NCBI GenBank assembly: GCA_963750165.1 | Contig: CAVVPN010000011.1 | Location: forward strand, 832,001-896,000 | Length of the DNA stretch: 64,000 nt | DNA from: an uncultured Gemmataceae bacterium | GTDB lineage: Bacteria; Planctomycetota; Planctomycetia; Gemmatales; Gemmataceae | Direction of reading: 5' to 3' | In this document: positions 1-64,000 of the stretch, piece after piece | Layout of the letters: each line of letters opens with the position of its first letter | Position numbering within the stretch: the stretch's first letter is position 1 | Made by a program: the position numbers and the translations under genes | Notes under the pieces: model-generated | Seen by the model: the letters and a program-made list of their open reading frames with translations, nothing else | Databases searched by the model: none | What the model was told of the DNA's origin: nothing

Positions 1-1239
1 GGGGATGCCGTCCGCGGTCGCCAGGGGGTTGACGTATTGCTCGTCGGTGCCGTTGACGCGCGTGCGGAAGAGCCGCGAACCGTCGGTCCGCACGACCTCG
101 TTGGCCACCAGGAAGACATCCAGTTCGCGCACCGCCGGCTTCGGCGTGAAATCAACGGCCCCGATCGGGCGGGTCTGGCCGCCGCCGGAGGCGTAGACGG
201 CGATCGGTTCGTTGCGCCGGCCGGGGTAGACCTCGTCCAGGTTCGGGCGGTGCCACAGGAGCGTGTGATACACCGGCGCTTTCGCGGGCCCCTGGCCTTC
301 ATAGAACCAGCGCGCCACGCCGCCGCCGCCGACCCAGATCGTGTACCCGGCAATGCGCAGCTTGTAGCGCGCCGCGACCGGCGCACGCCAGCCGTTCCAG
401 CTGTAGCCGCCCGCGTCACTGAAAATGCTCGACACCTTGCCGACCGCCTCGCGCTCCCGGGTCGCCGGGCTGGTCGCCGGGGCGCGGCCCGCGCGGACCT
501 CCGGCTGGGCGCGGCCGTCGAGCACGGGGAACGACAGCCGGTCGGGCAGGGTCCCGTTCTCGCGCGGCCACCAGTTGCGCAGGGAAGGCTCGTCGCGGGC
601 GTACAGCTTGCGGGTCGTCTTCGCCGGCCGCGGCAGGCCAGTCGCCACCGCCAGCCGCAGGGCATAGTCGGCCGAGTCCAGGAACCGCGCCATCTGGACG
701 TGGGACATGTCGAGCGCTTCGCCACTCTTGTTGAAGCGGTAGGCCTCGCCGTCCTCGGGCAGCCGGCTGGCGAGTTGCGCCCACGGGACGCCGAGCAGGT
801 CGCGCAAGGCGTTCTCATATTCCTGGCGGTTGAGCCGGCGCAGCAGCGCCCGGCCTTCGCCGGCCAGGGCCGAGTGCTCCGCGGCGAGGATCGACTTCTC
901 CAGGCCCGCGACGAAGGCTTTCTGCCGGGCCGCGTCGGGCCTGGCCTTTTTTGCGGGCGGCATCTCGCCGGCCTGCACGCGGTCGTGCACCTTGATCCAA
1001 ACGGCCAGGTTGGCCGCATCCCTGGGGTCAAACGCCAGCTTGGCCAGGTCGAGCTGGCCTTTCTTGGTCACGCCGCTGTGACAGCTCGTGCAGTAGTCCT
1101 GGACAAAGCCCTTGTCGGGCGCGGGCGGCTGGGCCACAGCGGCTGGCGGGACCGCGAGCAGGGCCAGTGCCGCGAGTCCGGCAAGCCGCAGGCATGACGC
1201 GGCATGCGAAAGCCGTGGGAGTCCGTCGGCGTGCTTCAT
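1..1239 (-). CDS. Planctomycete cytochrome c / DUF1592-DUF1587-type protein (5' part; runs off the window's left edge)
   Basis: Not in the ORF track because it is open to the edge. ATG at 1239 with AGGAG RBS, a signal peptide, CTSCH heme motif, then VQAGEMPP and LLRRLNRQEYENALRDLLG, which are typical DUF1587-region motifs. Confidence 0.8.
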   Translation of the reverse strand, partial: MKHADGLPRLSHAASCLRLAGLAALALLAVPPAAVAQPPAPDKGFVQDYCTSCHSGVTKKGQLDLAKLAFDPRDAANLAVWIKVHDRVQAGEMPPAKKARPDAARQKAFVAGLEKSILAAEHSALAGEGRALLRRLNRQEYENALRDLLGVPWAQLASRLPEDGEAYRFNKSGEALDMSHVQMARFLDSADYALRLAVATGLPRPAKTTRKLYARDEPSLRNWWPRENGTLPDRLSFPVLDGRAQPEVRAGRAPATSPATREREAVGKVSSIFSDAGGYSWNGWRAPVAARYKLRIAGYTIWVGGGGVARWFYEGQGPAKAPVYHTLLWHRPNLDEVYPGRRNEPIAVYASGGGQTRPIGAVDFTPKPAVRELDVFLVANEVVRTDGSRLFRTRVNGTDEQYVNPLATADGIP

Positions 1240-1269
1240 TGGGGGCTCCTGACACCTTGGCCGCAGGAC

Positions 1270-4200
1270 TTATTCGCGTAATTCGAGCGTCAAGGCGATG
1301 ATGACCGGGGCGGTCGTGTCGCCGCCCTGAACGAACTCGATGCGGTCGATCACGTCCGCGCGCCGGGGCTGGATGCTCAGGTACCGCGCTTGCTGCTTGC
1401 CGTCAAACAGGAAGGCAAACCTGGAACCCGGCACGTCGTTGCGCTTGATGTAGTCGGCGAAGTGCTCACCGTTCATGAGTTTGTGCTCCTCGACGCTGCC
1501 GTCCTTGTAATGGAGCTTCACGACCATCGACACCGACTTCTCTTTCGTGTAGGGATAGCCCCAGCCGCTGACGCCGCTGAGCAGGTGAATCGCCTTCGCC
1601 GGGGCGTTCAATGGCAGGCTGACCGATTTCGGCATCTTCGGCGCCCGGGCCCCCAGCGGGCCATACAGCAGCACCATGTTGGGCTTCTTGTCCCCTTGCG
1701 GGTCGATGATCTGGAAGGGGATGCCGTCCACCATCCTGGTCTTCCAGTCCTTGAGCGCCATGCGTTCCGCCTTGCTGGTTTCGGCGTTGAACATGCCCCT
1801 GGTGCTGACGACGTTGGCGATCCGGTCCAGCGGCAGCGGCAAGTATTTGCCGAACTCGCGCGTCGTCAAGAATTCCAGCAGGTCGGCGAGTTGCTTAGGG
1901 TTCAGGTGCGTCTCGAAGCCGTCGGGCATCAGCGACTTCTTCGTTTCCCTGAGTTGCTCGATGTCCTCACGCAGAATGACCAGCTTTTTGCCCTCGGCGT
2001 CATACAGTTCAACGGCGGTCTTGGATTCCGACGCCAGCAGGCCGTTGAGCACCTGGCCGTTGGTTTTAACAACACTCCAGGCCTTGTAATTGCCCTCGAC
2101 ACTGCGGCTGGGGTCCATGATTTCCGTCAGCAGGTGCTCCTTGGTGTGGACCGCCATGCCGGTCAGGTCCGGCCCGATTTGCGTCCCTTCGCCGCTGTGG
2201 ACGTGGCACTTGCTGCACGTGTTTTTGAAGACCACCTTGCCGGCCGCGGCGTCGCCCTTGTCGTGCAGCAGGGCCGGTTCCCCCTTGCCGTTTTTGACGG
2301 CCAGCAACCCGTCGATCACCTTCTGGCGGTCGGCGTTGGGCAGCGCGCCGCGGGTCTTCATGAGGGCCACGGCGCGCTTCTCGGATCTTGGCGTTCGGGT
2401 GGTTGGCGAGGGCCGGCTTTTGCTCCAGCGACAGGTCGGCGAACTGGAGCTTGCCCTTCTCGACGAAGTCCAGGAAGGTCGTGGTCCACTCGGCGCGGCT
2501 CAGCAGCACCCCCAGGGCGGCCGAGCGCACGGCCGGCGTCAGCTTCGGAATCTGCTCGGCAATGCGCTGACCGACCTCCGGCCCTGCGCCGGCCTTCAGC
2601 GCCTGCAGCAAACCCAGGTTGACTTCCGGTGCCGCGCGGGCGTCGATTTGCTCCAGGATCGCGTCCAGGATTTTTTTGTCCTTGCCGCCGGTCTCCAGCA
2701 ACGCGCGGGCGGCGGCCGCGCGCTCCTCGGCACTGAGCTTGTCGTTTCTCACCCTGGCCAGCAGGGTGTTCACCGACTCGGCGACGATGCTGTTGAACTG
2801 CTTGCTGCCCCAGGAAGCCGCCAGCTGGGCCACGGCGCCTTGATCGGCTTTCGGCAGACGCAGGGCCAGGCGACCGAGGTCTTTTTCAAACTGGGCGTCC
2901 AGGGTGGGCCGACTGTCTTTGGGCCAACCCCGGGCGAGCCCGCGCACCACGGGGTCGATGACCGCGGGGTCGGCGTCGGCCAGCCTGGCGATGACGGTTT
3001 TGATGGAATCGACCGGCCCGCCGCGGGCGTAATGCTCCGCGACGATCAGCGCGACGGACAGCACCCGGTCGCTGGGCTTTTTCTGCGCGGCCAGGGCGGT
3101 CAGAAACTCGACGCTGTGCCGGGCGGCCGCCGCGGTGGCCGCGTCGGTGATCAACTTATCGCCGGGTTTGGCCAGGGCGTCGATGATCGCCTGGCCAGCG
3201 CTCGTTTTCTGAGTGGGTTGGTCGGCCATTGCCAGCATGGCGGCCAACCGGACGTTGGCATCGCCGTCATTGAGCAAGCCTGCCTCGATGATGGCGGTGA
3301 CCGACTTCGCATCCCTGGGCAAAACCTGAACGGCGTTGAGCCGCACGCCCGGCGACGGGTGCTTGAGGGCGGAATAGGCAGCCGCGGCGGTGTTGGTGTT
3401 AACGGGGTTCAACATGCCCAGGCCGTGCAGGGTCCACAGGGCGTGAATCGCACCGCAGTTCAGGCCGATCTCGTCGAAACTCTGGTCCCGAACCAGCTTG
3501 ATCAACTCCGGGACCACGTCCTGCTTTCCGCGTTCCACGAGCAGGCGCTGGGCGTGCAGCCGCCAGAAGCGGTTGTCATGTTTGAGGGTGGCCACCAGCT
3601 GTTGCGGCGTGGCGCCCTTGAGCGTCATCGGCCGGGTCGGCGGCTTGTAGTTGTCGGGCACGACGCGGTAGATGCGGCCAAAATTGGATTTGCGCAACTC
3701 GGTCGAGTAGGCTCCGCCGACGCCGGTCTTGAAGCCCGGAGGGGTCGGGTTGTGCTGGACGATGTAGCTGTACCAGTCGGTCACCCAGACGTTGCCGTCC
3801 GGCCCGACTTCCGCGCGGATGGGCGCGGTCCATTCGTCATTGCTGGCGAGCAAATTACAGGGATTCGTCGAGCGGAACTGGGCGCCGTCGCGCGTCAGCA
3901 CGAACGTGCCGACGAGGTGCCCGGTGGGCTCACACACGAACGCGGTGCGGTTCCAGTATTCCTGCGGATACGTGCGGGCGGTGTACAGCGCGTGCCCCGC
4001 CGCGGCGGTGTACATGCCAAACCAATCCACCTGGCGGACCTTGTCGGTGACGGGTTTGAACCGCGGGCTGCCCGCGATGCCGTTCTTGGCCAAACCCTTC
4101 GCGGCCCACCCGCGGACCGACTCGTAATAGCGATTGGGGATCGGCACGTAAACGCTCGGGTTGCCGTTGGCCGTCGAACCGAAGACCAGGCCCTCTTCGC

Positions 4201-5746
4201 TGAACCCGAGGCCCCAGGTGTTGTTATTGGTCGAGCGGATGAATTCCAGGTGTTTGCCGTCGGGCGTGAAGCGGAAGAAACCCTGCTTGAACGTATGCCT
4301 GGCGCCGCTGCCATCGACGACGGTTGAATTGTTGTAACCCTGCATGGCCCAGATCCAGTTGTCCAGGCCGTATTGCATGTTACTGACGCCGCCGTGCGTG
4401 TCGCCCTGGGCCCAGGTGCCCATCATCTCCTTGCGGTAGTCGGCCTTGCCGGTCCCCTTGGTGTCCTTGAGGAACACGGTCTTCTTGCCTTCAAAGACGA
4501 TGACGCCGCCGTTGGAAAACGTGAACCCGGCGGGGATGCTGAGCTGGTCGGCGAAGACGGTGAACCTGTCCATCCGGCCGGTGCCCTTGGTGTCTTCGCA
4601 AATGATGATGCGGTCGCGACCCTTGCCGTTGCCGGAGGTCTGCATGGTGTGAGGATAATCCTGAGATTCCGCGACCCACAAACGGCCCTGCTCGTCCCAG
4701 GCCGTGAAGATCGGCCGGCGGATGTCGGGGTCGCCGACCACGAACTCCACGTGGAAGCCCCGGGGAACCACCATGTGCTTCATCGATTCCTCGGGGCGGA
4801 CGGGCTGCTGCTGCAGGTTCAAGGTGGCGCCCTTGCCGCCCTTGTAATTGGGAATCTGCTTGCCAACGTCCTTGTATTCAAATGGCTTGACGCTTTTGGG
4901 GAGGGCGGTCATTTCGGGCGTCTTGAAGGGCCGGTCGTAAGCAGATTTGGGCACTTCGCGCGCCTGGCCGGTTGGTCGCGGCGTCGGGTCGGTGCCGACG
5001 GCCCAGCGGATGCCACGCTCGAGCAACTCGTGGAAGCCGGGATTGCTCCAGGTCCGTTGGTCGTGGCCCCAGGCGGTGTAAAACACACGGCCCTTGCCCT
5101 GGGTGCGGACCCACGTCCAGGGCTCCTTGACCTTGCCGTCCACGCGATATTCCAGCACGGTCCGGTCTTGCTCATTGTGTTTGGAATGCACGTAGGTTTC
5201 GTCCCAGCTTTCAAAGCCCTTGAAACCTTTCATGAGAGGATGATCCGGCTCCGCAAGGATGGTCCGGAACGTGCCCGTGCCGTGGCTCTTGAACTGGGCG
5301 CCGACCAGGGCGATGTATTTGGGTGAATTGTGAAAGGCATAGGACGCACAGTGAAGCGCGATCAGGCCCTTGCCGCCCTCGACGTAGTCCAGCAAGTCCT
5401 TTTCCTGTTCGGGCGTGATCCTGGTGGTGTTGGTGTAGAGGATCAGGCCGTCGTAGCGGGCCAGCGTCTTGGCGTTGATGGCGGCGACGTTGCCGACGAA
5501 GTCGATGTCAATGCCGCGCTCGCGCATGAGCTTGTCGATTTGCCGGTAGCGCAGCTCCGGCTGATGGCCGCTCCTGTCGCCGAAGAACAGCAGTTTGAGC
5601 GGTTTCGGTTGTTGCCCGGCGGTCGCGACGTTGGCCGGAACCGCCGCGAGCGGACGACCCGGCGCCGGTTGATCAGCAAACGTCAACGCGACGAAGGCCA
5701 GTGTGGCAAGGAAGCAATAACCCATGCGTGCGAATCGACGTTGCAT
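1270..5746 (-). CDS. PVC-type heme-binding CxxCH protein (ThuA-like N-domain, DUF7133/GSDH-like propeller, HEAT repeats, C-terminal cytochrome c); split by a frameshift near 2380
   Basis: ORF 2066..5920 (likely start MQRRF at 5746) has ThuA motifs (GKGRVFYTAWGHD) and propeller motifs (WDEQGRLWV, NNTWGLGF). ORF 1270..2370 continues it with CSKCH, IGPDLTG and SLMPDG. Confidence 0.8.
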
Positions 5747-5882
5747 GAACAATCTCCCAATGAAATCAGGCACCATGAGCACCGGGGTTGCTGTCAAAAC
5801 CGCCTGCGTTCCGAGCAAAGGGTGCAAGGAGCAAAGTCGGCGAAGCGCCAACGAGGGGGAAGAAGAACCGGTGCCGGCTGCT

Positions 5883-8800
5883 CTACCTGGGCGAAATGGG
5901 CCGGCATCCGGGTCCGGCACCGGGCACTCGGCCTGTCTTCTTCTGGGGAGGCGCCGGCGCCTTGTCGCGCAGCGTTTCCAGATAACTGATCAGGTCGGCA
6001 AAATCCGCGGGCGTCAGGCCCCCCTGCAGGCCGTCCGGCATCACCGACTTGCCGGTCTTCTTTTTGCTCTCCACCTCACCCGTTTTGATGGAATGCTTGG
6101 CCCCTGCGGCGTCGATGAGGTTCAGTTCGTCGGCGGTTTCACTGCGAATGACGCCAATCAGCGTGCGGCCTGACGTTAGCTCTACCAGATAGGATTCGTA
6201 CCCATCCAGGATGTTCCTGGACGGGTACAGCACTTCGTCGATGAGCTGGGCGCGGTTGTATTTGGCGCCGACCCCGCTGAGGTCCGGCCCCACATCACCG
6301 CCCTGCTTGTGGACGGTGTGGCACTTGCTGCACGCCGCCCCCCTGGCGTCGAAAAAGATCTTGCGGCCGCGCTCGACATTGCCCTTCAACCGGGCGACCG
6401 CGGTGGCGTATTCTGCCAGCGCCAGCGTGCTGACCTCCACCGAAAACAGCCGGCTCTTCGCCGCCGCCGCGTCGCCGGCGTAGACCTTCTGCAGCTGGAC
6501 AATCACCTCGGCCGACAGCGCCGGTTTCTGTGCCAGGCGCGCCTCGATGACCGGCAGCGCTTCCTTTTTCAGGGCTGTCACCGCCTTGAGACAGGCGGCC
6601 CGTTGATCGACGTTCTTGCCGCCCAACCCTTCCAGGTAGGCGGAAAACGCGCGCGGGTCCGGCGTCTGGGCCAGGGCGTTGATGACCTCAAAGCGCAGTT
6701 CCCCGTCCGCCAGGAGTTTCAGCAGCGGGGCCACGGCGGCTTTCTCTTTGCGGGTTGTGAGGGCGACCACCGCCGCCTTGCGAACCGTGATGGCTTTGTC
6801 CTGCAGGGCGGTGATCAGCGCCTCGGCGGCCGGCGTGCCCGCGCGACTGGTCAGGAGTCGCACCGCCGCGGCGCGGACGCCGTCGTCCGTGTGCTTCAGG
6901 TGCGCCACCAGCGCGGTGGTGACCTCGGGCGATTTGGCCTTGCCGAGCGTTTCCAGGAGCGTGACCAGCTGCGCCGGCGGCAGGTCGGCACTGGCACGCT
7001 TCATGAGCGCCTCGGTTAATTCCGGCGTGATCGACGGCAGGCTCACTGCGAAGGCCAGCGCCTGCACCACGAACCCGGGGTCCATCTTCGGATCGCTCAG
7101 CACCTCGGCGGCGAGCCGGTTGCCCGCCTTCGTGAACGCCGTATTGGGGTTCCGCACCGCCGCCAGGATGCCCAGCATTTTCTGGCGGCTCTGGGCGTCT
7201 TTTTCCCTGGGAACATGGTTCAGCAGTTCGAGGGTCAACTCGGGGTCATTGCTCGCGACCATCGCCTCGGCGGCACCCAGTCGCACCAGGGCGTCAGGGT
7301 CCCGCAACCCCGCCCGCAGCGCACCTTGAACTCTGGCGGTCCCGGCCCAGCTAACCGTGTGGGCCGGCGGCTTCGTCGCGGCCGGCTTGATGTTCCACCA
7401 TTTGCCGGTCCAGGCCGGGGGCTTGAGATCGAGGTCGGCGAGCAGTTTCACGACTTCCATGCGCGTACCCGCTGGTTTCTGCGGGGCGGCGGCGTAGGCC
7501 GCGAGCGCCTCCACGGCGCCGACCTCGTAGGTGGCGCGGAAGGCGAACAGCGTCGCCTCGCGGATTGTCGCCTTGTCGGAGTTCAGGCCCGCGGCGATGG
7601 CCAGCCACGCTTTCGGGTCACTCCGGCCGATGCGGTTCAACGCCGTGAACGCCGCGTAGCGCGCGAACAGGTCAGACTCGTCCAGCGCCGGCAGCAACGC
7701 CGCGACGCCTTGCACGTCGCCGATGCGGCCCAGCGCGGTGGCCGCCTGGAAGCGAACGGAGCGGTCGGTGTGGCCCATCAGTTTGGAAAGAGCCGGGACC
7801 GCCGCCCGCACGGCCCGGTCCCCCAGCTGCCGCGCGGCCTGCCGGCGCACGGACGGGTCGGCGTCGTCCAGGCTCGCGATGATCGCCGCGCGGCCGTCCT
7901 TGCCGGCGTCGATGCGGTCCAGCGTCCAGACGGCGCTCCAGCGTGCCACGGGCGGTTTGGTTTTGTCCTGCAACACCTTGACCAGCAGTGGCACGACACC
8001 TGGGCCGCGGTCGGCCAGGCGGCGCATGGCCACCAGTCGCACGCCCTGGGCGGGATGACTCAGCGCTTCGAGGAGTTCTTCGGTCGTTGCCTTGAACGGT
8101 TGGCCCAGCGCGGCGGGCACCAGCCACGCCGGCTTCGGCGCGGCCTGACTCTTACCGGTGTAGGTCATCTTGAGGAGGCGGCCGACGGGCGGCCCCTTGC
8201 GATTGGACCAGCCGTTGTAGTTCCAGTCCGCGACGTAAAAGCTCATGCCGTCGGGCGCGACGGTGATGCCCACGGGCCGGAATTCCTTGCCGCCCTTGGC
8301 CCGGTTGAGGAGGACCTCACGCTGCTTGATGCGGTAGCTGGCGCCCTGACGCTCGACCGCGAAGCGAACCACCTGCCCCTTGCCCCATTCGAGCATGAAC
8401 AGGTTGCCGCGGTAGGCTTCCGGCAGGGCGTCTTCGTTGTAGGCCACGCCCCCGGTGGGCGAGCCGCCGCCGTAGTCGGCGATCATCCAGAGCGTGTAGG
8501 GCTTGCGCTTCCGGTAGTCGTGAGGGTAGCCGTAGTAGCCGCCGTCCACCATGTGCGTAAAGCGCGTGTGCCAGCCCAGGCCGTCGTCGGTGTTGTCGTA
8601 GGTGAACTTCTCATCCTCGGCGTCGATCGCGACTTCGAGATGATTGCGCGTGCCGGTGGAGTAGACTTCCAGCTGCGTGCCGTCGGGGCGGAGGCGCAGG
8701 ATGCCGCCGCCGTGCAGCTCAGCCTTGCTGCCGTCGCGGCCGACGGCGCCGTAGATGCCCTTGTCCCCGGTGCTCATGTAGAGCCAGCCGTCCATCCCCA

Positions 8801-9245
8801 GGCGGATGCCGCTTGGGATGTGGTCGTTCATCCCGGCCCACGGCCTGGGGTTGGTGCAGTCGATCAGATCGATGCGGTTCTTGCCGACCGTGCCCCCGTC
8901 GTCGAAGACACTGAGCTTGGGGCAATGATGCACGTAGAGCTTGCCGTCGATATATTGCAGTCCGAAGACGGCATAGAGTTTGTCGGCGAACACGGTCCAG
9001 GTGCCGTCGAGCTGCCGGCACAGGATGCGGTCGCCGGGCTGGTTCGGCGGCCCGATCTGGTCCATCGGGTCTTCGGCGAGAAAGATGCGGCCGTCCGGGG
9101 CGCAGCACACCACCGAGCAGTATTTGACGGTGGGGTACTCGGCGATCACCTCCACTTTCCAATCGGGGGAAGTGCTCTGCGGCCCCTGGGCAGACGCCAG
9201 GGAAGGCGCGGCCAAAACCAACAGCACGATGACCCAGAACCGCAT
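5883..9245 (-). CDS. PVC-type heme-binding protein with sugar-dehydrogenase-like propeller, HEAT repeats and C-terminal cytochrome c
   Basis: Start MRFWVIVLLVL (signal peptide). Motifs GMDGWLY and GTRNHLE, many HEAT repeats, CSKCH, VGPDLSG, SVMPDG. The upstream 88 codons of the ORF call run through the REP element. Confidence 0.85.
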   Translation of the reverse strand: MRFWVIVLLVLAAPSLASAQGPQSTSPDWKVEVIAEYPTVKYCSVVCCAPDGRIFLAEDPMDQIGPPNQPGDRILCRQLDGTWTVFADKLYAVFGLQYIDGKLYVHHCPKLSVFDDGGTVGKNRIDLIDCTNPRPWAGMNDHIPSGIRLGMDGWLYMSTGDKGIYGAVGRDGSKAELHGGGILRLRPDGTQLEVYSTGTRNHLEVAIDAEDEKFTYDNTDDGLGWHTRFTHMVDGGYYGYPHDYRKRKPYTLWMIADYGGGSPTGGVAYNEDALPEAYRGNLFMLEWGKGQVVRFAVERQGASYRIKQREVLLNRAKGGKEFRPVGITVAPDGMSFYVADWNYNGWSNRKGPPVGRLLKMTYTGKSQAAPKPAWLVPAALGQPFKATTEELLEALSHPAQGVRLVAMRRLADRGPGVVPLLVKVLQDKTKPPVARWSAVWTLDRIDAGKDGRAAIIASLDDADPSVRRQAARQLGDRAVRAAVPALSKLMGHTDRSVRFQAATALGRIGDVQGVAALLPALDESDLFARYAAFTALNRIGRSDPKAWLAIAAGLNSDKATIREATLFAFRATYEVGAVEALAAYAAAPQKPAGTRMEVVKLLADLDLKPPAWTGKWWNIKPAATKPPAHTVSWAGTARVQGALRAGLRDPDALVRLGAAEAMVASNDPELTLELLNHVPREKDAQSRQKMLGILAAVRNPNTAFTKAGNRLAAEVLSDPKMDPGFVVQALAFAVSLPSITPELTEALMKRASADLPPAQLVTLLETLGKAKSPEVTTALVAHLKHTDDGVRAAAVRLLTSRAGTPAAEALITALQDKAITVRKAAVVALTTRKEKAAVAPLLKLLADGELRFEVINALAQTPDPRAFSAYLEGLGGKNVDQRAACLKAVTALKKEALPVIEARLAQKPALSAEVIVQLQKVYAGDAAAAKSRLFSVEVSTLALAEYATAVARLKGNVERGRKIFFDARGAACSKCHTVHKQGGDVGPDLSGVGAKYNRAQLIDEVLYPSRNILDGYESYLVELTSGRTLIGVIRSETADELNLIDAAGAKHSIKTGEVESKKKTGKSVMPDGLQGGLTPADFADLISYLETLRDKAPAPPQKKTGRVPGAGPGCRPISPR

Positions 9246-9309
9246 TACTGAATCTCCGTGAAGCACAGGGATGAGGGATGAAAGGAAGGACCCATCATGT
9301 TCTCGTTTG

Positions 9310-9464
9310 TTCTCGTTCCCAAACTCCTGTTTGGGAACGCCTGTCTTCCGAAACTCCTGTTTCGGCCGGCGCTCAAACCCAGTTTCCACAGAAAGTTCCA
9401 CCCGGGGCGGCGAAACAGGAGTTTCGCGGAAGGGCGTTCCCAAACAGGAGTTTGGGAACGAGAA
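9310..9464. repeat. Nested palindromic REP/REPIN-like element
   Basis: TTCTCGTTCCCAAACTCCTGTTTGGGAACGCC (9310-9341) and its exact reverse complement (9433-9464). Inner inverted pair CGAAACTCCTGTTTCG / CGAAACAGGAGTTTCG. Confidence 0.85.
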
Positions 9465-9518
9465 ATAGTTTTCTCTCGACTTCGACCCTTCTTCCTCAAC
9501 CTCGCTCATACCGCAGAC

Positions 9519-10088
9519 TTATTTTCTTCCGGAAACGATTCGGTTGGATGGTTGCTTCACCATGTGGTCGCCCCGCCAGTATTTCAGATCGAGGTGGACC
9601 CGTTGGATTCCCTCCGATTTTGCCACTTGGAGCGCAAAATCCTGAAACTTTTGACTAACTTCTGGCGAAAGGCCGATAACAGTTTTCCATCGTGGAAGGT
9701 GCTGGGAGCCTTTTTCCCCTGCCAGTCCTTTCGCAACATGGCTATCGAGTGGAACTTCAAGCCAGCTTTCCAATGACTCCAACCGGTAGTGCTCGCACAA
9801 GTACCGGTTATAAAGACACCCTCGGAAGAAGATGTTCAAGAATTTGCGCGAACTACCCCAATACCTGGCACCTGAAGGAAGGCTTTGTTTTAGCTCAAGG
9901 GTTGCCTTTTCAAGCTGAACAAGAAACTCCGCCTCGGTTCGACATTTGAGGGCAGCAAGGTCAAACTGCTCCAAGAATGACCGTGCTGCGGGGATTGTGC
10001 CTTTTGGCCCCATTCCGCGCACAGTCGAATGACCGATTGAGAGCCTTCCGATTCGACGTTGCAAGAGAGTCCGGAACTTGCTGTTCAT
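9519..10088 (-). CDS. Hypothetical protein, cassette-like; possibly an alpha-helical DNA-glycosylase-like fold
   Basis: 189-aa ORF with lower GC than its neighbours, starting about 50 bp after the attC-like site. Motif WGSSRKFLNIF...LEVPLDS. Confidence 0.7.
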   Translation of the reverse strand: MNSKFRTLLQRRIGRLSIGHSTVRGMGPKGTIPAARSFLEQFDLAALKCRTEAEFLVQLEKATLELKQSLPSGARYWGSSRKFLNIFFRGCLYNRYLCEHYRLESLESWLEVPLDSHVAKGLAGEKGSQHLPRWKTVIGLSPEVSQKFQDFALQVAKSEGIQRVHLDLKYWRGDHMVKQPSNRIVSGRK

Positions 10089-10140
10089 GTTGCTGGCCTC
10101 TGTGCGGATTGATGACCTTTCAAAATTCGCGAGTTGTGAG

Positions 10141-10230
10141 CCCGAACAACATAGCTTACATGCGGGCCACTCGACTTCAAGTCCTCACTACAGCCGTAGT
10201 TGGCCCGTCACGTGCAACGGCTGGTTCGGG
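10141..10230 (-). other. Integron attC-like recombination site
   Basis: Minus strand reads CCCGAAC-CAGCC-GTTGCACGTGAC-GGGCCAAC...GTGGCCCG-CATGTAAGC-TATGTT-GTTCGGG. This is an R''/L''/L'/R' imperfect palindrome with AAC...GTT cores, lying between two co-oriented orphan genes. Confidence 0.7.
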
Positions 10231-10260
10231 ATAATTCTCTCTCGACTACGACCCTGCTTC

Positions 10261-10866
10261 CTACGACCCTGGTAGCACTTCGTGCTGGCCTTGCAAGGAG
10301 GGCCCGGCTTCAGCCGCAACCAGTTCGGAGTCGGGGGTTGTTGCAGTCTCGGGCCTCAGGCTGGCAGCCTGGATGCGGCGAATAAGCAATTCGGCGAACC
10401 ACTGAGGGATGCGGGCCCTATCATTGCTCCAGTTGAGTGTCCCCAGCTTGACGGGCTCCATCCCGGGCTGCGGGGTGATCCTGTTCGCCAACGTGAATGG
10501 CTTGATTATGAATTGTTGCCAGTGCTCGCCAAACGTGGGCGTCAGGTTTCGAGCCTTGAACGACTCAGGGTATCTGTCGCGCACACCCGCTGGGTACTCG
10601 ATCTGGTCCGTGGTCCATTCGCTCCTTGGAAGGCGTTCGGCCACATACATCACAGCGGCCACGCCAACCCGGTAAACGATCAGTACATCACCGACGCGAA
10701 TCTCATCGGCCTTTCTTGTGAATAGGATTTCTACCTCAGCCTCACCGAAGTTCTCTTTTACCGACCCGTTCATGACAATGGGGCGGTCCCCAAGCCCGAT
10801 AGGCTTGAGCCAGAATCGCCTGTTCGCTGCGTCTTCCAGCAATTGATTCAAGCGATCGTTATCCAC
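10261..10866 (-). CDS. Hypothetical protein with EVE/PUA-like domain
   Basis: GTG start at 10866 with GGAGA RBS. FWLKPIG...IRVGDVLIVYRVGVAAVMYVAE pattern resembles EVE/PUA-like beta-barrels. Low GC. Confidence 0.55.
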   Translation of the reverse strand: MDNDRLNQLLEDAANRRFWLKPIGLGDRPIVMNGSVKENFGEAEVEILFTRKADEIRVGDVLIVYRVGVAAVMYVAERLPRSEWTTDQIEYPAGVRDRYPESFKARNLTPTFGEHWQQFIIKPFTLANRITPQPGMEPVKLGTLNWSNDRARIPQWFAELLIRRIQAASLRPETATTPDSELVAAEAGPSLQGQHEVLPGS

Positions 10867-10940
10867 GGCACTTTCTCCACATGGCTGTCGCCGGACGCCT
10901 GCTGGTATTTGCGCCCGAACAGGTAATTCTTCTGACCGGG

Positions 10941-10993
10941 CGGTCACGGTAGCAAGTCCCGGTCAGGGTAGCAAGGCTCCGGTCACGGTAGCA
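10941..10993. repeat. Three tandem direct repeats CGGTCA(C/G)GGTAGCA, resembling integrase arm-type sites
   Basis: Copies start at 10941, 10960 and 10980 (19-20 bp period). Confidence 0.7.
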
Positions 10994-11512
10994 CCGCGTT
11001 TCCCCCCGTAGAAGCCGGCAGAGCCAGCGTAACCACCCCCTTTTCGGATTGCAAGCAAGAACCACGGGGAACATACAAGCCACTCGAATCATCTCAAAAT
11101 CACTGAATGAAACCTCCCTGCCGGGGTGGTGATGCGCAGCCGAACCGGGGTCCGACTCCCCAGGTGTCCCGCTGAAAAAAACCGGGGAGTGCCGGGCCGG
11201 GTCGGGCGATGCCGGGGCAAGCCGATCCAGGCAAGGCTGCCAGGTGCGGGCTCGCGGGAACCTGGCAGCCTTGGCACCCTTTCTCGGGTTGGCAGCACCT
11301 GGCCCGGCCTGGCCACGTCCGGGGTCGTCGTCTGGCACCGCCACGGCCCGGCACCCCTGGCACCCTTTCCCGGCCTGGCAACCGCTGGCACACTTCGCCC
11401 TCCGCGGCGGCGCCGTCAAGGGGCCAGGGCGCCCGCCGGGCCATCGGAACTTTCGCCTCCCACCGCCATCCACGCAAATACTGTTTGTCTCCGGAAGGGT
11501 CAGGCACGGGGC

Positions 11513-11567
11513 TGGAGTTCACGCTTGAGCGTGGCGGGCGGGCCGGCACGCTCAAGCGTGAACTCCA
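11513..11567. repeat. REP-like 21-bp perfect inverted repeat
   Basis: TGGAGTTCACGCTTGAGCGTG (11513-11533) and CACGCTCAAGCGTGAACTCCA (11547-11567), each arm itself partly palindromic; just downstream of the esterase gene. Confidence 0.8.
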
Positions 11568-11613
11568 ACCCCGACCCCCGAACCCTTCCAGAACCGACTG
11601 TTATCGAGTTGCC

Positions 11614-15339
<3,726 letters not shown>

Positions 15340-15363
15340 TGCCGTCGTGCCGACCGGGGCGAA

Positions 15364-15379
15364 AATATGTATACGCATT
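15364..15379. promoter_or_regulatory. Possible MarR operator (AT-rich imperfect palindrome)
   Basis: AATATGTATACGCATT, about 25 bp upstream of the marR start. Confidence 0.35.
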
Positions 15380-16424
15380 AAACCCCGGCATCTTACCCGA
15401 CCGGTGGCCAAAGTCCACTGAAAAATCGGGGGTGATGGAAACAGGCCGGGGAGCAATTCCCGCGGCGGTCGCGGGCGGCGACAGCTACCCGTTGCAGACG
15501 GGGAACGGGGGAACCCTCCCCACGCTCACCGTGGCGGTGGGTGAGTCGCGTGAATCGAGCCAGTGGAAGCAAGCCCTGCTCTCCTGGTCCCGTCCCAGTC
15601 CTCCCTTGCCGCGGGGACGACCATTCTCGTTCAAACCCTGGGGAGCCTGACCCCACCGGGACGTCTCCGTGACAGGCGCCTGCGCCTGGGCAAGGCGGCG
15701 ATTCCTGGGAACAACGGTTCCTGGCCTTGGCCGAGCACCACCCCGACCACAACTTCCAGGCCGCCGAGGGGCTCCGCAAGGCCGTCCAAACGACCGACGT
15801 TTCGGGGTCTGCCTGACCTGGGAGAGCGGTTTGAGATTCGCCTACTTCGGACGGAAGCCGAGAAAGTCCTGAACACGGCGCCGGTATGCGGCCCAAGGAA
15901 CGGACGCTAGACTCCGGGGAAACAAGCAGCCGCAACAGAGTTGAGAGTTGCCATGCGAAGAACGATCGAACTTGTACTTGGCCCAACGAATTGCTATCCA
16001 CCTTGCGCGCGTCGGTCCGCTCCACGAATGGCGCTAGCTTAAGCGAAAAACCGTCACAATGGAGAAGATGGGCAGCTACCCATTTTGCCCAGCTTCTCGT
16101 TTTCGCCCTTAAGCTACGCGCCATTCGTCCGCTCCACCTCCGTACGAATCGCGGTTCCGCCAATCTGCGGCGGTCACATCGGCCGACGCAGCGATCAGCT
16201 CTGTAGCCGAATCGCCCCCGATCATTTCGATGAGGGGCTCAAACCGTGCGGAAATCCTCAGGTTGGACTATTGATCTGATAGGATTGGTGATAGGAAACG
16301 CTGCCGAAAACAGCCATTTCCTGCGGAATCCTATCAAAAGCAGTCGTTTTAACCTTGTTGTAAACTATATGATGACAACATCTTATGTCATGTAATTTGA
16401 ACAGGCGTTTAGAGGATTGACTGC

Positions 16425-16467
16425 CTGAAAATCCTTAGGTCGCCGGTTCGATCCCGGCTCTGTCCAC
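16425..16467 (+). pseudogene. 3' fragment of tRNA-Phe(GAA), probable att core of an integrated element
   Basis: CTGAAAATCCTTAGGTCGCCGGTTCGATCCCGGCTCTGTCCAC gives the anticodon loop, T-arm (GGTTCGATCC) and acceptor 3' strand. No D-arm or matching GGACAGA 5' end lies upstream. Confidence 0.8.
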
Positions 16468-16472
16468 TACGC

Positions 16473-16504
16473 AAGGCCATGAGTCCACGAGACTTATGGC
16501 CTTT
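16473..16504 (+). terminator. Hairpin after the tRNA fragment
   Basis: AAGGCCATGAGTC-CACGA-GACTTATGGCCTT followed by TCCCTTT. Confidence 0.55.
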
Positions 16505-17666
16505 CCCTTTCGCCCCGCTCTGGGCGGCCGTTCACTCTATTTTACTGCGATTCCATACGGATTTCAATGAATTCTGTACGGATTGTGTACGGCTGAACCG
16601 CACTTTCCCTGCTCTAAATCCTGCCTGACAGGTGCTGCGTTCAGAATTCCGTGCGGAACATTGTCCCCCGCTCGTCCCCCAATCCGTTCAGAATGACCGG
16701 ATTCTGTACGGCGGTCGCCGCCTGTCACTTTCCCCTGCATCGCCTCCCCTTTTTCTCCGGCTCCGCCGCGGGCTGGGCCTCGTTCACCTCCACCTCCGGC
16801 GTCGGCTCTTCCTGGGCTTCCCGCTTCTGCCGATCCAGTTCCTCCCGCAGCGGATGACCGGGCGGCTCGCTATGCGACGTGCTTCCATTCCTCGATGGAA
16901 TCGTCCATGATACACCCTCCACATTGAACCGTGGAGGGAGCCTGGCGATACTTGTGGAAACACGCAAGCGTTAGGCTCTCATGACTTTAAGGTGTCCGCA
17001 TGGAACCGCTGCACTACCTACTGATCGCCGACGCCGTCATCGCGCTCGTCGTCCTCCTGTGGCCACGCGGCCGGTGCGTCCGACGTTGGCGCTGGTCGTT
17101 CCTCCGCTCGGTCGCGAGGGCCACACTCAAGGCTACCCGACGGAACTCTTCGCTGACCGGCCGCCCGGTCAGAGATCGACCCGAACGAGCGGTGCCGATC
17201 CCTGCAAAACGCGCGCGTCTGGCGCCTTTGTCTGTTTCGGCGTGCAGGTCGATTGGCTGCCCCCGCGTGTCGAACCGTGCGCGCCAACTTCTACCCCGCA
17301 GCCTGACATGGTGTTTGCTTCCCGAGAAAACGGTAAACTGCTCTTCGCGACGTCGCCTGCGAACCCCAACCGCGGCCTGGCCCGGACGGTCGGAGGCCAC
17401 GAAGGCAGCGGCACCGGCATCCATGGCGGTCACCCTGGCCGACGCCGAATGGGAGCATATGCTCGGCGCCCTCCGCGAGGTGGGGTGCTGGTCGGCCTGG
17501 AGTGGGCGCGGCCCGCCTGGGGATGAAGCGCTGCACGCTGTTCAAGAAGCTGAAGTAGCTCGGCATCTCCCGCCTCTCCCAGAAGCGCCGCGGACCACGC
17601 GCAGGCCGCCGAGCCCGGCGATGAGCTGTTAAGTGATCAACCCTGTGCCGTACCCTGACCTGATAC

Positions 17667-20600
17667 TCACCGCGGCGTTTGGGCACGGCGGAGCAGGGCG
17701 GCAACCTCCTGCCAAAAAGCGAGACACGTGGCGCGCTCATTCGGGGGCAGTTGCGCGAGTGCGTCCGGTTCGCGCAGCCCCGCCAGGTCGGTGTGGGCCT
17801 GCCAGTGCTGCAACACGCGCCGGACCCCGGCGCTGGTCTGGGCGTCGCCGCGGTCGAGCGCCCAGCCCCACCCGGTGAGGTCTGCGCGGAGCCAGTCCAG
17901 AGCCTGCCGCCGCCAGCGGGCGCGTTCCTCGTCTGCCAACCGGGCCGCGTCCTTGCCGCGACCACAGCCCGCCAGCGCCGCGGCACAGGCGGCGGTGTAG
18001 CGCAGGCCCGCCACGCCCGCGGCCACCTGGGGGGCCGCGGCGAACGCATCGCGGTAGAAGCGCACCGCGGCGGCGTGGTGCTGCTTCAGCCGGCACATTT
18101 GGGCGAACTCGATCTGCTCGGCCGCGCCGGCCGGCTGCGCCGTCCCCCCCAGGACGGCGGGGAGCCTGGCGTCCAGGTCCACGAAGCGCCGACAGGTGCG
18201 CTGCATCGGTTGCAGCTGCTCCCGGAGCGGGGACGGCGCCGGTAACAACTCGTCCGCCTTGGCTAGCGCCGCGGCCGCCTCGTCGAACCGGGCCTGCCGC
18301 AGCAGCGCGGCGCCAAGGTTTTGATACGCCTGGCCGGAGTCCGGCTGCAGCCGGACCACCTGGCGGAAGGCCGCCTCCGCCGCGCCGTACTGCCCCTGCT
18401 GGAACAGCGCGCTGCCGAGGTTGAGGTGCGCCGCGGCGAAGGTGGGTTCCAGGTCGGCGGCCTTGCGGAAGGCCGCCGACGCCGCGCGGTACTGGCCCTG
18501 CGCCATCAGGGCGTCGCCGAGGTTGTAGTGCGCCAGGGTGAGGTCGGGCTTGAGGTCGATGGCCTTGCGGAAGGCCGCCGCCGCCGCGGCGTACTGCCGC
18601 CGTTTGTGCAGGGTGACTCCGAGCTGGACGAGGGTCTCGACCCACTGAGGCTCGAGGTCGAGGACCTGACGGAAGATCGCCTCCGCCGCGTCGTAGCGCT
18701 GCTGACAAAACAGGGCGATGCCCAGGTTGTAGTGCGCGTGGGTGAAACCGGGTTTGAGCTTGAGCGCCTTGCGGTAAGCCGCCTCCGCCGCGCCGAACTG
18801 GCTCTGACGCAGGAGTGCGCTGCCGAGGGTGTTTTGGGTGAAGGGGTCGTCGGGCTGGAGGCCGAGGGCGCGGCGGCAGGCGTCCTCCGCCGCGGCGTAC
18901 CGCCTCAGGCGCAGCAGGACGCAGCCGAGGTTGCCGTGGGCCCCGGCGAACTCGGGCTGGAGGCTGACGGCCCGGCGGCAGCCCGCCTCCGCCTCGGCAT
19001 ACTTCCCTTGACCCAACCGGGCGACGCCGAGCAGGAAGTGGAGCGCGGCGTTGTCGTCGTGCGCCCGCCGGCGGACCAGATCCTCCAGCACCTCCGCCGC
19101 CTCGTCCGTCTTGCCGGCGGCGAGCAGCGCCCGGCCCAGGGCAAGGCCCAGGTGCGGGCGCCGGCTGCGCGCCGCCGTGTAATACCCGATGGCGTCCGCG
19201 AGCCGGGACTGCCGGTCCAGCAACTTCCCCAGGGCGCTGAGCAGGACCACCTGCTCCGGCCGGGCCGTCGCCGCCTGGCGCAGCACTTGCTCCGCCCCCG
19301 CGATGTCCCCCACGGCGGCGCACGCCTCGGCCAGGGCCACCACCGTCAGGGCCGGCTCCGTCCGGGGGTCGATCTCGCGGCGCAGCTCCCGCAAGGTCCG
19401 CCAGGCGCTGCCGTGCGGCAACTCCCACAGCGCCGGCCAGGGCGCCCCCACCCCGACCACCCCGGCCACGCCGTCGGCGCGCGGCGGCGCCGCACCGACC
19501 AGCAGCGCCCGCAGCCGCCGGCGCTGCGCGCTGCCGTCCAGCTGGTCCGCCACGCGCGCCAGGCGCCGCCACTCGGCCTCGGGGCGCTGCCGCCGCCGCT
19601 CCAGCATCCAGCCGTCCAGGCCCGCGACCAGTTCCTGCACCGCCAGGTCAGGCTCCGCCGCCAACCGGGCGACCGCCTCCGCCTCCGGCGTGCCGTCCAC
19701 GTCCAGGCCCCAGCGGCGGAACGCGGCGGCGTACTGGGCGTCCGCGCTGGGCGGGGCCAGCACCATCGGTTCGCCCGCACGGCCGGCGAGGTAGGCAACG
19801 GTCTCGTGCGGCACCGGCACGTCCTGGAGTGCCACCAGCAGGGCGCGCGTCTTCTCCGTCCGTTGCAGCCGCCCGGCGGCCTCCTCCCGGAACGCCTCGG
19901 CCTGCCGCCGCACGGCGTCGCTGGCCCCGCCGCGGCGGGCCAGCTCCGCCGCCCGGTCAGCCTCGCTCCGGGCCTGGGCCAGCTGCACCGGGTCCACCGC
20001 CTGCCAGCCTTCGTCGAGCAGGCCACGCGCCTTCGTCAGGGCGGCGCGGACTTCCCGGTCGGTCTGCGCCTGCCGCTCCTGGGCGATGACCTGTTGTCGG
20101 TAGAGCAGCCAGGCGCCGGCGGGCCCGAGGACCGCGTGCAGCGCCACGGCGACCAGCAGCCCCGTCAGCGCCGGCCGGCGCCGCACCCATTTGCACGCGC
20201 GCTCCGCCGCGCCGACCGGCCGCGCCAGCACGGGCTCGCCGCGGAGGAATCTCTGCAGGTCCTCCGCCAGCCCGCGGGCGCTGGCGTAGCGGCGTTTCGG
20301 CTCCTTGGCGAGGCACTTCAGGCAAATGGTCTGCAGGTCGCGCGGCACGCCGGGGTTCAGCCGCGCCGGCGGCACCGGCTCGTCGGCCAGCACCAGCTGC
20401 AGCGTCGCCGCCCCGCTCTCGGCGCGGAACGGCGGCCGGCCCGTGAGCAGCTCGTACAGGATCGCCCCCAGCGCGTACACGTCCGTGGCCGGCCCGAGGG
20501 TGTAGCTGTCGCCGCGCGCCTGCTCGGGGGCCATGTAGCTCGGCGTGCCCACCGGGGCGTCCCTGAGCGTCAGCCCGCCGTCGCCTTCGAGCCGCCGGGC

Positions 20601-21266
20601 CAGGCCGAAGTCCGTCACCTTGGGCGTGCCGTCCGCGGCGAGCAGGATGTTGCCCGGCTTGAGATCGCGGTGCAGGATCCTGCTCTGGTGCGCCACCTCG
20701 ATCGCGTCGGCCAGCGTCGCCACCAGGGCGGCGGCCGGTCGCGCCGGTTGCGGGGTGCCCTGGATGTGCTCGGCCAGGCTGCAGCCCTCGACCAGTTCCA
20801 TCGTGAAGTAGGGCCGGCCGTCCACGTCGCCGGCGTCGTACAGCTGCACGACGTTGGGGTGGCGCAGCGCGGCCACCGCCTCCGCCTCGCGCTGGAACCG
20901 CTCCCGGTCGGCCGGCTCGGCATAGGCGCCTGCCAGCAGCATTTTCAGGGCGACGGGGCGGTTGAGGCGCAGGTGCCAGGCCCGATAGACGATGCCCATG
21001 CCGCCGCGGCCCAGCACCCCCTGCACGTCATAGCCGGGCACCTGGGGCAGAGCCGTGCCCGCCGGCGGCAGCGCCTGCGGGCTCCCGCCCTGCTCGGGCG
21101 AAGCCGGGAACAGCGCGTCGAGTTCTGCCTGGAGGCGGTGGAGCTTCTGCCACCGGTCGCGGACCTGGGGCAGCAGCTCGGGGCAGGTCGCGCACACCTC
21201 TTCCGGCGTCGCTTGCGCGTTGAGCAGCTCATCGAACAGTTGCCGCAGGCGTTCGTCGTCGGTCAT
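17667..21266 (-). CDS. Hanks-type Ser/Thr protein kinase with TM helix and TPR repeats
   Basis: LGRGGMGIVY, VALKM, HRDLKPGN, DFGLAR, GTPSYMAPEQ, a hydrophobic segment and multiple TPRs. Start MTDDERL. Confidence 0.92.
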   Translation of the reverse strand: MTDDERLRQLFDELLNAQATPEEVCATCPELLPQVRDRWQKLHRLQAELDALFPASPEQGGSPQALPPAGTALPQVPGYDVQGVLGRGGMGIVYRAWHLRLNRPVALKMLLAGAYAEPADRERFQREAEAVAALRHPNVVQLYDAGDVDGRPYFTMELVEGCSLAEHIQGTPQPARPAAALVATLADAIEVAHQSRILHRDLKPGNILLAADGTPKVTDFGLARRLEGDGGLTLRDAPVGTPSYMAPEQARGDSYTLGPATDVYALGAILYELLTGRPPFRAESGAATLQLVLADEPVPPARLNPGVPRDLQTICLKCLAKEPKRRYASARGLAEDLQRFLRGEPVLARPVGAAERACKWVRRRPALTGLLVAVALHAVLGPAGAWLLYRQQVIAQERQAQTDREVRAALTKARGLLDEGWQAVDPVQLAQARSEADRAAELARRGGASDAVRRQAEAFREEAAGRLQRTEKTRALLVALQDVPVPHETVAYLAGRAGEPMVLAPPSADAQYAAAFRRWGLDVDGTPEAEAVARLAAEPDLAVQELVAGLDGWMLERRRQRPEAEWRRLARVADQLDGSAQRRRLRALLVGAAPPRADGVAGVVGVGAPWPALWELPHGSAWRTLRELRREIDPRTEPALTVVALAEACAAVGDIAGAEQVLRQAATARPEQVVLLSALGKLLDRQSRLADAIGYYTAARSRRPHLGLALGRALLAAGKTDEAAEVLEDLVRRRAHDDNAALHFLLGVARLGQGKYAEAEAGCRRAVSLQPEFAGAHGNLGCVLLRLRRYAAAEDACRRALGLQPDDPFTQNTLGSALLRQSQFGAAEAAYRKALKLKPGFTHAHYNLGIALFCQQRYDAAEAIFRQVLDLEPQWVETLVQLGVTLHKRRQYAAAAAAFRKAIDLKPDLTLAHYNLGDALMAQGQYRAASAAFRKAADLEPTFAAAHLNLGSALFQQGQYGAAEAAFRQVVRLQPDSGQAYQNLGAALLRQARFDEAAAALAKADELLPAPSPLREQLQPMQRTCRRFVDLDARLPAVLGGTAQPAGAAEQIEFAQMCRLKQHHAAAVRFYRDAFAAAPQVAAGVAGLRYTAACAAALAGCGRGKDAARLADEERARWRRQALDWLRADLTGWGWALDRGDAQTSAGVRRVLQHWQAHTDLAGLREPDALAQLPPNERATCLAFWQEVAALLRRAQTPR

Positions 21267-21274
21267 CGCACGGC

Positions 21275-24200
21275 TCACTTCGTTGATTGGGCCCGACGCA
21301 GCAAGGCTGCAACCTCTTGCCACAGCGCCAGGCATTCCTGTCGTTCGGCCGGAGGCAATCTCTCCAGGGCGTTCGAGTCGCGCAGCCCGGCCAGGTCGGG
21401 GTCATCCCGCCAAGGCGCCAACGTCTTCCGAGCATGGATGCGATCCGCCTCCGTGCCGGTGTCCACCTTCTTGGCCCACGCGGCCATGTCGTGTCGCAAC
21501 CAGTCTCGCGCCTGTTTGCGCAACCCCGCCAGCTCCGGCTTCCCAAGCCCGGCGACGTCGTCGCCATGACCGCTGCCGGCCAGGGCGGCGGCACAGGCGG
21601 CGTTGAACCGGTGCCCGGGCGCAGGTCCTCGGTCAATTGGGGTGTGGCCGCCAGCGCCTCGGCATACAGGCGTGCGGCCGTGGCGTAGTGCTTCTTGACG
21701 AAACAGAGTTCCGCCAGGTCGAGGCAGTCGTCGTCGGCGGGCTTCTTTCCCTGGACGACGGCGGGGAGACGACCTTCCAGGGGCGCAGGCGCTGGCAACG
21801 CTTCAGTTGGCCTTCCAGGTTCGCTCGGAGCTTCTTTTCGCTCGCGGGGAGGAAGTCGAGGCTCCGCCGGATCTCGGCCTCGGCCTCGGTGAACTCCCGC
21901 CGGGCGAGGAGTGCCTGGCCCAGCGCCCCATGGGCCAGGGCGAATTGCGGCTCCAGCCGGACGGCGTGGCGGTAGTGGCCGATGGCTTCCTTCAGTCGGG
22001 CTTCGTCCTGCGAGGGAATGCGGAGCGCGTTACGGGCCGGGGCCCACTTCGGGTCACAGTCGTGGACGTGCCAGTACCAAGCGACCGCCTCACCCTGGGC
22101 TTGACCACGGAACCACTCGAGGGATTTCACGCCATTCGGGTAGCAGTCGTCCACCTCGTCCCGCCGGCCCTTTGCGAGCAGGGCGACACCGAGCGCGTGG
22201 TGGGCCTGGGCCCAATCGGGGTCGAGCGAAAGGGCCTGCCGGTAGTGGTCGATCGCCTCGTTGAGGCCTCCCGAACCGGCCAGGATTTCGCCGAGGTTGA
22301 AACGGGCGGGGGCCAACCGGGGATCGATCTCCAAAGCGTCCCGGTACATCAGCGCCGCCGTTGCCCAATCGCCCTTGACTTTCAGGGCCACGCCGAAGTT
22401 GTTGAAGCCCGGGGCGAACCGGGGATCGCTCTTCACCACCTGATGAAAGACGGTAAGGGCCCCGGGCGGCCCTCCGTCTCGCTCATGGTCCCACACCCAG
22501 TACTTGTCAAGCAGCACGACGCCGAGGTTGTTCAAAACGGCGACCGCTTGCGGGCGGATTTCCAGGGCCTTCTGGTAATAGGCCAGCGCCGGTTTGGGGT
22601 CACCCCCCGGACGCCTTTCCGCGCCGTGCAGGGCCAGGGCCAGCGTAAAGTTGGCCCAGAAGTCCTCGGGTTGTTGCTCCCGGACGCGTCGGAGAAAGCC
22701 GACCCCGTCCTCCCCGGTCGCGGAAAGCCGTTCGCCCAGCGCCAGGGGCAGCGGGACGGGCTGCTCCGCCAGCGGCGCCGTCCGCGCCAGCTCGGCCAGG
22801 GCCTTCCCATCCCTCCAGGCCGCCGGGTCGCGCACCCGGTCGCGCCAGGCGTTGGAGTCCGCCCGGCGTGCCACTCCCAGCACCCAATCCTGCCGGGTCG
22901 GATCGGCGGCACAGACCGCCCAGTCGTCCAGCGCGGCGACAAGGTGGGCGGCCCATTTGGAGGCCCGGACGCGCGCCGCGACCCGCTCCGGGTCGTTGGC
23001 AGGCTCGCCCAGCCCGTGGTCCCGAAAAGCCTCGGCGTAGTCCCGATCTGCCCGGGCCCTGTTAAAGCGCAGCAGGGCACCGTGGCCCTGCTGCCCTTCG
23101 ACGAGGGTGAATCGGTTCATGCGGATCGCCTCGAGCCGGACCAGGAATTGGTGGTCGCGGCGGGCCGCCTCCACAACCGGGTACAGCCAGAACGGCCCGC
23201 CGTCGCCGAGCCGGGACCGGGCCCGCTCCAGTGCGGCGCCGGCCTCGGAGAAGGCCGACTGCTGCTGCAACCGGTCCGCCTCCCGCAAGTCCGCCTCCAC
23301 CGCCCGCGCGATGAGAATCCACTGCCCGATCAGCCAGCCCGCGCCACCAAGCACGGTGGCCGCCACCAACAAGGCGCCGACGAGCAGCGCCGCCGCCGCC
23401 GGGCGACGCCGCGCCCACCGGGCGAGGCGCTCCGGCGGCCCCGCCGGGCGTGCCGCGATAGGCTCCCCCCGAAGGAACCGGCGGAGGTCTTCTGCCAGTG
23501 CGGCGGCGCTGGCGTAACGCCCTGGCGGCGCCTTGGACAAGCACTTTAGGCAAATGGTTGTCAGGTCGCGCGGCACCTGGGGATTCAACCGCGCCGGCGA
23601 CACGGGCTCGTCCGTCAGCACCTGCTGGAGTGTCGCCGCCCCCGAGTTGGCGTTGAAGGGGGGCCGGCCTGTCAGCAGCTCGTACAGGATCGCCCCCAGG
23701 GCGTACACGTCCGTGGCCGGCCCGAGGGCACGGCTGTCGCCGCGCGCCTGCTCGGGGGCCATGTAGTTTGGCGTGCCCAGCGGCACGCCGCTGAGCGTCA
23801 GCCCGCCGTCGCCTTCCAACCGCCGGGCCAGGCCGAAGTCCGCCACCTTGGGCGTGCCGTCCCTGGTGAGCAAGATGTTGCCCGGTTTGAGATCACGATG
23901 CACGATCCCGCTCTGATGCGCTGCGTGAATGGCTTCGGCCAGCGTCGCCACCAGTTCAGCCGCCTGGCGAGCCGGTTGGGGAACCCCCTGAATTTGCCTG
24001 GCCAGGTTGCCGCCCTCGACCAGTTCCATCGTGAAGTAGGGCCGGCCGTCCACGTCGCCGGCGTCGTGAACCTGCACGATGTTGGGGTGGCCCAGCGCGG
24101 CGACCGCCTCCGCCTCGCGCAGGAACCGCTCCCGCTCCGCCGGCTCGGCGTAGGCGCCGGCCAGCAGCATTTTCAGGGCGACCGCGCGGTTGAGGCGCCG

Positions 24201-24494
24201 GTGCCAGGCCCGGTAGACGATGCCCATGCCGCCGCGGCCCAGCACCCCCTGCACGTCATAGCCGGGCACCTGGGGCAGGGCCGTGCCCGCCGGCGGCAGC
24301 GCCGGCGGGCTCCCGCCCTGCTCGGGCGAAGCCGGGAACAGCGCGTCGAGCTCTGCCTGGAGGCAGTGGAGCTTCTGCCACCGGGCGCGCACCTGGGGCA
24401 GCAGCTCGGGGCAGGTCGCGCACACCTCTTCCGGCGTCGCTTGCGAGTTGAGCAACTCGTCGAAGAGTTGCTGCAGGCGTTCGTCGTCGGCCAT
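21275..24494 (-). CDS. Hanks-type Ser/Thr kinase with TPRs (paralog); frameshifts near 21780 and 21615
   Basis: Same kinase motifs. The C-terminus continues in ORFs 21229-21798 and 21275-21523 (…RKQARDWL…DPDLAGLRD…ECLALWQEVAALLRRAQ), homologous to the neighbouring kinase. Confidence 0.88.
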
Positions 24495-24512
24495 CGCGCG
24501 GCCCTCCCAACT

Positions 24513-24576
24513 TGACACGGTGACAAGGTGAAAGACGAGTATACTCATTCACCTTGTCACCTTGTCACCGTGTCAC
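24513..24576. repeat. Octamer-based palindromic intergenic repeat
   Basis: TGACACGGTGACAAGGTGA ... TCACCTTGTCACCTTGTCACCGTGTCA. Confidence 0.65.
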
Positions 24577-25175
24577 CCGACGTCCGGGCGGAGGTCGTCC
24601 AGCGTGTCGAGCAATAGTTGCAGGCCCCGATTCAGCCGCCGGTTCACCGTCGCGGTCGAGACGCCGAGCACCTGGGCGGCCTCCGCATGCGTCAGCCCCT
24701 GAATCCTCACCAGGTCGAACGCCTCGCGCTCCTGCTCCGGCAAGTCGGCGATCGCGGCGAGCATGCGGCGGGAGCCCGGCGTGAGCCCCGAGTCGCTGCT
24801 GGCCGGGGCGGCCACCAGCGTCTCGTTCAACTCCACGGCGGCCGGCTGTCCATCTAAGCGGCGGGCCATGTCATTCAGTTCCCAGCGCAGGTGCTGGCAG
24901 GCCAGGGAAAAGAACTGGCGGGGGTTCGCCGGGCGGGCCGCGCGGAGGGCCTTGAGCAGCCGCTCGACCACCGCGCCGAGCAGTTCCTCCGCCTGCACGT
25001 TCAGCGGCGGCCGCGTCAGGCGCGGGTAGCTCCGGTGCAGGAGCGCGGCGCAGAGCTGGTGCAGCCGGCGGACCGCCCGGTCCAGCAAGGCGCGGACGGC
25101 CTGCTCGGCGGGCGCGTCGCCAGCCAGTTCGTCCAGGTAGCGCTGGACGACGACTGTGGTGCGTTCCTCGTGCAT
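24573..25175 (-). CDS. ECF-type sigma-70 factor (planctomycete kinase-associated type)
   Basis: Region 2 (LLGAVVERLLKAL...RWELNDMARR) and region 4 (LPEQEREAFDLVRIQGLTHAEAAQVLGVSTATVNRRL). Co-oriented directly upstream of the two kinases. Confidence 0.88.
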   Translation of the reverse strand: MHEERTTVVVQRYLDELAGDAPAEQAVRALLDRAVRRLHQLCAALLHRSYPRLTRPPLNVQAEELLGAVVERLLKALRAARPANPRQFFSLACQHLRWELNDMARRLDGQPAAVELNETLVAAPASSDSGLTPGSRRMLAAIADLPEQEREAFDLVRIQGLTHAEAAQVLGVSTATVNRRLNRGLQLLLDTLDDLRPDVG

Positions 25176-25211
25176 GGGGTCTCTCCTGCCGGGAAGCAGC
25201 GATGTCAGACG

Positions 25212-25220
25212 ATTATACCA
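25212..25220 (-). promoter_or_regulatory. Extended -10 promoter element for the ECF gene
   Basis: Minus strand TGGTATAAT, about 40 bp upstream of the ECF ATG. Confidence 0.5.
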
Positions 25221-25223
25221 GGG

Positions 25224-25270
25224 GCCGGTGCAACACCGCCACGCTTAGGTGGTCGTTGGGGAGGGAACCG
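25224..25270 (+). promoter_or_regulatory. Conserved upstream motif, copy 1 (candidate ECF-dependent promoter or operator)
   Basis: 41/47 identical to 32093-32139. Confidence 0.6.
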
Positions 25271-25376
25271 ATAGCTGGCCGCGGGCCAGCGGATTACTGG
25301 ACGAAGGACGGTCGGGCCGGCGAGAGTTTGCGTCTCGCCAGGATTTGTTCGTCAGGAACCTTGAGAGGAGACTCCC

Positions 25377-27898
25377 ATGTTAGCAGTGCGACAACGGGGA
25401 AGCGCGATCCTCATCGTGATCGCCGCCACGCTGGTTTTCGCCACGGCCGGGCTGGCTCAGATGCCAGGATCTCCCTGGAAGAAGGCGGCACCGTTCCCGG
25501 AACCGGATGAAGAACTCTCCGGCGTCGCCGTGGGCGGCAAGCTGTATGTGATTGGCGGCTGGGGCGGCGGCAAGGGCCGGGGGGCCAACTACGAATACGA
25601 CCCGGCCACCAACAAATGGACGAAGAAGAAGTCGATGCCGCGACCCGCCCACCATGCGGCCCTGGCCGTTGCCAACGGCAAGATTTACGTGTGCGGCGGC
25701 TTCGTCGCCCCGGCGAAAAGCCCACTCCCCGTCGGCGCCGCCTGGGAACCCATTGACGACGTTTGGGAGTACGATCCGGCGGCCGATTCCTGGAAGGCGC
25801 TGGCGCCGCTGCCGGGCAAGCGCGGCGCGGCCGTGGCCGTGGCGGTCGGCGGCAAGATTTACGTGATCGGCGGCGTCACGACGGTGGAAGGCTCCAAGGT
25901 GCCCTTCTTCACGTTCATGGGACCTGCTCGCGACCTCACCACCAATGACGTGTACGACCCCGCGACGAACAAGTGGGAGAGCCGCAGGCCGATGGCGGTG
26001 GGGCGCAACCACGCATTTGCCGCTGCCGTCAACGGTAAGATTTACGTGATCGGCGGCCGCACCGGCCACGGCTTCATCATGAAGGCCACCAACACGGACG
26101 TGGTGGAGGAATACGACCCCACGACCAACACGTGGAGCGCCCCGAAGGAGCGCATGCCGACGGCCCGCAGCGGCGGCGGTTGCGGCACCGACGGCCGCAA
26201 GATTTACGTGGCCGGCGGCGAGGTGACGACCAAACAACTCATCGGCGCATACCGCGCCGTGGAGGCGTACGAACCGGCCACCGATTCCTGGACCACGCTG
26301 CCCTCCATGCCGATGCCGCGTCATGGCGTCGCGGGCGCAGTGGTTGGCAAGCGCTTGCACCTGGTGAGCGGCATGATCCAGTCTGCGGGGGCGATGGCGA
26401 TGCTCGACCCGCACCTGGAAGTCCACACGGCGGCGCATGATGTGCTGGAGCTGGCGGAGGGGAAGAACGAGTTTGGCAAAGGCAGGCTCGACCAGGGGAA
26501 ACGGAAGAATTACACGCGGTATGACATCAAGAGCCTCGAAGGCCAAAAGATGCTCGCGAAATACGAGCGGGCCGTCAAGATCATGAGGGAGTTGCCGGAC
26601 CACGATCCTCATTCCTGGAACTTCTGGTCGTACACCCACTGGATCAAGGGTCCCCCGGCGCACCTCTGGGAGAAGTCCAAGGAACACAAAGCGAAAGTGA
26701 TCGCATTGCTCCCGCCGAGTTCTCAGGCTCTGGCGGAGGCCGTATGGAACGGCTGCCAGGCCCACCCCTACAATCCGGACGACCCGGAGCAGTATCAGCA
26801 ATGGTACTTCCTGCCCTGGCATCGCCTTTACCTCTACCAATTTGAGCAGGTCGTCCGCGAGGTGCTGCGCGATGAGGATTTCTCGCTGCCTTACTGGAAC
26901 CCGGTCACCGGAGACGTCGCTGATCTGTCTCTCCCCGCCGCGTTCCGGGATCCAAGCAGCCCGCTTTATAACGGCACGCGCTTTCCCTGGGTCAATGCGG
27001 GCAAGCGGATCGATACGCCCTTCATGCATTGGCTCACCCTGGACGCCCTCAACGAGAAGCTGTACATCGACTCGCCGACCGGCAGCCTTGGGTTCTGCCC
27101 CAGGTTCGATCAGAACCCGCATTTCTTTACGCATGTCTCCATTGGTGGCGATATGGCTGACTTCGCCACGGTCGGCCAGGACCCGATCTTCTATCTCCAT
27201 CACAGCAACCTGGACCGGATTTGGGAAAGTTGGAACCGGCTCGGCAACAGCAATCCAACCGATCCCAGATACCGCAACCGCAAGTTCGCGTTCGGGGACC
27301 GGAGCGGCAAGCGCGTGGACCTGCCGGTCAGCGCAGCCGACCGTACCGCGCAGCTCGGCTACGAATACGACAGCTATGCCAGGCCGCCGAAGGCGGCGGC
27401 CACGGCGGTCGCGCAAGCCCTGCCCGCCAAGGCCGGCGGGTCCACACCGGCCCCGGCCTGGAGCCTGCCCGACGGGTCCGGCAAGAGCGTCACGCTGGGG
27501 CAGTTCAAGGGCCGGCCGGTGGTGGTGATTTTCTACGAGGGTTCCGGCTGCCTCCAGTGCATGAAGCAGCTCAACAGCTTCGCGCAGAAGGCCCAGGCGT
27601 TTGCCGACGCCGGGATCGGGCTCGTCGCCATCAGTACCGATGCGCCGGGCGATCTCAAGAATGCGCAGGAGCCATATGCGGAAAAAGGGGGCTTCCCCTT
27701 TCCGCTGCTGTCGGATGCGAAACGGGCTGTGTTCAAGGCCTAGGCTGCATTGATTTCGACAACCAGCCGTTGCACGGCACCTTTCTCATCGACGCCCAGG
27801 GCCGGGTTCAGTGGCGGGTCATCAGTGACCGGCCGTTCGACGACCCGACCTTTCTGCTGACAGAGGGGAAGCAGTCCTTGCGCGTGGCGGCCAAGTGA
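25377..27898 (+). CDS. Secreted Kelch-repeat / tyrosinase (type-3 copper) / AhpC-TSA redoxin fusion protein; frameshift near 27741
   Basis: Signal peptide and about 6 Kelch repeats (GKIYVIGG...YDP..NKW). CuA-like H...CQAH...FLPWHRLYL and CuB-like PHFFTH...[15 protein letters not shown]. Redoxin [13 protein letters not shown]...FPFPLLSD, continuing in another frame as [24 protein letters not shown]. Confidence 0.8.
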
Positions 27899-27976
27899 GT
27901 TCGGAAGGACCAAGGATCAATCAGAGAAGGCTCGTCTTTTTCATCCTTCGTCCTTTATCCTTCCAGGGAGTGTGAC

Positions 27977-29041
27977 ATGAGTATGAACAGGGCCAGGACG
28001 TTCTTGACACTGCTGACGCTGCTGGCGACGCCGTTCGCCGCGCGGGGCTGGGAGCGCGGCAAGGTCGAGCGCTTCGCTACCCTGCCCCCGGGGGAGGCGC
28101 ACCCCGAGGGTATTTGCGTGGACCGCGAGGGCAACGTCTACGTGGTCACCGTGGCAGCGAACAAACCGGACACGAGCAAGGGAACCCTGATCGTGTTCGA
28201 CGCGAAGGGGAAACATCTGCGGACGGTCAGCATCGCTGATTCCAGCAGATTGCTGCTCGACGTGCGTTTCCATCCCCAGACGGGCAAGCTCCTCGTGATC
28301 GATTACGGCGCCGCGAAGGTCCTCACCGTCGATCCCCGGACGGGCGCCTCCTCGGTGTTCATGACCGTCGCCGGCGAAAAGCCCGGTTGGCCGGACCGAC
28401 ACGATAAGCCCGGCCTTGACGGGATGACGTTCGACGCCGCCGGCAACGTGTACGTGACGGACGCGCACCAGGGCATTATCTGGAAAGTGGGCAAAGACGG
28501 CGGCGAGGCGACAGCCTGGGTCGAGAGCCCGCTCCTCAAGCCAACCAGGCCCCCGCCCGCCATCGGCGCGAATGGCCTGTGTTTCACTAACAAGCAGACG
28601 GCGTTGTTCGTCGCCAACACCGCCAACGACACGATTGTGAAAATCCCGGTGAGCGGCGCGCCGCTCAAGCCGGGCAAGCCCGAGGTCTTCGTCAACCGCG
28701 CCGGCGGCGGGCCCGACGGCCTGATCATTGACGAGCACGACAACCTCTGGATCGCGTGCAACCAGTCCAACGAGATCCTCGTGCTCGAGCCGACGCGGGG
28801 CCGGGTGATCGCCAGGCTCGGCGACTTCGGCGGGATCGACAAGGACGGCGCGCCCATCGGTTTTCTCTGGTCGAATAGCCTGGTATTCCACGGCGACGAC
28901 GTCCTCGTCACCAACCTGTCGTTCAACGTTGCCGCCTTCACTTCCCAGAGTCTGCGGACGGTCGATGGGCCGTGGGCCGACCGGGTGAAGGTCCATACGA
29001 TCTCGAAAATCAAGAAGCGGATTCCGAGCGTTCCGAAATGA
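27977..29041 (+). CDS. SMP-30/gluconolactonase/LRE family beta-propeller protein, secreted
   Basis: HPEGICVD, GLDGMTFDAAGNVYV, GANGL, GPDGLIIDEHDNLWIA; signal peptide. Confidence 0.85.
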   Translation: MSMNRARTFLTLLTLLATPFAARGWERGKVERFATLPPGEAHPEGICVDREGNVYVVTVAANKPDTSKGTLIVFDAKGKHLRTVSIADSSRLLLDVRFHPQTGKLLVIDYGAAKVLTVDPRTGASSVFMTVAGEKPGWPDRHDKPGLDGMTFDAAGNVYVTDAHQGIIWKVGKDGGEATAWVESPLLKPTRPPPAIGANGLCFTNKQTALFVANTANDTIVKIPVSGAPLKPGKPEVFVNRAGGGPDGLIIDEHDNLWIACNQSNEILVLEPTRGRVIARLGDFGGIDKDGAPIGFLWSNSLVFHGDDVLVTNLSFNVAAFTSQSLRTVDGPWADRVKVHTISKIKKRIPSVPK

Positions 29042-29061
29042 CTGGAATGCGCTTGCGGGCG

Positions 29062-29117
29062 TGCGCGAAGACGGGGACTTGGCCTCAAAGCAAAGGCCCA
29101 GTCCCCGTCTTCGCGCA
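29062..29117. repeat. Inverted repeat between convergent genes (REP-like or bidirectional terminator)
   Basis: TGCGCGAAGACGGGGACT ... AGTCCCCGTCTTCGCGCA, 18-bp perfect arms. Confidence 0.75.
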
Positions 29118-29133
29118 GACTTTGAATGGGTCG

Positions 29134-30675
29134 TCAGAAATCGATCTTCGCCCTGAGGCCAAGCACGAGCGACGTCTCGGCACGTTCCAGGACGGGTGTG
29201 ATCACTTGCAAGTCCGTGGTGACGTGACACCAGGGCGTCACGGCCACGTTGTAGAAGAGTTCCAGGCCGCGCTCGTTGCGCAGGGGCACGAGAGCCGGGG
29301 CGACGTTCTTGAAGCCGTCGCTAAACCCGAGGTAGTAATAGGCGACGCCGAAGGTGTCCAGTTCGCGGGTGGGGATCGGGCTGCTGCCGCCGAGGCCAAC
29401 GATGGCCGACCAATGGATCGGGTTGGGGTTGCCATCGCTGATCCCGACGTTGCCGAACACGCCCCAGCTGCGCGTTGGATTCGTGGGGTCTACCCAGAGC
29501 GCCTGGTCGAACAAGTAGGTGACCCACCAGGAACCGTGGACCAGAGACTTCCGGGGAGATCCTTGCAACACTGGGGGAATGAGATTCAACGATTCAGGGC
29601 TCAAGATGGCATAGCGTCCGGAACTATACGCCCCCCAGACGCTCTGGTGTCCCGGCAGGCCGAAAAACTTGGTCGGTAGGCTGACGGTGGGATAGAGAAT
29701 CGCCCCGTTATCGAAGAGTACGTTGAAGCCGCTCGTGGTGGTGTCATTGTTGGTGTCGTACACCGTGAGCGAGGCCACGGGATAACCGCCCATCAGGAAG
29801 GCGGCCCCGGCCCCCATCGTCACGTAGTTCATCGTCCGTCCCAGGATCGGGTTCCAGACGAACGCGGCGTTCATGAAGCCGGCATCGAGTCCGCGCCCGG
29901 GCATGAACGGTTGCTGGACGTTGTCAATCGTATTGATCCGCCCGCCGTACACGATGAGGTTTTCCGAGAGCACTTGCGTGAACCGGACGGCGGTCAGCGC
30001 GGTCTCGTTGCTGAAAAAGACCGGATGGGCCCGGCCGATATTCACCGGCACGACCGCCCCGGTCGCGAGGTTTACGGAATCGCCGTAGACGGTTTCGCCG
30101 TGAAGGTTGACGTACAGCCCTTGCCACAGCCCGGCCTTCTGACCGTCCACGTTGAGCAGATAATCATCGCGGCCGCCAAACCGGAAGGTGTCCTGCAGGC
30201 CGCCACTGGCAGTCCCCTGGTAGTACGTGGTCGAACTGACGTCGAGCGTAAAGCCGTCGTCGCGGAGTTGCTCGCGCAGCCCACACCAGTCGCCAGTCAA
30301 CTTCGGTCGAGCATACCAGGGACCGCCGAACGGCGGGAGCGAGAAAGCACTGATCGAAGCGGCCCCAGCTCTGCCGGCGGACTCGCCGCCGGCTGCCGGG
30401 TTGCCGGCGACGTCCAGGCCGCTCCCGGTGGGGCCGCGACGGGCGCCGTCATAGGGGAATTCAAAGCCGTCGAACAGCGAACGTACGGCCGTGGTTTCGC
30501 AGGCTGCCGGGGCACCGCCGTCGAACAGTTGGAGCCCCTCGAAGGGGGAACCACCTGAACTGCTGCCGGCGGGACTGGCGGGCGCGTTGGGCGCCTGGGC
30601 CACAACGCGAAGGACGCAGGTGCACAGCAAACACAGGGCAACCAGGACTCGACGGCTGAACGTGGACATGGGCAT
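29134..30675 (-). CDS. Carbohydrate-selective porin, OprB family
   Basis: LTGDWCGLREQLRDDG, ELFYNVAVTPWCHVTTDLQVI, and a C-terminal LGLRAKIDF beta-signal. Confidence 0.85.
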   Translation of the reverse strand: MPMSTFSRRVLVALCLLCTCVLRVVAQAPNAPASPAGSSSGGSPFEGLQLFDGGAPAACETTAVRSLFDGFEFPYDGARRGPTGSGLDVAGNPAAGGESAGRAGAASISAFSLPPFGGPWYARPKLTGDWCGLREQLRDDGFTLDVSSTTYYQGTASGGLQDTFRFGGRDDYLLNVDGQKAGLWQGLYVNLHGETVYGDSVNLATGAVVPVNIGRAHPVFFSNETALTAVRFTQVLSENLIVYGGRINTIDNVQQPFMPGRGLDAGFMNAAFVWNPILGRTMNYVTMGAGAAFLMGGYPVASLTVYDTNNDTTTSGFNVLFDNGAILYPTVSLPTKFFGLPGHQSVWGAYSSGRYAILSPESLNLIPPVLQGSPRKSLVHGSWWVTYLFDQALWVDPTNPTRSWGVFGNVGISDGNPNPIHWSAIVGLGGSSPIPTRELDTFGVAYYYLGFSDGFKNVAPALVPLRNERGLELFYNVAVTPWCHVTTDLQVITPVLERAETSLVLGLRAKIDF

Positions 30676-30719
30676 GTTGCACTCTGCCGGGTTCCTGAAC
30701 CATCCGCACTCCCCTGCCG

Positions 30720-31565
30720 CTACCAACCGCTATGGGCCTTCGGAGCGGAGACGGTTACTCGCCTGGCAGGCATGCTCGTTACCGGGTCGGGTGCGTTCAG
30801 CCCGTCCGCCGGCACGACTTTGAGAATGACCTGGAAGCCAAAGCTATTCTTGCTGGCACCGTGGAAAGGCTCCCGTGAGCTGACCCATCGAAGATCGAGG
30901 GCGCCTTCGGGGGCAAACTCGGCAGAGGGGCCTCTGCACAGACACCCCCACTGGCTGCCGGTCGCCTGGATGCCGAAGACTTCGTGCAGCACGTACTTGC
31001 CCGGTGCGATAACTACAGAGGCAGGGCCTTCCCGGTTGTAAACGGACAGGTTCTCCCCGCAAGCCACGGAGCGCGCGGGCAGGGTGAGCGCCAGCAGGTC
31101 CTGCGGCCCGCACCGGACAGCGGCGTGGGCGGGGATGGAAACCGCCGCCGTCCCCCCGGGGCCCGCACCGCAGCATTTCGGGCTGCGCAGCAGGCCCACG
31201 ACGCGCGCTTCCATGAGCAGCCTGGCTGCCCGGACCTTCGGGTCGCTGACGACCACTTCAATGTCCTGCGTCAGCTCGAAGGTGTAACTGGCCATACCGT
31301 CACCGAGGGGACTGCTCGTGGCCACGACCACGCCGGTCATGGAGGTGGCAATCGTGGCGCCGGCCGGCTGGGTCACCAGGACATTGCCGCCGCCCGCGTG
31401 GGCACAGCAGGTGCGGTGGGGCGTGGCCGTGCCCTCCCCCGGCCCTAGCACCAGCTGGACCGCGGGTGGGGCCGGCTGCGGCTGGGGCGCCGCGGCCACC
31501 AGGGATGCGGCCAGCAGACCGGCAAGCGCCGCGAACCCGCCGATGACAATCCCAGTCGTCCGCAT
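30720..31565 (-). CDS. Hypothetical secreted Cys-containing protein
   Basis: 281-aa ORF with AGGAGG RBS and signal peptide, co-oriented with the porin. Confidence 0.7.
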   Translation of the reverse strand: MRTTGIVIGGFAALAGLLAASLVAAAPQPQPAPPAVQLVLGPGEGTATPHRTCCAHAGGGNVLVTQPAGATIATSMTGVVVATSSPLGDGMASYTFELTQDIEVVVSDPKVRAARLLMEARVVGLLRSPKCCGAGPGGTAAVSIPAHAAVRCGPQDLLALTLPARSVACGENLSVYNREGPASVVIAPGKYVLHEVFGIQATGSQWGCLCRGPSAEFAPEGALDLRWVSSREPFHGASKNSFGFQVILKVVPADGLNAPDPVTSMPARRVTVSAPKAHSGW

Positions 31566-31699
31566 GCTATCCTCCTGACGAACCGGCGGGGTCGTGGTCC
31601 GCCGGAGGCGCCCTTCGAGGCCTTAGAGCGGTTCACGCACGGTTTGCGCACAAGTGGCGGCGGGCACGGGCTGACCTCCAGCGGCCTGCGCTGCCACAG

Positions 31700-31729
31700 C
31701 AAGGGGGCCAAGGGGGCCAAGGGGGCCAA
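31700..31729. repeat. Tandem 9-mer (CAAGGGGGC) x3
   Basis: CAAGGGGGCCAAGGGGGCCAAGGGGGCCAA in an intergenic region. Confidence 0.7.
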
Positions 31730-32092
31730 CTTTTTCACACGTCGAGATTCGAGCCTGGGAGCGGCTCGCGCAGTTTGCAGGACGGTTCGGGAGCACTGGC
31801 CTGCCGTTCCTGGTCCACACCACTGCGAACCGCGCTAAGCAAGCCAAAGGACTGCGCATGTAAGAATGCCAAACTCTCCCCACGCAGGGGTCAGTTTCTC
31901 TATCTACCCCGCTCATTCTGAACTGGGTTCCACTCCGTGATCGACGCTGACGTGACGAGGGAGCCAATCATTCCACTTCATCGGTCAGGCGGCGGGCGAG
32001 TTTGAACAATCCTGCGAGAATTCCGTGAACCTCATGACCAGCATTCACCGCGCACGCGCCCTGAGCAACGGTATCGAGCGACGACACCGCGA

Positions 32093-32139
32093 GCCGGTGC
32101 AACGCCGCCACGCTTAAGTGGACGTCCGGGAGGGAATCG
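32093..32139 (+). promoter_or_regulatory. Conserved upstream motif, copy 2
   Basis: 41/47 identical to 25224-25270; about 70 bp upstream of the 32212 ATG. Confidence 0.6.
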
Positions 32140-32211
32140 GCGGGTGGTCGTGGGCGGCCGCTTGCCACGTGAAGATTGGTTCCAGACGAGTGACTGACCT
32201 GGAGGACTGTC

Positions 32212-33123
32212 ATGCAGTGGAAGAGCATCGCGTTGTTCACCGTACCGGCCCTTGCGGTGCTCGGCGGCGGTTTGGCGGCGGCGCAGGACAAAGCGGCCCA
32301 GGACCCCAAACGGGAGGCCGACCGCCAGGCCATCGACAAGTTAACCCGGGACATGATTCAGGCGTTCGATCAACGGGACGCGGCCGCGATCACCGCCCAC
32401 TGGACTCGGGACGGCGAGTTCCTTCGCAATGACGGCGCGCCGATCCGTGGCCGGGCCGCGATCCAGAAAGGGTACGCGGCGTTTTTCAAGACCCTCAAGG
32501 GCAAGCCGAAGCTGGAGATCCAGGCGGATGCCGTCCGCTTCCCGTCCGCGGACCTGGCCGTCGCCGAAGTCACGCTGCGGCTGAAAAACGACGGCGAAGT
32601 CGTGGCGTCCGGCCGGCAAGCCATCGTCGTGGTCCGCGAGGGCGGCCGGTGGAAGGTGGCCATGATCCGCGAATGGGATCGCGACGCCGGCCTGGACGTG
32701 GGCCTCAACGAACTCGAGTGGCTTATCGGGACGTGGCGGGCGGTCACCAGGGAGCGGGAGGTGACCATCTCGTACGCGTGGGACGAGCACAAGGCGTTCA
32801 TCCGCGGGAAATTCACGGTCAAGGAAGGCGCCAAGGTCATCGAGTCCGGGACGGAGTTGATCGGCAAGGACCACGCCGAGGGCGTCATTCGCTCGTGGGT
32901 CTTCCAGTCCGACGGCGGGTTTGGGGGCGGGGTCTGGGTCCGGGACGGCAAGAAATGGAGCGTCAACGTCCACGGCGTCCGGGCCGACGGCAGCCAACTC
33001 ACAGCGACCATCCTCTATGTCCCGGTTGATCCCAACACTGTCACCTGGCAGGCGGTCAACCAGCTCCTCGACGGTGAGCCGGTCGCGGACACCCCGCCGA
33101 TCAAGGCCGCGAAACAGAAGTAA
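32212..33123 (+). CDS. SgcJ/EcaC-like (DUF4440, NTF2-fold) secreted protein
   Basis: AFDQRDAAAITAHWTRDG...GRAAIQKGY...WKVAMIREW followed by LNELEWLIGTW, a two-domain planctomycete type. GGAGG RBS. Confidence 0.8.
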   Translation: MQWKSIALFTVPALAVLGGGLAAAQDKAAQDPKREADRQAIDKLTRDMIQAFDQRDAAAITAHWTRDGEFLRNDGAPIRGRAAIQKGYAAFFKTLKGKPKLEIQADAVRFPSADLAVAEVTLRLKNDGEVVASGRQAIVVVREGGRWKVAMIREWDRDAGLDVGLNELEWLIGTWRAVTREREVTISYAWDEHKAFIRGKFTVKEGAKVIESGTELIGKDHAEGVIRSWVFQSDGGFGGGVWVRDGKKWSVNVHGVRADGSQLTATILYVPVDPNTVTWQAVNQLLDGEPVADTPPIKAAKQK

Positions 33124-33187
33124 GCGAAGTAGCCGATCCCAGCGCGATTGGTAGGCGCTTCACCTCAAGCCATGAGCATCGGGAGAC

Positions 33188-34399
33188 GTGATCATGAGTA
33201 CCCGAACATCGGTAACGGCCTGTGTGGTGGTCCTGGCCCTGTGGGCCTGCAACCATGACGAGGCATCGGCCCAGCCAAGGCCCCCCGGGCCGCCGCCCAT
33301 GATGAGGCCCCCTGGGCCTCCGCCCATGATGATGAGGCCCCCCGGACCCGTCTTCGGGCCGATGGGCGGGCCGCGGTTTCCCGGGCCGGGCATGATGCCG
33401 GGCGGTCCTCCCGGACAGGGCATGATGCCCGGCCGTCCCCCCGGACCCGTCTTCGGGCCGATGGGCGGGCTGGTGCGCCCGGGAGGCATCGGTGGCCCTG
33501 GTGGCCCCGGCGGCATCGGTGGCACCCCCCGGCCCCTGGGCGGCGTCGGCGGGCCGGTGCATCCGGGAGGCGGCGGCCCCGGCGGCCCTGGCGGGCCCGC
33601 CCACTTGCCGGGCCTGAGCGGCCTGGGTGCTCTGTCCGGGTACGCTGCGCTCGCGGGGAAGTCCTCCGCGCTCGCGGGGAAGTCCCCGACCGTCGCCGTG
33701 AACCGGCAAGCGCTGGTCAACCAGGCGAATCTGGTACGCAACAACTTCAACCACTCCGGTTCCTTCCGCGGCAACTGGTGGAACCGACACCGCGGCGCCT
33801 GGCGGGCGGCCGCGTGGGGCACTGCGGCGGCCGCTGGGGCGGGCGCCTACGGCAACGCCTCCTGGGGCGATTGTTCCAGCTACGGCGGCTATTCCTCCGA
33901 GCCGTCCTACTACGACTACGGCTCGAACGTCGTCTACGACGGCGGCAAGGTTTACTACAACGGCGACTCGGTGGGCACCCAGGAGCAATATGCGCAACAA
34001 GCGCAGACCATCGCCGGCACCGGCAAGCAAGCTCGGGCTACCGAGGAGGAAGACTGGCTGCCGCTGGGCGTGTTCGTCATGGCCCAGGGCCAGCAGGTGC
34101 ACGGCAACGACCTCTTCCAGCTGGCCGTCAACAAGTCGGGCGTGATCCGCGGCAACTATTACAACGCGCTGAGCGACACCACGCTACCCGTGTACGGCTC
34201 CGTGGACCGGAAAACCCAGCGCGCCGCCTGGACGATCGGCGACCGCAAGGAGTCGGTCTTTGAGGCGGGCCTCGCCAACCTGACCCGGTCGGAAACGACC
34301 ATGCTGGTGCATCACGGCAAGGACCGCACGCAGCAGTGGACCCTTGTTCGGATCAATCCGTCCGCTGAGTCCAAGCAGGCCGGCGGGGGCGCTCGCTGA
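33188..34399 (+). CDS. Pro/Gly-rich secreted hypothetical protein (planctomycete 'protocadherin-like' family)
   Basis: Low-complexity PGP region with internal DNA repeats, then the conserved YDYGSNV...WLPLGVF...QLAVNKSGVIRGNYYN...GSVDRKTQRAAWTIG...TQQWTLVR. Confidence 0.75.
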   Translation: MIMSTRTSVTACVVVLALWACNHDEASAQPRPPGPPPMMRPPGPPPMMMRPPGPVFGPMGGPRFPGPGMMPGGPPGQGMMPGRPPGPVFGPMGGLVRPGGIGGPGGPGGIGGTPRPLGGVGGPVHPGGGGPGGPGGPAHLPGLSGLGALSGYAALAGKSSALAGKSPTVAVNRQALVNQANLVRNNFNHSGSFRGNWWNRHRGAWRAAAWGTAAAAGAGAYGNASWGDCSSYGGYSSEPSYYDYGSNVVYDGGKVYYNGDSVGTQEQYAQQAQTIAGTGKQARATEEEDWLPLGVFVMAQGQQVHGNDLFQLAVNKSGVIRGNYYNALSDTTLPVYGSVDRKTQRAAWTIGDRKESVFEAGLANLTRSETTMLVHHGKDRTQQWTLVRINPSAESKQAGGGAR

Positions 34400-34633
34400 C
34401 CGAGGAAGTTAAGCGGGGGAGTTGACAGAGTGTGCGGATTTGGCCCCCCGCCGTGCGGCCCGAGTACAGTGGCGTTGGCAAGGCGACCAGGGCAGGTTGA
34501 CGCAAGCCGCATTACCGGAATGACCTGCGCCGCCAACCAGGAGGTCGGCATAGAAGGTGCGTCATGGGGCAAGAAACAGGGTTACCCGAAGCCGGCCAGG
34601 TTACCCAACTTTCGCCCGAGAAGGAGGACAGTC

Positions 34634-35125
34634 ATGTCCACGTTCCAGACCATCGTTCACCCGACCGATTTCGACGAACCGTCGAAGGAAGCCTTCCGGG
34701 TCGCGCGGTCGCTCGCCCAGGCCCTCAGGGCCAGGATTGTTGTCGTCCACATCGTCCCGCCACCTGCCATCGTCGCCCCGGACGGGAGCGCCATCATCGA
34801 CCAGTGCGACGCGGAGCCGATCGACCCCTGGGCGGAGTACCGCCGGCTGCAGGCGGACACCCCGAACGTGCCCGTCCAGTACGCGGTCGTGGTGGGCGAC
34901 CGATCCGAGTCCTGGCGCCTGCTCGAAGCGAAGATCCGTGAGCAGGGCGAAGGGACTCTGCTCGTGATGGGGAGCCACGGCCGGCGCGGCCTCCGCCGGT
35001 TCCTCTGGGGGAGCAAGGCCGAGGAGGTCGTGCGGGAGTGCCCCTGCCCCGTGCTGGTCGTGAAGGCGCCTGCGCGGCGGGAGCCTGCCCGTGCGGCGGC
35101 GGCCGAGGCAACCGCGAACGCCTGA
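34634..35125 (+). CDS. Universal stress protein
   Basis: FQTIVHPTDF...LLVMGSHGRRGLRRFLWGSKAEEVVRECPCPVLVVK; AGGAGG RBS. Confidence 0.9.
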   Translation: MSTFQTIVHPTDFDEPSKEAFRVARSLAQALRARIVVVHIVPPPAIVAPDGSAIIDQCDAEPIDPWAEYRRLQADTPNVPVQYAVVVGDRSESWRLLEAKIREQGEGTLLVMGSHGRRGLRRFLWGSKAEEVVRECPCPVLVVKAPARREPARAAAAEATANA

Positions 35126-35200
35126 GCCGCGAATCACCCGAGTCCCGGGCGGACGTCCCGGGAGCACCCCGGTCGCCCCTAGCAGGAGAGTGAGGCCTTT

Positions 35201-36361
35201 ATGCGTTACCACCTTCCCCAGTTCGCTGGCGCCGCGCTGGTGCTCGGCGGTTGTCTCGGCCTGGCCGGCTGTGCCCAGCATCCCGCGGCAGCGCCGGCCG
35301 CGGCACCGCCGACGGTCGCGGTCAGTTATCCCGTCGAGCGCGAAGTCACGGACTACGCGGACTTCACCGCCCGGACGGCCGCGGTCGATTCCGTCGAGGT
35401 GCGGGCCCGCGTCTCGGGCTACCTGGACAGGGTTCGCTTCAAGGAAGGGTCGCTGGTCAAGAAGGGCGACGTGCTTTTCGAGATCGACCCGCGCACCTAC
35501 CGGACGGCCTTGCAGTCCGCCGCGGGGAGCCTGGCCGCGGTGGAGGCCCGCCTCAAGCGGCTGGAGTCCGACGTGGAGCGGGCCATGAAGCTGCGGGGCA
35601 CGGGCATCAGCGCGGAGGAGTACGACCGGCGGGTCGGCGACCGGGCGGAGACGGCGGCGTCGCTCCAATCGCAGCGGGCGGCCGTGGAGCGGGCCAAGCT
35701 GGACCTGGGCTTCACCAAGGTCACCGCGCCCGTCAACGGCCGCGTCAGCCGCTACTACGTCACCGTGGGCAACCTGGTGCAGGCGGGCGACCTGACCGGA
35801 GGCACCCTGCTCACCACGATCGTGTCGGTGGACCCGATGTACGCCTACTTCGACGTGGACGAGCGCACGGTCCTGCGCGTCAAGCAGTTGATCCGCGCGG
35901 GCCAGCTCAAGACGCCCGACGAGGCCCACATCCCCGTGTGGCTCGGCCTGGCCAACGAGGACGGGTTCCCCCACCGGGGGGCCATCGATTTCGCCGACAA
36001 CCAGATCAACTCCAAAACCGGCACCCTGCGCGTGCGGGGCGTCTTCCCCAACCAGGACGAGGCGCTCGCGCCCGGCTATTTCGCCCGCGTCCGGGTGCCG
36101 GTCAGCCCGCCCCACAAGGCCCTGCTCGTCACCGACCGCGCGCTGGACACGGACCAGGGCCAGAAGGTCGTCTACGTCGTGGGCAAGGACAACAAGGTGG
36201 TGTCCCGCCCCGTCCGCCTCGGGGCGCTCCACGACGGCCTGCGCGAGGTCACCGACGGCCTGCGGCCCGGCGAGCGGGTGATCGTCAACGGCCTGCAGCA
36301 GGTCCGGCCGGGCCTGACGGTGGAACCGAACGTCGTGGACATGCCAACCAAGAAAGGATGA
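35201..36361 (+). CDS. RND efflux periplasmic adaptor (MFP), lipoprotein
   Basis: LAGC lipobox; VEVRARVSGYL, VKKGDVLFEIDP, TGTLRVRGVFPN, GLRPGERVIVNGLQ. Confidence 0.93.
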   Translation: MRYHLPQFAGAALVLGGCLGLAGCAQHPAAAPAAAPPTVAVSYPVEREVTDYADFTARTAAVDSVEVRARVSGYLDRVRFKEGSLVKKGDVLFEIDPRTYRTALQSAAGSLAAVEARLKRLESDVERAMKLRGTGISAEEYDRRVGDRAETAASLQSQRAAVERAKLDLGFTKVTAPVNGRVSRYYVTVGNLVQAGDLTGGTLLTTIVSVDPMYAYFDVDERTVLRVKQLIRAGQLKTPDEAHIPVWLGLANEDGFPHRGAIDFADNQINSKTGTLRVRGVFPNQDEALAPGYFARVRVPVSPPHKALLVTDRALDTDQGQKVVYVVGKDNKVVSRPVRLGALHDGLREVTDGLRPGERVIVNGLQQVRPGLTVEPNVVDMPTKKG

Positions 36362-36429
36362 GGGATGAGGGGTGAGGGATGAATCAATCCGGTCTGGTCC
36401 ATCCTTCCTCCTTCCTCCATCCTCCTTCC
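36356..36429. repeat. Heptamer-like low-complexity repeat (GGATGAG / CATCCTT)
   Basis: GGATGAGGGATGAGGGGTGAGGGATGAA...CATCCTTCCTCCTTCCTCCATCCTCCTTCC. Similar tracts occur near 9268 and 27940. Confidence 0.55.
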
Positions 36430-36445
36430 AAAAAGGAGCACAGTC

Positions 36446-39400
36446 ATGCTGGCCCGTTTCTTCATCAACCACCCGATCCTGGCGTGTGTGGTCTCCATCG
36501 TGATCGTCCTGCTCGGGGCCATCGCGGCGGCCCTCTTGCCCGTCGCCGAGTACCCGGAGGTCACGCCGCCGATGGTCCGGGTGACCGCGGCCTACCCCGG
36601 GGCGAATGCCCAGGTGGTGGCCGACACCGTGGCCGCGCCCATCGAGCAGCAGGTCAACGGCGTCGAGAAGATGATGTACATGACCTCGCAGAGCAACAAC
36701 GACGGCTCCTACACCCTGGACGTGACGTTCGAGATCGGCACCGACGTCAACATGGCCCAGGTGCTCGTGCAGAACCGCGTCGCCATCGCCGAGCCTTCCC
36801 TGCCCGACGTGGTCAAGAGCATCGGCGTGACCACCAAGAAGCGGGCGCCGGACATCCTGCTGGCCATCAGCCTGTACGCCGAGGACAACCCCGCGACCGG
36901 CAAGCCGTATTACGACGCGCTCTACCTGAGCAACTTCGCCACCATCCAGCTCAAGGACGCCGTCTCCCGCCTGGAGGGCGTCGGCGACGTGTTCGTCATG
37001 GGCCAGCAGGACTACAGCATGCGCGTCTGGCTGGACCCGGACAAGCTGCAGTCGCGGAACCTCACGGTCACCGAAGTGATCAAGGTCCTGCGCGAGCAAA
37101 ACGTGCAGGTGGCGGCCGGCCAGATCGGCCAGCCGCCCGTCCCCCGGGGCCAGGACTTCCAGTACACGCTGAGCACTCAGGGCCGCCTGGTCGAGGCCGA
37201 GCAGTTCGCCAACATCATCCTCCAGACCGACAAGAACGGGGAGATCACCTACCTCAAGGACGTCAGCCGGACCGAACTGGGGGCTCGCAGCAAGGACCTG
37301 ATGGCGCGGCTGGACCGCAAACCGTCGTCGGGCCTGGCCGTCTACCTGCTGCCCGGCGCCAACGCCCTGGACACCGCCGACCGCATCAAGGCCCGGATGC
37401 GCGAGCTGGAAACCCGCTTCCCCGCCGGCCTCAAGTACGCCATCGTCTACGACACCACCCCGTTCGTCCGCGAATCCGTCAACGAGGTCTTCAAGACCCT
37501 GCGCGACGCCCTGCTCCTGGTGACCGTCGTCGTCCTGCTGTTCCTGCAAGACTGGAAATCCCTGCTCCTGCCCATGATCGGCGTGGTCGTGTCGCTGGTC
37601 GGCACCTTCGCCGTCATGAGCGTCATGGGCTTCACGCTGAACAACCTGACGCTGTTCGGCCTCGTGCTGGCCATCGGCATCGTCGTCGATGACGCCATCG
37701 TGGTGCTGGAGAACATCGAGCGCCACCTGGAGAAGGGGCTGCCCGCGCGCGAGGCGACCATCAAGGCCATGGACGAGATCACCGGGCCGATCGTCGCCAT
37801 CACCCTGGTGCTCAGCTCGGTGCTGCTGCCCAGTGCGTTCCTGGGCGGCCTGGTCGGCCAGTTCTTTCGCCAGTTCGCCATCACCATCTCGGTGTCGATG
37901 CTGATCTCGGCCGTCAACGCCATGACCATGACGCCGGCGCTGGCCGTGCTGTTCTTCGCCGGCCGCAAGCCAGGCGCGCACGGCGAGCAGGGCAAGGAGG
38001 CGGTGCCGTGGTGGAGCTTCGGCCTGTTCGGCGGGCTGGCGTCGCTGTGGCTGCTGACGCCGATCCTGGGGCCGTGGCTGGGCCTGCCCGGGGGCGAGGG
38101 GCACGACGAGGCGGCGCCCGGCGGCCTGCTCGCGAGCTTGCAGTCGTGGGGGGTCTCGGCCCTGTTCTTCCTGCCCGGCGCGGTCGCCGGCGGGGCGCTG
38201 GGCCGGCTGCTGGTGCGCCCCGTGAACTGGGTGCTGGGCTTCTTCTTCCGCGGCTTCAACCGGGTCTTCGACTGGACGACCCAGGTCTACGGTCGGTTCG
38301 TGGGCTGGTGCCTCCGCCTGTGCGTCATCGTGCTGGTGGTCTACGTCGGCCTGATCGGCCTGACGGGCTTCGGCTTCAGCCGCATCCCCACGGGCTTCAT
38401 CCCCATGCAGGACAAGGGCTATCTGGTGACGAACATCCAGCTGCCCGATTCGGCCTCGCTGGAGCGCACGCTCGAGGTGACCGACGCGGTCGAAAAGATC
38501 GCCCTGGAGACGCCCGGGGTCGCCCACACGCTCTGCCTGCCGGGGATGTCGTACGTCCTGAACGCCAACAGCTCCAACTACAGCAACGTGTTCATCATCT
38601 TCAAGCCGTTCCACGACCGGCGCGACTCCGAGCTGGGCGGGGATGCCATCGCGGCGAAGATCCGCGCCCGCCTGGCGCGCGAGGTCCCCGAGGCGCGCGT
38701 GCTGGTCTTCGGGGCGCCGCCGATCTCGGGCCTTGGGACCTCCGCCGGCTTCAAGCTGATGGTGGAGGCCACCGGCGACGTGAACTACGACGCGCTGCAG
38801 GCGGCGGCCGACGACCTGGCCGCCCGGGGCAACCAGCAGCCGGGCCTGGTCGGTCTGTTCGACGGCTTCCGCGCCCGCACGCCCCAGCTGTACGTGGACA
38901 TCGACCGCGAAAAGGTCAAGTCGATGGGCGTGCAACTGACCGACGTCTTCGACACGCTGCAGGGGTGCGTGGGCAGCTACTACGTCAACGACTTCAACCG
39001 CTTCGGCCGCACCTGGCAGGTCAACGTCCAGGCCGACGCCCGCTTCCGCACCGACGCGGAAACCGTCAAGCAGTTCAAGGTGCGCAACAGCGACGGCGAC
39101 ATGGTGCCGCTGGGGGCGGTGGCCGAGGTGCGCGACACCGCCGGGCCGGTGCAGATCACGCGCTACAACATGTTCCCGACGGCCTCGGTCAACGGCGCTC
39201 CCGCTGCCCGGGACCAGCACCGGCGACGCCCTGGCGGCCATGGAGCAGCTGAGCCAGGGCCTGCCGCGCGGCATGGCCACCGAGTGGACCGAGGTGAGCT
39301 ACCTGCAGAAGCAGGCGAGCAAGGTCGAGCAGTTCCGCGACCTGCGGAACAACCCCTTCAGCGCCTTCACGGTGGGGGTGATCCTCGTCTTCTTCGTGCT

Positions 39401-39894
39401 GGCGGCGCCTGTACGAGAGCTGGTCGCAGCCGTGGGCGGTGATCCTGGTGGTGCCGATGTGCCTGCTGAGCGCGCTGGCGGGCCTGGCTCTGGCCGGGAT
39501 GGACGTGAACATCTTCGTGCAGGTCGGCTTCGTGGTGCTGGTCGGCCTGGCCGCCAAGAACGCCATCCTCATCGTCCAGTTCGCCCGCGACCGCCAGCAC
39601 GAGGGCGCCTCGCGGTTCGACGCGGCCGTGGACGCCGCCCGGGAGCGGCTGCGGCCGATCCTGATGACGTCGTTCGCGTTCATCCTCGGCGTGTTCCCGC
39701 TGGTGATCGCCGAGGGGGCCGGCCACGAGATGCGGCGGACGCTGGGGACGGCGGTGTTCAGCGGGATGATCGGCGTGACGCTGTTCGGCCTCTTCCTGAC
39801 GCCGGTGTTCTATTTCATCGTCCGGTGGTTCGTGGAACGCAAGGCGGCGGCGCCGGCGACCGTCCCGGCGCCGCCGGTGCAGCGGCCGGCCTGA
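36446..39894 (+). CDS. RND efflux permease (HAE1/AcrB family); frameshifts near 39200 and 39408
   Basis: FFINHPILACV, LPVAEYPEVTPP, GIVVDDAIVVLEN. The C-terminal GLAAKNAILIV...RLRPILMTS lies in ORF 39439-39894. Confidence 0.9.
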
Positions 39895-40111
39895 ATCCCT
39901 GCCGGGCCGGCAAGACGCCGGCCCAGTCGGGTTCACCTGGTTGTCGTGTCGCCCCACCAGTTCGACTGCCGGAGGCAGCGTGTGCCGGATCGGCCTGATG
40001 GGTTCACCGGCAGAGGTGTAGAAGATTGAGACATGGATTCAAACCTGATCACCGCAACAGCCGCGGGGGCTTGGTTCCCTGCTGGGCGCGGCAGCCACGA
40101 TCGTTGCCACC

Positions 40112-40250
40112 TGGAATGCCCAGCGGTCGCTGTTTGCCGTCCGGCTTGGGAATCCACACCCGTCGGACGGCTTCCGGTCGATACGTCTTGGTCCTGAGTT
40201 CGTCCGTCAGTTCGCCCAACCAGCGGACGATGCTGACGCCGACAGATTTG
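40112..40250 (-). pseudogene. Group II intron reverse transcriptase fragment (RT0/RT1 region)
   Basis: [37 protein letters not shown]. Similarity stops abruptly after GIP. Confidence 0.8.
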
Positions 40251-40303
40251 ATACGCGAAATCAGGGCTTGAACTGAACGTGGTGGGTGCGTTCCGTGCAT
40301 CCA

Positions 40304-40957
40304 CTATATTACCTGCCACGTCCAGTGCCGGTCACTGCTCTGCCGCACCGTCTCCGCCGCGAAGCCCAGCGGTCTCACCAGCGCCCGCACCTCCTCCAGC
40401 GTCAGCGCCGCCCGCAGCGAATCATCAAACATTTTCTGCTGATGCGTATTGGCGTCGCCGGCGTAGGTCGCCACCAGCTGGCGCACCGCCGCGTCGCTGT
40501 CGGGCCGCAGCAGGTCGCGCACGAAGATCGCGCCGTCGGGCCGCCGCACGCGCACCAGCTCGCGCAGCACCAGGAACGGCTCGGGAATGTGATGGACGAT
40601 GCTGTTGGAGATGACCGCGCCGAAGCTGGCGTCGGCGAACGGCAGCTGCTTGGCGTCGCAGCGCTCCAGGCGGATGCGGGCGTCGAGGCCGGCGCGGCGG
40701 ACGTTGGCGCGGCCCACGGCCAGCATGTGCTCGGCCAGGTCGATGGCCACGACCTGCGCTTCGGCAGCTTGGCGGCACAGCTCGATGGGGATTTGTGCGG
40801 TGCCGGCGCCCACGTCGAGGATGGGGTTGGCGGGGCGCGCAGCAGCGAGGAAGTCCGAGACGAAGACGCGATTGACCGTGGCGTGGTCCATGGCGTCGTA
40901 GTCGCGGGCTTCCTCGGCCGAGTCCATCACTTCAGGTTCGAGCACGCGCGGCAGCAT
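40304..40957 (-). CDS. Class I SAM-dependent methyltransferase
   Basis: RVLEPEVMD...ILDVGAGTA...DAKQLPFADASF...SNSIVHHIP. Confidence 0.9.
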   Translation of the reverse strand: MLPRVLEPEVMDSAEEARDYDAMDHATVNRVFVSDFLAAARPANPILDVGAGTAQIPIELCRQAAEAQVVAIDLAEHMLAVGRANVRRAGLDARIRLERCDAKQLPFADASFGAVISNSIVHHIPEPFLVLRELVRVRRPDGAIFVRDLLRPDSDAAVRQLVATYAGDANTHQQKMFDDSLRAALTLEEVRALVRPLGFAAETVRQSSDRHWTWQVI

Positions 40958-40960
40958 GGC

Positions 40961-41359
40961 TCAGACGGTCACCATGCGCGGCTTGCGCTCCTTGCGCGGC
41001 GCCTGGGCGACGAGCTGCTGATGGTGCTCCTTGAGGACCGCCAGCAGTTCGGCGCGCACCTCCCAATTGAAGGCGCCACAGCGGTCCCATTCGCGGATGA
41101 CGTGCGATGTGGCCGGGTTGAGGCCGGCGACGCGGTGCAACCAGTTGATGCCCGCGTCCAGCGTCAGATGGCAGGTCTGCGGATGGTTCCAGGCGACGTG
41201 CGTCGCCAGGCAGCCCATCGGCACCGCCCGCGTGAAACTGCCGTGGATCAACAGCGGACTACCCTTTTCCAGAAGGTCGATAAGGCGGTGCAAGGCCGCG
41301 GCTGTCATGTTCGGCAACCAGGCGGAACGCAGTTCGTGAAGGCATTCCTTGGACAACAT
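40961..41359 (-). CDS. Hypothetical protein
   Basis: AGGAG RBS before MLSKECLHEL; ends 4 bp upstream of the methyltransferase; host-like codon usage. Confidence 0.75.
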   Translation of the reverse strand: MLSKECLHELRSAWLPNMTAAALHRLIDLLEKGSPLLIHGSFTRAVPMGCLATHVAWNHPQTCHLTLDAGINWLHRVAGLNPATSHVIREWDRCGAFNWEVRAELLAVLKEHHQQLVAQAPRKERKPRMVTV

Positions 41360-41607
41360 GATCGAACTCCTTTGTGACAAGGCAAACCGTTGGTGAACCG
41401 GGTCATCGGGACGGCGTCCGGGCGTCGGCGCCGGACTTATTCTAGCCGTGTCCGGCCTCGGGAGAACCACCGTGCCGTCAGGTCGAGGCGATTTTCCCCG
41501 GAACGGCTGGGCCGTTTGCCGATGAGCCAGGCTGGGAAGCGCAGGCAGAGTGGAAAAGGGAAAATCGCCTCGCAGGCCCCGGCGTCAGTTGGGGAATGCC
41601 AGGGGGT

Positions 41608-41680
41608 CAAAAAACCCCGCCGTTCGCGGGTGCGAAGCGGCGGGGCCGGAACAGAGAAGAGGCCGAATCCTTCTAACACC
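41608..41680 (-). ncRNA. Candidate ~70-nt small RNA or leader RNA
   Basis: TTGACA(41713-41708)-N17-TACTCT(41690-41685) promoter, a CU-rich body, then a CCCCGCCGCTTCGC/GCGAACGGCGGGG hairpin with a T-run. No ORF inside. Confidence 0.5.
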
Positions 41681-41730
41681 CACGAGAGTATCGAGCCCTT
41701 TCAACCTTGTCAAGCGTTTTTTTCCTATTT

Positions 41731-43269
41731 TGTCATGGAACAATAGAAATGTCCGCATTTTGGGAACAATAAAAATGTCCGCTGTCACAGGGTTGTCACT
41801 TTTGCTTTTTGAACGGCTGCCGCCAGGGGTGATCTTCGGCTGGACCGCGGCGCCGCTTCGGGGTATCTTCCCCCGCGCCGTCGGGAGGATAGGGCTCCGC
41901 AGGAGTGCGACCCGAGCGCCCGCCGGTCGGCTGCATGCCAGTCGGCTCGGCCCCCTCACCCGGGGCCGGGCTTTCTTCTTCCCCATTGGCATCGGCCGCC
42001 AAGGCGTTAAACTCCGGGGGTCTGGGGGCTCTGCCCCCAGGGCGGCACCCCGCTGGGACCTCCCGGTACTTCAGATAGCGGCCGCCGAAGCGGATCGCCA
42101 GCTCCCCATCCAGCCGCAGTTCGATCACCACTTTGCCGCCGCGCTGCCCCGGGTAGATCGGCTTGAGCAACTGATAGCAGCGGTTGCGGAAGCGGATCGT
42201 GTAGTCGTTGGCGACCACGCGCTCCTCCTGGAGCGACAGGATCGCCGCCAGGTCGTGCGCCGGCCCCAGCGGCCGGTGCGCGTCGCCGACGTGCCGCGCC
42301 GCCTGGGTGAAGCGGCGGTTGTGCGCGGGCAACAGCCGCTCCAGCACCGCATTGGCCTGCGCAGGTGGTCACCCCCGCCAGGCGCAGTTCCTTGACCCAC
42401 CGATCCTGGGCGGTGCCGAACGAGCGCTCGAGCCGCCCCTTGGCCTGCGGGCTGTGGGCGCGGATCAGGCCGATGCCCAGCTCGCGCAGCGCCCGGCCGA
42501 ACTGGGTCTCGGCGTCCGGCAAGGCCTTGCCCTTGTCCTGGGGCGCGAAGATGCTGTGCCGGTCGGTGTACAACTCCAACGGCCGGCCGAACCGGCGCAG
42601 CCAGCGGCCCAGCAGGTCCAGGTGCGTCTCGGTCGTGGCCGCCGGGTAGAAGCGCGCCAGCACGCGGCTGGTGGCGTCGTCGATCAAGCTGATCAAGACC
42701 ACCTCCTCGCCGCGCCCCTCGAGCCAGTCGTGGATCGAGGCGTCCATCTGGACCAGCTCGCCGAAGCAGGCGCGCCGAGGCCGGCGGCTGCGGTGTTGCT
42801 CGCGGCGGCGCTGGCGCTGCCACAGGCCGGCGGCCAGCAGCCAGCGGCGCAGCGTCTGCGGGCAGACCACCAGCCCCTCCTGGGCCAGCTTCTCGCTGGC
42901 GAAGGGGGGGCCGAAGTCGGCGTAGCGCTGGCGGTAGGCCCGCAGGACGGCGTGCCGGAGGGCGGCGTCGGCCTGGTGGTTGGAAGGCTGGCCGCGCAGC
43001 CCGTGGACCAGGGCGTCGTCGCCGTGCGCTTCGAGTTGCGCTGCAGGCGGCGGACCTGGCGGGTGCTGAGGTCGAGCACCCGAGCGGCCTCGGCCTGGGT
43101 GCGCTCGCCGCGCAGGACGCCGTGCATGACCTTGAGGACATCGCGTTCCTTCTGGCTCATGGCGATCCGGTCTGTGGGAAGCACGTCGATAGGCATGGCT
43201 CCTCCTTGGCCTGGGCAAGGAGGACATTTCTATCGCGTTAAGACCGGACATTTCTATTGTCGTTCAACA
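41731..43269 (-). mobile_element. IS1202-like (ISNCY) insertion sequence; transposase about 41796-43196 with two frameshifts
   Basis: TGT...ACA ends with repeated ACAATA(G/A)AAATGTCC boxes at both ends. HTH plus integrase-core motifs GELVQMDASIHDW, LIDDATSR, LYTDRHSIF, HSPQAKGRLER. Confidence 0.85.
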
Positions 43270-43317
43270 GGTGAGTTGTACTGTCGCACGCTGTTCCGCG
43301 GAATTACGGTATATTTT

Positions 43318-43483
43318 GAACTGCACTTTCCAAGAAAACCTAACAAGCGGCGGCAACCTGTTTGTGGTCAGTCACTTACAACCCATCAACGACTGTTGAT
43401 GCCTGGCCTCCCGTTTTTCAGAATCCCAGTGTTTTTCAGGGTTTTCGCCTTCCGTGTTAGCTTTTCTCGGAAAGTGCAGTTTT
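43318..43483. mobile_element. MITE-like element with ~28-bp terminal inverted repeats
   Basis: GAACTGCACTTTCCAAGAAAACCTAACA vs reverse complement AAACTGCACTTTCCGAGAAAAGCTAACA (25/28); no coding capacity. Confidence 0.6.
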
Positions 43484-43549
43484 GAAGTATCCGGTACAGA
43501 ATCCGGTACGCCGGTACGGCACCCGATCGGTCTGTATTGAGACACTTAG

Positions 43550-45287
43550 CCCGGATTACGCACCGTGCGACATTACCGGCGCATAATATCTCTTGAATGA
43601 CAGGCCGTTCGTTTGTGTGGGTTGGCGCAGCTGTTGTCCTGGGCTTTTGCAGCTGCGCAACCCCTTTTTCCCGCCCCCGGCGCGCACCGCGCCCGCCGAC
43701 GGCCGCGCGGGCCGTCTACCAGGCCACCAACCCTCAGTTGGCCACCCCTTCACCGACTGGCACCCGCCCAGCCACCTGACTCACATAGCGCCGCCACTGC
43801 CGCCTGCACCCGCAGCCACACCCCCCGGTACGGCCAGGTCTCCGACACGTGCAACCACACCCGCCGCGCGCTCGTCACCACGACGGCACCGGCCTTCCAC
43901 AAGCGCTGCCGCAACGTCCCCACGGACGCCGTCGCCACCTCGGGCACCGCTGCCGCCGCCTCCCGGAAGAGCACCACCACCGCGTAAGCCAGGGCATGCA
44001 CCAGCAAGCGGAAGGCGTTGGCGCAGAAGCCGCAGGCGCTCAGCCGGTCGCAGCGCAGGCCGTTCTTCATCTCCCCGATCGGCTGCTCCGGCACTTGGCC
44101 CCGCGGCGTGTACAGCCCGTGGTAGACCTCCGCCGGCGGTTCGGAGCGGTTCGTGACCACGAAGCGCCGCTGACTGCCGTGCGGGTTCATCTCCACCTTG
44201 GCGATCACCCGCCGCGCGTGCGGCCAACTGCCCGCCTGGTAGTCACGCACCTCCTCGAAACGCTGCACGTGCGGCTCGCGCGCGCCATAAAACTGGTAGT
44301 ACAACTCCACATCCGCCAGCGCTGCCGCCGTGGCCCGCTCCAGCACCGCATTGCTGGCGTAACCGCTGACGTAGTCCAGGTGCTCGGCTTCGCAGAACTC
44401 CTAGACGGCGGGCACTCCCAGGCCGTTGTCGGCGCGCACCAGGATGCGGACCTCGGGCCAGGCGGCGCGCAGGGCGGCGACGATCGCCCCGAGGATGTCC
44501 ACGGCCCCCAGGCTGGCGTGGATGGCGCCGGGCCGTAGCCAGACGGCCAGGGGGAAGCCGCTGTGCCCCTCGTAGACGTGCAAGGGCAGGAACTGATGCT
44601 GCCGGTAGTAGCCGTGGTAGCCGCTGAGGGCCTGCGCACCAGGGGTGGGATCGTCGCTGGCATCGGCGTCGCGGATCACCTCGGCCGGCGCCTGGCCGCG
44701 CGTGCGGATGAAGAGGTCCACCAGGTAGCGGTTGAGGATCTTCAGGCGCTGGGTCTGGGCGGCACGGACCTCCTGGAGGACGGGCCGTTCTTCGGGGGGC
44801 AGTTCGGCATCGCGGCGGCTGAAGGCGTAAGCGAAGCGCGCCAGCGTGCTACCCGAGGCGAGGGGTTGCTCGGCGTCGGGACTGACGTCGGCGCGGATCT
44901 GGAAGAGGGGGTCGGCGCGGAGGTCGTCGTGGTCGTTGTGGTCGGGGTAGCCGGCGAGCAGGGCGTAGACCTCCTGGGTGAGCAGCGCCTCGACGGAGTG
45001 GCGGATGAACTTGGGGGAACGCGGGTCGGGCAGTTGGGGTGCGAGGTCAGCGATGACGCGCAGGGGGCGTTCCAGGGCGCGGACGGCGAGCAGGCCGGCA
45101 TCGGCGACGAGGCGGCCGCCCTGGAAATCGATAAGGAGTTGTTGCGAGCCAAGGTTCCACAGGGTAAGGTGGTCGGTAACTTCGGGAGCCATGATCTTGA
45201 GCCTCCACAGATGGTTAAGTGCCGGTCATCACAACACTTAACTACTGTGGCAGGCTCTTTTCACAAATCCTCGGTGCGTAATCCGGG
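43550..45287 (-). mobile_element. IS1380-family insertion sequence; transposase 43750-45192 inactivated by an in-frame TAG at 44401
   Basis: Perfect TIRs CCCGGATTACGCACCG, flanked by TTAG/CTAG. FQGGRLVADAGLL, GYHGYY, LRPG, VRADNG, RG..EQPIGEMKNG motifs. Confidence 0.9.
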
Positions 45288-46411
45288 CTAGGAAGTGCGT
45301 ACCGGGGCTCGGTCGGTGAGGATGAAAAGGAATGCCGTTTGGGATTGCCAGGTAAACGCCGGTGACTGATTCCTTGTCTGCAGCTCAGCCGCACTGGAGG
45401 CGTCTCTCGGTCTGCCGCCAGGGTGTTTGACACCGCCCTGGTGGACTCTTCGCATTTGCCGGGTGGTCGCCCTCAACTTTCTCTGCGACCGAATGGGGCT
45501 GTTGTCAAAGTCGGGTTAACAAAAGCTCCATTGACGACCACAAGACGGACAACGCAGATTGCAAAACTTCACAAGATTGCTTGCCCCGTGACGGCGGATA
45601 ACCGACCATCCACCCCTTCCTTGTCGCGTGGGTGCTTTTTTCAGGGAAAATGGCGAGGTTGGCACGGTGCCGCCCACAACGAGGAAGTATCCAAGGCGGT
45701 TGGGTGGCTTCCCAGCGGCGAGTTGGAGACGTTGAACGGGTGCGACCTCGACAACTGTCGGATCCATTCGAGGTTTCGCGGCAGACTTCCCCAGGGTGCG
45801 GCGCCCGGAAGTCTGTTCCCTGGTCCTTCTTCTCGTCGCCTGTGCCGCCTGGCTGCCGTGCGACATTTGGCTCTTCCATGAGCGTCATAGGCTGCACCGG
45901 ACACGCAAAACGGGGTTTTGCCCACCCACCCCCTTTCCCACGTCCTGTTGCACGAACAGTGCGATTCTTCGCCACACCTGGCACTCCTTCCCGGTCCGCC
46001 TCGCCGATCGCAGGGTTTTCTTGGTCCGTTTCACTCTGGGCGTCAGCGGGCAGACAGGAGAGCCTGAGCGGCAACCTCGGGCGCAAGTCCCGACCGTGAG
46101 CAAAGGTTGCTGCCAGTCCCGGGTGACGCACGTCGTCGGCGCGGTGACTTCCTGGCGCTCGTCAGCCCGACGCTCTGGGCGTAGCCCCCGAAAACGCATC
46201 GCTGGGGCGGACGACGCGCGCAACGGCCATTGGCTTGCCTGCGCTTGTCGATGTGACCGGAGAGCCCAGCGTGACGAGGCATATGCGCGGCGGTGGTCGG
46301 GACCGAAGCACGATGCAGAATTGGGTTTAGCCGCCAATCCCGGCGAGCGCAGCGGTTATGGCCGCACCGACTCCCACAGAGCCCACTTCGGATAACGCCC
46401 TACAGCGCCTG

Positions 46412-46500
46412 GCAGAACGACTCAGTTCACGTGCGGGCCACTCGACTCAATGCTCAATTGCAACCTCAGTTGGCCCGTCACGTGCAACCGCTAGTTCGGC
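46412..46500 (-). other. Integron attC-like site (second copy)
   Basis: Minus strand GCCGAAC-TAGCG-GTTGCACGTGAC-GGGCCAAC...GTGGCCCG-CACGTGAAC-TGAGTC-GTTCTGC. Its arms are nearly identical to 10141-10230. Confidence 0.75.
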
Positions 46501-46567
46501 CCATTTCACTTTCCAGACGCCTAAATCGAGCTGCGTCCCCTGGTATGTGGGTTTTAACAAAGAAATC

Positions 46568-48075
46568 GAGACTTTAGCATAGCCGGTGACCGAATCCGGC
46601 CCGACCAGGCGTAAAATGAATATAGGGGGGGCATTTGGGTGTGGAGGGCACAGCCATGTTCGGACCAGGCGAGTACGTCCCGGACGTCACCGAGGGCATT
46701 TCCTCGCCCGAAGACCTCCCCAAGCCGCGCCGCGAACGCCGCAGCCGTAACTACCGCGCACGCCGCTGCCCCCATTGTGGTGCCCGCGCCGGCCGCTACA
46801 GCATTGACGTCCGCACCTTGCACGACCTGGGCGACCCGCGCGTCGGCCGCCCCATCGACCTCAGCGTCACCTACTCCAAACATCACTGCCCCCACTGTGA
46901 CTGCTACTTCGCCGTCGAGCTCTCCGACCTGGCCTGGCCCAAGTGCCACTACACCCGCCGCGTCCAGGAGTTGGCCGTCCGCCTGGTGGCCGAGGATGGG
47001 CTGCCCTACCAGGCCGCCTCCTGGCATCTCTGGCGCGACCACCGCGTCTTCGTCCCCTACGCCACCATCCAGAACTGGGTCGAGGCGGCTGGGGAAAAAA
47101 AAGGTGGCCGGCCTGTCCAGCACCTATCTCGACGAGGCCCTGGCTGACTTCTCCGGTTACCTGGCCATCGACGAAGTCTACGATGGCCCGCACTGCATCC
47201 TCAGCGTGGTGGATAACCGCCGCTACCACCGGCTGGCCGTCCGCGTCCTCGAACACGACCCGACGCAGGACGACGTCCGCGTTTTCCTCACGGACTTCCA
47301 GGCGCAGTTGCAGCAACGCGGCCTGGCCGTGCGCGGCATCACCACGGACGGGTCGCCGCTTTATCCCAAGGTGCTCAAGGAGTTGTGGCCTGCTGTCCCG
47401 CACCAGCGTTGCCGCTTCCACATCCTCAAGGAGATCACCAAGGCGGTACTGCGGGCGCTGGCCAAGTTGCGCAAGCAGATCAAGGCCACGATCCCCAAGC
47501 AGCGGCGCGGCCGACCCCGCCAACAGGACCAAGCCCAGGCGCGGCGGAGCCAGCGGTTGCAGCAGCGCGTCGCGGACCTGTTCGAGCACCGTCACTTGTT
47601 CGTGCGACATCACCTCAGCGCGGCCCAGAAGCAACTGCTGAAGCGCCTGACGCGCGGCCAGCCGCACCTACGTGTCTTGCGTGACATCATGGACGAAGTA
47701 TACCGCTTGTTCGACCGCCGTTGCCGGCGAGTGACAGCGCTGTGGCGTCTGCTGAAATTGCGGCAACGGGTGCGGCGGTTCAAGCGCCTGGCGCGTGCCT
47801 TGCGGGAGTTGAATAGTCCCGGTTTGGCCAAGGCGCTGCTGTTTTTGGATGACCGTTTGTTGGGATCGACAAGCAACGCGGTAGAGCGGGCCAATCGGCG
47901 TTTCCGCAAGGCGCAGAAGAGCATCTACGGAGTGCGGACCAAGCAGCACTTGGACCAGCGCCTGGCCTTGGACATGAACCGCGAACTGCGCGCTGGCCAA
48001 CGCGCTCGGACTCTGAAAACCCTGCACCACGCTCGCTCCGATCCTGATTCGGGCCACTGTTGATGCTAAAGTGTC
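46568..48075 (+). mobile_element. DDE insertion sequence (ISL3/IS256-like, CxxH motif); transposase 46656-48063 split at G4A8
   Basis: TIRs GAGACTTTAGCAT / ATGCTAAAGTGTC; 8-bp TSD AAGAAATC (46560-46567, 48076-48083). Zinc finger CPHC..CPHC, LAIDEVY, ITTDG, HQRCRFH, TSNAVERAN. Confidence 0.88.
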
Positions 48076-48469
48076 AAGAAATCACCCCTTTTTCTTTCTG
48101 ATTGTTGGAGAAATGCGCGCCAGGGCCACGGCGCGTCGCAGATGGCCAACGCCTTTCCGAGTAACGAGTTGTGTCACCCACACCCAATTTCCTACCAGCG
48201 CAGGCGCTCTCATTCCGAGTCTCGGGCGGACCCCGCGCGGGACGCGAACTGCATACAGAAATGTCGCGCGCGTGTTAACCGGATTGGGGAAAAGTTCGGG
48301 CGCCAAAACCTGGAACAATCCGGTTAACGGGGCGCGCGAGCGCGCGACTGCCTTCAGCAGACTTCCTCCTGCTCCCGAAACAGCGAGCCTCGCGACTCCT
48401 GCCTCGGCAAAGGCCGTGTCATCTCCCAGGCGGCGCCTTGGGGAGGTTCAACCTGAATCTCCACTTCCC

Positions 48470-48674
48470 TTAGCATTCCACCGAGACATGCACCGAAATA
48501 TTGGGGGCGCGTCGCCATGGACTGATGAATCCTGTTCGCCTCGGCGACGAAGTTCGCGAAGGCTTCGTTGCGGATGATCACGTTCCCCTCGTCGGTCATT
48601 TTGAACAACTCAGACATGTTCTCGCTGGGCAGCTTGAGTGCCAGCGAGCTGGAATGACCAGTAATCTGCGACAT
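48470..48674 (-). CDS. Probable RiPP precursor peptide (about 67 aa after correcting a 1-nt frameshift near 48505)
   Basis: AGGAGA RBS, MSQITGHSSS...FKMTDEGNVIIRNEAFANFV. Removing one C from the C-run gives ...ATRPNISVHVSVEC-TAA, followed by a hairpin. It lies directly downstream of the rSAM gene. Confidence 0.6.
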
Positions 48675-48759
48675 GGAAAATCTCCTGATAGTGCTGTCGG
48701 GCGTGATGACACAGGTTTCATGCGGCCGGTTCCGCCCGATTCTCCCGGCCGAGCATGAT

Positions 48760-50877
48760 TCAGTCTGATGCCAAAGCATACTTATAGCAGTTCAGGGATG
48801 TCAGACCAGTGCCATTATCGCAATGTCCGATTGTCTGGAGCGCCTCCTGAAGGCGCTGAAGAACCCCGACACCGGGAGCGTAAGTGCCCAGCGGCACTGC
48901 CAGGGCGAGGTAACTGTCCTTATCTCGGAGCAATAAGCCACGCCCGCACATGGTTTCCAGCAGGAGTTCGACCCTTTCCACACCGGGATACTGTGCAGCA
49001 GCTGCACGCTGTAGATAGGGAAGCGTGCGTACCTGATCGCACTCCAGGTAAAGGAACCGTGCGAGCCTGGAGAGCGTCACCAACGGCGCGCCGGCAACCG
49101 GCCGAAAATCCCAAAGCAGCAGCCAGGGTCCGACTTCGAGAGAGAAGAAATCGGTCTGCGGATAGGAGCTCTGCCAGTCGGCGATCCGACGCGCCAGCGG
49201 GGCCGTGTAAGTTTGCGTGTCAACCCGATCCCTCCGGTCGTAGACAAAAAAGTAGGCGAGATTATGAACTGCCTCCTCGGAGAGGGGATAGACATACGAG
49301 TACGCAGGGTAGGGTCTCACGTTCTGGAAGCCGTGCTCCGCAGGTGTCTCAAAGTTGGGACTGAACCTGTCCAAACGAATCGATGAGGCGCCGTCAGGTG
49401 GGGGCAAATGGGAGAGCAGCGGTATCAGCGCTTCCATCCGGACGTATTCGGCAGGAGGCTCTCCCGGAAACCCCCAGATGATATTCCAGGATGGCACGAT
49501 ACCCAGTTCTTTACACCACTTGAGTAGTTGGATGTTCTGGATCGCACTTACCCCCTTACGCATCAGTCTCAACACGGCATCGCTCAGGCTCTCGATCCCT
49601 GGTTGGATTTGAGTCACTCCGGCCTTGCGGAGCAGGCGTAGCTGCGCCTTGGTTAGATTCGCCTTCACCTCATAGAACAACTCAAGACCTGAGCCGCTCG
49701 GCCCATGGGACGGGGCGGCGTTTCGCGCAGCGAGCGCTGGGAGAAAGTCCGAAAAGTAATGCATGTCCAGGATATTATCGACCACGGATACCTGCAAACC
49801 GGGGTGGTGCCGGCTCAATGCTTCCAGTTCATGCAAAGCGCGAGCGGCCGACTTGCTCCGGTGCGTCATGGTCTGGCCGTTGAGACCACAAAACGTGCAG
49901 TGATGTTTCTGGCCCCACCAGCAGCCGCGCGAGGTTTCGAACAGCAGCCGGGGCCGAACCGGCAAGTCCATTTCTGCACATTGGAGTTGTGTGAAGAAGT
50001 CATCAAAGTCAGGCACGGGTAAGTCGTCCATCCGCGCTACTTGCGGTGCGCTGTGTACCGGCCCTTCGGCTCCGATGTCCTGGCGAGTCAGCACCCCCGG
50101 GAGGCCAGCTCCGTCATGACCCTCCAGCGCCCGCATGGCTAGCTGAGTGATGATCATTTCGCCAGGGCCCGAGACGACCGCATCGACGAACGGGAATTGT
50201 CGGAGCAACTCGCGTCCCATCATGCCCTCGCAGTTGGCGCCGCCGAAGACCAGGAGAGTCTCGGGGAGCCGCTCACGAAGCTGGCGCGCCAAGGCCAGCG
50301 ATGCAAGGTTCTGCTGGAATACTGTTGTGAAGCCGACCATCCGTGGCTGTCGCGCGCTGATTTTCTCCACGCAGGCTTGGAGGAACGACGCGACGCGCTG
50401 GCGAACGCTGAGTAATTCGTCCTGGAACTCCTCGGAAACCTTCCTTCGGTTCTCCGCCGTTTTGTGGTGGGCTGGGTGCCCCCCCCGCAGGACTTCTCGG
50501 AGGTACTCCCACGCTGCTGAATCCGTCTGCTGGAAAACCGCAGCCGAAAAGATCCACTCCCCTGCTAGGTCGTGATTGGCCGGGGCGCCGGCTGCGATCT
50601 TGGAGTAGACGGTCGGATTTACTTGCTGAGCGAAGTCGATCCCGAAGTAAAGGATTTCTGAAGCGATCCTGTCGAACGCCAGCTTGGCTTTCAGCAGGCT
50701 AAGTCCTAGCGAAGGTGTCAGCAACGGGGCGAAGGGCATGGAGACGAACAAAATCTCAGCGCGCGTGGGTTTTTCGCGTACCGGCCACGGCAAGGGGTTT
50801 GTTGTGTCCGCGTTCGATAGTCCAGGATGAAGTTGAACGGATGACGTTCCTCGCTCAGCCAAAACGGGTAGTTCCAT
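48760..50877 (-). CDS. RiPP maturation radical SAM C-methyltransferase (cobalamin-dependent, TIGR03975-like)
   Basis: ILFVSMPFA...PSLGLSLLKA, LAGEWIF, B12-binding VGFTTVFQQ...GGANCEG, the atypical Cx7Cx2C motif RGCWWGQKHHCTFCGLNG, QPGIESLS, WNIIWGFPGE, RLDRFSP. Lower GC than the flanks. Confidence 0.9.
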   Translation of the reverse strand: MELPVLAERGTSSVQLHPGLSNADTTNPLPWPVREKPTRAEILFVSMPFAPLLTPSLGLSLLKAKLAFDRIASEILYFGIDFAQQVNPTVYSKIAAGAPANHDLAGEWIFSAAVFQQTDSAAWEYLREVLRGGHPAHHKTAENRRKVSEEFQDELLSVRQRVASFLQACVEKISARQPRMVGFTTVFQQNLASLALARQLRERLPETLLVFGGANCEGMMGRELLRQFPFVDAVVSGPGEMIITQLAMRALEGHDGAGLPGVLTRQDIGAEGPVHSAPQVARMDDLPVPDFDDFFTQLQCAEMDLPVRPRLLFETSRGCWWGQKHHCTFCGLNGQTMTHRSKSAARALHELEALSRHHPGLQVSVVDNILDMHYFSDFLPALAARNAAPSHGPSGSGLELFYEVKANLTKAQLRLLRKAGVTQIQPGIESLSDAVLRLMRKGVSAIQNIQLLKWCKELGIVPSWNIIWGFPGEPPAEYVRMEALIPLLSHLPPPDGASSIRLDRFSPNFETPAEHGFQNVRPYPAYSYVYPLSEEAVHNLAYFFVYDRRDRVDTQTYTAPLARRIADWQSSYPQTDFFSLEVGPWLLLWDFRPVAGAPLVTLSRLARFLYLECDQVRTLPYLQRAAAAQYPGVERVELLLETMCGRGLLLRDKDSYLALAVPLGTYAPGVGVLQRLQEALQTIGHCDNGTGLTSLNCYKYALASD

Positions 50878-51249
50878 GATCTCCTACTCCGAATATTCAT
50901 GGCCAAGTGACCGGACGACGCCACTCAGTAGCGGCATCTTTCTCGACGAATGTTCTCATCTGCGATTTATGACGCGCCCGTTTTCCCCGAATGATGAAAC
51001 GCGCCATCATCTGGCAAGGCCAGTTTGCGCGGCTGAGGTGAGAGCGGGAATACTGCGGGGTCGTCCCGCTCAACATTCCGGAGTTGAACACCTGCCGCGA
51101 TCTCTGTCAAGAAAAATCAAGAAAAAGATTCCGCCAGTGGCTGGTTGCCGCGGTGTCCGCGCAAGCATCTGAACATCGAGCACGAGCATTGCCGTGAAAC
51201 GGCGTTGCTCGAAAGGCCGGCTACGCTGACGAGCCAGGCGACAGGAGAG

Positions 51250-51375
51250 GTATTTCGCCGGGGCCACCCACACGGTGTAATAGGGGTTGACGAAAACGGC
51301 CTCGCGAACTCCACGGAACGTTGAGCCGTCGTACGCGTGGTCTTCCTCAGTGAAGCCTCGTGAGCCCGGCATCAT
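51250..51375 (-). pseudogene. Truncated 5' remnant of a catalase-like gene, paralogous to 61082-62344
   Basis: AYDGSTFRGVREAVFVNPY matches EYDGSTFEEVREVVFREPY of the 61-kb gene, then similarity is lost. Confidence 0.6.
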
Positions 51376-51435
51376 TCCACCGTGGCTGGGAATTTGTTTC
51401 GTGCCAGCGTGGGGCGACAGGCAGCGGCCCCGTGT

Positions 51436-54048
51436 TCAAGCAGGGGCATCCCCATCTGTAGCAATATTGTGACTGTCCTGTACGAACAGGTTCTCACCCA
51501 CGTGCTCTCCGAGCTTGCGGTAGCTCTCCCACTGCGGCTCGTCGAACAACTGGTCGAGCGTGGTCTCGTTCGGGAAATCCAGGTGAAGGGCGGCGTAGTT
51601 TAGCACGTCAGCCGGTTCGTCCCCCGTGACCGTCGCCTTCAGGTAGAGCAGCCAGGTGTGCCGGCGGTTGACCCACGGATCCCCCGTCGGCTCGCGCGGC
51701 CCGGGGGGATAGCGGACGAGGAAGAGGGCGGCGTGCTTGCGGGAGAGTTGGTCCGCGGCGGTCAACAGGTCGCTGCGGGTGCCAAGGTACGGCGCCACCG
51801 AACCCGGTACGCCCTGCTTATGCAAGGCCACGGGGTCCGGGTCCACTTCCTGGATCTCCGCCTCGAGGTCCACCCGCGCCAGGCGGACGAGGTCGCCGAT
51901 GTCCGTCCCCTGGCGGGCCTGATCCTGCCCGGCGTCACAGATGATGACGAAGGGCACGCGCCGGCGGAGCAACTCGTACGCCCCCGAGTTCTCGAAGTTG
52001 CCGCCGTCCGACAGGTACCAGTAGCGGTACCAGGGGCCGCCGAACCGGCCGACCAGCTCGCTCAGCAGGAGCGACTGGGCACGGAACCAGTGCGACAGGC
52101 CGACGGTCACCGCCTGCCACAGGCCGCCCTTGACCGGCACGTCCCGGCGCTCCTCCACGTTCAAACCGGAGTTCCACCAGTACCCCAGGCGCACGTTGGC
52201 GAGGGTGAAGAGCAGGGCCTTGCCGAGCCCGGTGTTGCGGCCCATGCCGGGACTGACGGCGGCCCCGGAGATGGCGACCCATTCGCGCAGGTCGAGCGAC
52301 TCCACCGGGACGGGATCGCCCGCGCGGTCCAGGAACGGGTGCGGGCCGCCGTCGGCCGCCAGCGGAACCAGGGTGTCCCCCTGCGGCGCGTCGCCGGCCC
52401 ATAAGGCGTGCCACCGCTGCGCGACGTTGACCCCCGCGGGCCCCACGGCCAGGTTCTCGGCCTGGCGGTCGCGCAGACCGCGTTGCGAGGCCACGTCGAT
52501 GGTCTCGTTCACGGCGCAGTTGATCAGGTGGAGCGGGCCGCCGGCCGCGTGCGGCGCGTACTGGTCGAAGGCCACGTCGTCGCCCGGCACCACGGCGGTG
52601 ACGTTCCGCCCCTCGAGGTGCAGCCGGCGCTGCGGGTTGACGGCCCCCAGGAAGGCCCGCGCCAGCCGGCTGGCGTAGATCTCCCGCGGGCCGGAGCGGT
52701 TGATGAACGGCACGCATGCCCGTGTCCCCAGGAGCAGGCTGACGGCAACGGCGACGGCGGTGACCGCCATCCCCGGGGCGTAGGCCGCCCCGGCCCGGTA
52801 GGCGGCGTGACTGGCGAAGGACAGCACCACCAGGATCGGTAGCGCCCCGAGGACCAGGACCGCCACGGCCAGCACATACGGCCACTGCTTCTCCAGGAGG
52901 CTCGACCCGCGCTCCGCCCGCGTGAGGAACCAGCCTGACACCATCCGCAACAGGGACACCAGCCCCAGGAGGAACCCGCTCATTGAGGCGAACCAGACGG
53001 TGACGTTGCCGGCGTGAAAGCCCCCGCCTGCAAGCATGAACTGGGCCAGCCACCGGCCGAACCAGTCCACCACGCCAAGCACCGCGAATAGCAGCCCGGC
53101 GGACAGCCAGAACGCCAGCCGGGCCGTCAGGTGGTTGCGGGCGCGCAGCAGGCGGTAGCGGTTGCGCGGGTCCACGGCAGGCCCCTCGCTCCGCCGCACC
53201 GCCGCCCACGCCCCCAGGGCCCAGCACACCGTCGCGGCGAGGACGATGACGCTCAGCGGGCTGGAGGTGGCGATCAACACGCTGACGCTCACGAGCGCGG
53301 CCGCCACCAGGGCCGGGGCGATGAAGCTTTCGAGCCGGTCCTGGGAAACCAGCCAATACGCGGCCATCAGCGGCAGCACCGCCAGCCAGAGGATGATCTC
53401 GGCGAGGCCCGCCCATGGCCCCGGCCACTGGGCCGTCAGGTTGCCGGCGAGCGGCGTCAGTGTGGCGAGCAGGCCCGCGAAGGTCGATTTTACCGCCCCG
53501 TACGGGCTACTGTAGTTGACCGCGTTCAGCACGCCGAAGACAGCGAAGATGAACACGGCCAGGACGAACTGGACCGAGAGCAGGTTGCGCCAGAACCCGG
53601 CGACGTTGGTGAGCACTTCCCCCAGGCCGGTCGGGGACAGGTAGTTCGAGTTCTGCCGCAGCCAGAGCATCGGGGCCGAGTTGCCGTCGCGCAAGTCGCG
53701 GGCCACGCGCGCCTGGGCCGCCCCAGGGGCCTCGTCCGGGACGGCGCCGGTGAGCCCCCCGGGCTTGCCGCAGAGGTCGAAAAAGCGGCCGAGGAAGGCG
53801 CCGATGTAGCCGCCGCCGGACACGGTCGAGAGGAAGTCCACGTGCCGTAGCCAGCCCCGCCGGGCCAGGGACTGCAGGACGCCGAGACAGAACGCGGCGC
53901 TGCGGATGCCACCGCCCGAGAGCGCCAGGCCCAGCGTGTCGCCGGGAAGGCCACCTGGCTGGGTCTCGGGGGCCCCGGCCGGGCCCGGCCCCGCGGGGGG
54001 CTTCAGCGTCAGGAGCCACGGCTGGGGGCGCGGCGGTGTCATGCTCAT
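51436..54048 (-). CDS. Patatin/cPLA2-like phospholipase with a central multi-TM insert
   Basis: GLALSGGGIRSA (oxyanion), STVSGGG (nucleophile Ser), LSDGGNFEN (catalytic Asp), about 10 hydrophobic segments. Confidence 0.85.
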   Translation of the reverse strand: MSMTPPRPQPWLLTLKPPAGPGPAGAPETQPGGLPGDTLGLALSGGGIRSAAFCLGVLQSLARRGWLRHVDFLSTVSGGGYIGAFLGRFFDLCGKPGGLTGAVPDEAPGAAQARVARDLRDGNSAPMLWLRQNSNYLSPTGLGEVLTNVAGFWRNLLSVQFVLAVFIFAVFGVLNAVNYSSPYGAVKSTFAGLLATLTPLAGNLTAQWPGPWAGLAEIILWLAVLPLMAAYWLVSQDRLESFIAPALVAAALVSVSVLIATSSPLSVIVLAATVCWALGAWAAVRRSEGPAVDPRNRYRLLRARNHLTARLAFWLSAGLLFAVLGVVDWFGRWLAQFMLAGGGFHAGNVTVWFASMSGFLLGLVSLLRMVSGWFLTRAERGSSLLEKQWPYVLAVAVLVLGALPILVVLSFASHAAYRAGAAYAPGMAVTAVAVAVSLLLGTRACVPFINRSGPREIYASRLARAFLGAVNPQRRLHLEGRNVTAVVPGDDVAFDQYAPHAAGGPLHLINCAVNETIDVASQRGLRDRQAENLAVGPAGVNVAQRWHALWAGDAPQGDTLVPLAADGGPHPFLDRAGDPVPVESLDLREWVAISGAAVSPGMGRNTGLGKALLFTLANVRLGYWWNSGLNVEERRDVPVKGGLWQAVTVGLSHWFRAQSLLLSELVGRFGGPWYRYWYLSDGGNFENSGAYELLRRRVPFVIICDAGQDQARQGTDIGDLVRLARVDLEAEIQEVDPDPVALHKQGVPGSVAPYLGTRSDLLTAADQLSRKHAALFLVRYPPGPREPTGDPWVNRRHTWLLYLKATVTGDEPADVLNYAALHLDFPNETTLDQLFDEPQWESYRKLGEHVGENLFVQDSHNIATDGDAPA

Positions 54049-54078
54049 AGGTCGTTCGTCCTCGGGTTCGCGGCGGAT

Positions 54079-56307
54079 TCAGAGACCTGCCCGGCGGCGG
54101 CGGCCGGCGATCAACTCGGCCTCGGCCGCCTCCATGGCCGCGGGGTAGAGCCGGCGGGCCTCGAACACGGCGCTCGACGGCAGCACCGGGTCGAGCTTCA
54201 GCGCCTCGGCGGCCCCGGGCGGCAGTTGGCCGGGGGGGATGGGGTGGTCCTCGGTGAGCACGTCGGCCGCCTTCTCGGCGACCATATACACGTTGGCGAC
54301 GATGAAGAAGCCAGGGATGCGCGGGAAGACGGAGGCGTCCACGACGCGGAGGCCCTGGACCCCGCGCACCCGGAAGCGGCTGTCGAGCACGGTCAAGGGG
54401 TCGTCCCCGGAGCCGATGCGGCACGTCCCGCAGGCGTGGTGCCCCCAGGCGATGTGCTTGATCCAACGGCGGACGTTGCCCTTGAACACGTCGATGCCCG
54501 GCAATCGGTAGTCCTGGATCGTGCCGTCGCCCTTGCCGATGTCCATGATGGAGCGCACGAACGCCACCCCCTGGTGCAGCGCCTCCAGGTCCGGGTCCCG
54601 GCTCGCGGGGAATTTGCCATCGGTCAGTTCCAGGCTCGGGTCGGGGGCCTGCGGGAACGAGCGGAAATTGATCTCCGGCCGCCGGAAGGGGTGGGCGCTC
54701 TGCAGGCGCACGTAGCCTTCGTTGTGCCGCGTCCGGGCCTTGAGGATCAGCCAGGTCAGCGTGCGCCGGTAGTACGGTTTGTCCCCGGGGTACGTCGGGT
54801 TGAGGGCTTCCGGCCGGGAGTAGCCCACAGAGTAGCCCGGGAAGTTGGCTGCCAGCGCCAGGGTGAACAGATCCGGGGCGGCGTCCTCCTGGCCGGAGCG
54901 GATGAAGATGCCGACCAGCCCGCCGTTGGTGGCGTAGACGCCGCGGCGGTACGCGGACTGGCCGGCGCGGGCGACCCATTGCCGCAGTTCGGGGTCGCCG
55001 GCGGACGACAGGATGAGGCCGTCCAGACTCCGGAAGCGGTCCGTCACCGTGGCGACGACCGGCACCTCGTAGCGGTCCTGCAGGTTCCGCCCCACACCAG
55101 GCAGGTCCACGTGCGGCTCGATGCCGTGGCCGCGCAGGTGTTCGGCCGGGCCGACGCCCGAGAGCAGGAGCAGTTGTGGGGTGTTGAAGGTCCCGCCACA
55201 CAGGATGACCTCGCGGCGGCAGTGGAGCGTGACCACCTGCTCGCGCCAGCCGTGGTCGTCGAGGACTGTAGCCGCCGGGTCGGCCTCGTAGACGTGCTCG
55301 CGCGGCAAGTAGCGGATGCCGGTCGCGCGGACCCGGGCCTCCATCCCGCCGACCCGGACCGGGGCCGAGTCCTCGGCGAACACGATCTCGGTGACGCACG
55401 CCCCGGTGAGCAGGTGCAGTCGTTCCGCGGCGGCCGAGCCCGAGTGTTTCAGACCGAGCAGCCGCTCCCGCGGGCTGGACCGCTCCCCCTCGGGCGTGAT
55501 CGCGCACGGGATGCGCGAGACGCCCACGCCCTTGCGCCGCATCGTCTCCCAGTGGTTCGGGTCCAGGTCGGGGAGCGTCCGGCCCGTGAACGCGGCCCGC
55601 GCCAGGTCGCCGAAGCGGTCCACGCCCGCCTTCAGCGAGGCCAGCGCCGCGGCGAGCACGACCTTCAGGAACTGGCGGTCCCGCTTCAACAGGCGCAGGT
55701 CGGACATGGTGGAGTCGAGCCAGCCGTGAAAGCCGTGCCGCCCGTCCTCCCAGCCCGTGCCGAAGCCGAGCCAGCCCTTGAGTCGCCCCCAAGGGGAGGG
55801 CCGGGCGTAGTGGCACCGCTCGACGCGCTGGAAGTAGGGGCGCATGCGCTCGCCGCGCCAGCTCTCGTCCTCGGTCGCCTCGGCAATCCCGTCCCAGTCC
55901 TCGGACAGGCCACTGATCGTGATCATGGCGTTGTGGATGGTGCAGCCGCCCACCCCCTGGGCCCGCGGGTAGAAGATGCCGCGCTCGTCACGGCGGGCGT
56001 CGTCGGGGCGGTGGACCTTGGGGTCCAGACTGCCGTCCGGGTCGTCGTCGAAGTGCTTGACGAAGTAGCGCAGGGAGTGGCGCGGATCCTCGGTGGACTC
56101 GATGTGGAGCAGTGGCACCACGGTGCTCTCCGCCTTCGCCCCGGCGGGCGTCGGCGGCTTTTCCGGCCCCATCTCCACCACCAGCACCGTGTACCCGCGC
56201 TCGGCCAGCCGCGCCGCCAGCGGGGCGCCGCCGGCCCCGGCTCCGACGACGATGAAGTCGAGCGGCGTCCTGTCGAGCGTTTTCCAGTCTTCCGGGATGG
56301 TAGTCAT
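54079..56307 (-). CDS. GMC oxidoreductase (choline dehydrogenase-like)
   Basis: DFIVVGAGAGG, YPRAQGVGGCTIHNAM, LLLSGVGP, GVGRNLQD, HHACGTCRIG, GLRVVDASVFP. Confidence 0.9.
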   Translation of the reverse strand: MTTIPEDWKTLDRTPLDFIVVGAGAGGAPLAARLAERGYTVLVVEMGPEKPPTPAGAKAESTVVPLLHIESTEDPRHSLRYFVKHFDDDPDGSLDPKVHRPDDARRDERGIFYPRAQGVGGCTIHNAMITISGLSEDWDGIAEATEDESWRGERMRPYFQRVERCHYARPSPWGRLKGWLGFGTGWEDGRHGFHGWLDSTMSDLRLLKRDRQFLKVVLAAALASLKAGVDRFGDLARAAFTGRTLPDLDPNHWETMRRKGVGVSRIPCAITPEGERSSPRERLLGLKHSGSAAAERLHLLTGACVTEIVFAEDSAPVRVGGMEARVRATGIRYLPREHVYEADPAATVLDDHGWREQVVTLHCRREVILCGGTFNTPQLLLLSGVGPAEHLRGHGIEPHVDLPGVGRNLQDRYEVPVVATVTDRFRSLDGLILSSAGDPELRQWVARAGQSAYRRGVYATNGGLVGIFIRSGQEDAAPDLFTLALAANFPGYSVGYSRPEALNPTYPGDKPYYRRTLTWLILKARTRHNEGYVRLQSAHPFRRPEINFRSFPQAPDPSLELTDGKFPASRDPDLEALHQGVAFVRSIMDIGKGDGTIQDYRLPGIDVFKGNVRRWIKHIAWGHHACGTCRIGSGDDPLTVLDSRFRVRGVQGLRVVDASVFPRIPGFFIVANVYMVAEKAADVLTEDHPIPPGQLPPGAAEALKLDPVLPSSAVFEARRLYPAAMEAAEAELIAGRRRRAGL

Positions 56308-56343
56308 GGTGTCCGGGGTCCAGGGGTTCAGGGCCGCGCCGGG

Positions 56344-59300
56344 TCAGAACGTCTTGAGCAACTCGATCAGGGCCTTCTTGTCGTCGTCGGACATCTGGAG
56401 CAGGAACTCGAAGTCATGGCCGCGGTCCATGACGAAGTCGGGGCAGCGACTCGCGGCCATGAAGGCCGGGCCGACCTGCTCCTCGAACTCCTTCCGCCCG
56501 GGTTTCTTGCCCTCGGGGGCTCGCTGGTGCTCGATGACGAAATCGATCAGCGCCGACACGGCCGCCAGCTGCGCTTCCAGGGGGGCGTCCGGGTCGGTGT
56601 TGGCCAGCAGGTTCACCGGCACCCCCTCCGGGATCGGGCCGAAGCGGATGTCGCCGCCGCGGCCGGAGAAGAACTGCCCGAAGCCGAGGGCCACCAGCAC
56701 GGCCAGGAGCAGACAGGTGGCCCCGAAGAACTGCGTCAGCCGGTGCCCGAAGCCCCCCTTCGGCAGCCGGTGCAGTAGTAGCAATACTGTGACCGACCCG
56801 AAAAAGACCACGGGGACGAGTAGCGCCTGGACCCGCAGCAGAAAGCCCGATCCCTGCGTGCTCATGTCGAGCAGCATGAGGGTGGGCCAGAATTTGAAGA
56901 CGAAGATCATCGCGGCGACCCCCAGGAACAAGGCCGCGACGGTCAGCAGCCAGCGGATCGGCTCGAACAGGTATTCCAGCAGGGGCACCCGCTTTTCGAG
57001 CCGCTCGCGGAAGGAGAGGATCTGTCCGCTGAGCAGGAGCGTCACGCCCAGCAGCACGAAGGCAATCGACGGCAGCCACGGCACGAGGGCCACCCAGAAC
57101 GGCGACCAGCCGGTCAGGCCCGCCACCAGGACGGGGACCTGGTTGGCGTAGAACATCACCCAGGTTTCCTGCGCCGTCCGCCATACCAGGCCGCCGTCTT
57201 CCGCCAGCTGCTCGTTCACCTTCTTGACCACGTCGTCCTTTTCCTCGTCGGTCAGTTGGCTATACTTCTTCGCCTCGGACTTGCCCCCGGCTTTCGGCCA
57301 CAGGTGCTGGTGCAGGGCGTGGTAGTCGGACAGGTCGTCCTTCGTGACCCGCAGGCGCTTCGCGGGCCACAGCAGTTTCGCTGCGGCGTCGTCGAAGGCG
57401 TCCAGCCGGCCCTTGACCGAGGGGTCGTTGTTGAACCGGCCCAGGGCGTTATTGTGGAAGAACGGGGCCGTGGCCCAGATGCTGATGAGGGTGGGCACGC
57501 GGTAGTAGCCGCGGCCGCCGCCCGGAGCCTGGTAAGACTTGTCGGCCCCGGAGAGCGGGTCGCGATAGCCGACCCGGCCGACCGCGTCAAGTTCCTTGTA
57601 CGTCTGGGACGCGAAGTCCTCCCACATATGTCCGTGTAAGCCGTTGGTGGCCATCGCGCGTTGGGAGTTGGTCCGGGTGAGCGTCACTGGGATGCGCATA
57701 TCGGTGGACAGGTAGTTCTTCTTGCCCCAGTAGTCCGGGACGTTGACCGCCTTCTCGGCCCAGCGGGCGTAGGCCGGCGGCAGGACGCCGTCGCCGCGGG
57801 TGAGCCGGGTCAGGTCTTCCATCCGCAGGCGCAGCCCCCGTCGGGCCGCGGCCAGCTTCGTCGATTGTTCCGCCGTGAGGGTTTTCCAGTCCGAAGGGAG
57901 GCCGTCGGGCTGCGGCACTCCGTCGCCCTTGATCTGCTTCTCAATGTCCGGGTCATCCCCCGGCTGGATGCTTGAATGGCAGGCGATGCACCCTCGGGCA
58001 AAAGCCTTGCGGCCTGCCTTGTGGTCGTCGTGCATGGTGTCGCCGTCACCCTTCAGCTTGCCGATCTCCTTGACCCGTGCGGCGTTCTTCAGGCGCATGG
58101 GGTCGGTTGCTTTCATGAAAAACTGGAACATCGGCTCGACGCGGATCTTGGTCGCGTGCCAGAAGAGCGAGTTTTCCTCACAGACCTTGACTTTGAACGG
58201 CTCCTGCTTGCGGAAGCCCAGCAGCGGATTGTGCAGGCGGATCCATTGCTGATGGTAGGTGCCGATGTTCAGGTAAACCCGGGCCAGAGCCAGGTTGATG
58301 CCGACGCTGTCCGAGCCGTCGAGCAGCACGCGTGGCACGAATTGCGGGTTGGGGCTGTTGGGGTCGATGACTCGCAGATACGCCATGGTGTCCGGGCCGA
58401 TGGTCTCCTTCGGGTTGTGCTTGGCCCGCTCTCGGCGGGCCGGCAGGTTATAAAAGGCGTTGATGGTGTTGGCGTTGTTGATGTTGTCGGACGGGACCAG
58501 GGACGTGTCGATGGTTCCCGGCAACTGGACGTCGATCACCTGGGCAAGGAAGTTGTTCGCCTCCAGGGTGTTGGCGAAGATGTAACGGAAACGCAGGTAC
58601 TGGCCGCCGATGTTGTTCGACAGGTTCTCCCACTTCGGCGCCTCGGGATCGGCCGGCGGGTTGAGTGGGTGTGGGGCAATGTGGCAGAACCCACAGCTCA
58701 TGCCGACGCGGAAGGGGCGGATGGTGTCCGGCCGCGCGGCGTACTCGGGGTCGTTGTAGTAGCGAGCCGGGTCCTTCTCGCGGGCGCGCTTCCAGGCCGT
58801 CTCGGCGGCGCCCTTGAACTCCGGGTTCGGGAACAACCTCAGCCCGACGACGCCAGACGGATATCCGTAATACTCAGGGTTCGGCGCGTGGTTCACCCGC
58901 TCAACGTGGTTATCTGTCGGACGGTCGTAGCGGACGCCGTTGGCTTGCTCGGTCTCCTCCGCCGTCGGCGGCCGCATGCCCGGCTCGGAGAGTAGCCCCG
59001 CCTTGCCGAACCGCTTGCCGCGTTCCTGGCTGTCGATCAGCTTCAGCAGGTCGATCGAGCCGTAGCTGTTCCGGGAGAGCCAGTCCCAGAATGCCTCGTT
59101 GCCGCCGGTCCACAGCACCCAGGCGTTGCGGCCCTTGACCTCCTCCGCACTCAACTTCAATTTTTCGATGGGCGGGCCGCCCTTCGTGCAGTCCATGTCC
59201 TCGAAGTAATTCGCGGCGGCCGGCTTGTAATACCGCAGCGCCGCCTCCTCCAGCCTGCGCCGGCGTGACCGCCGCCCCGCCGAAATGTTTCTCCTTGGCC

Positions 59301-59395
59301 TCGTCCGGCGGCGGCGTGGTCGCGGCGCACCCGGCCAGGATGGTCACGAACAGAGGCAGGGTAAGCCACGCACACCGAGTCATCTTCATCGCCAT
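56344..59395 (-). CDS. Large di-heme c lipoprotein with a C-terminal TM insert; frameshift near 59255
   Basis: N-terminus MAMKMTR...TILAGC (lipobox) is in ORF 58910-59464. The body has CGFCH, CIACH, YYRVPTLISIWATAPFFHNN and about 4 TM helices. Confidence 0.8.
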
Positions 59396-59465
59396 GAGAC
59401 GACACCTTGTGTAGAGCCCCGGAGGGGCGACAGATGTTAGCCAGGGTGCCAACCCCTGAGACATT

Positions 59466-61052
59466 TCACGGTCCGATCATCAACCGGCCCACCCGCTCAG
59501 CCAGCGCCGCAATGGTCATGGACGGGTTGCGGCCGATGGCACGGGGCAGGATCGCGCCGTCCGTGACGTAAAGGTTGCGGTAGCCGAACACCTCCCCGCG
59601 GTGGTCCACGACGCCGTTTTCCCAGGCCGTCCCCGTTTTGCAGCCCCCGAGGGGGTGGACGGTGACCAGCGCCTTGAGCCACGACCAGTACCAGGGCACG
59701 TGCAGCGTCCCGCCACCGGCCTGCGACAGCTGCCGCTGTATGCCAAGGATGGAGTTGATGACAGGCAGGGACCGGCGCGGGTTCCAGGCAACCTTCAAAG
59801 TCGTTCGCCACGGCGGAAGCCAACCACGGCCCAGCGTGAGCCGGCCGTCGGCGGCATCGACCCCTTCGCCCAGCCAGACCATCGCGTTGCCCAGCGGGTT
59901 CTTCTCGTTGAGGCCGCGCCGCAGGTATGCGCGTAGCACCCAGGTGATCGGCCGGAGCCAGTCCCAGCCGCGCTTCGCCAGCACGGCGTTGAGCAACAGG
60001 TTCGGGAAGCCATCGTCCTCGATGAAAAACCGCTGCCCGTCCACGCTGCCGTCCATGAAGTCCAGGCCCGCCGAGATGGTAGGACCGATGGACTGCCGGA
60101 CGGTCTCGGCCTTTTGATACAGGTCCAACGTAAAGAAGTTGGCGTTGGCGCTCCAGTGCTGGCCGAGGAGTGGGCTGACTCCGGGCAACGTCCGATACTC
60201 GTCCCGGCAGCGCAATAACAACTCGGTCGAGCCGAGGGAGCCGGCGGCCAAAACCACCCGCTCGGCGCGCTCCTCGCCGGGAACCAGTCGGCCGTCGGTG
60301 ATGCGGTCGAACACCACCCGATACCCCTGCGGCGTGGGTTCGACGTATCGGACCAGGTGCAGCGGCCGGAACTCGGCGCCGCGCTGCTCCGCCGCCGGAA
60401 TGTAGTTCAGGTCCAGGGTGTTCTTGGCCCGCACGTCACAGCCGATGTCGCAGTTGCCCAGGTGGACGCACGTCCCTTGCCGCTGCCCCTGGGCGTTGAC
60501 CACCGGCTTCGAGTGCTTCGGGTCGAGGGGCTCGGGCAAGTCGTAGTTCCACTCCGGGTCGAAGGTCAGGGCCAGCGGCACGTCCTGGTAGCGGGCGGCG
60601 GCGCCGGTCTTTTCCGCGGCGTGCCGCAGGAGCTTGGCGCGCTGAGTGTGCTGGCCGGCGGGGATCGGCCGCACGCCGAGCATCTGGCCGACCTTCTCGT
60701 AGTACGGGGCCAGCTCCTCCAGCGTGATTTCCGGCGCCCAGCCCTCCCGGAAGCGCTCGGCATCGGCGCGCATCAGGACGCTGGAATAGCACAGGGAGCC
60801 GCCGCCCACACCGGCGCCCTGGGCCACGGCCATCCGCCGGAAGAAGCGCAGGTCCAGCCAGCCGTTGTGCTGCTCCGGCCGGGCGGCGTGGTAAAGCCAG
60901 GCGTCGCCGGGGCGGCGCGGGTACTGCTCGGGCGTCCAGCGCCGGCCCCGCTCCAGGACCAGCACCCGCGCGCCCGCCTCCGCGAGCCGGCAGGCCACGA
61001 CCGAGCCCCCGAACCCACTGCCAACGACGATCACGTCATACGCTCCGGCCAT
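59466..61052 (-). CDS. GMC oxidoreductase (cholesterol oxidase-like)
   Basis: DVIVVGSGFGGSV..RL, GAGVGGGSL, CVHLGNCDIGC..RAKNTLDLNY, LAAGSLGS, TVHPLGGC, GRNPSMTIAALAER. Confidence 0.9.
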   Translation of the reverse strand: MAGAYDVIVVGSGFGGSVVACRLAEAGARVLVLERGRRWTPEQYPRRPGDAWLYHAARPEQHNGWLDLRFFRRMAVAQGAGVGGGSLCYSSVLMRADAERFREGWAPEITLEELAPYYEKVGQMLGVRPIPAGQHTQRAKLLRHAAEKTGAAARYQDVPLALTFDPEWNYDLPEPLDPKHSKPVVNAQGQRQGTCVHLGNCDIGCDVRAKNTLDLNYIPAAEQRGAEFRPLHLVRYVEPTPQGYRVVFDRITDGRLVPGEERAERVVLAAGSLGSTELLLRCRDEYRTLPGVSPLLGQHWSANANFFTLDLYQKAETVRQSIGPTISAGLDFMDGSVDGQRFFIEDDGFPNLLLNAVLAKRGWDWLRPITWVLRAYLRRGLNEKNPLGNAMVWLGEGVDAADGRLTLGRGWLPPWRTTLKVAWNPRRSLPVINSILGIQRQLSQAGGGTLHVPWYWSWLKALVTVHPLGGCKTGTAWENGVVDHRGEVFGYRNLYVTDGAILPRAIGRNPSMTIAALAERVGRLMIGP

Positions 61053-61081
61053 GCTCCCTCCGACGGGGCCTGCCGCCCGGC

Positions 61082-62344
61082 TCAGTTGTGACTCGGGATG
61101 TCCTGCGGGATCCAGAAGTGCAACCGTTTGTCGCCCCCTTCCGAGACCACGTCCTCGGTGAACGCGATGGTGCCAATCCGCGTCCAGTCCTTTTCCCAGA
61201 AACTCTTGACGCTGATGGTGTAGACGAGGGCGTGGTTCGGGTAATGCTTCAGCCGCAATTCCTCCCGGAAGTCAGCCGCGACCACCCGGGGCGTGCCGTC
61301 CTGCACCTGCAGCATAAACAGGTCCGGCGTGACCACCTTGCTGCCTGGCTTCAGCCCGAGCGTGGACAGCGGGTGCAGCAGGCGGTAGCCCGGCCGGGTG
61401 TCCATCATGCGGAAGATGACGCGGTTAATGAAATTGGCTCCCGGGTCCAGGCCGATGGTGGGCTGGTTGGTCACGGGGATGTTGGTGATGTACTTCTCCC
61501 GTGTGCCGCTCAGGTGGCTGACCGTGACGAAGTTCCCCGGCTTGACTCTCAGGCCCCGGTCCAGGGTCGGAAACACCTTGCCGGCGATGCCGAAGGCGCG
61601 GCGCTGGCCGCGCATGATTTGCGTCCCGGCGACCGAGAGCCGGGCGATGACCAGTCCCTCCGAGCCTTTGGCGAAGTAGCCGGTGTAGGGCGAATCCTGG
61701 TCGATATGCCACACGCCAGTGTAGCAGATGCCGTTCGTGTGAATGAGCTTGTCGAACCGGGGCCGGAGGTCGCGCCGGTCGGCCAGGTTGCGGGCCGAGG
61801 CGTTGATGAGCTGGATGAACGTTCCCAGGCCGACCCCACGATGGTAGGGCAACTCCTGGTACGGCTCGCGGAAGACGACCTCCCGGACCTCCTCGAACGT
61901 GGAGCCGTCGTACTCGAAGACGTACTGACCTTTGGCCTCCGGTACGCTGTCTTCCGGGATGTCCCCGAGCGGCGGCGGGGTGCGCAACACCCAGATCAGC
62001 AGCGGCAACTGGATGAGGAACACTACCAGGTCGATGAGGCCCAGCAGGGGGTACTGTCCGGGGTACAGACACAGGAAGAACAGGGCCAGCAGCAGCCGCG
62101 CAGGCACCGCCAACTTGGCGCTGATGAGGCAGCGGTACGGGTCCATCGCCCCGGGGATGTAGAACAGCGACAGCAAAAACAGCAACAGCGCGGAGAAGGC
62201 GACCCACAGGGAGTTTTCGGTCGCCTTCAGCCCGGTGACGGACAGCGCCCAGTCCGGCGCGAAGACCGCTGGCACCGCCCGGAGCCAGTCCACCAGCACG
62301 CCCAGCCACAGGGCGCGACCCAACCAGACGGCAGGCTTGTTCAC
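61082..62344 (-). CDS. Membrane-anchored catalase-related (short catalase-fold) protein
   Basis: Four N-terminal TM helices, then KLIHTNGICYTGVW, IARLS, FGIAGKVF, NFVTV, which align with the catalase distal-His, ARFS and GxAxK motifs. GTG start after AGGAGG. Confidence 0.65.
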   Translation of the reverse strand: MNKPAVWLGRALWLGVLVDWLRAVPAVFAPDWALSVTGLKATENSLWVAFSALLLFLLSLFYIPGAMDPYRCLISAKLAVPARLLLALFFLCLYPGQYPLLGLIDLVVFLIQLPLLIWVLRTPPPLGDIPEDSVPEAKGQYVFEYDGSTFEEVREVVFREPYQELPYHRGVGLGTFIQLINASARNLADRRDLRPRFDKLIHTNGICYTGVWHIDQDSPYTGYFAKGSEGLVIARLSVAGTQIMRGQRRAFGIAGKVFPTLDRGLRVKPGNFVTVSHLSGTREKYITNIPVTNQPTIGLDPGANFINRVIFRMMDTRPGYRLLHPLSTLGLKPGSKVVTPDLFMLQVQDGTPRVVAADFREELRLKHYPNHALVYTISVKSFWEKDWTRIGTIAFTEDVVSEGGDKRLHFWIPQDIPSHN

Positions 62345-62381
62345 GTGACACCCTCCTGGGGCCGGCACAACGTTCCGCCGA

Positions 62382-63902
62382 TCAAAGTGTTTTCAGGTAC
62401 TCCACCAGGGCGCGCTTCTCATCGGCGGTCAACTCGGTCCCGTACTCTCTGCCCTCGTGGCCGCCGTTGCCGTTGCCCTGGACGCTGGTGTCGTAACGGA
62501 AGTACATCCGGTCGAGGAGTTCCTTCGGGGTGAAGCTCTGCTTCAGCGCATCGTCCAGTTGCAGGATCTCGTCGCCCTGGTGGATGAAGCCGACCTGTCT
62601 GCGGTCGTACACGTCGTAGCCGCGGTAGAACACCTTCGGGCGTTTCGCCTGCGGCTCCAGCAGGGCCTCCAGGGTCGGCACCGATCCGTTGTGCAGGTAC
62701 GGCGCCCGCAGCCACAGCCCGTCGAGCGGCACAGCGACGTACCCGGTCGTCTTGACGAAGTGCGTGAACCCCCACGGATACTGAGAATACTTCTGGTTGT
62801 AGATCTGCGCCGCCTGGCTCTCGCCGTTCTGCGTCCACATCTCCAGGCGGTTCCTGTCTGTCTTCACCTTGTCCAGGGGGATCACTGTGCCCGTGCGCTT
62901 GCCGCCGGGGCCGTGACAGGTGGCACATTGTTTCTCGAAGATCGGTTTGCCCTTCGTCTGCGCCAGGTCCCAGTCGATGGAATACGGGTACTTCGGCGGC
63001 CGCAGGCGCCGGATCCAGTCTTCCAGCTTCTTCAACTCTGCGACGGGCAGCGAGGCCGGCGTCGCGCCGTCGCCGATGGCCCCGCTCAGCACCACTTCGC
63101 GGAGGGAGGTGTTCAGGCCGTCCCAGTGCAGGGGGCTGTGTTCCCGGCTGGCGACGGTCCAGAGCGGTTCCATGTCCGAGTTGCCGACCGACGAATCCTT
63201 GGCCGGGTCCATGCCCAGTTGGTGGAACTTCACCGGGTTGAACGGGTCGATCCGCCCCCGACCCCAGGGCGGCCGTGTGTCGGTCCAGGCGAAGCGCTGC
63301 TTGGCCGCCAGCAAGGCCGACTTCGTCTGCGGGATGAGCACATGCCGGTACAGCGCCTGCTCCAGGGGGGACAGATTCACGTCATACGCGATGGCCGTGA
63401 GGATGTCGTCGGCGTTGAACCGTGGGTCATCGACGCACTTGAACAGAAAACGCTGGTAGCCGAGCACGTCGATGCGCGTCGCCGGGGCCCCGGGCACTAC
63501 CCGCGGCGCCTCCTGCGGGTCGGTGCGGTAGGTCCCCGAGTGGCACAGGGCGCAGTTGATACCGATCCGCGCGAAGCCGATCGTTTTCTTGGAGAAACCG
63601 ACGGGGACCTCCTGGCCCTCTTCCCAGACGAGCCCCAGCGAGGCGTACCCGCCTGGCCCCGGCAAATATTCCGAGAACATCCGCGGCAGCACCAGCCAGA
63701 TCCAGTAAGGCATGCCCTCAGGGCCTTCGGTGCCGATCGAGCCGTACTTGAATTGCTCCTCGAACGAGTCGAAGTGTTGTGGCTCCTCGCGGAACAGGTT
63801 GTACCACGCGCCGAAGGCGACTGCCCCGACGAGCACGAGCACGATGACCAGGATTTTCAGCCAGACCGGCCAGCGTTTGCCCGATCGCGCTTCACCGCCC
63901 AT
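62382..63902 (-). CDS. Membrane-anchored di-heme cytochrome c, RoxA/MauG-peroxidase-like
   Basis: N-terminal TM, FKYGSIG, NCALCH, QCATCH, YVAVPLDGLWLRAPYLHNGSVPTL, GNGNGGH, ALVEYLKTL. Confidence 0.8.
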   Translation of the reverse strand: MGGEARSGKRWPVWLKILVIVLVLVGAVAFGAWYNLFREEPQHFDSFEEQFKYGSIGTEGPEGMPYWIWLVLPRMFSEYLPGPGGYASLGLVWEEGQEVPVGFSKKTIGFARIGINCALCHSGTYRTDPQEAPRVVPGAPATRIDVLGYQRFLFKCVDDPRFNADDILTAIAYDVNLSPLEQALYRHVLIPQTKSALLAAKQRFAWTDTRPPWGRGRIDPFNPVKFHQLGMDPAKDSSVGNSDMEPLWTVASREHSPLHWDGLNTSLREVVLSGAIGDGATPASLPVAELKKLEDWIRRLRPPKYPYSIDWDLAQTKGKPIFEKQCATCHGPGGKRTGTVIPLDKVKTDRNRLEMWTQNGESQAAQIYNQKYSQYPWGFTHFVKTTGYVAVPLDGLWLRAPYLHNGSVPTLEALLEPQAKRPKVFYRGYDVYDRRQVGFIHQGDEILQLDDALKQSFTPKELLDRMYFRYDTSVQGNGNGGHEGREYGTELTADEKRALVEYLKTL

Positions 63903-63914
63903 GACGCCCTCCTT

Positions 63915-64000
63915 TCACGAAGCCTCGGCCATCGGCCCATCGAGCAAGGTCAGGAGCAACAGCGTCCCTTGCAGCACGGTGAGGGTCAGGTCGATGTACC
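63915..64000 (-). CDS. 3' end of a membrane protein continuing beyond the window
   Basis: ...YIDLTLTVLQGTLLLLTLLDGPMAEAS-TGA, ending just before the RBS of 63902. Confidence 0.55.
   Translation of the reverse strand, partial: YIDLTLTVLQGTLLLLTLLDGPMAEAS

Follow-up and report, generated by a model that had tools for sequence, protein, structure and literature searches.

β-C-methylation of unactivated peptide carbons is rare and has so far been tied to the polytheonamides and the clavusporins. The clavusporins, surfactant peptides of Streptomyces clavuligerus with β-C-methylated alternating Val, Ile, Thr, and Pro residues, are reported to derive from a TIGR03975 enzyme; their mpc cluster encodes the precursor MpcA, the cobalamin-dependent radical-SAM (rSAM) enzyme MpcB, and MpcC, a DUF5825 protein that MpcB requires as a partner (PMC10849626). 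In the same account, MpcBC β-methylates V4, I6, and I8, and also T7, P2, and P11, of KPSVGITITVPFR, the mpc clusters number 229, all actinobacterial and with a single fixed gene order, and short precursors with alternating Val/Ile are also reported (PMC10849626). In the proteusins (PoyA, PoyB/PoyC, polytheonamide), cobalamin rSAM enzymes act on Val and Ile β-carbons as well, and PoyC, which β-methylates these residues, is described as having a Cx7Cx2C motif (PMC11285071); the likeness to the locus studied here is drawn from that description.

We analyzed a 64,000-nt stretch of DNA from an uncultured Gemmataceae bacterium (hereafter the window). It probably contains a two-gene RiPP locus, in which an rSAM enzyme is predicted to β-methylate the alternating Ile and Val residues of an ISVHVSVEC core that has been cut off by a frameshift. 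A preliminary description of the locus had likewise read the peptide as the enzyme's substrate, and this reading is supported at the sequence level by a leader family, by the cores of that family, and by its pairing with the enzyme. The same description placed the product in an unknown class; on this point it needs revision, since peptides of such a class, the clavusporins, are already known from a TIGR03975 enzyme.

The rSAM enzyme

The gene at 48760 to 50877 on the reverse strand is intact and encodes a 705-amino-acid (aa) predicted cobalamin-dependent rSAM peptide C-methyltransferase. It had been called TIGR03975 like, and it is indeed a full-length member, matching the NCBIfam model at 647 bits (cutoff, 281.85), with residues 42 to 661 aligned to profile positions 1 to 606 of 606. 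The Pfam Radical_SAM model matched at 60.5 bits, and the B12-binding model at 27.6 bits, under its gathering score of 32.1 but in a region that lies within the TIGR03975 alignment. TokK and TsrM were weak PDB sequence matches to residues 151 to 358. The cluster motif is of the Cx7Cx2C type (C319-WWGQKHH-C327-TF-C330), as described for PoyC and MpcB (PMC11285071, PMC10849626), and its three cysteines are invariant across 25 aligned homologs. MpcB itself (WP_003958123.1), from the clavusporin system, the nearest characterized one, scored 623.9 bits on TIGR03975 and, over residues 106 to 660, shares 37.7% identity with the window enzyme. The two share the motif as GCWWGxKHHCTFCGLNG and have a similar C-terminal region, but they fall in different halves of the enzyme tree.

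The last ~150 residues of the enzyme (48763 to 49212, reverse strand) were modeled with a pLDDT of 86.7 as an RRE-like β3-α3 domain, in the order β1-β2-β3-α1-α2-α3. Among 48,161 PDB representatives, the top structural match was the lasso-peptide protein TbiB1 in complex with its leader (5v1u_A; Z, 8.6; rmsd, 2.3; 75 residues), with ordinary winged-helix regulators within 1 Z of it; further matches included the lasso B1 protein 6jx3_B (Z, 7.8), MibB, TigE, and CteB. The topology is like that of TbiB1, but at the sequence level the window enzyme gave no match to Pfam PqqD, and a Foldseek search of the domain against the PDB yielded no match at an E value of ≤0.001. From the model, the leader would dock onto this RRE-like C-terminal domain.

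The precursor family

Behind the rSAM stop codon lies a spacer at 48675 to 48759, followed on the same strand by a small open reading frame (ORF) with its ATG at 48674. An AGGAG (48686 to 48682, reverse strand) is located 7 nt 5′ of this ATG. The small ORF and the strong ribosome-binding site previously reported were therefore recovered, although the gap measures 85 nt rather than 86. A single promoter-like match was found at 48804 to 48775, in a region where one site in total compares with a shuffle mean of 0.9.

Codons 1 to 57 of the ORF (48504 to 48674, MSQITGHSSSLALKLPSENMSELFKMTDEGNVIIRNEAFANFVAEANRIHQSMATRP) match the profile of a peptide family as its leader part. We retrieved 46 single-leader members, all 52 to 75 aa long, from 17 peptides found by word search and from 38 short ones among 54 profile matches; 15 long proteins among these matches (296 to 5,740 aa), which matched via many short repeats, were left out. 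Pfam and NCBIfam scans of the window ORF and eight family peptides gave nothing meaningful, and the family, having no model in either collection, is unannotated. A literature search, weak in subscription journals and made without the supplementary precursor list of the clavusporin preprint, found no description of the leader family. Its leader motif is L-x4-F-x-[VL]-N-x-x-G-x-[VL]-[VI]-I, which reads D-x-x-G-N-V-I-I in the window. Four alternating Val/Ile residues occur within the last 14 residues in 28 of the 46 cores, 10 further cores have three V/I/T residues, and the remaining 8 are without an alternating tail.

On a family profile from which the window sequence had been left out (A3), the window leader alone scored 24.4 bits, and when all 170,527 six-frame ORFs in the genome were searched, only the window ORF matched below an E value of 1 (E, 0.0013). 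The closest member, P0057, is 48% identical in the leader and ends in ...QTMARASTEVTVSVSVKF, compared with ...QSMATRP|NISVHVSVEC in the window. The window ORF therefore has the family leader, but as written it is 106 aa long and its core is out of frame, in contrast to the 52 to 75 aa with an in-frame core of the members.

Pairing with the enzyme was also observed elsewhere. In 6 of 73 genome loci retrieved with the rSAM enzyme (L001, L005, L006, L008, L009, and L015), a family peptide is present 19 to 62 nt past the rSAM stop-to-stop frame, and on a Niallia plasmid (L089) one lies directly past the TIGR03975 gene. A peptide-side search added one distinct metagenome locus with the rSAM gene directly upstream, identical in three records (L084 to L086). 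Together, a peptide gene directly past a same-strand TIGR03975 gene was found at seven to eight independent loci (those six, L084, and L089). The preliminary description had suggested looking among small ORFs beside TIGR03975 genes for a conserved leader and a VxVxV-type C terminus, and both are present. As to the metagenome searches, a scan with a 7-row alignment gave four loci, three of which are the one identical true locus; the fourth, L087, was a false match. Scanning with P0057 plus the window leader gave no confirmed locus, a 33-row alignment was too diverse for the purpose, and an ESM Atlas search with P0057 returned no usable match.

In a 34-row enzyme tree, all eight enzymes linked to family peptides are placed in one 13-row group (SH-aLRT, 86), where the window enzyme is the sister of the L084 enzyme (SH-aLRT, 92), the closest found to it (49% identity). 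No family peptide was detectable beside the other 5 of the 13; for L016 at least, the contig stops directly past the gene. The family occurs in Bacillota, Acidobacteriota, Eremiobacterota-type metagenome-assembled genomes, and metagenomes, including cultivable Bacillaceae (Lysinibacillus, Pseudalkalibacillus, Rossellomorea, and Niallia) and uncultured lineages from soil and wetland.

The family differs from the described systems in several respects. MpcA, a 39-mer, also has an alternating β-branched core (V-G-I-T-I-T-V), but by inspection it lacks an F-x-V-N-x-x-G-x-V-V-I motif, and its leader is unrelated to that of the window. The mpc clusters have an S9 peptidase and an MFS gene upstream, neither of which was found among the 21 ORFs scanned in the window (40 to 61 kb), whereas the window family occurs in the nonactinobacterial groups listed above and its accessory genes, where there are any, encode an M16 peptidase, a winged-helix protein, and an MFS exporter. 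The locus had been called minimal; this holds for the window pair, which stands alone, but many relatives add these three genes, others having nothing extra. No DUF5825-type Pfam match was found in the ORFs flanking the window rSAM gene, and MpcC as a query had no match at an E value of ≤0.01 in the genome, which is 93% complete. Either the window subclade works without such a partner, therefore, or the analogy to MpcB is weaker than it appears. A Streptomyces locus (L022) proved not to be of the mpc type. Compared with the proteusins, the window peptide has neither an NHLP nor a Nif11 leader (no NCBIfam match at an E value of ≤1; the positive control, Nostoc locus L050, scored 96.4 bits on TIGR03793), no epimerase or other proteusin enzyme is adjacent, and the core spans about 10 residues rather than about 48.

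The frame break

As assembled, the precursor ORF runs on to 48354. Codons 58 to 106 and the stop (48354 to 48503, reverse strand), which we take as noncoding read-on, have no relatives: residues 58 to 106 had no Pfam or NCBIfam match, and a word-index search of 5.8 billion proteins with the 106-aa ORF returned only the window's own entry, in keeping with the featureless tail noted earlier. The frame break is located at 48503 to 48511 and comprises a five-C run (48503 to 48507), the site 48508/48509, and position 48511; the assembled 10-nt string on the reverse strand is ACGCGCCCCC. In the alternative reading, the frame after the run encodes PNISVHVSVEC followed by TAA, with the out-of-frame core NISVHVSVEC at 48502 to 48473 and the stop at 48472 to 48470. 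The C run, the core frame, and the TAA are all where the preliminary description had put them, and read-through gives a product of 57 + 10 = 67 aa.

Family profiles favored the read-through product. The alignment of the as-written ORF ends near residues 49 to 58 and scores 22.6 bits; with an X placed at the break, the score rose to 33.7 bits and the alignment reached the profile end. An earlier five-sequence profile gave 23.6 bits for the read-through and 14.9 bits for the ORF as written. Judged by these sequence matches, only the read-through fits the family end to end. No homolog conserves the frame of residues 58 to 106, the 46 single-leader relatives all being of the short type. Four alternating Val/Ile residues within the last 12 occur at 66 of the 170,527 six-frame ORF ends of the genome (0.04%), compared with the 28 of 46 family peptides with such a pattern within the last 14, so that the tail in the other frame is not a chance occurrence. 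The window copy is thus likely a recently broken or misassembled member of an undescribed peptide family.

A near relative covers the break. Two sequencing runs contain related sequence (word shares, 0.06 and 0.04); the sequence from one of them (X1) spans only 49063 to 49213, away from the break, while X2, a ~93%-identical metatranscriptome contig from an RNA library and as such no proof of transcription, spans 48466 to 48699. In X2, an insertion of two letters follows 48508 and there is no further gap, in a comparison that excludes the last ~20 nt of the tail. With these two bases at the break as its sole indel, X2 has a leader that runs into the core frame, and leader and tail share one frame. 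Position 48511 (reverse strand) is C in the window and G in X2. Eight substitutions were located by hand, four of them synonymous and four replacements (A12V, N19S, I34L, and T55R); 6 of the 14 differences were not located, the comparison resolving none less than 22 nt from a contig end. X2 keeps the five-C run, and the difference consists of two bases beside it. The single C deletion proposed previously does yield 67 aa, but the break can be described in other ways too, as the relative retains all five C's and has two more bases upstream of them.

Surroundings of the locus

The GC content is 58 to 60% over 48.0 to 51.5 kb, compared with about 70% in the flanks and 65 to 67% for the contigs, consistent with the low-GC insert described before. 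The neighboring insertion sequence (IS) was likewise found: an ISL3-like element with terminal inverted repeats borders the locus at 46568 to 48075 on the forward strand (Pfam DDE_Tnp_ISL3), and the genome has four copies, the other three being 99.3 to 99.9% identical. No rSAM ortholog was detected in the genomes of 40 relatives (best match, 30% identity). Given the missing ortholog in these relatives, the low GC content, and the IS flank, we infer that the locus was acquired horizontally.

No protease or transporter gene was found among the ORFs scanned at 40 to 61 kb, in agreement with the original account. M16, winged-helix, and MFS remnants were not found near the locus either, and the genome has only distant M16 and MFS homologs elsewhere. 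Two upstream ORFs, at 51070 to 51375 (reverse) and 50876 to 51172 (forward), were rejected as noncoding; neither has a counterpart in the loci or shows a codon-position GC signal.

A hairpin had been placed immediately behind the TAA. Over the 81 nt from 48480 to 48400, however, folding is no stronger than in shuffled sequence (z, +0.61), and a terminator-like site was not reported within them. A strong hairpin whose perfect arms measure 13 nt (GTTAACCGGATTG), with GC-rich flanking pairs, is present at 48264 to 48339 (reverse strand), about 130 nt past the TAA (−40.9 kcal/mol; z, −3.58; 1 of 200 shuffles as good), and likely ends the transcription unit. Its arm motif has one further occurrence in the genome, on C3, and an Rfam scan of 47900 to 51600 gave no match. 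The hairpin is real, but the attC-like character once attributed to it found no link to an integron: by inspection, GGTTAAC/GTTAACC misfit the RYYYAAC/GTTRRRY consensus of attC cores, and no tyrosine recombinase was detected among the ORFs scanned at 40 to 61 kb.

Discussion

We rank a real, recent mutation first among the explanations for the break and give it about an even chance. Next comes the possibility that the organism has an undamaged gene and that the frameshift arose in assembly or consensus calling, for instance by one C too many where the real run has four, a serious contender whose chance falls short of even. The genome comprises 12 contigs of up to 3.56 Mb and was, by inference, assembled from long reads, in which residual errors are typically homopolymer indels; IS copies that are nearly identical differ by 1- to 2-nt indels (six distinct events in about 17 kb), and the rSAM gene, the out-of-frame core, and its stop are otherwise undamaged. 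On the other hand, 13 open frames of at least 5,000 aa (268,620 nt in total; longest, 11,412 aa) are uninterrupted, which makes it unlikely that indels occur across the genome at even 1 per 10 kb. Moreover, five bases are a short run for a homopolymer error, and X2 retains them, differing by two adjoining bases and not in run length. If the assembly is in error, the locus is a working minimal RiPP pair; if the gene carries a recent mutation, the reading toward which we lean, the window copy is a broken one. With the frameshift in doubt, this copy is of limited value.

For the family as a whole, we propose an undescribed, widely scattered RiPP class with a 9- to 12-residue alternating Val/Ile core, β-methylated by a stand-alone TIGR03975 enzyme that lacks a DUF5825 partner and has a built-in RRE-like domain, a proposal that we regard as evenly balanced. 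By analogy to MpcB/clavusporin and PoyC, the core would then be methylated at every second residue, all on one side of a β-strand, to give a peptide that is amphipathic and very hydrophobic. Leader removal and export would, in this genome, use unlinked genes, tasks for which the M16 peptidase and the MFS exporter may serve in fuller relatives. Such a strand with a tert-leucine face could be what nonactinobacterial lineages have in place of the clavusporin surfactants, or it could self-assemble or act on membranes.

It is unlikely, though less so than the readings that follow, that the pair is genuine but performs other chemistry, with other positions or residues methylated or a different cobalamin rSAM reaction. 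The window subclade lies apart from MpcB and is without DUF5825. Cobalamin rSAM enzymes are described as chemically diverse (PMC12931638), and MpcBC methylates Pro and Thr too (PMC10849626). Against this, the subfamily to which the enzyme belongs over its full length carries the NCBI name of C-methyltransferases, and alternating Val/Ile is the sole conserved position class in the cores, the same as that methylated by MpcB and PoyC; β-methylation of Ile and Val thus remains our preferred prediction.

Two further readings concern the assembled frame. Translational bridging, in which a peptidyl-tRNA-Pro on CCC (48506 to 48504) would slip +1 to the next CCC and AAU would be read next, would let the assembled sequence yield some full-length precursor, by a programmed or a leaky shift, but is very improbable, as is the bolder idea that the precursor in this genome arises solely by such a slip. 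The site reads CGC-CCC-CAA, the +1 frame has an undamaged core and stop, CCC-C quadruplets are +1-prone for tRNA-Pro, and the next 0-frame codon, CAA, is a minor one, making up 15% of the Gln codons counted over 522 long ORFs. But CAA is not rare (6.2 per 1,000 codons), the site has no Shine-Dalgarno-like stimulator or stop codon, slippage at CCC-C sites yields around a percent, the yield to be expected here, and X2 and all other family members keep leader and core in one frame. The reading that takes the 106-aa ORF for the true product, with the alternating tail of the other frame as a coincidence, is close to refuted. Although the frame is open and its ribosome-binding site good, residues 58 to 106 are without matches, the 46 relatives are only 52 to 75 aa long, the alternative-frame pattern has a background of only 0.04% in the genome, and the two-base difference in X2 breaks the long frame.

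On the preferred reading of a β-methylated core behind a broken frame, the locus is a sign of a third family of precursors, so far unannotated, that is served by the TIGR03975 subfamily. Its tractable hosts open the question of whether the enzyme works without a DUF5825 partner, and a second question is what effect a strand hypermethylated at every second residue has. There is also a lesson for annotation, in that the gene caller's 106-aa hypothetical protein conceals the 10 informative residues.

Cores of this alternating type recur with different leaders next to TIGR03975 genes. At Nostoc locus L050, an NHLP leader precedes the core RVKISVSVEF, which resembles that of the window, and 10 alphaproteobacterial-type loci beside TIGR03975 genes have cores of the form ...SGGVQAGTIHIDIL behind another leader.

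Enzyme gene and the adjoining small ORF

The minus strand of the window carries an intact 705-aa ORF (48760-50877), recognized from sequence and profile as a cobalamin-dependent radical SAM C-methyltransferase gene. Its product matched the NCBIfam model TIGR03975 ("RiPP maturation radical SAM C-methyltransferase") over the entire profile with 647 bits (cutoff, 281.85), and Pfam assigned it a Radical_SAM domain (60.5 bits) along with a sub-threshold B12-binding match. The cluster motif reads C319-x7-C327-x2-C330, and the three cysteines are invariant in 25 homologs. The source genome has a single TIGR03975 gene, and it is this one that adjoins the small ORF. The C-terminal 150 residues of the enzyme (556-705) were modelled as a beta3-alpha3 fold plus wing (pLDDT 86.7). 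Among 48,161 PDB representatives, the top match of this model was TbiB1, a lasso-peptide RiPP recognition element (RRE) with leader bound (Z 8.6), and RREs of other RiPP enzymes (6jx3, MibB, TigE, and CteB) were also found, with ordinary winged-helix regulators less than 1 Z unit from the TbiB1 match. The model suggests that the precursor leader could dock on this RRE-like domain.

As written, the small ORF encodes 106 aa (ATG at 48674 to 48354, minus strand). Its ATG is preceded at 7 nt by AGGAG and lies 85 nt past the enzyme stop. The preliminary description of this pair and its coordinates proved right when checked on the sequence, except that the spacer had been given as 86 nt. A CCCCC run (48503-48507, minus strand) lies directly past codon 57, and dropping one base there opens the frame N-I-S-V-H-V-S-V-E-C, which ends at a TAA (48472-48470).

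The small ORF belongs to an unannotated peptide family

A conserved leader and a VxVxV-type C terminus were sought in small ORFs next to TIGR03975 genes. Of the 73 genome loci retrieved through the enzyme, six have a short ORF 19 to 62 nt past the radical SAM stop-to-stop frame, and in all six the encoded peptide joins a comparable leader to an alternating tail. The peptides read ...EDGKLVIKSKSFAALV...TSIIHVAVEAKIIHK in an Eremiobacterota-type MAG (L001), ...VEVSVSVTVKF in an Acidobacteriaceae genome (L005), ...GVVISISVSV in Lysinibacillus (L006, L009, and L015), and ...GIKVSVSVSV in Pseudalkalibacillus (L008). A profile built from the locus peptides retrieved 17 additional peptides from a set of 5.8 billion proteins. 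When 1.84 billion cluster representatives were searched without filters, 54 matched at E<=0.001, namely 15 long repetitive proteins, which were left out, the window ORF, and 38 short peptides, five of which are two-leader forms of 88 to 117 aa (P0032, P0050, P0053, P0060, and P0031).

The single-leader members gathered number 46, with a length of 52 to 75 aa (median, 60.5). In all of them the leader conforms to L-x4-F-x-[VL]-N-x-x-G-x-[VL]-[VI]-I and precedes a segment of helix-like character; the Gly is invariant, and the Leu and Phe are conserved in at least 90%. Four alternating V/I residues occur within the last 14 positions in 28 of the 46, three alternating V/I/T in another 10, and other tails in the remaining 8. 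Pfam and NCBIfam models matched none of the eight members scanned. When a family profile (A3) was made from 33 peptides, the window's excluded, the small ORF was the sole six-frame ORF below E 1 among the 170,527 of the source genome (E 0.0013), and an alternating V/I pattern occurs at 66 of the same ORF ends. On sequence grounds, the small ORF falls within a genuine peptide family that has gone unannotated.

Some relatives carry other tails. In four of the five two-leader forms the tail is Cys rich, such as SSNCSCTNYYCA, and not alternating V/I. A second family peptide lies upstream of the Pseudalkalibacillus cluster (L008:2818-2985, plus strand) and ends in ...GIAPDLSIKP, as also seen in P0006, P0007, and P0026, so this cluster has two precursors with different cores. 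On a 121-kb Niallia plasmid, a 56-aa "hypothetical protein" annotated 26 nt past a TIGR03975 gene (L089:6932-7102, plus strand) combines the leader of the family (LTSDDFYITPRGEVVINNSKL) with a nonalternating tail (...LLAAIWQDII).

The family profile and a close relative read through the break

The A3 profile scored the ORF as written at 22.6 bits, with the alignment stopping near residue 49, and the leader alone at 24.4 bits, whereas the read-through with an X at the break reached 33.7 bits and aligned through the profile end. An earlier five-sequence profile gave 14.9 bits as written versus 23.6 bits for the read-through. This preference for reading through the break bears out the proposal that a real RiPP precursor is hidden by a frameshift. 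The nearest family member, P0057 (48% identity to the window leader), has the tail ...QTMARASTEVTVSVSVKF, compared with ...QSMATRP and then the out-of-frame NISVHVSVEC in the window.

Independently supporting this frame, a wetland metatranscriptome (X2), kept as contigs, holds a relative of about 93% identity, whose 237-nt contig aligned to 48466-48699 with 14 substitutions and two gaps, each a single letter inserted behind 48508. Since two added bases shift the frame as one lost base does, the relative's leader frame enters the window's NISVHVSVEC frame. Eight of the 14 substitutions are located, none of them less than 22 nt from a contig end, and the other six are unlisted. By hand reading, four of the eight are synonymous, and the others are A12V, N19S, I34L, and T55R, the last giving ...SMAR as in P0057. 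Identity to the window is callable over 48488-48510 (P-N-I-S-V-H), short of the last codons and the stop. The contig covers nearly just the precursor ORF, from 25 nt 5' of the ATG to 4 nt beyond the TAA; since RNA ends cannot be read from contigs, this span hints only weakly at an abundant, short transcript of the precursor.

Origin of the break

The window's precursor copy is either broken or mis-assembled. A real recent mutation has, in our estimate, about an even chance of being the cause, and any decay would be recent, as both the enzyme gene and the out-of-frame core are intact. The preliminary description had proposed one extra C in the run. Five C are also present in the relative, so the two do not visibly differ in run length at the break. 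One history that fits is the gain of a C in a former four-C run together with an in-frame codon difference separating the lineages; a 2-nt loss beside the run fits equally well. An assembly error is a substantial possibility that falls short of even: six distinct indels of 1 to 2 nt, over about 17 kb, separate nearly identical IS copies within the assembly, but 13 frames of at least 5,000 aa (268,620 nt in total, the longest 11,412 aa) run uninterrupted, which speaks against frequent indels across the genome. These giant frames, presumably megasynthases, lie on contigs C3, C4, and C12 (e.g., C3:3184541-3218776) of the 9.6-Mb, 12-contig genome. That a translational +1 slip at CCC-C bridges the break is very improbable. 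It is scarcely credible that the 106-aa ORF is the real product; this protein had no Pfam or NCBIfam match, and no homolog of it was found.

Genomic setting

GC content is 58 to 60% over 48.0-51.5 kb versus about 70% on either side, and three different IS elements adjoin this segment in a row (41.7-48.1 kb): an rve-type element (41740-43260; four genome copies), a DDE_Tnp_1_4 element (43547-45290; three copies), whose ORF spans profile positions 6 to 231 of 435, and an ISL3-like element (46568-48075; four copies). For the rve-type and DDE_Tnp_1_4 elements, the window copy differs by 1-nt indels from each of the others. A search of 40 genomes from this family, order, or class gave no ortholog of the enzyme, the best match being to other cobalamin radical SAM proteins at 30% identity. 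Considered with the reduced GC content and the flanking IS elements, this result suggests that the locus was acquired horizontally.

A low-GC insert next to an IS had been described and is confirmed, whereas the attC-like site reported with it is read differently here. It is a strong hairpin (48264-48339, minus strand; -40.9 kcal/mol, z -3.6) that lies about 130 nt beyond the TAA, in the stretch separating the precursor gene from the IS. Its perfect 13-nt arms include GTTAAC, and the arm motif occurs elsewhere in the genome just once, on contig C3. As no integrase was found among the ORFs scanned around the locus, the hairpin is interpreted as the probable end of the transcript and not as an attC site. 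A hairpin proposed just after the TAA was not borne out: the next 81 nt fold no better than shuffles, and they hold no terminator-like site.

Predicted chemistry and relation to clavusporin

The nearest characterized system is clavusporin of Streptomyces clavuligerus. As described in PMC10849626, the cobalamin radical SAM enzyme MpcB has a Cx7Cx2C motif and acts jointly with MpcC, a DUF5825 protein. The two install beta-methyl groups on V4, I6, I8, T7, and both prolines of KPSVGITITVPFR, a reaction that depends on the leader, and methylation makes the peptide a surfactant required for aerial growth. MpcBC was co-expressed in E. coli equipped with btuCEDFB and an Fe-S helper plasmid. We found the MpcB gene (WP_003958123.1, pSCL4) in the gene order given there; its product scores 623.9 bits on TIGR03975 and shares 37.7% identity with the window enzyme. 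Val/Ile are likewise beta-methylated by PoyC, an enzyme of polytheonamide biosynthesis for which the same cluster motif is described (PMC11285071).

Both the window and clavusporin combine this enzyme subfamily and cluster motif with a leader-plus-short-core precursor and an alternating beta-branched core. They differ in that the window leader family is new, being unrelated to that of the clavusporin precursor MpcA or to NHLP/Nif11 leaders, and in that no DUF5825 gene is adjacent or was detected across the genome with an MpcC query. The enzyme tree puts the eight enzymes associated with this leader type together in a single 13-row group (SH-aLRT 86) apart from MpcB, with the window enzyme as sister of that of a metagenome locus, L084 (49% identity). 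Fuller relatives (L006, L008, and L084) encode an M16 peptidase, a small winged-helix protein, and an MFS exporter, in contrast to S9 and DUF5825 proteins for clavusporin. The window, L001, and L005 have the enzyme-peptide pair alone; remnants of these accessory genes were sought near the window locus and none was found.

By analogy with these systems, the predicted methylation targets of the window enzyme are the I, V, V, and V of ISVHVSVEC, which on a beta-strand would face one side. The reading first made from the DNA, a RiPP precursor hidden by a frameshift, is judged correct, given the conserved leader-and-tail peptides beside enzyme homologs, with methylation a prediction. This type of chemistry is already known from polytheonamides and clavusporins, and hence constitutes no new category. 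The leader family and cluster type appear to be without a published description in the literature searched, and the intact relatives in cultivable Bacillaceae are more useful leads than the window copy.

Alternating cores on other leaders

Judged by the encoded tails, the core type is spread wider than the leader family. In Nostoc foliaceum, an NHLP-leader precursor (TIGR03793, 96 bits; L050:3457-3840, plus strand) lies 5' of a TIGR03975 gene and ends in GG|RVKISVSVEF, a core much like NISVHVSVEC on an unrelated leader. A conserved peptide of about 88 aa, with the tail ...SGGVQAGTIHIDIL or similar, is encoded about 1 kb 5' of the TIGR03975 gene at ten loci, mostly of Bradyrhizobium (L033, L034, L036, L041, L044, L049, L058, L062, L063, and L065; e.g., L034:2601-2864, plus strand). 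The L034 copy had no Pfam or NCBIfam match, and the peptide seems to represent a further family of precursors that lacks annotation and has an alternating core. About 400 nt past another radical SAM gene, a short frame (L047:5085-5174, plus strand) reads ...AEIDIDIDIDIDIAIGWYES, which could be either an alternating core like that of a precursor or just a simple DNA repeat.
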